In this document: positions 1 through 24,000 of the stretch, piece after piece | Numbering within the stretch: position 1 is the stretch's first letter | Layout: every line of letters begins with the position of its first letter | Assembly (NCBI GenBank): GCA_032595685.2 | Contig: CP159373.1 | Location: forward strand, 3,165,907 to 3,189,906 | DNA: 24,000 bases | Reading direction: 5' to 3' | Source: Candidatus Electrothrix aestuarii | GTDB lineage: Bacteria; Desulfobacterota; Desulfobulbia; Desulfobulbales; Desulfobulbaceae | Notes under the pieces: generated by a model | What the model was told of the DNA's origin: nothing | Databases searched by the model: none | What the model saw: the letters and a program-made list of their open reading frames with translations, nothing else | Position numbers and translations under genes: made by a program

Positions 1-574
1 TTTTCAGGAAATAAATCCACTCATCCAAGGTGTCTTTGGCAATATCATTGAACTTATTGACCTTGATCAGATAGTACTCCGGGAAAACCTCATAAAGCCT
101 GTCTTTTCCGTACAGCTCCTGTTGCTCATCGGAGAGCTGCAACAGGTCCTGTTCGTGCAGTCCTCGGAACGAGGTGGTGCCGTGATAGACATAGTCATCT
201 CCGTGCCCCAAGTCGAAGTAAAGGATATTGATAGAAATAACTTTGGTGACCTTCAAATACGGACTGCTTTCCTGAAGATGCTCTGTAATCACCTTGGAAG
301 TAGCGAAGAGTATCCTCTGGAGGTAATCAAACTCCCGTTCATACTGCACTTCAATGATGATTATTTCCTTTTTCTCATTTTTTACTTTGAGATCCACCCT
401 GTTGAACTTATCACGGGCCTCCTCTTTGTTACTCTCGCTTTCAAGGAGCTCCAGAATGCAGATGTCCTCCATGAGGAGTTCACTGAGGAATCCTTCCAGG
501 ATCTCGAAATTGGCCTTGCTCCGCAGGAGCTTTTTCATGGCCCAGTCAAAGCCGATCAGTTTTCTTTGCGACAT
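1..574 (-). CDS. Rpn-family / PD-(D/E)XK 'putative transposase or invertase' nuclease (PDDEXK_2, TIGR01784-like); the 3' end runs off the left edge
   Basis: Not in the ORF track because its stop lies outside the window. Hand translation of the minus strand from the ATG at 574-572 gives MSQRKLIGFDWAMKKLLRSKANFEILEGFLSELL...RVDLKVKNEKKEIIIIEVQYE...NKFNDIAKDTLDEWIYFLK. I read no stop through about 191 codons down to position 1, and re-verified the two ends codon by codon. The D...ExQ core and overall layout are typical of this family. The + strand ORFs 122..700 and 354..704 are antisense shadows of it. Confidence 0.7.
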   Translation of the reverse strand, partial: MSQRKLIGFDWAMKKLLRSKANFEILEGFLSELLMEDICILELLESESNKEEARDKFNRVDLKVKNEKKEIIIIEVQYEREFDYLQRILFATSKVITEHLQESSPYLKVTKVISINILYFDLGHGDDYVYHGTTSFRGLHEQDLLQLSDEQQELYGKDRLYEVFPEYYLIKVNKFNDIAKDTLDEWIYFLK

Positions 575-972
575 GATAGTCTTTGTCCTGCATCGGTTGA
601 TGACGCGAATTCATTTACTCATTGCAGGCATAATGCCATGCTTCCGAGGAGAACGCAATTGCCTGTGTGCCTTTTCGCTGTGCTTGTTCCGAAAAGATAA
701 CTAATCACAGGGGCTCTTCATGCGGTCTATTGATCAAGATGCATTTCGCGTGGCGGCCCAACCGTTGATATTGACCGTTTCAAGTGAATAAGCGGGATTT
801 ACATCCAACGCCTCTTGCTTGGAAATACTATATTGCTCGCGGGGCTGGGCTGACCAGTAATACCTCCATACAGTTATCATGGTAGTTTATGATGTTGCGA
901 TCAAACTTTCCAATGATAATCATGTGTTTGGTTATGTTAAAGCAGCCCCTTCCCTAAATCTGTAACAGTCAG

Positions 973-1007
973 AAAAAAAGCCCCTCCCGATTTTACTCGG
1001 GAGGGGC
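973..1007 (-). terminator. Rho-independent terminator downstream of the PFOR gene
   Basis: A 10-11 bp GC-rich stem (gcccctcccg at 980-989 pairs with cgggaggggc at 998-1007) with a 6-nt loop. On the minus strand it is followed by a T7 run (complement of 973-979). It lies about 50 nt after the PFOR stop. Confidence 0.8.
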
Positions 1008-1054
1008 TTTTCTCAGACTGCGTTAAACAGTCTATGGAATCAAGCAAAAAGCTC

Positions 1055-4000
1055 TTAGTCCTCAAGTGCCTTATGGCGACCCTGGAGGAATTTCCAGCTC
1101 TTGGTAACGTCTTTCTGAGAAGCTTCCATCAGAGCGTCAAACTGATCCGGGTTGGAGAGCTTGAGCATCCGGTAGCGGTTCTCGTTCAGAGCGTACTCAG
1201 AGAATGGGATGGTTGGCTCTTTGGAGTCGATGATCAGGGGATTCTTACCTTCATCTTCCAACTGCGGATTATAGCGATACAGCGGCCAGTGACCACAAGC
1301 TACCGCTTTCTTCTGCTGCTCCAGACCCATAGCCAGGTTCAGGCCGTGGTTGATGCAGTGTGCGTAGGCGATGATGATGGAAGGTCCGTCATAGGCCTCA
1401 GCCTCGTTGATGGCCTTAACAACCTGCTGAGGGTTGGCACCCAGAGCAATCTTGGCCACATATACGTTGCCGTAGGTGGAGAAGATCATACCCATATCTT
1501 TCTTAGGCATTTTTTTGCCACCAGCAGCGAACTGGGCCACAGCAGCACGCGGGGTGGATTTGGACATCTGTCCACCGGTGTTGGAGTACACCTCAGTGTC
1601 GAGTACTAACACGTTAATGTTTTCGCCTGAGGCCAGCACATGATCCAGTCCGCCGTAGCCGATATCATAGGCCCAACCGTCACCACCAAAGCACCAAACT
1701 GACTTCTTGACCAGATAATCAGCAACTGGTACCAGACGGGCAGCGGTTACGCTGTTGCTTCCGGCTAAAGCAGCCTTCAGTTCATCAACCCGAGCACGCT
1801 GTGCTTCGATTTCATCCTGTGTTTTCTGGTTTGCATCCAACAGAGAATCTGCCAGCTCTTTGCTGACCAGCCCTTCTTCAACAGCCAGTTCCAGCAGCTC
1901 TGCTGCCTGCAGACCCAGCTTGTTCACAGTCTGACGCATACCCAAGCCGTATTCAGCATTGTCCTCGAACAGGGAGTTAGACCAGGAAGGTCCGCGTCCG
2001 TCCTCGCGCTGACTGTACGGGGTTGTGGGCAGGTTACCGCCGTAGATGGAGGAACAACCGGTTGCATTGGCAACCATCAGACGATCACCGAAAAGCTGAG
2101 TAACCAGCTTGATGTACGGGGTCTCACCACAACCAGCACAGGCACCGGAGAACTCAAACAGAGCGCGCTTCAACTGGCTGCCCTTAACGGTCGCCGAATT
2201 GATCTGGCTATTGTCTACCTCAGGAAGTGCCATGAAGGTCTTCCAGTTTGCCAGGGAATCAGCCAGTACTTCGTCGGTATTGGTGATCATGGTCAGCGCA
2301 GACTCTTCTGTCTTGTTGCCCTCTGCATCTTTTTTCCGAGCAGGACAAGCGGTGGAGCACAGGGTACAACCTGCGCAGTCTGCGGTGGATATTTTCACCA
2401 TGAATTTCTTGCCAGCAAACTCTTTACCATTGGCATCTGCGGTGGTAAAGGTCTCGCCAGCTCCGGCAGCCTTGAGATTTTCCTCAGAGGCAACCTTGAT
2501 GCGGATACAACCGTGCGGGCAAACCAGAGAGCAACGTCCACACTGAATGCATGTTTCAGGATCCCATTCCGGTACTTTTACAGCAATATTCCGTTTTTCC
2601 CACTGGGTTGTGGCTGTCGGCCAGCGACCATCAGCAGGCATCTCAGAAACCTTGATTTCCTCGCCCTTACCCTCGATCATTTTGGCGGTGATCTCTTTGA
2701 CAAACTCAGGAGCCTCAGCAGGTACGGTCGGGGGCAGTTCGTGTCCGGTGATCTTGTCCGACAGAGCAACCTCAACGATGTTGTTGACTGCGGCATCAAC
2801 GGCGTCGTAGTTCATGTTAACGATCTTATCACCCTTCTTGCCGTAGGTCTTCTTGATCGCGGTCTTGATTGCGTCAATAGCCTCGTCTTTCTTGAGGATG
2901 CCGGAGATCAGGAAGAAAGCGGTCTGCATAATCATATTGATGCGTGCGCCCAGACCAATAGCCAGACCCAGCTTGATTGCATCGATGATATAGAATTTTG
3001 CTTTCTTATCGATCAGCTGCTGCTGTACCTTAGCTGGCAGGTGATCCCAAACCTGATCCTTATCATAGGTAGTAGTCAGCAGGAAAGTGCCGCCGTCTTC
3101 CAGGTTAGCCAGCATATCGTAGCTGTTCAGGAAGGTGAAATTATGGCAGGCAATGAAGCTGGCCTTGCTGATCAGGTACGGAGCAACAACCTGATTCTCA
3201 CCAAAACGGAGATGAGAAACAGTCATGGAACCGGATTTCTTGGAATCGTAAACAAAATAACCCTGAGCAGAGTTATCTGTCTCAGTACCGATGATCTTAA
3301 TGGTGTTCTTGTTGGCACCAACAGTACCGTCAGAACCCAGACCGTAGAACATGGCGCGGTAGACATCATCACCTTCGATGTTGAAGGCCTTGTCGTAGCT
3401 CAGAGAGCTGTGAGTCACATCGTCGTTAGGGCCAACGCAGAAATGGTTTTTCGGGGCTAGGGAAGCCATGTTGTCATACACAGACTTAACCATTGCCGGG
3501 CTGAATTCCGCAGAACCCAGACCGTAGCGACCATTCAGAATCATAGGGACAAACATCGTCGGATTGGCCTCAGCAGCCTCACCAATTGCAGCGCGAACAT
3601 CCAGGTACAGAGGATCTCCCGGAGCACCAGGCTCTTTGCAGCGATCCAATACCGTGATGCGCTCAACAGAAGAGGGCAGGGCGTTTACCATCGCCTTCAT
3701 ATCAAAGGGGCGGAACAGGCGAACAATAACCATACCCACCTTGCGTCCTTCAGCAACCAGATGGTCGATGGTGGCGGCCACGGTCTCGGCACCGGAACCC
3801 ATGATGACAACGACGTCGGTTGCATCAGGCGCACCGTAGTAATCAAAGAGGTGATACTGGCGACCGGTCAGGGCAGCAAATTTGTCCATTGTCTCCTGGA
3901 CAATACCTGGAACCGCGTTGTAATACTTATTAACCGTCTCACGACCGGTAAAGTAGACATCCGGGTTCTGGGCTGTACCAGACATAGAAGGACGATCCGG

Positions 4001-4627
4001 GGTCAGCGCGCGGGCGCGGTGCTCGGTGATCAGTTTTTCGTCGATCATCTCCAGCATGTCCTCATTGGTCAACTGCTCCATTTTCTGGATCTCGTGGGAG
4101 GTCCGGAAACCATCAAAGAAATGGAGGAAAGGAATTCTGGAAGCCAGAGTGGACTGGGTAGAGATCAGCGCCATATCCTGTGCTTCCTGAACGTTTTGTG
4201 AACAGAGCATGGACCAACCGGTCTGACGGGCACTCATGACATCGCCGTGGTCACCGAAGATCGATAGCCCCTGACAGGCAATGGAACGTGCTGTTACATG
4301 AAAAACTGTCGGGGTGAGCTCACCTGCCAGTTTGTACATATTAGGCAGCATCAGCAGCAGACCTTGGGACGCGGTAAAAGTGGTGCAGAGTGCGCCTGTG
4401 GCCAAAGAGCCATGCAGGGAGCCAGCAACACCACCCTCAGACTGCATCTGAGAGATGACCGGTACAGAACCCCAGATATTTTTCTGCTTCGCAGTGGCCT
4501 TGGCATCTGCCTCAGCCGCCATCGGTGAAGAAGGGGTAATGGGGTAGATGGTGATGACTTCACTGGTGGCGTAGGCAACATGTGTACAGGCCTGATTGCC
4601 GTCAATGGTGACCATTTTTCGCGACAT
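1055..4627 (-). CDS. nifJ: Pyruvate:ferredoxin (flavodoxin) oxidoreductase, single-chain PFOR
   Basis: 1190-aa ORF. It has two ferredoxin-type motifs (CIQCGRCSLVCP and CAGCTLCSTACP) and the TPP-binding block GGDGWAYDIGYGGLDH...LDTEVYSNTGGQ. The N-terminus VTIDGNQA..YPITPSSPM, the length and the domain order are characteristic of NifJ/YdbK-type PFOR. Confidence 0.97.
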   Translation of the reverse strand: MSRKMVTIDGNQACTHVAYATSEVITIYPITPSSPMAAEADAKATAKQKNIWGSVPVISQMQSEGGVAGSLHGSLATGALCTTFTASQGLLLMLPNMYKLAGELTPTVFHVTARSIACQGLSIFGDHGDVMSARQTGWSMLCSQNVQEAQDMALISTQSTLASRIPFLHFFDGFRTSHEIQKMEQLTNEDMLEMIDEKLITEHRARALTPDRPSMSGTAQNPDVYFTGRETVNKYYNAVPGIVQETMDKFAALTGRQYHLFDYYGAPDATDVVVIMGSGAETVAATIDHLVAEGRKVGMVIVRLFRPFDMKAMVNALPSSVERITVLDRCKEPGAPGDPLYLDVRAAIGEAAEANPTMFVPMILNGRYGLGSAEFSPAMVKSVYDNMASLAPKNHFCVGPNDDVTHSSLSYDKAFNIEGDDVYRAMFYGLGSDGTVGANKNTIKIIGTETDNSAQGYFVYDSKKSGSMTVSHLRFGENQVVAPYLISKASFIACHNFTFLNSYDMLANLEDGGTFLLTTTYDKDQVWDHLPAKVQQQLIDKKAKFYIIDAIKLGLAIGLGARINMIMQTAFFLISGILKKDEAIDAIKTAIKKTYGKKGDKIVNMNYDAVDAAVNNIVEVALSDKITGHELPPTVPAEAPEFVKEITAKMIEGKGEEIKVSEMPADGRWPTATTQWEKRNIAVKVPEWDPETCIQCGRCSLVCPHGCIRIKVASEENLKAAGAGETFTTADANGKEFAGKKFMVKISTADCAGCTLCSTACPARKKDAEGNKTEESALTMITNTDEVLADSLANWKTFMALPEVDNSQINSATVKGSQLKRALFEFSGACAGCGETPYIKLVTQLFGDRLMVANATGCSSIYGGNLPTTPYSQREDGRGPSWSNSLFEDNAEYGLGMRQTVNKLGLQAAELLELAVEEGLVSKELADSLLDANQKTQDEIEAQRARVDELKAALAGSNSVTAARLVPVADYLVKKSVWCFGGDGWAYDIGYGGLDHVLASGENINVLVLDTEVYSNTGGQMSKSTPRAAVAQFAAGGKKMPKKDMGMIFSTYGNVYVAKIALGANPQQVVKAINEAEAYDGPSIIIAYAHCINHGLNLAMGLEQQKKAVACGHWPLYRYNPQLEDEGKNPLIIDSKEPTIPFSEYALNENRYRMLKLSNPDQFDALMEASQKDVTKSWKFLQGRHKALED

Positions 4628-4694
4628 AAAAAATCTCCCTTAATCGTGAGGTTGACGTATTTCGGCGATGCAGCCGAAAAAAGAAAAAACTAAA

Positions 4695-4714
4695 AATAAA
4701 CAGTACTGTTTATT
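4695..4714. promoter_or_regulatory. Perfect 20-bp palindrome AATAAACAGTACTGTTTATT in the PFOR upstream region; candidate operator or AU-rich 5'-UTR hairpin
   Basis: Base-by-base check: 4695-4704 is the exact reverse complement of 4705-4714. It lies 68-87 nt upstream of the PFOR start codon at 4627, in the divergent PFOR/HAD intergenic region. Confidence 0.3.
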
Positions 4715-4965
4715 CGATAATGCAGTTTGTTGAGTATAAGACCCGGCCTCTATCATGCCTGTTGACAGGTTGCGCCAAGCAGGCGTCCATGATACAAAGT
4801 AGAGAATTCCTGGTAGGTTGGTGTACTTTGATGCCAAGAGACTGGGATGGAAAGTAATACTTCATAAAAGAACAATAATTTATCATTATAGAGCATTGTT
4901 TCCAATTATGCAAGGGTGAAAGCACGTCCATGGGCTTAGATATGCTTGAGCCAAGGGAAAGGTCT

Positions 4966-5592
4966 ATGCATCAGGCGATAATTTTTGATTTTGACGGCAC
5001 TATTGCTGACTCCTTTAATAGTTTTTTTGTTATCTGGAACAGGATAGCAGTTGAGAACGGCTATAGAGTTGTATCGGCAGAGGAAATTGAGGGCTTTCGG
5101 GGAAAAGAATCTCAGGATGTGGTGCGAGCTCTAAAGATTCCTTTCCTTAAGCTTCCCTTTGTTCTGCACCGTGCAAGAAAGGAATTCGGAAAAATCATAC
5201 CGGAAATTCCCCTGGTGGCGGGCATGAAAGAAACCTTGTTCGAGCTCCAGGCACAGGGGATTCAGCTCGGCCTGCTTACCTCTAATGCCTCGGAAAATGT
5301 ACAGGCCTTTTTTACTGTCCATCAACTGGATTGCTTTGATATTCTCTTTGCCTCTTCCGGGCTCTGGGGAAAGGCGAGACGCATCGAAAAAATCATTACC
5401 ATACATCAGCTTGAGAAAAAACAGGTGCTCTATGTCGGTGACGAAACCAGAGATATTGAGGCGGCACGGAAGGCCGGGGTGAGTATCGCCGCTGTGACCT
5501 GGGGATATAATAACGCAGAGGTTCTGAAGAATTTTTCACCGGACCATCTGATAAACCAGCCCCATGAACTTCTTTCGTTTATGGGGTTGTGA
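4966..5592 (+). CDS. HAD-superfamily hydrolase, subfamily IA (phosphoglycolate-phosphatase-like)
   Basis: HAD motif I IIFDFDGTIADS, motif II LLTSN and motif IV YVGDETRDIEAA. The ORF is open from 4930, with in-frame ATGs at 4930, 4942 and 4966. I prefer 4966 (MHQAIIFDFDGT) because ggaaagg precedes it and the DxD motif normally sits within about 10 residues of the N-terminus. Confidence 0.85.
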   Translation: MHQAIIFDFDGTIADSFNSFFVIWNRIAVENGYRVVSAEEIEGFRGKESQDVVRALKIPFLKLPFVLHRARKEFGKIIPEIPLVAGMKETLFELQAQGIQLGLLTSNASENVQAFFTVHQLDCFDILFASSGLWGKARRIEKIITIHQLEKKQVLYVGDETRDIEAARKAGVSIAAVTWGYNNAEVLKNFSPDHLINQPHELLSFMGL

Positions 5593-5617
5593 CAGAAAAG
5601 CCATCTTATCCATTCTA

Positions 5618-6373
5618 TTAGAGCAAGATTTCTGTAAGTACTAATCCTGTTGCGGCAAAGAGTAAGCTGACGGCCAGGAGCACGTCGCTTTTTTGCAGAC
5701 CATTTGTGTCATATAGACTATGAAATTCCCCCGAGAAACCACGTAACTCCATTGCTTGCTGGACTCGCGTCCCCCGATTCCAGCTCCGCACCAGCATCAT
5801 GCCCAACATATAACTATAGGTCCTGTAGGTATGGAGGTCGGTTTTCGGCTGAAAGCAGCGCAAGGTAGCTGCTCGCTGCAAACGAAAAAGCTCCTGCTGG
5901 ATGAGTGATATGTAGCGGTAAGAGAAAAGGAGCAGCAGGCAGAGCTTAGGAGAAAGGCGCAGTTGCTGAAGCCCGTGGCCAAGCTGGGCAGCTGTTGAGG
6001 TAGCCAGGAGGCTGATGAAAAGAAGAACAACCGCGTTGGATTTAACGGTGATCAGGAGGCCGAGAAAAAGACCTGTGCTGTTCAGAGTGATCCCAAGCAG
6101 TGAAAAGCTGTCTTCGCCGGTATAGGTCAGTGGCAGAATAAGACAGAGTAAGATATTGAAGCTGTTCACCAGGAGTAGACGGCGTAGGAGCATCTTCCAG
6201 GAAAGATGGGCTGCCAGGACGAGGATGCATGCGAGCAGAAAGCCAAGTAAACTGGTGGCCCAGCTCTGACTCAGGGCAATAATCAGACTGAGGATAGCAG
6301 TGCAGATCAGCTTCGCTCTGGGATCTGTCCGATGGAGAAATGAAGTGCCGTCACTGAATTGTTCAAAGGTCAT
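5618..6373 (-). CDS. cbiQ: ECF transporter transmembrane (T) component, CbiQ/NikQ family
   Basis: 251-aa polytopic membrane protein. It starts F..DGTSFLHR.DPR.K, as CbiQ/EcfT proteins do, has an arginine-rich C-terminal coupling region, and is the last gene of the M-L-K-Q cluster. Confidence 0.8.
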   Translation of the reverse strand: MTFEQFSDGTSFLHRTDPRAKLICTAILSLIIALSQSWATSLLGFLLACILVLAAHLSWKMLLRRLLLVNSFNILLCLILPLTYTGEDSFSLLGITLNSTGLFLGLLITVKSNAVVLLFISLLATSTAAQLGHGLQQLRLSPKLCLLLLFSYRYISLIQQELFRLQRAATLRCFQPKTDLHTYRTYSYMLGMMLVRSWNRGTRVQQAMELRGFSGEFHSLYDTNGLQKSDVLLAVSLLFAATGLVLTEILL

Positions 6374-6510
6374 ACGCTGCCAATAACGTTTTGCGGTGTG
6401 TCGCTGCTTGATGAGTTTTTTGAGAGGACTCTAGAAAAGAGTCTTGAGAGATCCCGCCCCCGAAAGGGCGGGCATGTAACTTCTCTTCCTGAACGATAAA
6501 CGAGGGGGGG

Positions 6511-7281
6511 CTATTTTTTATAGGAGTCCAGGTAAGTCCAAAGAACCGCACCCAGCTCTACTCCCTTCTCGTTTCCTTCAGGATCCTTGATGGTGTAGTC
6601 AGCTTCATTCAGTGCGGCAAATCCCCACCAGCCAGGCTGAGGGCAGGCAAAGGTGAAAACGCCGTTCTCATCAGCCTTAACTACCTGGGTGACATGGTAG
6701 TCGCTCGGTGCTTTGAATTTCTTGTCTTTATTGTACAGCTCAACCTCAACCTCAGCACCAGGAACCGGTTTTCCTTTTAGCAGAACCTGACCGGAAAAGC
6801 TATTGCCTGCATAATTACCAAAAGGACGGGTCAAGGGCACGATTTCTGTTGCTATACCAACTGGCTCGTCCCAGCCTTGGTCATCACCAAAGGCTGCGAT
6901 CAGGGTTTTGGTGTAGTGGATGATAGATACATCCTCAGCTGGCTCCCAGTAGGGAGTCGGTTCCATAACAAAGGTGTATACGCCAGGGCGTTTAATGGCC
7001 ACCTCAGTTGTCCAGGCAGCATGATCCATGACCTTGGACTCTTTGAGCGCAGGCAGCAGGTCGGTTTTCTTGTCGCCTGCCATCATGAAAAATGCCTTAG
7101 GTTTTACCAGATCCATGCCGATCATTTCAAAGGGATGGGAAAAAGAGAGGTCAAGTTCAACACTCTTCTTTTTAGGCTCCAGAATGTTCTCTGAAGGAAT
7201 AACCATTCCGAAATGGGCAAGGGCCTCACCTGTCATGCAGGCGAGAAAGAGTGCGGTTGCGGCAACAGCTTTGATCTTCAT
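6511..7281 (-). CDS. Periplasmic DUF4198 / COG5266 'CbiK'-type component of Ni/Co uptake systems (NikK-like)
   Basis: 256 aa. It has a Sec signal peptide (MKIKAVAATALFLACMTGEALA|HFGM), with the mature N-terminus HFGMVIPS typical of DUF4198 proteins. The body is beta-rich, and the gene lies between the M/L-like and Q genes. Confidence 0.7.
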   Translation of the reverse strand: MKIKAVAATALFLACMTGEALAHFGMVIPSENILEPKKKSVELDLSFSHPFEMIGMDLVKPKAFFMMAGDKKTDLLPALKESKVMDHAAWTTEVAIKRPGVYTFVMEPTPYWEPAEDVSIIHYTKTLIAAFGDDQGWDEPVGIATEIVPLTRPFGNYAGNSFSGQVLLKGKPVPGAEVEVELYNKDKKFKAPSDYHVTQVVKADENGVFTFACPQPGWWGFAALNEADYTIKDPEGNEKGVELGAVLWTYLDSYKK

Positions 7282-7362
7282 CGGTTGTACTCCTTTTTTT
7301 ACATCAGATATTATATTTGAGGATCAGAAAATACGATCCAGTTTTTTCCGACAGTGAATTTC

Positions 7363-7977
7363 TTATTCGGCTGTCGAGTTCTTCTTCTTTTTTTTGTTTG
7401 ATTGTATCCAGGCAAAGAGAGCGGCCAAGCCGATAATACAGCCGATCCCGCCGACAATATCACGTGGGCGTACTTTTTTTTCCCGTGCTTCAGCTAATTG
7501 TTGTTTTATGGGAGTCAGTTCCCTTGTTAATTCCTGCCGCACTATTTCCCGGACAGTTTTTACATCCAGTGTTCCTTGCTTTGCTTTGCTTTCTTCCACA
7601 GGAAAATTTGTGGAGGCATCCGGCAGAAGGTATTCATCTGCTGTGAGGAGCCATTCTCCACGGTGCCCGTCCCCTGAGTTTGCTATGATCCGTAGATCAG
7701 CTTTTTGTTCTATAGCCTTTTGGGGTGGCGGAAATTGGAATTTTCCTTCTCTATCTGTCTCTATTCTGAGAAGAAGCGTGTCTGATTGAGCATCCTGAAC
7801 CTGTATGGTTATATTCTTTGCCTTGCGTCCCCCACTGAAGAAAGCCTCACCATAGATCTGGTTACCTTCTGCCCAGGAAAATATGTTTAGTTTATGTGCC
7901 CGGGCTGGTGATGCTGTCAGCAGACTGAGCAGGCAGATGAGAACGACAAATATTCCATGAAGAGAAGGTCTCTTCAT
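7363..7977 (-). CDS. NikL-like auxiliary membrane protein: N-terminal signal/anchor, transthyretin/CarboxypepD_reg-like beta domain, C-terminal TM helix
   Basis: 204 aa. It has the signal LLSLLTASPARA|HK, the block ITIQVQDAQSDTLLLRIETDREGKFQF typical of the carboxypeptidase-regulatory-like fold, and a C-terminal helix IVGGIGCIIGLAALFAWI followed by a lysine run. Its start overlaps the stop of the upstream M gene (ATGA, 7974-7977), which suggests translational coupling. Confidence 0.6.
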   Translation of the reverse strand: MKRPSLHGIFVVLICLLSLLTASPARAHKLNIFSWAEGNQIYGEAFFSGGRKAKNITIQVQDAQSDTLLLRIETDREGKFQFPPPQKAIEQKADLRIIANSGDGHRGEWLLTADEYLLPDASTNFPVEESKAKQGTLDVKTVREIVRQELTRELTPIKQQLAEAREKKVRPRDIVGGIGCIIGLAALFAWIQSNKKKKKNSTAE

Positions 7978-8576
7978 GCGTACTTGAGGTGGAGGATTTC
8001 AGGCTGTACCTTGGCAAGGAAGCTGACCGTAAACATGGTAATACATCCCTCAATGATCATGATCGGGAGGTTTGCAGCAACAATAAGTTGGGCCGCTGTC
8101 ATGAAGCCTGTGTCTGTCAGGGCAAGAGCGCAGGAGGTCAGGAGTGAGGCCAAGAGGATAGCGAAAAAGCCTGCAAAAAAAGCAGCTAGAGAACGTGTTT
8201 TCGGGTTATCCATCCAAGGACGGGTGAGGTAGTAACAACAAAGGGCTGGGGCACCCATTGTTACTGTATTTACGCCAAGAACGGCAAATCCCCCGAATTG
8301 GAAAAACAGGGCTTGCAGAAAGAGGGCAACCAGGATTGCCGGAAAAGCTGCCCACCCGAGCATTACCCCAAGGAGGCCGATCAGCATCAAATGCACTGAA
8401 CCGGGACCGAGCGGTACATGAACAAGTCCAGCAACAAAAAAGGCTGAAGAAAGAAGAGCTACAGGCATGATCTCATCAATATCAATTTTTTTCAACCCAA
8501 TAACGGTACCTATTGCAGCTATAACGCCACCACTTATTAAAACTGGTGCGGAAAGAATGCCTTCTGAAATGTGCAT
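7974..8576 (-). CDS. cbiM: ECF-type Ni/Co transporter substrate-capture component, CbiM/NikM family
   Basis: The ORF is open from 8705, but the family signature MHISEGIL begins at the internal ATG at 8576. In CbiM/NikM the N-terminal Met-His takes part in metal binding, so the true start must be this Met. That gives a 200-aa polytopic membrane protein. Confidence 0.85.
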   Translation of the reverse strand: MHISEGILSAPVLISGGVIAAIGTVIGLKKIDIDEIMPVALLSSAFFVAGLVHVPLGPGSVHLMLIGLLGVMLGWAAFPAILVALFLQALFFQFGGFAVLGVNTVTMGAPALCCYYLTRPWMDNPKTRSLAAFFAGFFAILLASLLTSCALALTDTGFMTAAQLIVAANLPIMIIEGCITMFTVSFLAKVQPEILHLKYA

Positions 8577-8889
8577 GGGAATCACTGGTAATATTTTTTT
8601 AATGTTTGTAACACTAAAATCCTGTTTACTATAAAGCAGAATGCTTGTCAAGCTGTAGGTAAAAAATGCAAAAGAAGGATCTTTTTCGTAGGGAAAATGG
8701 GGCACTAAATATTTTTTGAAGAATTTATATTAAAAAATACGGTAATCAAGCCGGTTACAAAGGAAGGGAAGGAGAGATGGAATGCAATGCTGTGTAGATA
8801 ATATTCTGTTTTTTTGCCGTTATTTTGTGTTGCGCTCCTGTGCAATTGGGTAGGGAAAGATAGGGTTAACAGATCATGCAAAAAAAATA

Positions 8890-8917
8890 TTGACAGTAAA
8901 AATATTAAGGGTATCTT
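8890..8917 (+). promoter_or_regulatory. Candidate sigma-70 promoter for the ferredoxin gene
   Basis: TTGACA (8890-8895), a 16-nt spacer, then TATCTT (8912-8917). It lies about 95 nt upstream of the ferredoxin ATG. The -10 element is weak. Confidence 0.3.
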
Positions 8918-9012
8918 TGCCGAAGTCAGTACATGTTATATTGTACAAAATTAATCGTGAGGTTATTTTATAAAAAGGGCTCGTCATAAGGGCCGCTAAC
9001 AAGGAGAAAACC

Positions 9013-9198
9013 ATGTTTGAAGTAGTTGTAGACAAAGACAAGTGTGTAGGTTGTGAAGAGTGTGTTGGATCTTGCCCTGCTGGCGTGTTCGAGATCGCTG
9101 ACGGAAAAGCTGATCCTGTTAACGAAGATGAATGTCTGGGGTGTGAGACCTGTGTAGAGGTTTGTGACGCAGATGCTATCACCGTTACTGAGGTTTAA
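9013..9198 (+). CDS. Small 2x[4Fe-4S] ferredoxin
   Basis: 61 aa with two cluster motifs, [12 protein letters not shown] and [13 protein letters not shown] strong RBS, aaggaga, lies about 7 nt upstream of the ATG. Confidence 0.95.
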
Positions 9199-9561
9199 GA
9201 ACCACAGTTGATGATGAAGGGCAGCGGTTTATAGCTCTTGAGGTATTCCGTTGTCCCTTTATCGTTCATTTAAGGTGGGAGCTCTTACGTCCCCTGTTTC
9301 CTGCTTTAAAATTTTTCCCTAATATTTTCTCACCTTCTTCATCTTCCCTCTCCATTTTTCTTTCTTCAGTAAACTTTTCAGATAGTTTTTTACACCTCGT
9401 CCGTCTCACCTCCTCGCTGTGGTGCCCGAGATAGGGGAGGCTTGTCTTCGTAGCGATCATACGTGTTACCTCTCCCTCCTCTACACTCTCTTCTGAGAGG
9501 TTTACGGAAGAGTTATTTTTCTCTTTATGCGTTGTTGCTTTCCTGGAAATGATACAAAAAA

Positions 9562-9593
9562 GGGGGCACAGGGATTTTCATCCCTATGCCCCC
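9562..9593. terminator. Bidirectional rho-independent terminator between the convergent ferredoxin and Cys-rich genes
   Basis: Hairpin gggggcaCagggat-tttc-atccctAtgccccc with one C/A mismatch. A6 lies upstream and TTTGGGCTTTTT downstream on the + strand, so the minus strand reads a hairpin followed by TTTTTTG. It lies 34 nt after the stop of the minus-strand gene. Confidence 0.75.
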
Positions 9594-9626
9594 TTTGGGC
9601 TTTTTGTTATGGCAGCAGCAATTTAA

Positions 9627-10688
9627 TTAGTGCTGAAAACGCAGACCGATACCAAAACGTCCGTACTGATCAATATCACTCATCTCGTCAACAGCACTTC
9701 GGGCTTCCAGGAATACGGAGATATTGAAAGCATTGGGATCTCCGTACACGCGAGCACCTATATTGGCGAGAACGTCAAGATCGGAATCATCGGAATCAAG
9801 ATCGCTGTCATTATCAGTGATCCAACCACCGAGACCCAGGCCGACAAAGCCATCAAAGGCTCCAGACCAGTTATACTGAGCAAAAACATCAATAAGTAAT
9901 GCATCATCGCCGTCTGAACCGTCCAATTTAGGAGCAGCTCCTACCATTGCCAGGAAGGAGAGATTCTCAAGCGAGGTGCCTGCAAAGGGAGAATATTGAA
10001 CACCCAAGCGGGCAAAGAGATAGTCTGCTGGATCAGAAAGACGCAGGTAACCAAGGTCGCCAACAAAGCGCAAAGGGCCTATTGCCAGATCTGCTTCTGT
10101 GTCTTCTATCTCGTCGGTGTCTGTATCATCGACAACGTCAGTCGGCAAACACTCAGCAGGAACTCCCTGGCATTCAGCCGGGCAACCTTCCTGATCCTTG
10201 GTATCGTCTACGCAGGATTCAGGGCAATCTGTGGGAAATTTATCACAGATATTACAGCCCAACTCATCACATACAGGAGGACAATTCTCACCTTCAGGGT
10301 TTTCAATACATTCTACAGAACAATCATCACAGCTGTAACATTTTATGTCACGACAGATATCCGGACAACCTTCGCCGTAGGGATTCATTTTACATTCTGG
10401 AGTACAGTCCTCGCAGGATTGACAACTGATATCCTTGCAGATGTCTGGGCATCCTGGGCTATAAGGATTCATTTTGCACTCGTCTGAGCAGTCGTCGCAG
10501 GATGCCTGGGATGCCTGACATGCCGGATCTTTACATACAGATGGACAGCCCTTGCCATAAGGATTCTCCAGACATTCATCTGAGCAGTCATCGCAGGTAT
10601 AGGCTTTGCCACCGGCAAAAGCAACACCTGTCGACAACAGGACGAAAACAGCACCCTGTGCCAACACTTTCAGTCTCATTGTTCTCAC
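9627..10688 (-). CDS. Exported cysteine-rich repeat protein fused to a predicted 8-strand outer-membrane beta-barrel; no family recognised
   Basis: 353 aa with four parts. (1) Sec-type signal peptide MRTMRLKVLAQGAVFVLLSTGVAFA|GG. (2) Residues 32-180 hold 30 Cys, as four tandem C-x2-C-x3-C-x8-C-x3-C-x4-C units plus a degenerate fifth. (3) Acidic linker TDVVDDTDTDEIEDTEAD. (4) Residues about 201-353 show eight amphipathic beta-strand-like segments with Asp-rich loops, ending GRFGIGLRFQH. The RBS aaggagag lies upstream of the ATG. Confidence 0.85.
   Translation of the reverse strand: MRTMRLKVLAQGAVFVLLSTGVAFAGGKAYTCDDCSDECLENPYGKGCPSVCKDPACQASQASCDDCSDECKMNPYSPGCPDICKDISCQSCEDCTPECKMNPYGEGCPDICRDIKCYSCDDCSVECIENPEGENCPPVCDELGCNICDKFPTDCPESCVDDTKDQEGCPAECQGVPAECLPTDVVDDTDTDEIEDTEADLAIGPLRFVGDLGYLRLSDPADYLFARLGVQYSPFAGTSLENLSFLAMVGAAPKLDGSDGDDALLIDVFAQYNWSGAFDGFVGLGLGGWITDNDSDLDSDDSDLDVLANIGARVYGDPNAFNISVFLEARSAVDEMSDIDQYGRFGIGLRFQH
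10149..10595 (-). repeat. In-frame tandem coding repeats encoding the Cys6 modules
   Basis: The repeat units start at Cys32, Cys64, Cys92 and Cys120, a period of 32 then 28 then 28 residues, followed by a degenerate unit Cys148-Cys180. The repeat is also visible in DNA: tcatctgagcagtcatcgcagg (10576-10597) matches tcgtctgagcagtcgtcgcagg (10481-10502). Confidence 0.9.
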
Positions 10689-10781
10689 TCTCCTTGTTCT
10701 GTGAAGTTTATCTCATTGCCCGTGGTTGCGGACGAACTGCATTTTCCCTACAAAAGAGGGTAAAATTTTTTTTACTTATAA

Positions 10782-10810
10782 TATATATAAAGTCCTTGGT
10801 GATCTGGCAA
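10782..10810 (-). promoter_or_regulatory. Candidate sigma-70 promoter for the Cys-rich protein gene
   Basis: The minus strand reads TTGCCA (complement of 10805-10810), a 17-nt spacer, then TATATA (10782-10787), inside a very AT-rich tract. It would give a 5' UTR of about 85 nt. Confidence 0.35.
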
Positions 10811-10989
10811 CAGAAAAAAACAACAAGCAGCTATAGCGATGTTTTTCGGCCCTGAAAAAGCTTTGCAGGTGAAAAATACAAATAGCAGTTGCTTTTGACT
10901 TCCCAAGGGCTACAGTAAAATGAACAGTATGTTACTGCGTGGTCAACAAATGGGTTGTTTATTGTTTTTCTTTAACAGGTACGGTGGAA

Positions 10990-11604
10990 ATGAAAAAGAT
11001 ACATCTCCTCACCGGGCTACTTTGGTTGTTTATATGTCTGGGGCACAGCTTTTCTTTCGAGTTGATCAGGCAGGATGTTGTTCAATTCCCCTTAGCCCTC
11101 CTTCTCTCTATTCTTTTACCAGTGAGCTTCTGGCTGCTTGCCAAGGGTGAGAAACAGCGATATCTTGCCCTGCTTTTTGTCGGGATATTTATAATCAACA
11201 CTTCCTTTCTGTTCGTTATCATGCGCGGCAGTTTTGCCACCAAGCAGCAAATGGCTGAGCAGCTCAAGGCGGGAATACAGCCAGATCTGGCAGAATATCT
11301 CATTACCGCTGTGAGTGCTCATAAACGACAGATTGCAGCCCGGCTTATTTATCAGCTGCATGGGGTGGCCTTACCCTTTAAAAACGATGCCGGTGGCTAT
11401 ACCTTATATGAACCCGACAAGGCCGATAAGGAAAAATTTCAAAAGAATTTTTTTGCCCAGAATGAGCTGAAACTGAGACAAGGAGGCTTTGCAGCGTCTT
11501 TTGCCACAGCAACACTTTTGATGTTGATTCATGTCGGACTGTTTATTGCCTTACTGGTTTTTTTAGTGCTTTATGATCAGGGAAAGCTGGAAAGAGATGA
11601 GTGA
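10990..11604 (+). CDS. Hypothetical integral membrane protein
   Basis: The ORF is open from a GTG at 10939, but the ATG at 10990 is preceded by ggtgga. The N-terminal region is hydrophobic, with roughly three helices by eye (LLTGLLWLFICLG, FPLALLLSILLPVSFWLLA, YLALLFVGIFIINTSFLFVIM). A soluble segment of about 90 aa follows, then a C-terminal helix LLMLIHVGLFIALLVFLVL. I recognise no family. It is transcribed divergently from the Cys-rich gene. Confidence 0.6.
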   Translation: MKKIHLLTGLLWLFICLGHSFSFELIRQDVVQFPLALLLSILLPVSFWLLAKGEKQRYLALLFVGIFIINTSFLFVIMRGSFATKQQMAEQLKAGIQPDLAEYLITAVSAHKRQIAARLIYQLHGVALPFKNDAGGYTLYEPDKADKEKFQKNFFAQNELKLRQGGFAASFATATLLMLIHVGLFIALLVFLVLYDQGKLERDE

Positions 11605-11609
11605 GGGCG

Positions 11610-11633
11610 AGGGAGAAGCTTATTCTTCTCCCT
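11610..11633. terminator. Stem-loop between the convergent membrane-protein and response-regulator genes
   Basis: A 9-bp stem (agggagaag pairs with cttctccct) with a 6-nt loop, starting 6 nt after the + gene stop. The T-run (ctttttc) lies only about 14 nt downstream, so this is not a textbook intrinsic terminator. Confidence 0.4.
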
Positions 11634-11678
11634 TAATTCTGCGCTTTTTCGGGGACTGCTCTGTATTGCCAGCGTTAT

Positions 11679-13025
11679 TTATACGCCGTATCGCTTCAGC
11701 TTATTCAACAGGGTTTTTCTGGTAATCTGGAGACGACGGGCCGCCTCGCTGCGATTTCCGTTGGTTTCATCAAGAGTTTTGAGGATAAGCTGGCGCTCAG
11801 CGTCTCGTAGGGTGGACGGCTGTTCTTCGTCCTTTTTGGGGTTCATGCCAGCCCAATTCTGAACAGCCATAGGCAGGCTCTCAATATCGAGATATTCTCC
11901 CCGCATCAGAATAACCCCGCGTTCAATAGCATTTTCCAGTTCCCGAACATTGCCGGGCCAGGGGTAGCGATTGAGTATATCCATACAATCAGGAGTAATG
12001 CCCTGCACTTCCCGTTTATTTCTTTTAGCAAAACTGCGCAGAAAATAATCAGCAAGTAAGGGGATATCTCCATCACGGTCTGCCAAGGACGGCATATCCA
12101 AGGCCACAACATTTAAACGATAATAAAGATCTTCCCGGAAATTTCCTGCTTTGACTTCAGCCTCCAGGTCGCGGTTCGTGGCCGTAACAATGCGGACATC
12201 CACCTTTATAATTTCCTGACCACCAACCCGTTGCAACTCATGCTCCTGAATAACCCGGAGTAGTTTTGCCTGCATAGCAGGGGTGGTTTCGCCTATCTCA
12301 TCAAGAAAGAGTGTGCCTTCCTGGGCCTGGACAAAACAGCCTTCGCGACGGCGATCTGCTCCTGTAAAGGCTCCTTTTTCATGGCCAAACAGCTCAGATT
12401 CCAGCAGGGTTTCTGACAAAGCAGCGCAGTTTACCTTAACAAAGGGGCCCTTTCTCCGGTGACTTTTATAATGCAATGCCGAGGCAACCAACTCTTTTCC
12501 TGTACCGGAATCTCCGGTAATCAGTACAGTAGCTTCAGTCGGAGCGACTTGAACAATCATCTCCCAGAGAGTCTGCATTGGCGTAGAGGAGCCAATAATC
12601 TTGCCATCCTCGCCAAAGGGTTTTTCCGTGAGCTCTGCCTTGTCCGGTTGCTGCCGATGTCCCAGAGCGGCTTCCAGGGTTTGGCGAAGTCGCTCAAAAT
12701 CTATGGGTTTGGTCAAATAGTCATGGGCACCTAATTTGATTGCTTCAACGGCTGAATCTATTGAGGAGTAGGCTGTCATCATGACAACCGGAATCGATGG
12801 ATTAATGGCGTGTATCTGCCGTAAGGCCTGTAGGCCGTCTATTGGCTCCATACAGACATCCAGGAGAATGACATCAAAAGGACCTTGTCGGACAGCATTA
12901 ACTGCTGTTTCTCCGTCCTCTGCTTCCTGACATGACCAGCCCCATTCCGTCAGCATGGAGTAGAGCATGTACCTGTGAACCTGCTCGTCGTCTACAATTA
13001 AAATTTTGACCTTCTTTTTATCCAT
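11679..13025 (-). CDS. Sigma-54-dependent response regulator (NtrC/AtoC-type enhancer-binding protein)
   Basis: 448 aa with three domains. The REC domain has ILIVDDE and the phospho-acceptor context ILLDVCMEPIDG. The AAA+ domain has Walker A GDSGTGKE, the sigma-54 contact loop ESELFGHEKGAFTGA and Walker B LFLDEIGE. The C-terminal Fis-type HTH reads GNRSEAARRLQITRKTLLNKLKRYG. Confidence 0.95.
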   Translation of the reverse strand: MDKKKVKILIVDDEQVHRYMLYSMLTEWGWSCQEAEDGETAVNAVRQGPFDVILLDVCMEPIDGLQALRQIHAINPSIPVVMMTAYSSIDSAVEAIKLGAHDYLTKPIDFERLRQTLEAALGHRQQPDKAELTEKPFGEDGKIIGSSTPMQTLWEMIVQVAPTEATVLITGDSGTGKELVASALHYKSHRRKGPFVKVNCAALSETLLESELFGHEKGAFTGADRRREGCFVQAQEGTLFLDEIGETTPAMQAKLLRVIQEHELQRVGGQEIIKVDVRIVTATNRDLEAEVKAGNFREDLYYRLNVVALDMPSLADRDGDIPLLADYFLRSFAKRNKREVQGITPDCMDILNRYPWPGNVRELENAIERGVILMRGEYLDIESLPMAVQNWAGMNPKKDEEQPSTLRDAERQLILKTLDETNGNRSEAARRLQITRKTLLNKLKRYGV

Positions 13026-13263
13026 GGATTCAGTAAACTGTTACAGCTCCTTCTGCTGGGGAAAGAATTTTGAATGGTACGCTTATTTGATGCACCCTAA
13101 TATTTGGCTTAATAAATAATACAGACTCGATTGATGTCGTAAAATTATCATTAAAAAAATAGGCTTCACTATATAAGTTATGTAGAAAATCAGGCGCTGT
13201 CCATAAAAAAAGGACATTTGAAAAACAATATTTGTTCGAGTGACAACGCTTCCTGAAGAGGAT

Positions 13264-13923
13264 TCACTTATCGCGGAGTGAAATACATTTCCAACCTCTT
13301 TCCCGGGCCAGTGCAGCCAATTTTTCATCAGGATCCACAGCAACCGGGGTATCTACTTTTTCCAATAAGGGCAGGTCGTTGATTGAATCACTGTAAAAGC
13401 AACTTCCCTGAAGAGACATCTTTTTTTCTGCCAGCCAGTTTTCCAGGCGTTGCACCTTACCTTCATGGAAACAAGGGATTCCATCAACCTCTCTGGTATA
13501 GCGATTATTGACGATCTTTGGTTCTGTTGCCAAGAGATGTTCTATCCCAAAGGCCCGGGCAATGGGGCCGGTGATAAAGCTATTGGTTGCCGTTATCACC
13601 ATCGCTGTGTCGCCTTGTTCTTTATGTTTATCTACCAAAGCCTGGGCAGGTTGGCCGATCATCGGCTCAATAACCTCTTGCATGAATTCTCCGTGAAGCA
13701 CGTGCAGTTCTTCCATGCTGCGTTCTGCCAGGGGTTGGAAGCTGAAGGCGGAGAACTCATAGATATCCAGAGTTCCTTGCTTGTACTGGTCATAAAAACG
13801 GTTATTTTCCGCTTCATAATAATCCTCATCAACCAGACCTTTTCTGATGAGGAAGCGGCCCCATTCATAATCACTGTCACCAGCGAGGAGTGTATTATCA
13901 AGATCAAAAAGAGCAAGTGCCAT
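13264..13923 (-). CDS. HAD-superfamily subfamily IB hydrolase (SerB-like, TIGR01490-type)
   Basis: 219 aa with motif I ALFDLDNTLLAGDSD, motif II VITATN and motif IV YSDSINDLPLLE. A helical cap insertion follows motif I, as in subfamily IB. Confidence 0.85.
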   Translation of the reverse strand: MALALFDLDNTLLAGDSDYEWGRFLIRKGLVDEDYYEAENNRFYDQYKQGTLDIYEFSAFSFQPLAERSMEELHVLHGEFMQEVIEPMIGQPAQALVDKHKEQGDTAMVITATNSFITGPIARAFGIEHLLATEPKIVNNRYTREVDGIPCFHEGKVQRLENWLAEKKMSLQGSCFYSDSINDLPLLEKVDTPVAVDPDEKLAALARERGWKCISLRDK

Positions 13924-14027
13924 AAGGAATATATCGAGAGTGAGTTGTTTAACGGGTTTAACGGGATTGTTAAAGGGGGTGTCTTCGACTGGTCAGCTTT
14001 CCGTATTGGAATTGACTGAGGGGCATG

Positions 14028-15380
14028 TCAGGATGCCTCTGGAGCTGCCGGTTCTCCTTTGAGGGAATGCTGACCAGCGTGGGTAATCGTAACCAAAGCA
14101 AAATCTCCGGGCAGCAGGTTGGTCGGGGAGGTAAAGTGAACAATATGATTTGTCCCTGTTCGACCTTGGGTGCCAGATTCCCCATTGGATTCAATCATAA
14201 CCTCAACGGTCTTGCCAAGGAATTCCTGATTGCGTTCCAGGCTGATTTCATCCTGGCGACTCTGAAAACGCTGGAGCCGTTCCCCTTTTACCTGTTCCTC
14301 AACCTTGTCGGGAAAATCCGCTGAGCGGGTATGGGGTCGGTCTGAATACTTAAAGGAGAAGGAACCGTGAAAGCGCACGGTCTCCAAGAGATCCATTGTC
14401 TGCTCAAAATCCTCCTCTGTTTCGCCGGGAAAGCCAACTATAACATCTGTGCAGAGCGCGATGTCCGGGCAATAAGAGCGCAACTCTGCAACCTTTTTCA
14501 GATACAGCTCTCTGGTGTATTTGCGATTCATTCGTTTGAGCACGGCATTGGAACCGGCCTGCACGGGGAGATGAAACTGTGGGCAGAGATTGGGCAGATC
14601 CCGGAAGCATCGCATTAACTCGGTTGAGAGATCCTGCGGGTTGGAGGTGGTAAAGCGGAGGCGCTGGACTCCCGGTATTGCTGCAACCATTTTCAGCAGG
14701 TCGGCAAAGCCGATGGGCTCATCGGCAACTGCATTCGTGCAGCCATAGGAATTGACATTTTGTCCCAGCAAGGTGATTTCCTTGATGCCACGGGCAACCA
14801 AGATCCGCACTTCTTCCAGGATATCCGCAACCGGTCTGCTGATCTCCCTTCCCCGGGTAGTCGGCACCACACAATAGCTGCAATAATTATTACAACCTTG
14901 CATAATGGTGACGAATTTTCTGAACTCTGTGGGCTGTTGCGGAACATCTTCCAGCAACCTCTGGAAGGGGGGAATGCTGAATTCTTTCTCAAGATTGCAG
15001 GAAATCTCCCGGTTCGTCTCCTTACGTTCAAGGCGCCCCAGCATCTCCGGCAGCTGATAGAGCTGCTGGGTTCCCACCACGATATCCACATGGGGCATGC
15101 GGCGAAAAATCTGTTTACCTTCCTGCTGGGCTACACAGCCTGCCACAGCAATGCGGAGTTCCGGTTGCTGTTTTTTCTGCTTACGGAGCGATCCGAGCAG
15201 GCTGAAGACTTTTTGTTCCGCCTTGGCGCGAATGGAACAGGTGTTGAGGATCACCAGATCAGCATCTGTTTGCTCTGCCACCGGGATATAGCCGGATTGG
15301 GCCAGGAGCTGAGCCATGATTTCCGAGTCCCGCTCATTCATCTGGCAGCCAAAGGTCTTTATATAAACGTGTTTACTCAT
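14028..15380 (-). CDS. miaB: tRNA-2-methylthio-N6-dimethylallyladenosine synthase
   Basis: 450 aa. It has the N-terminal UPF0004 region YIKTFGCQMNERDSE...LNTCSIR, the radical-SAM motif CNNYCSYCVVP, and a C-terminal TRAM-like region (GKTVEVMIE...ALVTITHAGQHSLKG). Confidence 0.93.
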   Translation of the reverse strand: MSKHVYIKTFGCQMNERDSEIMAQLLAQSGYIPVAEQTDADLVILNTCSIRAKAEQKVFSLLGSLRKQKKQQPELRIAVAGCVAQQEGKQIFRRMPHVDIVVGTQQLYQLPEMLGRLERKETNREISCNLEKEFSIPPFQRLLEDVPQQPTEFRKFVTIMQGCNNYCSYCVVPTTRGREISRPVADILEEVRILVARGIKEITLLGQNVNSYGCTNAVADEPIGFADLLKMVAAIPGVQRLRFTTSNPQDLSTELMRCFRDLPNLCPQFHLPVQAGSNAVLKRMNRKYTRELYLKKVAELRSYCPDIALCTDVIVGFPGETEEDFEQTMDLLETVRFHGSFSFKYSDRPHTRSADFPDKVEEQVKGERLQRFQSRQDEISLERNQEFLGKTVEVMIESNGESGTQGRTGTNHIVHFTSPTNLLPGDFALVTITHAGQHSLKGEPAAPEAS

Positions 15381-15434
15381 TATGTGTATTTTATTATTCC
15401 GCCCCAGGAGGACGGAATAGAGTTTGTTATGTTG

Positions 15435-16247
15435 TTATATATCATGAATTTCTTCCATGTCTTCCCCGAGATAGGCCTTAATCACCTCTGGATTATTGCG
15501 GACCTCGTTCGGCGTACCTTCCGCGATTTTCTTGCCGTAGTCCATGACAAAAATATGGTCGGATAGGCTCATCACCAGTTTCATATCGTGCTCAATGAGC
15601 AGGATAGAGATGCCGTCATCTCGGATTTCGGTGATAAGTTCATCAAGTTCTACGGTCTCCTGGGGGTTCATTCCGGCTGCGGGCTCATCAAGGAGGAGCA
15701 GGGACGGGTCGGTTGCCAGTGCTCTGGCTATCTCCAGTCTGCGCTGGGCGCCATAGGGGAGGTTTTTTGCGAATTCATCAGCCAGTTCAGCCAAATCGAT
15801 TTTCTCCAGCAGGCTGTAGGAGCGGGCAATGACCTCTTTTTCTTCCTTCTGTGTGCCTTTGTCGCGAAAGATCGCACCTAATACCCTGGCCTTGGTGCGG
15901 CAATGGCAACCAATCATGACGTTTTCCAGAACGCTCATGTCCGGGAAGAGGCGGATGTTCTGAAAGGTCCGCGCCAGTCCCTGTTCCGTCACCTGATTAG
16001 GCTTTAAGCCGTTGAGTCGTTTGCGGCGGCGGCCCGGTGGTGTCAGAAAAAGATTGCCAGAGGTTGGTTTGTAAATCCCGGTCAGGCAGTTGAAAAAGGT
16101 GGTCTTGCCTGCGCCGTTTGGGCCAATCAGGGCGGCGATTTCCCCTTGCCGAACCCGGATATTGAGTTTGTCCAAAGCCCTGATGCCACCGAAGTCCATC
16201 GTGAGATCCTGCACTTCGAGGATAGGATTGTTACTTTGCTCGGTCAT
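15435..16247 (-). CDS. livG: Branched-chain amino acid ABC transporter ATP-binding protein, LivG family
   Basis: Walker A GPNGAGKTT, signature LPYGAQRRLEIARAL and Walker B LLLLDEPAAGM. The LivG-type insertion and the C-terminal EVIKAYLG are present. The ORF is open from 16334, but MTEQSNNPILEVQDLTMDFGG from the ATG at 16247 matches the usual N-terminus (270 aa). Confidence 0.88.
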   Translation of the reverse strand: MTEQSNNPILEVQDLTMDFGGIRALDKLNIRVRQGEIAALIGPNGAGKTTFFNCLTGIYKPTSGNLFLTPPGRRRKRLNGLKPNQVTEQGLARTFQNIRLFPDMSVLENVMIGCHCRTKARVLGAIFRDKGTQKEEKEVIARSYSLLEKIDLAELADEFAKNLPYGAQRRLEIARALATDPSLLLLDEPAAGMNPQETVELDELITEIRDDGISILLIEHDMKLVMSLSDHIFVMDYGKKIAEGTPNEVRNNPEVIKAYLGEDMEEIHDI

Positions 16248-16329
16248 GTTTAGTGAATCCCTGCGAGAGAATTGCGATAAAGACCCGTTGTCAGGCCTGC
16301 TGCTTTTGCACGAAATAGCTGCCAAGTTT

Positions 16330-16513
16330 GGCATGCTTCATATACCCCGAAAAGTAGTTGACACTTTCCGCAAGAACTGTGCCAAGCTATCGGGACAGGA
16401 CAAGCCTAATAGTATCGCAACAGTTTAACTTTACAGGTGTTGTAATAGGTTTCTTGTCTTGGATGAGGCACGACTCATCCAGAAAGTGTCAACCGGCATA
16501 TATGAAGCATGCC
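16330..16513. repeat. Imperfect inverted repeat enclosing about 113 bp, between the cassette and livG
   Basis: The left arm ggcatgcttcatata (16330-16344) ... gttgacactttc (16357-16368) is the exact reverse complement of the right arm gaaagtgtcaac (16482-16493) ... tatatgaagcatgcc (16499-16513). A 6-7-nt indel lies between the two blocks. The interior carries another 7-bp hairpin, ggatgag-gcacga-ctcatcc (16461-16480). Confidence 0.8.
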
Positions 16514-16592
16514 CCAAGTTTATACATATCATACTTGTGTCCCTCGACTATTTGCTCTTATAGCTTTCGCTTTCTTAACAACAGAATTTTCT

Positions 16593-17021
16593 TTATCCTT
16601 GTTTATTATGATCTCTAGTACCAGCAATTCTCATAAAACGCCCTGTTTCACTAATCTCGTGGGCTGCAAATTCTATAAGAGTTCTCCTGCTCTCTTTACT
16701 ACGGGGTGATAAGTCAAGCTGTTTTAAAAGATCAAGTAATTCTGGAGATTCTACTTTACGATCTTCAAAATACGCAACAAGAGCCTCTTTATCCATTTCA
16801 TAAAGAGATTCAACAGGCTTATCAATACGTTTTGAAGCATCGGCAATAAGGATCTCAATTAATTCATTTTTTGTGGCCTTTTTTTTAAATTCAAGTTGTT
16901 GATCTATTAATATATTTTGAAGGCGCTGGATAGTGAATTCTTTGCTATGCTCAAGTCCCGCAATTGCCCCCTTAGTACCCAACCATTGAACTAACATTCT
17001 TGAATCGAATTTTTCTTCCAT
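16593..17021 (-). CDS. Small hypothetical protein with two helix-extension-helix (SAP/Rho-N-like) motifs; candidate DNA-binding partner of the ParA-like ATPase
   Basis: The ATG at 17021-17019 overlaps the ParA stop as TAATG. The track's GTG at 17030 is less likely. The protein is 142 aa: MEEKFDSRMLVQWLG... Two segments resemble HeH/SAP motifs by eye: TIQRLQNILIDQQLEFKKKATKNELIEILI and PELLDLLKQLDLSPRSKESRRTLIEFAA. The DNA is very AT-rich. Confidence 0.6.
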   Translation of the reverse strand: MEEKFDSRMLVQWLGTKGAIAGLEHSKEFTIQRLQNILIDQQLEFKKKATKNELIEILIADASKRIDKPVESLYEMDKEALVAYFEDRKVESPELLDLLKQLDLSPRSKESRRTLIEFAAHEISETGRFMRIAGTRDHNKQG

Positions 17022-17911
17022 TACGGACACCTCTTGAGAAACTCTTCTGTGAGATTCTTAAATTGGCCAGACTGCTTGTCAGCGTTAGGACCACTGATAT
17101 CATACACAGGACAACGATTTTCAGCAGCCTGCCTCAGTCCGTCTCCTTCTGTTATATAGGTGTCGAATACTTCTCCTGTACGCTGAAGACGAAGGAACTC
17201 TGTGCGCTCTGTTGATTTAAGTATTCCGCCCCATTCTCTAGCCATCATTCCTATTGCCCCTGCAAAAAATGTGGGCTGGTATTTTGGGATTTCATCTAAT
17301 GCCGACTGAATCATATTCATATCCTCATTAACCTCCTGAATACATTGCATCGCAGAGGGCACACCGATAGTGCTTTGAAGATCAAGCTTTACTGGAGATA
17401 CACAGTAATCACAAGCAAACACTACCGATCTTAGAAGGTCAGACAATTCAGGGTGAGAATCTATAAGAATATAATCAAATTTTGTATAAAACTGAGACAG
17501 CACATCGCGTAATACCGAAAGATGTTTATACAATCGTCGATTATTTTCTTTGATGTTATTCGAAGCTGGCATTTTTTCGACAGCAACTTGGGATAGACGA
17601 GGGTCAGCAGGAAGTAGATCAATATTATTTTCGAAAACTGGCAACAATTTGACAGTTGCATTAAAAATCGTGTCAGAATACAACTGTTGATACTTATCAA
17701 AAAGTGTCGATCCCCCTTCAATTCGTCCCGTCCGAAAACTTTCAAGCATAGACGGTACAAAGCGACATGTGATACCTCCGCGTTGATAGTCTGTATCGAC
17801 AACTAATATTTTTTTATAATGATATCGTTGCAGAGCAACGGCAAGATGGTAACATGCTGTTGTTTTGCCCACTCCTCCCTTTTCACTTATGAATCCAACG
17901 ACCTTAGCCAT
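17021..17911 (-). CDS. ParA/Soj/MinD-class (SIMIBI) P-loop ATPase
   Basis: 296 aa. It has the deviant Walker A VGFISEKGGVGKTTACYHLAV, Walker A' ILVVDTDYQ and Walker B YILIDSHPE. The C-terminal region ITEGDGLRQAAENRCPVYD is like that of ParA proteins. An RBS, aggaga, lies upstream. Confidence 0.88.
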   Translation of the reverse strand: MAKVVGFISEKGGVGKTTACYHLAVALQRYHYKKILVVDTDYQRGGITCRFVPSMLESFRTGRIEGGSTLFDKYQQLYSDTIFNATVKLLPVFENNIDLLPADPRLSQVAVEKMPASNNIKENNRRLYKHLSVLRDVLSQFYTKFDYILIDSHPELSDLLRSVVFACDYCVSPVKLDLQSTIGVPSAMQCIQEVNEDMNMIQSALDEIPKYQPTFFAGAIGMMAREWGGILKSTERTEFLRLQRTGEVFDTYITEGDGLRQAAENRCPVYDISGPNADKQSGQFKNLTEEFLKRCP

Positions 17912-17958
17912 AAATAATCTCCTTCGTGCTCCATCTGATCAAATATATTTTCGTTTAC

Positions 17959-18588
17959 TTATTTTAGATTCCACTCTCTGATAATTTCTTTACTGTTCTG
18001 AAGCACTCCAAAAATATGTAGGAGTTCTTCATCAGCGGCATTAAGTCCTGTATGGACGGCATAACTCTGTTCATGGAGCACGACAAAATGCCAGTAACGC
18101 CCCATGACATAGGCTCCGTATACAGGATGGTTGTCAGCATTCAGATGCTGGGCCGTGACCATTTCGATCATCAACTGTCCAAGCGGATCATTTGAGGAAT
18201 CATGTTCTTTCTTGTATTCATGGATAAAAAAATAGGGCCTTTTCGGAGAGCGTCTTCCGGCGGCCACCATGAAATCGACAATGCCGGAGACGGTATTGTC
18301 TTCAACGGTCATTGTCAGTTCGCGGGAAAGAAAGGGTTTGCAGTCCGTTTCTTCAAAGCGAATCAGCTCAAGAAGCGGAATGATGAAATAGACCTTGAGT
18401 TCCTCTTCATTCCAATCCCATACATTATCCAACAATTTTTCCTGAAGCCTTTGCAACTGCTGCTTCTCCGCGTTGGAGGGGGCTGAAACCGGGGTCATCC
18501 ATTGTTCAAGCTGTTGGTACTGTTTCTGCTGGACGATATGAAACGTTTCTTCCACCTCTTCAATTGTCCATTTTGAAAAGGACTTCAT
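17959..18588 (-). CDS. Stand-alone PD-(D/E)XK nuclease-fold protein resembling the type I restriction HsdR N-terminal (HSDR_N-like) domain
   Basis: 209 aa. The NEEELKVYFIIPLLELIRF helix is followed by GIVDFMVA...PYFFIHEYKKE, a D...ExK catalytic-type motif, then DPLGQLMIEMVTAQ. An RBS, aggaga, lies upstream, and the gene starts only 48 nt after the livM stop. The coding call is firm. The fold assignment is by eye only. Confidence 0.6.
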   Translation of the reverse strand: MKSFSKWTIEEVEETFHIVQQKQYQQLEQWMTPVSAPSNAEKQQLQRLQEKLLDNVWDWNEEELKVYFIIPLLELIRFEETDCKPFLSRELTMTVEDNTVSGIVDFMVAAGRRSPKRPYFFIHEYKKEHDSSNDPLGQLMIEMVTAQHLNADNHPVYGAYVMGRYWHFVVLHEQSYAVHTGLNAADEELLHIFGVLQNSKEIIREWNLK

Positions 18589-18636
18589 GAGTATTTCTCC
18601 TGTTCCGTTTCTACTTTTTCCTGGAATTCTTTCAAA

Positions 18637-19947
18637 CTATGCGTTCTCTCTTTTGTACGTCCGCCGCACAGTGGAGATCAGCCCCTTGGGTCGGAAGACC
18701 ATCATGACGACGAGGGTTGCACCGAAGACCAGCATCCGGTAATCGGCAAAGGCCCGCAGGTATTCCGGCAGCAGCATCAGGACCAAGGCTGCGATAATCA
18801 CCCCGATGATGGAGCCCATCCCGCCCAGCACGACGATGCAGAGGATAATAGCGGATTCAAGAAAGGTAAAGGAAGAAGGGTTCACAAAGGTGGTTTTTGC
18901 GGCAAAGATTACCCCAACCATGCCAGCCCAGAAAGCACCCAGGGCAAAGGCGGTGAGTTTGGTCTTGGTCTTATCGATACCCATAGCCTGACAGGCGATC
19001 TCATCCTCGCGCAGGGCAAACCATGCCCGCCCGATTCGTGAGTTTTGCAGGCGGTTAACCATGAATACCGTGAAAATCACCATCCCTATCATCAGGTAAT
19101 AGAGATAATTGATAGACTGATCCAGGGACATTTCCATGCCGAAAAATCCAGGCCGGGGTACACCGGCGATGCCGCTGGGGCCGTGGGAAAAATCGGTCCA
19201 GTTTTCCAGCACCAAGCGGATGATTTCCCCGAACCCTAAGGTGACAATAGCCAGGTAATCACCTCGTAGGCGCAGGACCGGAAAGCCGAGCAGGATACCG
19301 AAACAGGCAGCCATTAATCCTCCGATAGGGAGGGCTGTCCAGAAGCCGATTCCAAAATGAAGATTGAGCAGGGCATAGGAGTAAGCGCCAACCGCATAAA
19401 AGGCCACGTAGCCAAGATCCAGCAGGCCCGCCACCCCAACAACGATGTTCAGCCCTAATCCCAAGACCACATACATCAGGGCTGTGATCATAATGTTGAT
19501 CTGGTAGGTCGAAAGAAGAAACGGAAAGGCTGAGAGCACTGCCAGAAGTACTCCCAGGATTGGAAGAAATACTTTGGGATTATTGAATAAGATATGCTGC
19601 CAGTTTGTTACTTTGTGTCCTGAAGAGGGGCGTGCTTTTTTCTTTTCTCCTTGTGCGATTTTTATCGTCAAAAACGCTTGCCTGGTGAGGTAGAGAACGA
19701 AACTTCCTAAGGCCACGTAGAGCATATTTTTCCAGCGCCAAGCGACAGTTTCCTCGTAGGGATTGACCTTGATCACCAGAATGGGAAAGGTAAGGAAACT
19801 GAACCAGAGGGCGACGAAGAAGGCTCTTTTGAGATGATTGATTGCGGGTATCTTGTTCATATTCATTATGCTCATGAAAAAACGTGCAGGATATATTGCT
19901 GTCTCTCCAGATCTTTCCAAAATCTGGGGCTCCTGCCCCTGCATCAT
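18637..19947 (-). CDS. livM: Branched-chain amino acid ABC transporter permease, LivM family
   Basis: The core YVVLGLGLNIVVGVAGLLDLGYVAFYAVGAYSYALL...GDYLAIVTLGFGEII is typical of LivM, and like E. coli LivM it has an N-terminal membrane extension. The start is uncertain. The ORF opens at 19947, but the internal Met codons at 19875, 19866 and 19860 (MSIMNMNK) are equally plausible, and a weak hairpin at 19924-19941 would favour them. Confidence 0.85.
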   Translation of the reverse strand: MMQGQEPQILERSGETAIYPARFFMSIMNMNKIPAINHLKRAFFVALWFSFLTFPILVIKVNPYEETVAWRWKNMLYVALGSFVLYLTRQAFLTIKIAQGEKKKARPSSGHKVTNWQHILFNNPKVFLPILGVLLAVLSAFPFLLSTYQINIMITALMYVVLGLGLNIVVGVAGLLDLGYVAFYAVGAYSYALLNLHFGIGFWTALPIGGLMAACFGILLGFPVLRLRGDYLAIVTLGFGEIIRLVLENWTDFSHGPSGIAGVPRPGFFGMEMSLDQSINYLYYLMIGMVIFTVFMVNRLQNSRIGRAWFALREDEIACQAMGIDKTKTKLTAFALGAFWAGMVGVIFAAKTTFVNPSSFTFLESAIILCIVVLGGMGSIIGVIIAALVLMLLPEYLRAFADYRMLVFGATLVVMMVFRPKGLISTVRRTYKRENA

Positions 19948-20015
19948 AGCTGAATCGCCCGGTCAACGCAATCTATCAGTCGGTTTTTCTCCTCCGGCAA
20001 GCCCAGTCAAGTCCG

Positions 20016-20402
20016 TTAAAGCAAGCCCGCAAGCAGCCGTCCCACCCAGACCAGGAAGACACCAAAAATAATTTGCCCTCCTGCATTAAGGAGAGCTAAT
20101 TCCATGCGGCTTTCCCGAATGAGATTCAGGGTTTCATTCCCAAAGGTAGAAAAGGTGGTAAAGGCTCCGAGGAGGCCGATAAGAAGAAAACTTCGCGTTT
20201 CGGGCGAGAACATCGACTTCATTTCCACTAAGGCGGTTAAAAAACCTATCAGCAAGCAGCCGAGCATGTTGACGCTCAAGGTGCCAAAGGGAAAAATAAT
20301 GGAGCCGGATCGGCCCTGAACCCAGGAGCTGACCAAAAAACGCAGAACAGCCCCTGTGAAACCACCAGCCCCGATAAGAGAAAGCTTAAGTAGAGATTCC
20401 AT
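20016..20402 (-). CDS. crcB: Fluoride channel CrcB/FluC
   Basis: 128 aa from the ATG at 20402; the track start at 20411 is a TTG. Motifs LIGAGGFTGAVLRF and GAFTTFSTFGNE, plus four hydrophobic helices, are characteristic of the family. Confidence 0.9.
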   Translation of the reverse strand: MESLLKLSLIGAGGFTGAVLRFLVSSWVQGRSGSIIFPFGTLSVNMLGCLLIGFLTALVEMKSMFSPETRSFLLIGLLGAFTTFSTFGNETLNLIRESRMELALLNAGGQIIFGVFLVWVGRLLAGLL

Positions 20403-20428
20403 AGCGTTCAACCTTTAAAGAACCTCTC

Positions 20429-23400
20429 TTATTGCCCCAGCAAGCCGTTCAGGAGATTAGGAACCACCTTATCAACCTGTTCTCTCAGGATGCTTCTGGT
20501 TGCCTGGCCTGCTGCCTGCTTGAGTAACTCCGATGAAGCATCCATCATAGCTTCCCGACTATAGGCTGGTTTTTCTTTCGTCCCCCTTATAGGAACTTTC
20601 AGCGTGGTTCCCTTAAGCAATTCGTATCCCTTTTTACCCAAGAGCCTTTGGGTTACCGGGACCTCAACAATATAGTTCAGGCTTCCGTCTATTCCTGCTG
20701 AACCGCTGATGACCATTTCGGAATCAGCGATTGTTACCTTAATCGGTGTACAGCTGACCTGTCCCTGCACGCTCTCGCAGGTCAGCTCCTTATTTTTCAG
20801 CGTGAGGCTTCTGTCCACATAGCCAGCCATATCCAGGATGCTATTCAGCGCGCCTTTGGCTTCTAAGGCCACGGCTTTCAGATCGAGGTAGACCTTGAAA
20901 TCAATCTTTTCCATCCCTTTTTCATCCAGGGGCAGGGAAAAGCGATCCAGCCGAACAGTGATAATACCCTCAGCGTTTGCCAGGGCGCCAAAAATAGGGT
21001 GGATACCTTTGAGGACTTTCTCGGTTAAGGCCTCTTCAAGCTGCACGTCAGTCAGTACCTGTTCGCCCTCAGCCATTGTCAGAAGCGGTGGCTGCTGGGT
21101 ATAATCAATGCGGGGCGAAAACTGCAACCAGCCGCCATTCAAAGTTCCTTTGATAACACCTGCCATCACCCCTTCCTTCATATCGGTGTCCAGAGTGAGT
21201 TTGCTAATATCTATGCCCGATTGGGAAAAGGAGTCGGCATAGATTTTTGTGGCAAAACGGAGGTCAATCTTGGCATTTTTCTTTTCTTCGGCAGTAAGGG
21301 GATAATAGAGAGAAAATTTTTCTTTCTTTTTTCCGGTAGCTTCAATGCCCAAGGGGTACATACCGTTCAGGATAGCAACTAAGGAGGCTAAATCCGGGGT
21401 AGCATATCCGTTTAAGGTAAAATGCGGTTTCTTACCGCTGAGCTGAAATTCACCGTCTGCCTGGAGACTCAATGGTGCGGATTCAATATCAAAGGTGGTA
21501 AACTGAACATCACCGGCAGTCAGATCTCCATGCAGGCGACTCCTGAAAATAAGTTTTTGCCGTTCTATCAGGAGGTCATCTTTGGCCTTTTGTCCCCGTA
21601 CCTTTTCTCCGGCTTTCCTGTAGGTAAAATCATCAATATCCAACTTCACCGTTCCGGCATTCCCCTTATTGCTTGTTCCGGCGATCTTGACATCTTCTTT
21701 TCTCTCTGCCAGATCAAGAGAGAATATCGCATCTCCACCAAACTTTTGCTCGGACCCCATCGCTCCCAGCTGCTGCAATAAGGTGGTCAGTTTTTCAAGA
21801 TTTGATCTGCCGCTGACCTGCAGGGTCTTGATTGCCGGGGCAGGTTTTTTTTGCCAATCATCAAGGAAGATTTTTTCTATTTTGATGTCTGAGAAGCCTG
21901 AGTTTAGCGATAAATTGCGCAAAACCAAACGATGATTCTTGGTGTCAATGAGGTTGTATCCCCCTCCCTGGGCAAAGAAAGCATCCTTGCTGGCTGCTTT
22001 CTCCAGAGGACGTACGGCCTCTTCTACATTGGGGGTGGGTTCCGGCTTGGTTGTAAAAAGTGAGAGATCAGGATCCTGAAGGACTTTTCCCTGGCGGTAG
22101 AGAATAAACTGCTTCACCCGGCTATCCAGGGTACTCACAACCAAGCGGTCTTTTTCTGTATAGCCGGTGGCCTGTAGCTTCATGTCACCGGCAATACTGG
22201 TTTCCTGTTCTAAGAGATCAAAACGATGGAGCAGTTCTGTTACCCGGGCCAGAGGTCCATCTGTGTTCAGCTGATAATTGGCCATGATCTGTCCCTGATC
22301 CCGATACAGTCCAGTGAAAGATCCAGAGAATTTGCCCGCCCAAGAGGACAGGTCAAAGGTGAAATCCGCAGCCTCTGCCTTTGCCGTAGGAAAATGCCCT
22401 GGTGTGACCAAGGTACCGTTAAAAATGAACGGATGCACCGGCAGCACCTCTCTCTTTTGCAGAGAGAGACGGTAATCGTTAATGGCAATCATGGTACGTA
22501 TCGTATAACGATCTTCGTTATCCTTTGTCGTTTCCAGATTCAGGTTCAAGTTGCCGCCTGCGTCCCAATCAAAGCGAATAATCCGACCAAGTTCTTTTAC
22601 TGCCTTATCAAGGTTTGCTGATCCCTTGAGGGTGAAATGTTGCAGATTTCCCTGCCCCTCTATATCGAGAAAGTCAGCCTTAAGGGCTATTTTCTCGACC
22701 TCTGGTTCATTACCTGTCATGCTCCCGTTCAAGCGCAGGCTGAAGGGGCTCTTCCAGACAAAGGACTGCTTATTTTGCCGACCTGCCAAGTCCTCAACGA
22801 TGGCATCCGCCTTTACCTGCATGACTTTGTCCTGTTCTTCCAGGTCAAAAGTCAATGAGGCCTTGCCATTCTCCAGCCTGAGATTCTCCTGGGCCTTGAG
22901 AAGGCCGGGCAACTGCGCGAGTAACACCGGTAGATCAAATTTCGCTGTACCGTTTGCCTTTAAGCCCTGTTTGCCATAGCTGGACTGAAGATCCACAGAA
23001 CCAAGATCAGAGAGCATTTTTAGCTCCGGCAATTGCCATTCTTTTTTCTCATCACGTTGCAGATGGAGCTCAAAGGCCAGCTGCTCCAGCTGCGGATGAT
23101 CATCTTGCAAAAAACCTCCTGTCAGGTCAAGTTCATGCAGGGTGATCGGGCCACTAAGGACCAAATTGCCTCCCTCGGTATTTTTCACGGTCAAATTAGC
23201 TGCGAGGATAGCCTTGCCCTGGGGAACATTGCTCCCGGCTGGCGCCAAAGCGAGAAAGGGGGAAAGCTGGACATCTGATAAGGTGATCTTCATATCAGCA
23301 GTCATGAGATCCAACAGATTTCCTTTAAGCGAGGGGAGGTGGGCCGTCCCTTGTACATTTACCTGACCAGCAGTTTGACCAGTAGCCTGCTCAGCAGCAC

Positions 23401-24000
23401 TTGCCAGAGCAAGATTCAGGTCCAGGGTGTCAGAGGCCAGGGTGAGTTCCAGATTCCCTTGCTGTAATAAGGGCTGGGGCTGCTGCTCTCCTTGCTGTAC
23501 TTTGATAATGGCTTGGTTAAGGAGGAGCTTTGCGTTCATTTGATGCCAGAACCAAGTTTCGGGCTCTTTGCTTCCGTCCTCGTTTTTCACTTGGTCAGCA
23601 TTGCCGCCGTCCTTTACTGAGGAGCCTTTCGTATCAGTTTGCGGAGCAACAGGATCGACTTCAGCGCCAGGTGTGGGCTGGGTGGTGATAAGCACCACCG
23701 GATCATCCACCGTAATGGTTCCGAGGTTTTTCGGAGCCATCAGTAAGGAAAAGAGCCCCTGGGTTCCAGTCAACCGGGCAGCGTCGATCTTGTAGGACTG
23801 GTCATGATAAGAGATCTCTGAGCATTGTAGTCCCTTACTCCAGCCTATCTCGCAATCACCAAGCGCGAGTTTTCCTGGAGAGCTGTTGTTTACCTTGTCA
23901 ACAACGCTGTCCTTCACCCAGTCCGAGGAAAGAATGAGGGGAATCACGGCCATGGTGATGCCGAAAAGTACAAGTGTAAAGAGCAGCGTTGCTCCCACAA
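20429..24000 (-). CDS. Large AsmA-family-like envelope protein; the N-terminus probably lies just beyond the right edge
   Basis: At least 1189 aa. An N-terminal anchor helix LLFTLVLFGITMAVIPLIL is followed by a long, beta-rich, low-cysteine body. The C-terminal segment LKVPIRGTKEKPAY resembles the AsmA_2 end motif. The first in-window codon is a GTG at 23998, and the frame is still open at the edge. Confidence 0.55.
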   Translation of the reverse strand, partial: VGATLLFTLVLFGITMAVIPLILSSDWVKDSVVDKVNNSSPGKLALGDCEIGWSKGLQCSEISYHDQSYKIDAARLTGTQGLFSLLMAPKNLGTITVDDPVVLITTQPTPGAEVDPVAPQTDTKGSSVKDGGNADQVKNEDGSKEPETWFWHQMNAKLLLNQAIIKVQQGEQQPQPLLQQGNLELTLASDTLDLNLALASAAEQATGQTAGQVNVQGTAHLPSLKGNLLDLMTADMKITLSDVQLSPFLALAPAGSNVPQGKAILAANLTVKNTEGGNLVLSGPITLHELDLTGGFLQDDHPQLEQLAFELHLQRDEKKEWQLPELKMLSDLGSVDLQSSYGKQGLKANGTAKFDLPVLLAQLPGLLKAQENLRLENGKASLTFDLEEQDKVMQVKADAIVEDLAGRQNKQSFVWKSPFSLRLNGSMTGNEPEVEKIALKADFLDIEGQGNLQHFTLKGSANLDKAVKELGRIIRFDWDAGGNLNLNLETTKDNEDRYTIRTMIAINDYRLSLQKREVLPVHPFIFNGTLVTPGHFPTAKAEAADFTFDLSSWAGKFSGSFTGLYRDQGQIMANYQLNTDGPLARVTELLHRFDLLEQETSIAGDMKLQATGYTEKDRLVVSTLDSRVKQFILYRQGKVLQDPDLSLFTTKPEPTPNVEEAVRPLEKAASKDAFFAQGGGYNLIDTKNHRLVLRNLSLNSGFSDIKIEKIFLDDWQKKPAPAIKTLQVSGRSNLEKLTTLLQQLGAMGSEQKFGGDAIFSLDLAERKEDVKIAGTSNKGNAGTVKLDIDDFTYRKAGEKVRGQKAKDDLLIERQKLIFRSRLHGDLTAGDVQFTTFDIESAPLSLQADGEFQLSGKKPHFTLNGYATPDLASLVAILNGMYPLGIEATGKKKEKFSLYYPLTAEEKKNAKIDLRFATKIYADSFSQSGIDISKLTLDTDMKEGVMAGVIKGTLNGGWLQFSPRIDYTQQPPLLTMAEGEQVLTDVQLEEALTEKVLKGIHPIFGALANAEGIITVRLDRFSLPLDEKGMEKIDFKVYLDLKAVALEAKGALNSILDMAGYVDRSLTLKNKELTCESVQGQVSCTPIKVTIADSEMVISGSAGIDGSLNYIVEVPVTQRLLGKKGYELLKGTTLKVPIRGTKEKPAYSREAMMDASSELLKQAAGQATRSILREQVDKVVPNLLNGLLGQ

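Follow-up and report, generated by a model that had tools for sequence, protein, structure and literature searches.

Within a 24,000-nucleotide window of the Candidatus Electrothrix aestuarii genome (GenBank assembly GCA_032595685.2, contig CP159373.1, positions 3,165,907 to 3,189,906), we characterized a gene that is real, strongly conserved and specific to cable bacteria. Its product combines a Sec-type signal peptide, a tandem cysteine-repeat domain, an acidic linker and a predicted outer-membrane beta-barrel, and its cysteine content is far above that of ordinary envelope proteins. With a little less than even confidence, we read it as an envelope protein in which a periplasmic rod of twin-Cx3C modules, stapled by a ladder of disulfides, would have a structural function, tethering or spacing. 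More than a decade on, it is still to be established which proteins build, anchor or feed the cable bacteria's centimetre-long Ni-S wires. The gene described here is a concrete candidate by virtue of its restriction to cable bacteria, purifying selection, predicted fibre-side location and regular cysteine ladder.

Gene structure and genomic neighbourhood

The gene lies on the reverse strand (Table 1). An earlier note on this DNA had placed it at 9627–10688, and the list of open reading frames does contain this frame of 353 amino acids starting at a GTG. Translation more likely begins at the ATG at 10679, which gives a product of 350 amino acids, since AAGGAG is located 10 nt upstream of this ATG and only 1 nt from the GTG at 10688. 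The NCBI annotation likewise gives 350 amino acids, and the encoded protein is 100% identical to the Ca. Electrothrix aestuarii hypothetical protein XCN71512.1. Two open reading frames on the forward strand (9947–10429 and 9996–10487) were rejected as shadow frames, the conserved gene running on the reverse strand. The terminator-like hairpin begins 31 nt past the stop codon and implies a monocistronic transcript. An Rfam scan of the window detected no riboswitch and no RNA, and a search for a sigma-54 promoter near the gene found none. About 1 kb upstream on the same strand, past a divergent membrane-protein gene, is a gene for a sigma-54 response regulator. The divergent gene itself was dismissed as a conserved neighbour, as its Electrothrix and Electronema versions are unrelated (18–23% identity).

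In Electrothrix, the cysteine-repeat gene adjoined the nikMLKQ nickel importer in every locus examined (fd-nikM-L-K-Q; nik gene names follow PMC11247825), and no nik synteny was found in Electronema. A convergent ferredoxin gene stands between the cysteine-repeat gene and nikM, which, together with the gene's own terminator, indicates that it shares no operon with them. Involvement of the protein with the Ni-S fibres is an attractive hypothesis.

Table 1. Features of the cysteine-repeat gene and its product (window positions; residues numbered from the ATG)
Feature	Positions	Strand	Basis
Cysteine-repeat outer-membrane protein, complete gene	9627..10679	-	350 codons + stop; XCN71512.1 identical
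Ribosome-binding site AAGGAG	10690..10695	-	Read directly from the sequence
Sec-type signal peptide, residues 1-22, MRLKVLAQGAVFVLLSTGVAFA	10614..10679	-	Inspection and regular expression; A-x-A cleavage site
Cys module 1, residues 29-54, CDDCSDECLENPYGKGCPSVCKDPAC	10518..10595	-	Regular expression; Cys columns invariant or conserved to 90% or more
Cys module 2, residues 61-86, CDDCSDECKMNPYSPGCPDICKDISC	10422..10499	-	Regular expression and orthologue alignment
Cys module 3, residues 89-114, CEDCTPECKMNPYGEGCPDICRDIKC	10338..10415	-	Regular expression and orthologue alignment
Cys module 4, residues 117-142, CDDCSVECIENPEGENCPPVCDELGC	10254..10331	-	Regular expression and orthologue alignment
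Degenerate module 5, residues 145-177, C-x6-C-P-x2-C-x9-C-P-x2-C-x6-C	10149..10247	-	Cys spacing
Acidic disordered linker, residues 178-199	10083..10148	-	pLDDT <50 at 182-199 and linker comparison
Predicted C-terminal 8-stranded outer-membrane beta-barrel, residues 200-350	9630..10082	-	AlphaFold2, Foldseek, dyad hydrophobicity
Intrinsic-terminator-like hairpin	9559..9596	-	17-bp stem, 9 GC pairs, T-run

Cysteine modules, linker and predicted barrel

The domain architecture outlined in the earlier note was borne out: a Sec-type signal peptide without a twin-arginine motif, four regular modules and a degenerate fifth with 30 cysteines, an acidic linker, and a predicted eight-stranded barrel of OmpX/OmpA size. 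The signal peptide has an n-h-c layout with a cleavage site between AFA and GG as judged by inspection; it is conserved in orthologues and was modelled with low pLDDT. No RR occurs in residues 1–25, and none was visible in the aligned signal peptides of orthologues; a Tat-exported cofactor protein was rejected on the absence of this signal. A bacterial lipoprotein was likewise rejected, as the first 35 residues contain no lipobox with Cys at +1.

The 30 cysteines span residues 32–180, and a regular expression for C-x2-C-x3-C-x8-C-x3-C-x4-C matched exactly four times in tandem, at residues 32–57, 64–89, 92–117 and 120–145 (all in GTG numbering). When the Cys region was shuffled with its composition preserved, at least one match arose in 813 of 200,000 trials, against the four tandem matches observed. 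The degenerate fifth module retains the twin Cx3C core, and its six cysteines are invariant in 24 orthologues. Module 3 is the best conserved of the modules, and Asp residues adjoining Cys are invariant in the orthologue alignment, both in C-x-D-C and in the CPDIC.D of module 3. Over about 150 residues, the domain comprises 19% Cys and 35 D/E versus 10 K/R, with a net charge of about -25; its aromatic residues are 5 Tyr and 1 Phe, and it has no His. The only His of the protein is its C-terminal residue and, as the earlier note stated, CxxCH heme motifs are absent, which excluded a multihaem c-type cytochrome.

AlphaFold2 modelled the domain without metals at a pLDDT of 82.5 and placed three short helices in every module. 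Each module was modelled as a short-helix hairpin and has twin-Cx3C spacing, with short helices predicted over both motifs, and looks like a twin-Cx3C helical hairpin. Proteins of the twin-Cx3C/CHCH class (small Tim, Cox17-type) carry nested disulfides between their helices, and the reduced form can bind Zn or Cu. Two Cx3C motifs on consecutive short helices joined by a short loop would be the shared feature, judged on our side by counted spacing; no twin-Cx3C/CHCH protein matched the Cys domain in sequence. Whereas those proteins are eukaryotic, reside in the mitochondrial intermembrane space and consist of one hairpin, the protein described here is bacterial and Sec-exported, its five or six hairpins would be arrayed in tandem, and each has an additional outer pair of Cys and an 8-residue loop.

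The claim that the cysteine spacing differs from that of ferredoxins held within modules but not across their junctions, where the protein has two CxxCxxCxxxC strings of the kind found in 2x[4Fe-4S] ferredoxins and none of the 24 orthologues has fewer than two. The fourth Cys of these strings is never followed by Pro; a Cys-Pro comes 8 residues later.

Ten of 24 residues in the linker are D/E. In orthologues the linker measures 18–87 amino acids and is rich in Pro, Asp and Glu; a sixth Cys module is frequently located within it, and the longest linkers are those of the giant-filament E. gigas clade.

The C-terminal region was modelled as eight strands, with block pLDDT mostly between 84 and 97, short Asp-rich loops on one side and, connecting strands 7 and 8, a short helix. 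The top Foldseek matches in the PDB were PagL, OprF-N, OmpA, NspA and OmpX (probability 1.00, target TM 0.56–0.62, 11–18% identity in the alignments). Seven of the eight strands alternate between hydrophobic and polar faces: in strands 2–8, the mean Kyte-Doolittle value is 1.5 to 3.5 on one face and -2.7 to 0.0 on the other, and strand 1 is ambiguous. The protein ends in a beta-signal-like GxGLRFQ-H, in which the last residue is His rather than an aromatic residue; among 95 family members, 61 terminate in F and 12 in Y, and 74 carry Phe at position -3. A Pfam and NCBIfam scan matched no barrel model (OMP_b-brl, OmpA_membrane and similar) even at E=10, and UniProt automatically calls the product 'Outer membrane protein beta-barrel domain-containing protein'.

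Small eight-stranded barrels such as the OmpA transmembrane domain, OmpX, NspA, PagL, the OprF N-domain and OmpW are closed antiparallel barrels of about 150 residues with lipid-facing alternation, as is predicted here, and an aromatic-rich C-terminal beta-signal is seen in most of the cable-bacteria family. Compared with them, the cable-bacteria barrel has very short Asp-rich loops, and its soluble domain precedes the barrel, whereas that of OmpA and OprF follows it. With the C-terminal half predicted to form such a barrel, the Cys domain would be tethered to the outer membrane, in line with what had first been proposed. Both the N and C termini of known eight-stranded barrels are periplasmic. 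By this topology the Cys rod would lie at the outer membrane's inner face, and the domain is most likely tethered on the periplasmic face, in the compartment of the Ni-S fibres.

Relatives and conservation

The Cys domain had no match in Pfam, NCBIfam or the PDB, either by sequence or by fold. An exhaustive profile search of 1.84 billion proteins with this domain returned its own family only, apart from one spurious match (P0097) to a eukaryote-type DSL/EGF-like Cys repeat. Profile matches in the PDB to poxvirus A16/OPG143 were also rejected, with E about 0.02 and compositional bias accounting for 12 of 17.6 bits. A word-indexed search in which the Cys domain was the sole query was uninformative, with just 5 candidates collected and 3 fragments returned, and was superseded by the profile search. 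These results supported the earlier note's view that the protein is a member of no described family. The protein was also undescribed, with no report of expression or localisation, in literature texts and supplements searched by accession and locus tag and in the literature on cysteine and outer-membrane proteins.

Every named homologue and every genomic locus is from cable bacteria, with both Electrothrix and Electronema represented, and the barrel subfamily was seen in cable bacteria only, with N-terminal modules that are swappable. The comparison of homologues that had been suggested alongside the first description found the cysteines conserved and the module number variable. Across 24 orthologues with 57–84% identity, every Cys column was invariant or at least 90% conserved, and the sole losses came from one whole-module deletion, the clean removal of module 1 in orthologue P0010. 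Cysteines were gained or lost as whole 6-Cys modules or 4-Cys units, the latter exemplified by a truncated C-x2-C-x3-C-x4-C unit in the E. gigas clade. Cys counts were even in 23 of the 24 orthologues (30, 34, 36 or 44), and the odd one has an extra linker Cys. The dN/dS against Electrothrix orthologues was 0.02–0.09 for the whole gene and 0.04–0.07 for the Cys domain, and the gene is under strong purifying selection.

Candidate functions of the cysteine domain

In the disulfide-laddered tether that we tentatively favour, the preprotein would be exported by its Sec-type signal peptide, and its C-terminal 150 residues would fold into a closed OmpA/OmpX/PagL-like eight-stranded barrel with a BAM-type beta-signal. 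The flexible acidic linker, variable in length, would connect this barrel to the five-module Cys domain, and the resulting rod would extend into the periplasm from the membrane's inner side. Each module would be a twin-Cx3C helix-loop-helix (C2x3C3 ... C4x3C5) enclosed by an outer pair of Cys and, when oxidised, would hold three nested disulfides (C3-C4, C2-C5 and C1-C6), a pairing that we infer from Cys spacing and secondary structure. Such stapling would render the rod stiff and resistant to proteases and detergents, suited to act as a spacer or tether from the outer membrane to a periplasmic partner. Alternatively, the thiol ladder could be reduced or take up a thiophilic metal, which would make a redox-dependent state possible.

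Several observations argue for this tether. They include the evenness of the Cys counts, the gain and loss of whole units, the constraint on the cysteines and a confident Cys-domain model obtained without metals. Lineage restriction and low dN/dS also count in its favour, and the variable Pro/Asp/Glu-rich linker fits what would be expected of a spacer. The fibre skeleton of cable bacteria is SDS/EDTA-resistant and S-rich, for which a proposed cause is an abundance of disulfides in its proteins (PMC8238962). The Cys-rich chlamydial envelope proteins OmcA and OmcB stiffen the envelope together with MOMP through disulfide cross-links (PMC6752827). They would be functional analogues rather than homologues, being unrelated in sequence and fold and different in Cys pattern, whereas the cable-bacteria protein fuses a regular 26-residue repeat to its own barrel anchor and its cross-linking is putative. 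Against the disulfide ladder, periplasmic thiols may be kept reduced in cells of the sulfidic zone, and the 4-Cys unit of the E. gigas clade does not simply fit nested pairing. The extreme acidity and the invariant Asp beside Cys would also suit cation binding, and the C-terminal His in place of an aromatic residue likewise counts against it. If the protein is purely structural, it would represent a new cysteine-repeat fold and a new family of barrel-anchored periplasmic modules, which may explain the SDS-resistant shared envelope of the filaments.

We regard as possible, although rather unlikely, that the rod is instead reduced and that its Cys and Asp residues bind Ni2+, Cu+, Fe2+ or Zn2+, either as a nickel buffer or chaperone for fibre assembly or as a sponge that detoxifies metal or sulfide. 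Consistent with this are the high Cys content, the strong negative charge and the invariant Asp residues described above, together with the nickel importer next to the gene in all Electrothrix loci examined and the retention of junction CxxCxxCxxxC strings in all orthologues. More than 95% of the cellular Ni of cable bacteria resides in the periplasmic fibres (PMC13534509), and the junction cartwheels are enriched in Cu and S according to the literature. The link to the importer is weakened by the lack of nik synteny in Electronema and by the position of the gene outside the nik operon. The earlier note had matched the spacing to no familiar metallothionein, and the domain has 0 CC and 0 CxC motifs, contains aromatic residues and matched no metallothionein Pfam model. 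His/Met clusters are absent as well. A Cys-rich domain without His is common to both, yet the one described here is exported, membrane-anchored and built on a strict long-period repeat, and its confident metal-free fold would be unusual for metallothionein-like proteins, bacterial or eukaryotic. A sequence-based search for nickel-binding proteins in EMBO Reports listed 16 candidates, of which one, NikA-like, was periplasmic; the accession of the RB orthologue did not appear in the supplements of that study, which also counts against a metal binder. Binding of Ni or Cu, if it occurs, would bear on how the cell handles its very large periplasmic nickel pool.

A direct part in the conduction machinery appears improbable. 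Here the cysteines would cap or anchor the ends of Ni-dithiolene ribbons or the Cu/S-rich cartwheel through S-S or S-Ni bonds and hold the fibres in place beneath the ridges of the outer membrane, or thiol/disulfide chemistry would carry electrons between sulfide and fibres. Such a role would explain why a 30–36-Cys domain without outside relatives persists in both genera of cable bacteria, to which the family is confined. The predicted site on the periplasmic face of the outer membrane, alongside the fibres, and the longest linker in the giant-filament E. gigas clade also agree with it. Spectroscopy papers modelled terminal 'cysteine links' on Ni(ett) oligomers and attributed much of the fibre S to protein, and the identity of the fibre proteins is still open in the literature. 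The case is wholly circumstantial, and lineage-specific genes are numerous in any clade. The SDS/EDTA preparation of fibre skeletons strips membranes, and a protein integral to the outer membrane could be lost in the process. If such a role were true, the protein would be an outer-membrane-anchored periplasmic thiol ladder within the conduction apparatus.

Very improbable, in our view, is a surface-displayed passenger of type V autotransporter-like design, with an extracellular Cys rod that would act in adhesion, anchor a surface layer or provide a redox centre at the surface. EDTA-sensitive, as yet unassigned redox centres have been reported on the surface of cable bacteria (PMC13381530). The order of N-terminal passenger, linker and C-terminal barrel is that of autotransporters, and the beta-domains of BrkA and NalP were among the weaker Foldseek matches, but at a TM of about 0.25, compared with 0.56–0.62 for eight-stranded barrels. 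The barrel was modelled as a closed eight-stranded monomer with a polar, filled interior rather than the 12-strand or 3x4-strand barrel of type V systems, and no autotransporter Pfam model matched. Eight-stranded barrels are not known to have a pore for a passenger. Scarcely credible is a ferredoxin-like exported protein whose junction CxxCxxCxxxC ... CP strings would bind [4Fe-4S] clusters as a periplasmic electron wire, because the CxxCxxCxxxCP motif is absent, Fer4-family Pfam models were unmatched even at E=10, the model consists of short helices instead of a beta-alpha-beta ferredoxin fold, and cofactor-loaded Fe-S proteins are exported via Tat rather than by a Sec-type signal peptide, even though the junction strings, with Cys-Pro 8 residues on, are present in 24 of 24 orthologues.

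Cysteine modules and their distribution

The protein encoded by the cysteine-rich open reading frame of the window (the Cys gene) was 100% identical to the hypothetical protein XCN71512.1 of the cable bacterium Candidatus Electrothrix aestuarii. It contains 30 cysteines between residues 32 and 180 (GTG numbering), with successive gaps of 2,3,8,3,4; 6; 2,3,8,3,4; 2; 2,3,8,3,4; 2; 2,3,8,3,4; 2; and 6,3,9,3,6. Regular-expression matching resolved these into four modules that fit C-x2-C-x3-C-x8-C-x3-C-x4-C exactly and a fifth that is degenerate, and this recount agreed in full with the arrangement described in the earlier note. Only 0.4% of 200,000 shuffles of the Cys-rich region gave one or more matches to the pattern, against the four observed in tandem. 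The modules had 7–13 of their 20 non-Cys positions in common. When the cysteines of a module are numbered C1 to C6, the invariant core consists of a twin Cx3C, namely C2-x3-C3, an eight-residue NP[YE]..G loop and C4-P-x2-C5, flanked by the outer pair C1 and C6. The fifth module retains this core exactly, as CPxxC...CPxxC.

A word-indexed search of 5.8 billion proteins recovered 83 relatives. The named full-length matches belonged to Ca. Electrothrix, Ca. Electronema or 'Desulfobulbus sp. TB/F3'; we take the last of these names to be an older designation of cable-bacteria genomes. The remainder were metagenome proteins. Scanning one genome per species (185,579 species) with two very specific peptide patterns, which distant relatives could escape, identified 20 loci. 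Seventeen were labelled Ca. Electrothrix or Ca. Electronema, and three were 'Desulfobulbaceae bacterium' MAGs with 56–71% identity to the query, inside the cable-bacteria range. When the Cys domain was run as an HMMER profile through all 1.84 billion cluster representatives, the exhaustive search returned only its own family and one eukaryote-type EGF/DSL-like protein, which we dismissed as spurious. By these searches, the family is confined to cable bacteria. The Cys domain had no match in Pfam, no credible match in the PDB by sequence or profile and, when modelled alone, no Foldseek match in the PDB, in line with the earlier note, which could assign it to no described family. The literature searched held no mention of the protein, its accessions or any cysteine-rich outer-membrane protein of cable bacteria. 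The protein is undescribed and is, in type, a barrel-anchored envelope protein with a new cysteine-repeat domain.

Two points that the earlier note had marked for checking, retention of the module cysteines and variation in module number, were both borne out. Among 24 full-length orthologues (57–84% identity), all Cys columns were invariant or at least 90% conserved, and the sole losses occurred in the relative P0010, where one entire module has been cleanly deleted in register. Relaxed-spacing matching gave three to six modules per orthologue, and in many orthologues the linker contains a further module. The cysteine totals were 30, 34, 36 or 44, and the lone odd total, 49, corresponded to one additional Cys within a Lys-rich linker. 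The linker joining the Cys domain to the barrel measured 76–87 aa in the giant-filament clade (the Ca. E. gigas locus and the similar P0011 and P0014, listed with P0012) and 18–62 aa in the other measured orthologues; in this clade it is Pro/Glu-rich, with PEEDPI-type repeats and one truncated 4-Cys unit.

Predicted fold, topology and barrel relatives

The full-length protein was modelled with AlphaFold2 from a 24-sequence alignment (mean pLDDT 80), with the signal peptide and linker residues 182–199 disordered. As previously read, the signal peptide is Sec-type rather than Tat, with no twin-arginine motif. The Cys domain was predicted to form short helices, three per module (block pLDDT ~71–91), including helices over both Cx3C motifs; modelled alone and without metal, it reached a pLDDT of 82.5. 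Residues 203–349 formed eight strands, with strands 7 and 8 separated by a short helix (block pLDDT mostly 84–97). Foldseek matched this domain to PagL, the OprF N-domain, the OmpA transmembrane domain, NspA and OmpX in the PDB with probability 1.00 and target-normalised TM-scores of 0.56–0.62. OmpW was also matched at probability 1.00 with lower TM-scores (0.41–0.51), and larger barrels and autotransporter beta-domains scored far lower. Strands 2–8 showed the membrane-barrel dyad pattern, with mean hydropathy of +1.5 to +3.5 on one face and -2.7 to 0.0 on the other. The modelled strands, Foldseek matches and hydropathy thus agree on the eight-strand outer-membrane barrel that had been predicted for the C-terminal half. 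Since no barrel model in Pfam or NCBIfam matches the protein, this predicted barrel is a fold-level assignment, not family membership. Of 95 family sequences, 73 end in Phe or Tyr and 74 have Phe at position -3, an aromatic pattern that reads as the usual beta-signal; in the window protein the last residue is His.

To our knowledge, all solved eight-strand outer-membrane barrels (OmpA, OmpX, PagL, NspA, OmpW) have both termini in the periplasm. Because all eight strands are C-terminal, the N-terminal Cys domain should by analogy sit in the periplasm, with the linker holding it to the inner side of the outer membrane. Given that topology, three Asp-rich loops (SDGDD, DNDSDLDSDDS and VDEMSDIDQYG) would lie on the external side of the membrane. 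In its order of domains the protein resembles an autotransporter, but surface display of the Cys domain has a low probability, because an eight-strand barrel lacks a passenger pore.

The barrel domain was also found in paralogues bearing another N-terminal module of ~150 aa (I/L-G-R-H-P-F-[HY]-x-P-P-L ... G-N-L-A-L), including P0038, P0040–P0043, P0054, P0066 and P0074 and the loci L018–L020 (~4850–5770). Tandem PGPERIV repeats or an insert rich in beta structure also occur in some of these, and in four proteins (P0030, P0032, P0037 and P0039) the IGRHPF[HY]xPPL ... GNLAL module, Cys repeats and the barrel are all present. In three Electronema loci, a tandem barrel paralogue lies directly upstream of the Cys-gene orthologue. 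None of the barrel paralogues matched Pfam. As the barrel is common to differing N-terminal modules, it seems to serve the cable-bacteria lineage as a general-purpose anchor for periplasmic modules.

Possible roles of the cysteine domain

In twin-Cx3C helical hairpins, two antiparallel helices are stapled by nested disulfides, and the predicted geometry of the Cys module resembles theirs. We tentatively rank first a disulfide-stapled structural tether, in which nested disulfides would staple the antiparallel helices of each module into a rod. Such a rod is favoured by the even cysteine totals, by cysteines having been gained and lost six or four at a time, and by the confident model obtained without metal. 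A metal-thiolate binder ranks second and is rather unlikely; cation binding would suit the net charge of ~-25 (35 D/E, 10 K/R, no His), the invariant Asp adjoining Cys and surroundings that may be reducing.

A link to the conduction machinery of cable bacteria is made attractive by the fibre literature, all of it circumstantial, and is judged improbable. The proteins of the conductive fibres are still unidentified, and a sequence-based search for Ni-binding proteins gave 16 candidates, with a periplasmic location predicted for just one, which is NikA-like (EMBO Reports). The fibres hold >95% of cell Ni (PMC13534509). Models of the Ni-dithiolene ribbons place S-S links to cysteine residues at the ribbon ends, protein Cys and Met are credited with much of the fibre S, and the junction cartwheels are enriched in Cu and S. 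Resistance of the fibre sheath to SDS/EDTA has been tentatively attributed to abundant protein disulfides (PMC8238962). The Cys protein is a testable candidate for this unsolved system, hence its high interest.

Across module junctions, C6-x2-C1-x2-C2-x3-C3 reads CxxCxxCxxxC. All 24 orthologues contain this string two or more times, with a Cys-Pro following eight residues on. The earlier statement that the spacing is not ferredoxin-like therefore holds only inside a module. An Fe-S protein built on these strings is nevertheless very improbable, because Pro never directly follows them, Fer4 models gave no match even at E=10, the Cys-domain model is helical and the signal peptide is of the Sec type.

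Gene, transcript and neighbourhood

Features of the window around the Cys gene
Feature	Position	Strand	Size	Remarks
ECF-type nickel importer cluster	5618-8705	-		four genes
nikQ	5618-6373	-		Pfam CbiQ
nikK	6511-7281	-		Pfam DUF4198
nikL-like	7363-7977	-	204 aa	no Pfam match; orthologue in Electrothrix sp. GW3-4 (L001) matches PF27549 HI_1622_C
nikM	7974-8705	-		Pfam CbiM
2x[4Fe-4S] ferredoxin	9013-9198	+	61 aa	between nik genes and Cys gene
Cys gene	9627-10688	-	353 codons from GTG	signal peptide, Cys modules, linker, barrel
Internal frame	9947-10429	+	160-163 aa	rejected
Internal frame	9996-10487	+	160-163 aa	rejected
Divergent membrane protein	10939-11604	+	~205-221 aa	no Pfam match
Sigma-54-dependent response regulator	11679-13025	-		REC-AAA-HTH_8
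Large open reading frame	20429-23998	-	>1189 aa	open at window end; no Pfam match at 1e-3

The reading frame of the Cys gene given in the earlier note stands, with a revised start. An AAGGAG site precedes the ATG at 10679 by 10 nt and the GTG by only 1 nt, so the ATG is the more likely start; it yields a 350-aa product that matches the NCBI annotation. Comparison with Electrothrix orthologues gave dN/dS of 0.04–0.07 for the Cys domain and 0.02–0.09 for the barrel; strong purifying selection therefore acts on both halves, and the minus-strand frame is real. The two internal plus-strand frames were rejected as its shadows. A 17-bp GC-rich hairpin followed by a T-run lies 31 nt past the stop codon, and the gene is therefore probably transcribed alone.

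The four genes downstream on the same strand correspond to the nickel importer locus nikMLKQ that PMC11247825 describes in cable bacteria. No nikO ATPase gene adjoins the cluster, and Rfam detected no riboswitch upstream of it. The Fig. 2C legend of that paper lists nifJ, pgp, fd and 'hyp.' as neighbours, and 'hyp.' is probably the Cys gene. The ferredoxin gene, convergent with the Cys gene and divergent from nikM, keeps its position in all Electrothrix loci examined. Together with nik genes, it adjoins the Cys gene in every Electrothrix-type locus extending past that gene, including YB6; the E. gigas locus has just fd, nikL and nikK there. Electronema loci lack this synteny and have unrelated neighbours. 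Because a separate terminator and a convergent gene stand between the Cys gene and the nik genes, their proximity is synteny at the level of the genus, not an operon, and gives a weak functional hint. In the Electrothrix sp. GW3-4 locus, a transposase pair (HTH_32 + DDE_3, ~15443-16697) that is missing from the window lies between nikQ and a HAD phosphatase gene.

The divergent membrane-protein gene keeps its place beside the Cys gene in Electrothrix (52–64% identity), and the Electronema protein at the same position is unrelated. Beyond it, ~1 kb upstream of the Cys gene and on the same strand, lies the response regulator gene; the sequence upstream of the Cys gene yielded no sigma-54 promoter consensus. 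The large open reading frame has an N-terminal hydrophobic anchor and repetitive, beta-rich-looking sequence, and our impression is that it may encode an AsmA/TamB-like envelope protein.

Follow-up and report, generated by a model that had tools for sequence, protein, structure and literature searches.

What are three tightly packed genes doing inside the conserved ABC-transporter gene pair livM-livG of Candidatus Electrothrix aestuarii? An earlier note, written from the letters alone, took them for a horizontally acquired module, possibly one in which a ParA-type ATPase and a small DNA-binding adaptor would be coupled to a nuclease effector as a defence or addiction candidate. Here, we ask whether these genes belong together at all, drawing on the 24-kb stretch of DNA under analysis (the window) and on related loci, which are designated by L numbers.

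Layout and composition of the locus

The three genes (209, 296 and 142 aa) are co-directional on the minus strand. They part a livM-like gene for a branched-chain amino-acid ABC permease (18637-19947, minus strand; Pfam BPD_transp_2, 1.5e-51), the upstream core gene bounding the insertion, from livG, the downstream core gene, which encodes an ABC ATPase (15435-16247, minus strand; Pfam ABC_tran and BCA_ABC_TP_C). ORF1 (17959-18588, minus strand) starts 48 nt past the livM stop and encodes a 209-aa stand-alone PD-(D/E)XK protein, to which a PADLOC profile and an AF2 model assign a Cas4/RecB-like fold. It is followed by the gene of a ParA/Soj-class ATPase of 296 aa with a deviant Walker A motif, EKGGVGKT (17021-17911, minus strand; Pfam AAA_31, 3.3e-24), and by ORF3 (16593-17021, minus strand), the ATG of which overlaps the ParA stop (TAATG). 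The product of ORF3, referred to here as the partner, is a predicted all-helical protein of 142 aa with an N-terminal HeH/Rho_N-like motif. The arrangement is thus the one that had been described, in its coordinates, the 48-nt gap, the KGGVGKT motif and the TAATG overlap. The true start of livG is probably the ATG at 16247, since alignments with its relatives begin only at residue 30-38 and homology at the nucleotide level returns at 16247-16258.

The AT-rich composition first noticed in spot counts extends over positions 16593-17966, the lowest-GC stretch of the window, with a GC of 0.389, where windows of the same length average 0.485 (sd 0.027; z = -3.6). The three genes differ among themselves in GC3, which rises from 0.238 in the partner gene and 0.330 in the ParA gene to 0.505 in ORF1, near the host value; livM and livG lie at 0.62-0.63. 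As had been stated, neither an integrase nor a transposase is found near the locus when the whole window is searched, nor is a tRNA or a CRISPR array, and the window holds no cas genes. A tRNA-targeted island and a CRISPR association were rejected because integrase, tRNA and array are all absent.

ORF1 as a backbone gene

The separation of livM and livG is real and derived, because the two genes are adjacent (at most 85 nt apart) in 45/45 non-Electrothrix relatives among the matches listed, and none of the three genes intervenes; the empty-site comparison that had been proposed thus confirms an insertion relative to other Desulfobulbaceae. Within the genus, where genomes were located through their ORF1 orthologues, livM and ORF1 align colinearly with L084 and L085 (80-82% nucleotide identity), and homology to both breaks at 17967, in the last ORF1 codons, and is back at 16247-16258, at livG. 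Since ORF1 lies in synteny with livM in no fewer than four further Electrothrix genomes (L084, L085, L123 and L125), has a dS (0.59-0.81, with dN/dS of 0.045-0.073) matching that of its neighbours livM and livG (0.63-1.18), and counts >90% orthologues in at least eight Electrothrix taxa, it can be assigned on these comparisons to the old, vertically inherited backbone of the genus, outside the recent insertion. The segment delimited as foreign by the homology breaks and GC (16593-17966, minus strand) measures 1374 bp and contains only the last ORF1 codons, a 47-nt leader, the ParA gene and the partner gene. On its far side, homology to the slot of E. laxa restarts at 16592, 1 nt past the partner's stop codon, and DNA homology to the closest relative of the module (L126) covers only 17924-16621. 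Horizontal acquisition, proposed for all three genes, is supported for ParA and partner by their GC3 and spread, and is not supported for ORF1.

By a core fold of the alpha-beta-beta-beta-alpha-beta type and a D...(D/E)xK motif, the ORF1 protein is placed in the PD-(D/E)XK nuclease superfamily, with predicted catalysis. It matches the PADLOC PD_DExK profile PDLC01472 of cas-associated accessory proteins (3.7e-17), and its AF2 model (pLDDT 90.2) retrieves Cas4 SSO0001, MGME1, Exo5, ACE1, AddAB and RecE in Foldseek. The D...EYK motif singled out beforehand is borne out by the family alignment, where D105, K126 and Q138 show no variation and E124 almost none. A likeness to HsdR_N had also been suggested; HSDR_N and HSDR_N_2 were absent at E <= 0.1 for ORF1 and at E <= 0.05 for 29 relatives. 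These proteins give only weak PDDEXK_9 matches in Pfam, the curated families of Pfam and NCBIfam yield no above-threshold match for ORF1, and PDB sequences include no sequence-level relative of it. A conserved N-terminal region of about 60 aa is particular to the ORF1 family.

These results bear directly on the idea of a single defence or addiction system, in which a ParA scanner and a DNA-binding adaptor would direct ORF1 as the PD-(D/E)XK effector. Such a system would be compatible with the tight co-directional packing of the three genes, with no terminator predicted between them, as well as with the intact nuclease motif and fold of ORF1 and its match to a cas-associated profile. However, ORF1 is syntenic backbone followed by other genes in four other Electrothrix genomes, its age and composition differ from those of the ParA-partner pair, and neither ParA nor partner matches a PADLOC system. 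Moreover, ORF1 relatives occur in none of about 30 loci with the pair, and neither ParA nor partner occurs in any of the ORF1-family loci L084-L086 and L114-L125. The three genes are found together in no other genome, an outcome that the earlier note had itself listed as speaking against its proposal. With the genes after ORF1 differing from genome to genome and the pair recurring without ORF1, we regard the three-gene system as very improbable.

A hypervariable slot between ORF1 and livG

The interval that separates ORF1 from livG has five different contents in five Electrothrix genomes, and in the relatives it holds mostly Rpn-type (PDDEXK_2) nucleases and small ORFs. Rpn-type genes or their remnants are present in 4/5 of these slots, the slot of E. 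aestuarii now being devoid of an Rpn gene, and we infer that Rpn nucleases may drive the turnover. A further Rpn paralogue lies at positions 2-574 of the window.

The left limit of variability falls within the last ORF1 codons in 5/5 genomes, and this would be expected if ORF1 itself made the hotspot, acting like a homing endonuclease that cuts at or near the 3' flank of its own gene, so that repair captures foreign DNA; the nearness of ParA would then be a by-product of ORF1 activity and no functional system. The surroundings of its family would fit as well: a paralogue in Electronema aureum is also wedged in an operon, between panC and panD, with small accessory genes including Uma2 after it, and other members are placed among PIN, DUF29, TIR and AbiEii genes. 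Nevertheless, the Rpn nucleases of 4/5 slots would be an equally good or better driver, and the slot edges showed no target-site repeats. Variable DNA between two selected genes is, in addition, always bounded by them, and therefore no special mechanism is needed. A hotspot made by ORF1 thus appears improbable.

Next to the foreign segment, on the livG side, lies the decayed remnant of a small slot ORF of about 68 aa (16261-16592, minus strand; identified by tblastn), split by a MITE-like element (16330-16513, no strand assigned). This non-coding element is 184 nt long. Its inverted repeats (I3 and I1) comprise terminal ones of 20 nt (GGCATGCTTCATATATGCCG) and nested ones, and copies of the 8-bp direct repeat AAACTTGG border it at 16514-16521 and 16322-16329; it combines the short length, lack of coding capacity, terminal inverted repeats and target-site duplication by which MITEs are recognized. 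A tblastn search against positions 8486-8692 of L125 returns two pieces, 16596-16501 and 16329-16261. In-silico excision of the element leaves a single frame, with two in-frame stops, that is homologous to the slot ORF of E. laxa; it shows 54% aa identity over 48 aa and, at the nucleotide level, 80.6% identity over 134 nt (E = 1e-31). This homology assigns the decayed ORF to the backbone age and places it outside the ParA module. No second copy of the element was found in the window or the compared loci. Its RNA would fold at -84.8 kcal/mol (z = -5.9); a structured RNA in the gap between ORF3 and livG was rejected, since Rfam gave no match at E <= 1 and the strong hairpin is explained as a MITE. 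An integron gene cassette was likewise discarded, as the 24-kb window has no integrase and its only long inverted repeat is the MITE, inside another ORF remnant.

The ParA ATPase and its partner

The ParA gene product is assigned to the ParA/Soj/MinD deviant Walker-A ATPases by its motifs and Pfam matches (AAA_31, 86.2 bits with a cut-off of 27; CbiA, 37.8 bits with a cut-off of 25.4), and it matches PHROG 164, a ParA-like partition protein, at 8e-36. Across 20 family members, the Walker A residues S9-T18, including K11 and K16, are invariant, as are D39, D41 and D151. Solved ParA/Soj/PF-32 structures are only distantly related to it, the best E being about 1e-9, and it misses the NCBIfam cut-offs of NF041546 ParA_partition (60.2 vs 180 bits) and of the KGGVGR-variant NF047398 (50.7 vs 90 bits). 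No effector domain is seen in its sequence. In PADLOC-DB v2, it matches PDC-M28B at 7.8e-06 over residues 4-53, which correspond to the P-loop, and, weakly, DndG and PDC-S71 (E > 0.02); nothing in this database matches the partner. The earlier impression of no named anti-phage system agrees, for the pair, with the content of PADLOC-DB v2.

The partner belongs to a family of 141 representatives among 1.84 billion proteins, and Rho_N of Pfam is matched by 6/18 of its relatives (best 6.2e-06), one of them above the cut-off (P0015, 26.5 vs 24.9 bits). Fan1_SAP is matched by one relative, and the partner of the window itself has no Pfam match at E <= 0.1. The accession PF27945 is precomputed in Pfam for one relative. 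Of the two HeH motifs once proposed for this protein, one thus receives family-level support as a Rho_N-type motif, and the second receives none. The AF2 model (pLDDT 73.5) is all-helical, with no strand predicted for a ribbon-helix-helix (RHH) fold; Foldseek finds no match in the PDB below E = 0.9, and profile searches against PDB sequences return noise only. ParB, RHH and other known centromere-binding domains are absent from the partner in searches of Pfam, NCBIfam and PDB sequences. The protein is mildly acidic (pI 6.0), and its conserved N-terminal helix carries an invariant R8.

Spread of the pair

Loci with a partner relative comprise 27 in which the ParA gene is complete or present in part, four with only its last 26 codons and one without it, so that a ParA relative or remnant lies directly upstream of the partner in all loci but one. 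The pair is highly conserved yet phylogenetically scattered across phyla, and from composition and spread, ParA and partner are classed here as foreign, horizontally spread and recently acquired. Phage and viral collections gave no match to the pair, and a phage origin was discarded on this ground. Both genes occur on the same 34 of 72,556 plasmids in PLSDB, 31/34 of them mobilizable and most of them ColE1-type plasmids of about 5 kb from Enterobacteriaceae; plasmids of 4.5-5.1 kb contain no genes beyond their backbone other than ParA and partner. The majority of copies are found in chromosomes, as isolated pairs next to toxin-antitoxin genes, with TacA1, HicA or DUF433-type genes as neighbours in unrelated chromosomes.

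This distribution would also suit an autonomous selfish or protective module in place of a partition system. Such a module could work like a toxin-antitoxin system, ParA being toxic because it binds the nucleoid and the partner serving as antidote, or it could act in anti-phage or anti-plasmid exclusion. Small ColE1-type plasmids typically bear colicin, restriction-modification, resistance or defence cargo, which counts in favour of this view, and on such plasmids the pair is the sole cargo. Its strong conservation despite a scattered phylogeny points the same way, as do the isolated copies among toxin-antitoxin genes, the pair that adjoins a canonical par locus on a Yersinia ruckeri plasmid, and the decayed copies in which the partner was kept after ParA was lost. 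Searches for repeat families next to the pair, in the window and at six other loci, gave no convincing iterated centromere-like repeats, and this too would favour such a module, although a centromere could still be a single site or be intragenic; in the captured segment, with its leader of only 47 nt, a cis site could be placed only within the genes. For a type II toxin-antitoxin system in particular, the overlapping two-gene build, the neighbourhoods rich in such systems and the orphan partners are circumstantial evidence. On the other hand, the PADLOC matches are limited to the P-loop and include no system, the pair is missing from phage and viral collections, and ParA has no effector domain. 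Literature searches covering ParA-HeH systems, ParA-based defence and mobile elements of cable bacteria yielded nothing specific and no experimental precedent. We consider this reading a serious possibility, if an unlikely one. Its stronger form, in which the pair would be a new kind of autonomous two-gene mobile module for ParA-based addiction or phage/plasmid exclusion, and not for partition, is doubtful; if true, such a pair would spread like toxin-antitoxin and defence genes through the chromosomes of many phyla, and be the sole cargo of ColE1-type plasmids of about 5 kb in pig and human Enterobacteriaceae.

Proposed origin and mechanism

The reading that we prefer, with a probability of about 0.65, is that of a composite locus of different-aged parts, where the pair is a ParA-type positioning or stabilisation module and a passenger at this site. 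ORF1 would have been inserted after livM in the Electrothrix ancestor and then held under strong purifying selection, and the space between ORF1 and livG would have become a hypervariable slot, its content turning over between species. In E. aestuarii, this slot would have captured the 1.37-kb two-gene module of ParA and its translationally coupled helical partner, and the 184-nt MITE would have landed later in the decaying small ORF beside it.

As for its activity, a non-canonical module for partition or positioning is the likeliest identity of the pair. ATP-bound ParA dimers would bind the nucleoid, whereas the partner would bind DNA via its HeH/Rho_N-like motif and may stimulate the ParA ATPase, probably through the N-terminal helix with the invariant R8, resulting in the positioning or stabilisation of the DNA that bears a binding site for the partner. 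Here in the E. aestuarii chromosome, the two genes are probably expressed by read-through, as a passenger functionally unlinked to ORF1. Several observations weigh against partition: iterated centromere-like repeats and known centromere-binding domains are missing, the partner is acidic, a canonical small ParA pair is already present on the Y. ruckeri plasmid, and most copies are isolated and chromosomal. High-copy ColE1-type plasmids do not need active partition, which also counts against it. The decayed copies with only the partner fit an addiction module as well.

The candidate "ParA-guided nuclease" defence system is thereby removed, being a chance juxtaposition of different-aged genes. 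What takes its place is a hypervariable slot found throughout the genus, lodged between two conserved ABC-transporter genes of cable bacteria, with a strongly conserved orphan nuclease gene as its anchor; in these organisms, not yet growable in pure culture, the slot would be a useful marker of mobile-DNA turnover. The analysis also flags a family of uncharacterised ParA-partner pairs whose partner is of a non-canonical HeH type. The pair occurs alone on E. coli plasmids of about 5 kb, and therefore its function, be it partition, addiction or exclusion, is directly testable in a standard host.

Comparison with known systems

Each part of the locus has its own closest counterpart. ORF1 shares the fold and the D...ExK...Q motif of Cas4/RecB-like PD-(D/E)XK nucleases, together with the PDLC01472 match; unlike the cas-associated PD-DExK accessory proteins, it has its own N-terminal region of about 60 aa and a window without CRISPR array or cas genes. 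The slot resembles Rpn (YhgA-like, PDDEXK_2) loci and intergenic integration hotspots in the Rpn genes of 4/5 Electrothrix slots and in the change of content from species to species. The 184-nt element has in common with MITEs its size, 20-nt terminal inverted repeats, 8-bp duplication and an ORF restored by excision, although only one copy is seen here.

For the pair, the closest comparison is with type Ib partition cassettes (ParF-ParG of TP228, ParA-ParB of pB171 par2, and delta-omega of pSM19035), with which it shares a small ParA without N-terminal HTH and a coupled small partner. Like them, it is plasmid-borne (34 PLSDB records), and the catalytic motifs of its ParA are intact. Contrary to these cassettes, the partner is helical and HeH/Rho_N-like, with neither RHH nor ParB, and no iterated centromere was found; the ParA is longer (296 aa), with a best E of about 1e-9 to a solved ParA and a score below the NCBIfam ParA_partition cut-off; and the pair is mostly chromosomal and isolated. 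A second comparison concerns McdA-McdB, PpfA-TlpT and ParC-ParP, where a ParA-type ATPase is encoded next to a small, family-specific, non-ParB adaptor. The pair may be likened to these systems by gene architecture only; unlike them, it has no cargo genes nearby and, rather than being tied to a cellular structure, it is mobile across phyla and plasmids.

An insertion between livM and livG

Three co-directional genes lie on the minus strand between livM and livG, where the earlier note had placed them. The encoded proteins assign the window to Candidatus Electrothrix aestuarii, a cable bacterium. The three genes are ORF1, a 209-aa PD-(D/E)XK nuclease-like gene (17959-18588) starting 48 nt past the stop of livM; a ParA-type ATPase of 296 aa (17021-17911; EKGGVGKT; Pfam AAA_31, 3.3e-24); and its partner ORF3, of 142 aa (16593-17021), whose ATG overlaps the ParA stop (TAATG). 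The livM-like permease occupies 18637-19947 on the minus strand (Pfam BPD_transp_2, 1.5e-51), and livG, also on the minus strand, is last in gene order (Pfam ABC_tran and BCA_ABC_TP_C). The longest livG ORF begins at 16334; alignments of relatives and nucleotide homology point to the ATG at 16247 as the start, the first 29 codons of the longest ORF being probably untranslated.

That livM and livG are normally neighbours, as previously supposed, is borne out by all 45 non-Electrothrix relatives among the matches listed (livG 61-75% identical), where they are at most 85 nt apart and none has ParA, ORF3 or ORF1 between them. Judging from this adjacency, the DNA separating the two genes here is an insertion. 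The 1374-nt stretch 16593-17966 is, in agreement with the AT-richness noticed before, the GC minimum of the window (0.389; mean 0.485, z = -3.6), and GC3 is 0.238 in ORF3, 0.330 in ParA, and 0.505 in ORF1, close to the host (0.54-0.63).

Neither livH, livF nor livK neighbours livM-livG in the genomes examined. Electrothrix synteny also breaks just upstream of livM (about 19997), where the window has a CrcB gene (20016-20411) and an ORF (20429-23998) for a 1189-aa protein without a Pfam match; other Electrothrix relatives carry DUF2279, CBS, P-II and DUF1538 genes there.

A resident nuclease gene next to a variable slot

By exact-protein look-ups of the closest ORF1 relatives, the orthologous locus was located in four further genomes of the Electrothrix clade: L084, L085, L123 (Electrothrix sp. 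GW3-4) and L125 (E. laxa). The first two align colinearly with the window across livM and ORF1, at 80-82% nucleotide identity; this homology ends at 17967, in the last ORF1 codons, and restarts at 16247-16258, at the livG start. ORF1 stays after livM in all four genomes.

Orthologues of ORF1 more than 90% identical occur in at least eight Electrothrix taxa. Its dS against three Electrothrix-clade genomes (0.59-0.81) falls in the range of livM/livG (0.63-1.18), and its dN/dS (0.045-0.073) is below or comparable to theirs (0.058-0.173). Together with GC3, these values indicate that ORF1 is an old gene of vertical descent under selection, and ParA and ORF3 recent arrivals. The horizontal acquisition once proposed for all three genes therefore holds for the latter two, with their low GC3, and not for the syntenic ORF1. 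In L085, a long-read metagenome contig, the ORF1 orthologue (5910-6537, called as 178 aa) is interrupted around codon 25 by a frameshift or a stop, which makes it a pseudogene unless the sequencing is at fault.

The structure model of ORF1 (pLDDT 90.2) has a PD-(D/E)XK core closest to Cas4, MGME1, Exo5, AddAB and RecE, and D105, K126 and Q138 are invariant in the family. The protein matches a cas-associated PD_DExK profile, and the window contains no CRISPR array or cas gene; the HsdR-N likeness suggested earlier found no HsdR_N match. ORF1 belongs to the PD-(D/E)XK superfamily and to no curated family. Its relatives are common in cable bacteria, Beggiatoaceae, Achromatium, Thiomargarita and Chloroflexota, tending to occur within operons or amid small accessory genes, and some adjoin PIN, DUF29, TIR/nSTAND or AbiEii genes. 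Electronema aureum provides a second case of the family wedged in a housekeeping gene pair: a paralogue (L119 5001-5636, OW818638) overlaps the panC stop by 4 nt, in the order panC, ORF1 paralogue, cupin gene, Uma2 nuclease gene, panD.

Between ORF1 and livG lies a slot whose content differs in each of the four genomes: two PDDEXK_2 (Rpn-type) genes and a 149-aa ORF in L084; one Rpn-type gene and an MtlR-like 204-aa ORF in L085; an Rpn C-terminal remnant, a CsgG/FlgO-like gene and small ORFs in L123; and a 333-aa ORF, a 107/68-aa ORF pair and an Rpn-type gene in L125. An Rpn-type PDDEXK_2 'nuclease family transposase' gene also lies at 2-574 of the window (minus strand, cut by the window edge). 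Its protein is 81% identical to the Rpn of the L085 slot, which points to Rpn paralogues changing position within these genomes. The slot, hypervariable throughout the genus, is of moderate interest in itself: it sits within a gene pair for a transporter in cable bacteria, has a conserved orphan nuclease gene as its anchor, and resembles Rpn-associated variable regions. At the start of the L085, L123 and L125 loci, some 5 kb upstream of livM, there is a gene of DUF6414, the family to which Dodola DolA belongs; the window lacks it.

A MITE-like element and the limits of the foreign DNA

The non-coding stretch between ORF3 and livG contains a 184-nt element (16330-16513) whose ends are inverted repeats of 20 nt, with other inverted repeats nested in it. 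Its predicted RNA fold is very stable (z = -5.9), and the 8-bp direct repeat AAACTTGG, a target duplication, stands on both sides (16514-16521 and 16322-16329). No second copy occurs in the window or the fetched loci. In-silico excision of the element with one repeat copy fuses the flanks into a single frame, holding two in-frame stops, with 54% amino acid identity to the 68-aa ORF of the E. laxa slot (80.6% nucleotide identity over 134 nt, E = 1e-31). The terminal repeats, the 8-bp repeat and the frame restored by excision argue for a MITE-like insertion, fitting the structural definition of a MITE, into a decaying ORF of backbone age. The pseudogene remnant spans 16261-16592 (minus strand); the ORF is intact in E. 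laxa (L125 8486-8692), where it overlaps the 107-aa ORF in the manner of a toxin-antitoxin pair, neither having a Pfam match.

Homology to the E. laxa ORF starts at 16592, 1 nt past the ORF3 stop codon. With backbone-age homology resuming there and that of the relatives ending at 17967, the foreign DNA comprises only 16593-17966, with a 47-nt leader, ParA and ORF3. In the closest relative of this module (L126, 73% nucleotide identity), DNA similarity is confined to 17924-16621.

A conserved ParA-ORF3 pair

Relatives of ParA and ORF3 share contigs. Every one of the 32 loci fetched with a relative of ORF3 was checked, a few of these being duplicate copies of one contig. ParA is the gene immediately upstream in 27, whether whole, truncated or interrupted where the contig ends; four others keep just the last 26 ParA codons, and L100 has no ParA. 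ORF1 relatives are absent from all 32, and ORF1-family loci contain neither ParA nor ORF3. The pairing of ParA with ORF3 is conserved and ORF1 never accompanies it, and the three-gene ParA-nuclease system proposed in the earlier note is consequently not real; co-occurrence of all three genes was not found in the fetched loci. In Desulfobacteraceae 4572_88 and related metagenome contigs (L081-L083), ORF3 has an intact homologue (70% identical) with just the last 26 ParA codons before it and, after it, a 96-aa ORF, itself conserved, and sufC/sufBD; here the partner has been kept as an orphan while ParA was lost.

In PLSDB, the same 34 of 72,556 plasmids hold both genes (ParA about 55%, ORF3 about 38% identical), 31 of them mobilizable and most of 4.5-5.3 kb, in E. 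coli, Salmonella, Shigella and Enterobacter. In the two inspected, both MOBP and ColE1-type (one with a ColRNAI replicon, one carrying Rop/Mbe), the pair is the only non-backbone cargo. It accompanies a canonical small ParA pair on a 16.9-kb Yersinia ruckeri plasmid, and lies between umuDC and type IV secretion genes on a 49-kb Acidovorax plasmid. In Acidobacteriota and Bryobacteraceae chromosomes it stands isolated amid unrelated genes, adjoining TacA1, HicA or DUF433-type genes. No copy was found in phage and viral collections.

Proposed mechanism and comparison with known systems

ParA retains all its catalytic motifs: Walker A (with K11 and K16), D39/D41 and D151 do not vary among 20 relatives drawn from several phyla. 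Even so, it is only distantly related to ParA/Soj/PF-32 proteins of solved structure (E about 1e-9). The ORF3 family is modest (141 representatives among 1.84 billion proteins). Its AlphaFold2 model is all-helical (pLDDT 73.5, above 90 over residues 11-60), with no fold or sequence match in the PDB, and the most conserved parts are an N-terminal helix with invariant R8 and a C-terminal EFAAxExSETGRFxRI block. Pfam Rho_N is matched by 6 of 18 relatives at residues about 30-66, one above threshold, and one relative matches a SAP model; one HeH-type nucleic-acid-binding motif is therefore plausible, rather than the two read before.

The comparisons establish a composite evolutionary structure for the locus. 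As for the pair itself, we infer that it acts as type Ib ParA modules do: dimers of ParA with bound ATP would attach to the nucleoid, ORF3 would bind DNA via its HeH-type motif, and its conserved N-terminal helix would trigger ATP hydrolysis by ParA, so that a replicon carrying an ORF3 binding site would be positioned or stabilised. Several points weaken this mechanism: the absence of centromere-like repeats from the loci examined, the second par locus of the Yersinia plasmid, carriage by high-copy-type plasmids, surroundings rich in toxin-antitoxin genes, and orphan partners whose ParA was lost. They keep alive, as a rival, a function in addiction or exclusion, which seems unlikely to us. In the E. 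aestuarii chromosome the pair, with only its 47-nt leader, no predicted upstream terminator and no repeats, is probably expressed by read-through of the liv transcript and carried as a passenger. Besides the slot, the ParA-partner family is of moderate interest, being uncharacterised and widespread yet open to tests on plasmids of E. coli.

The pair matches no PADLOC system, in line with the earlier failure to recognise a named one. It falls outside canonical ParABS, having neither a ParB or RHH partner nor a detectable centromere, and a ParA that scores below the NCBIfam equivalog cut-offs. In architecture and ATPase chemistry, it is alike to type Ib partition cassettes and to ParA-adaptor positioning pairs.
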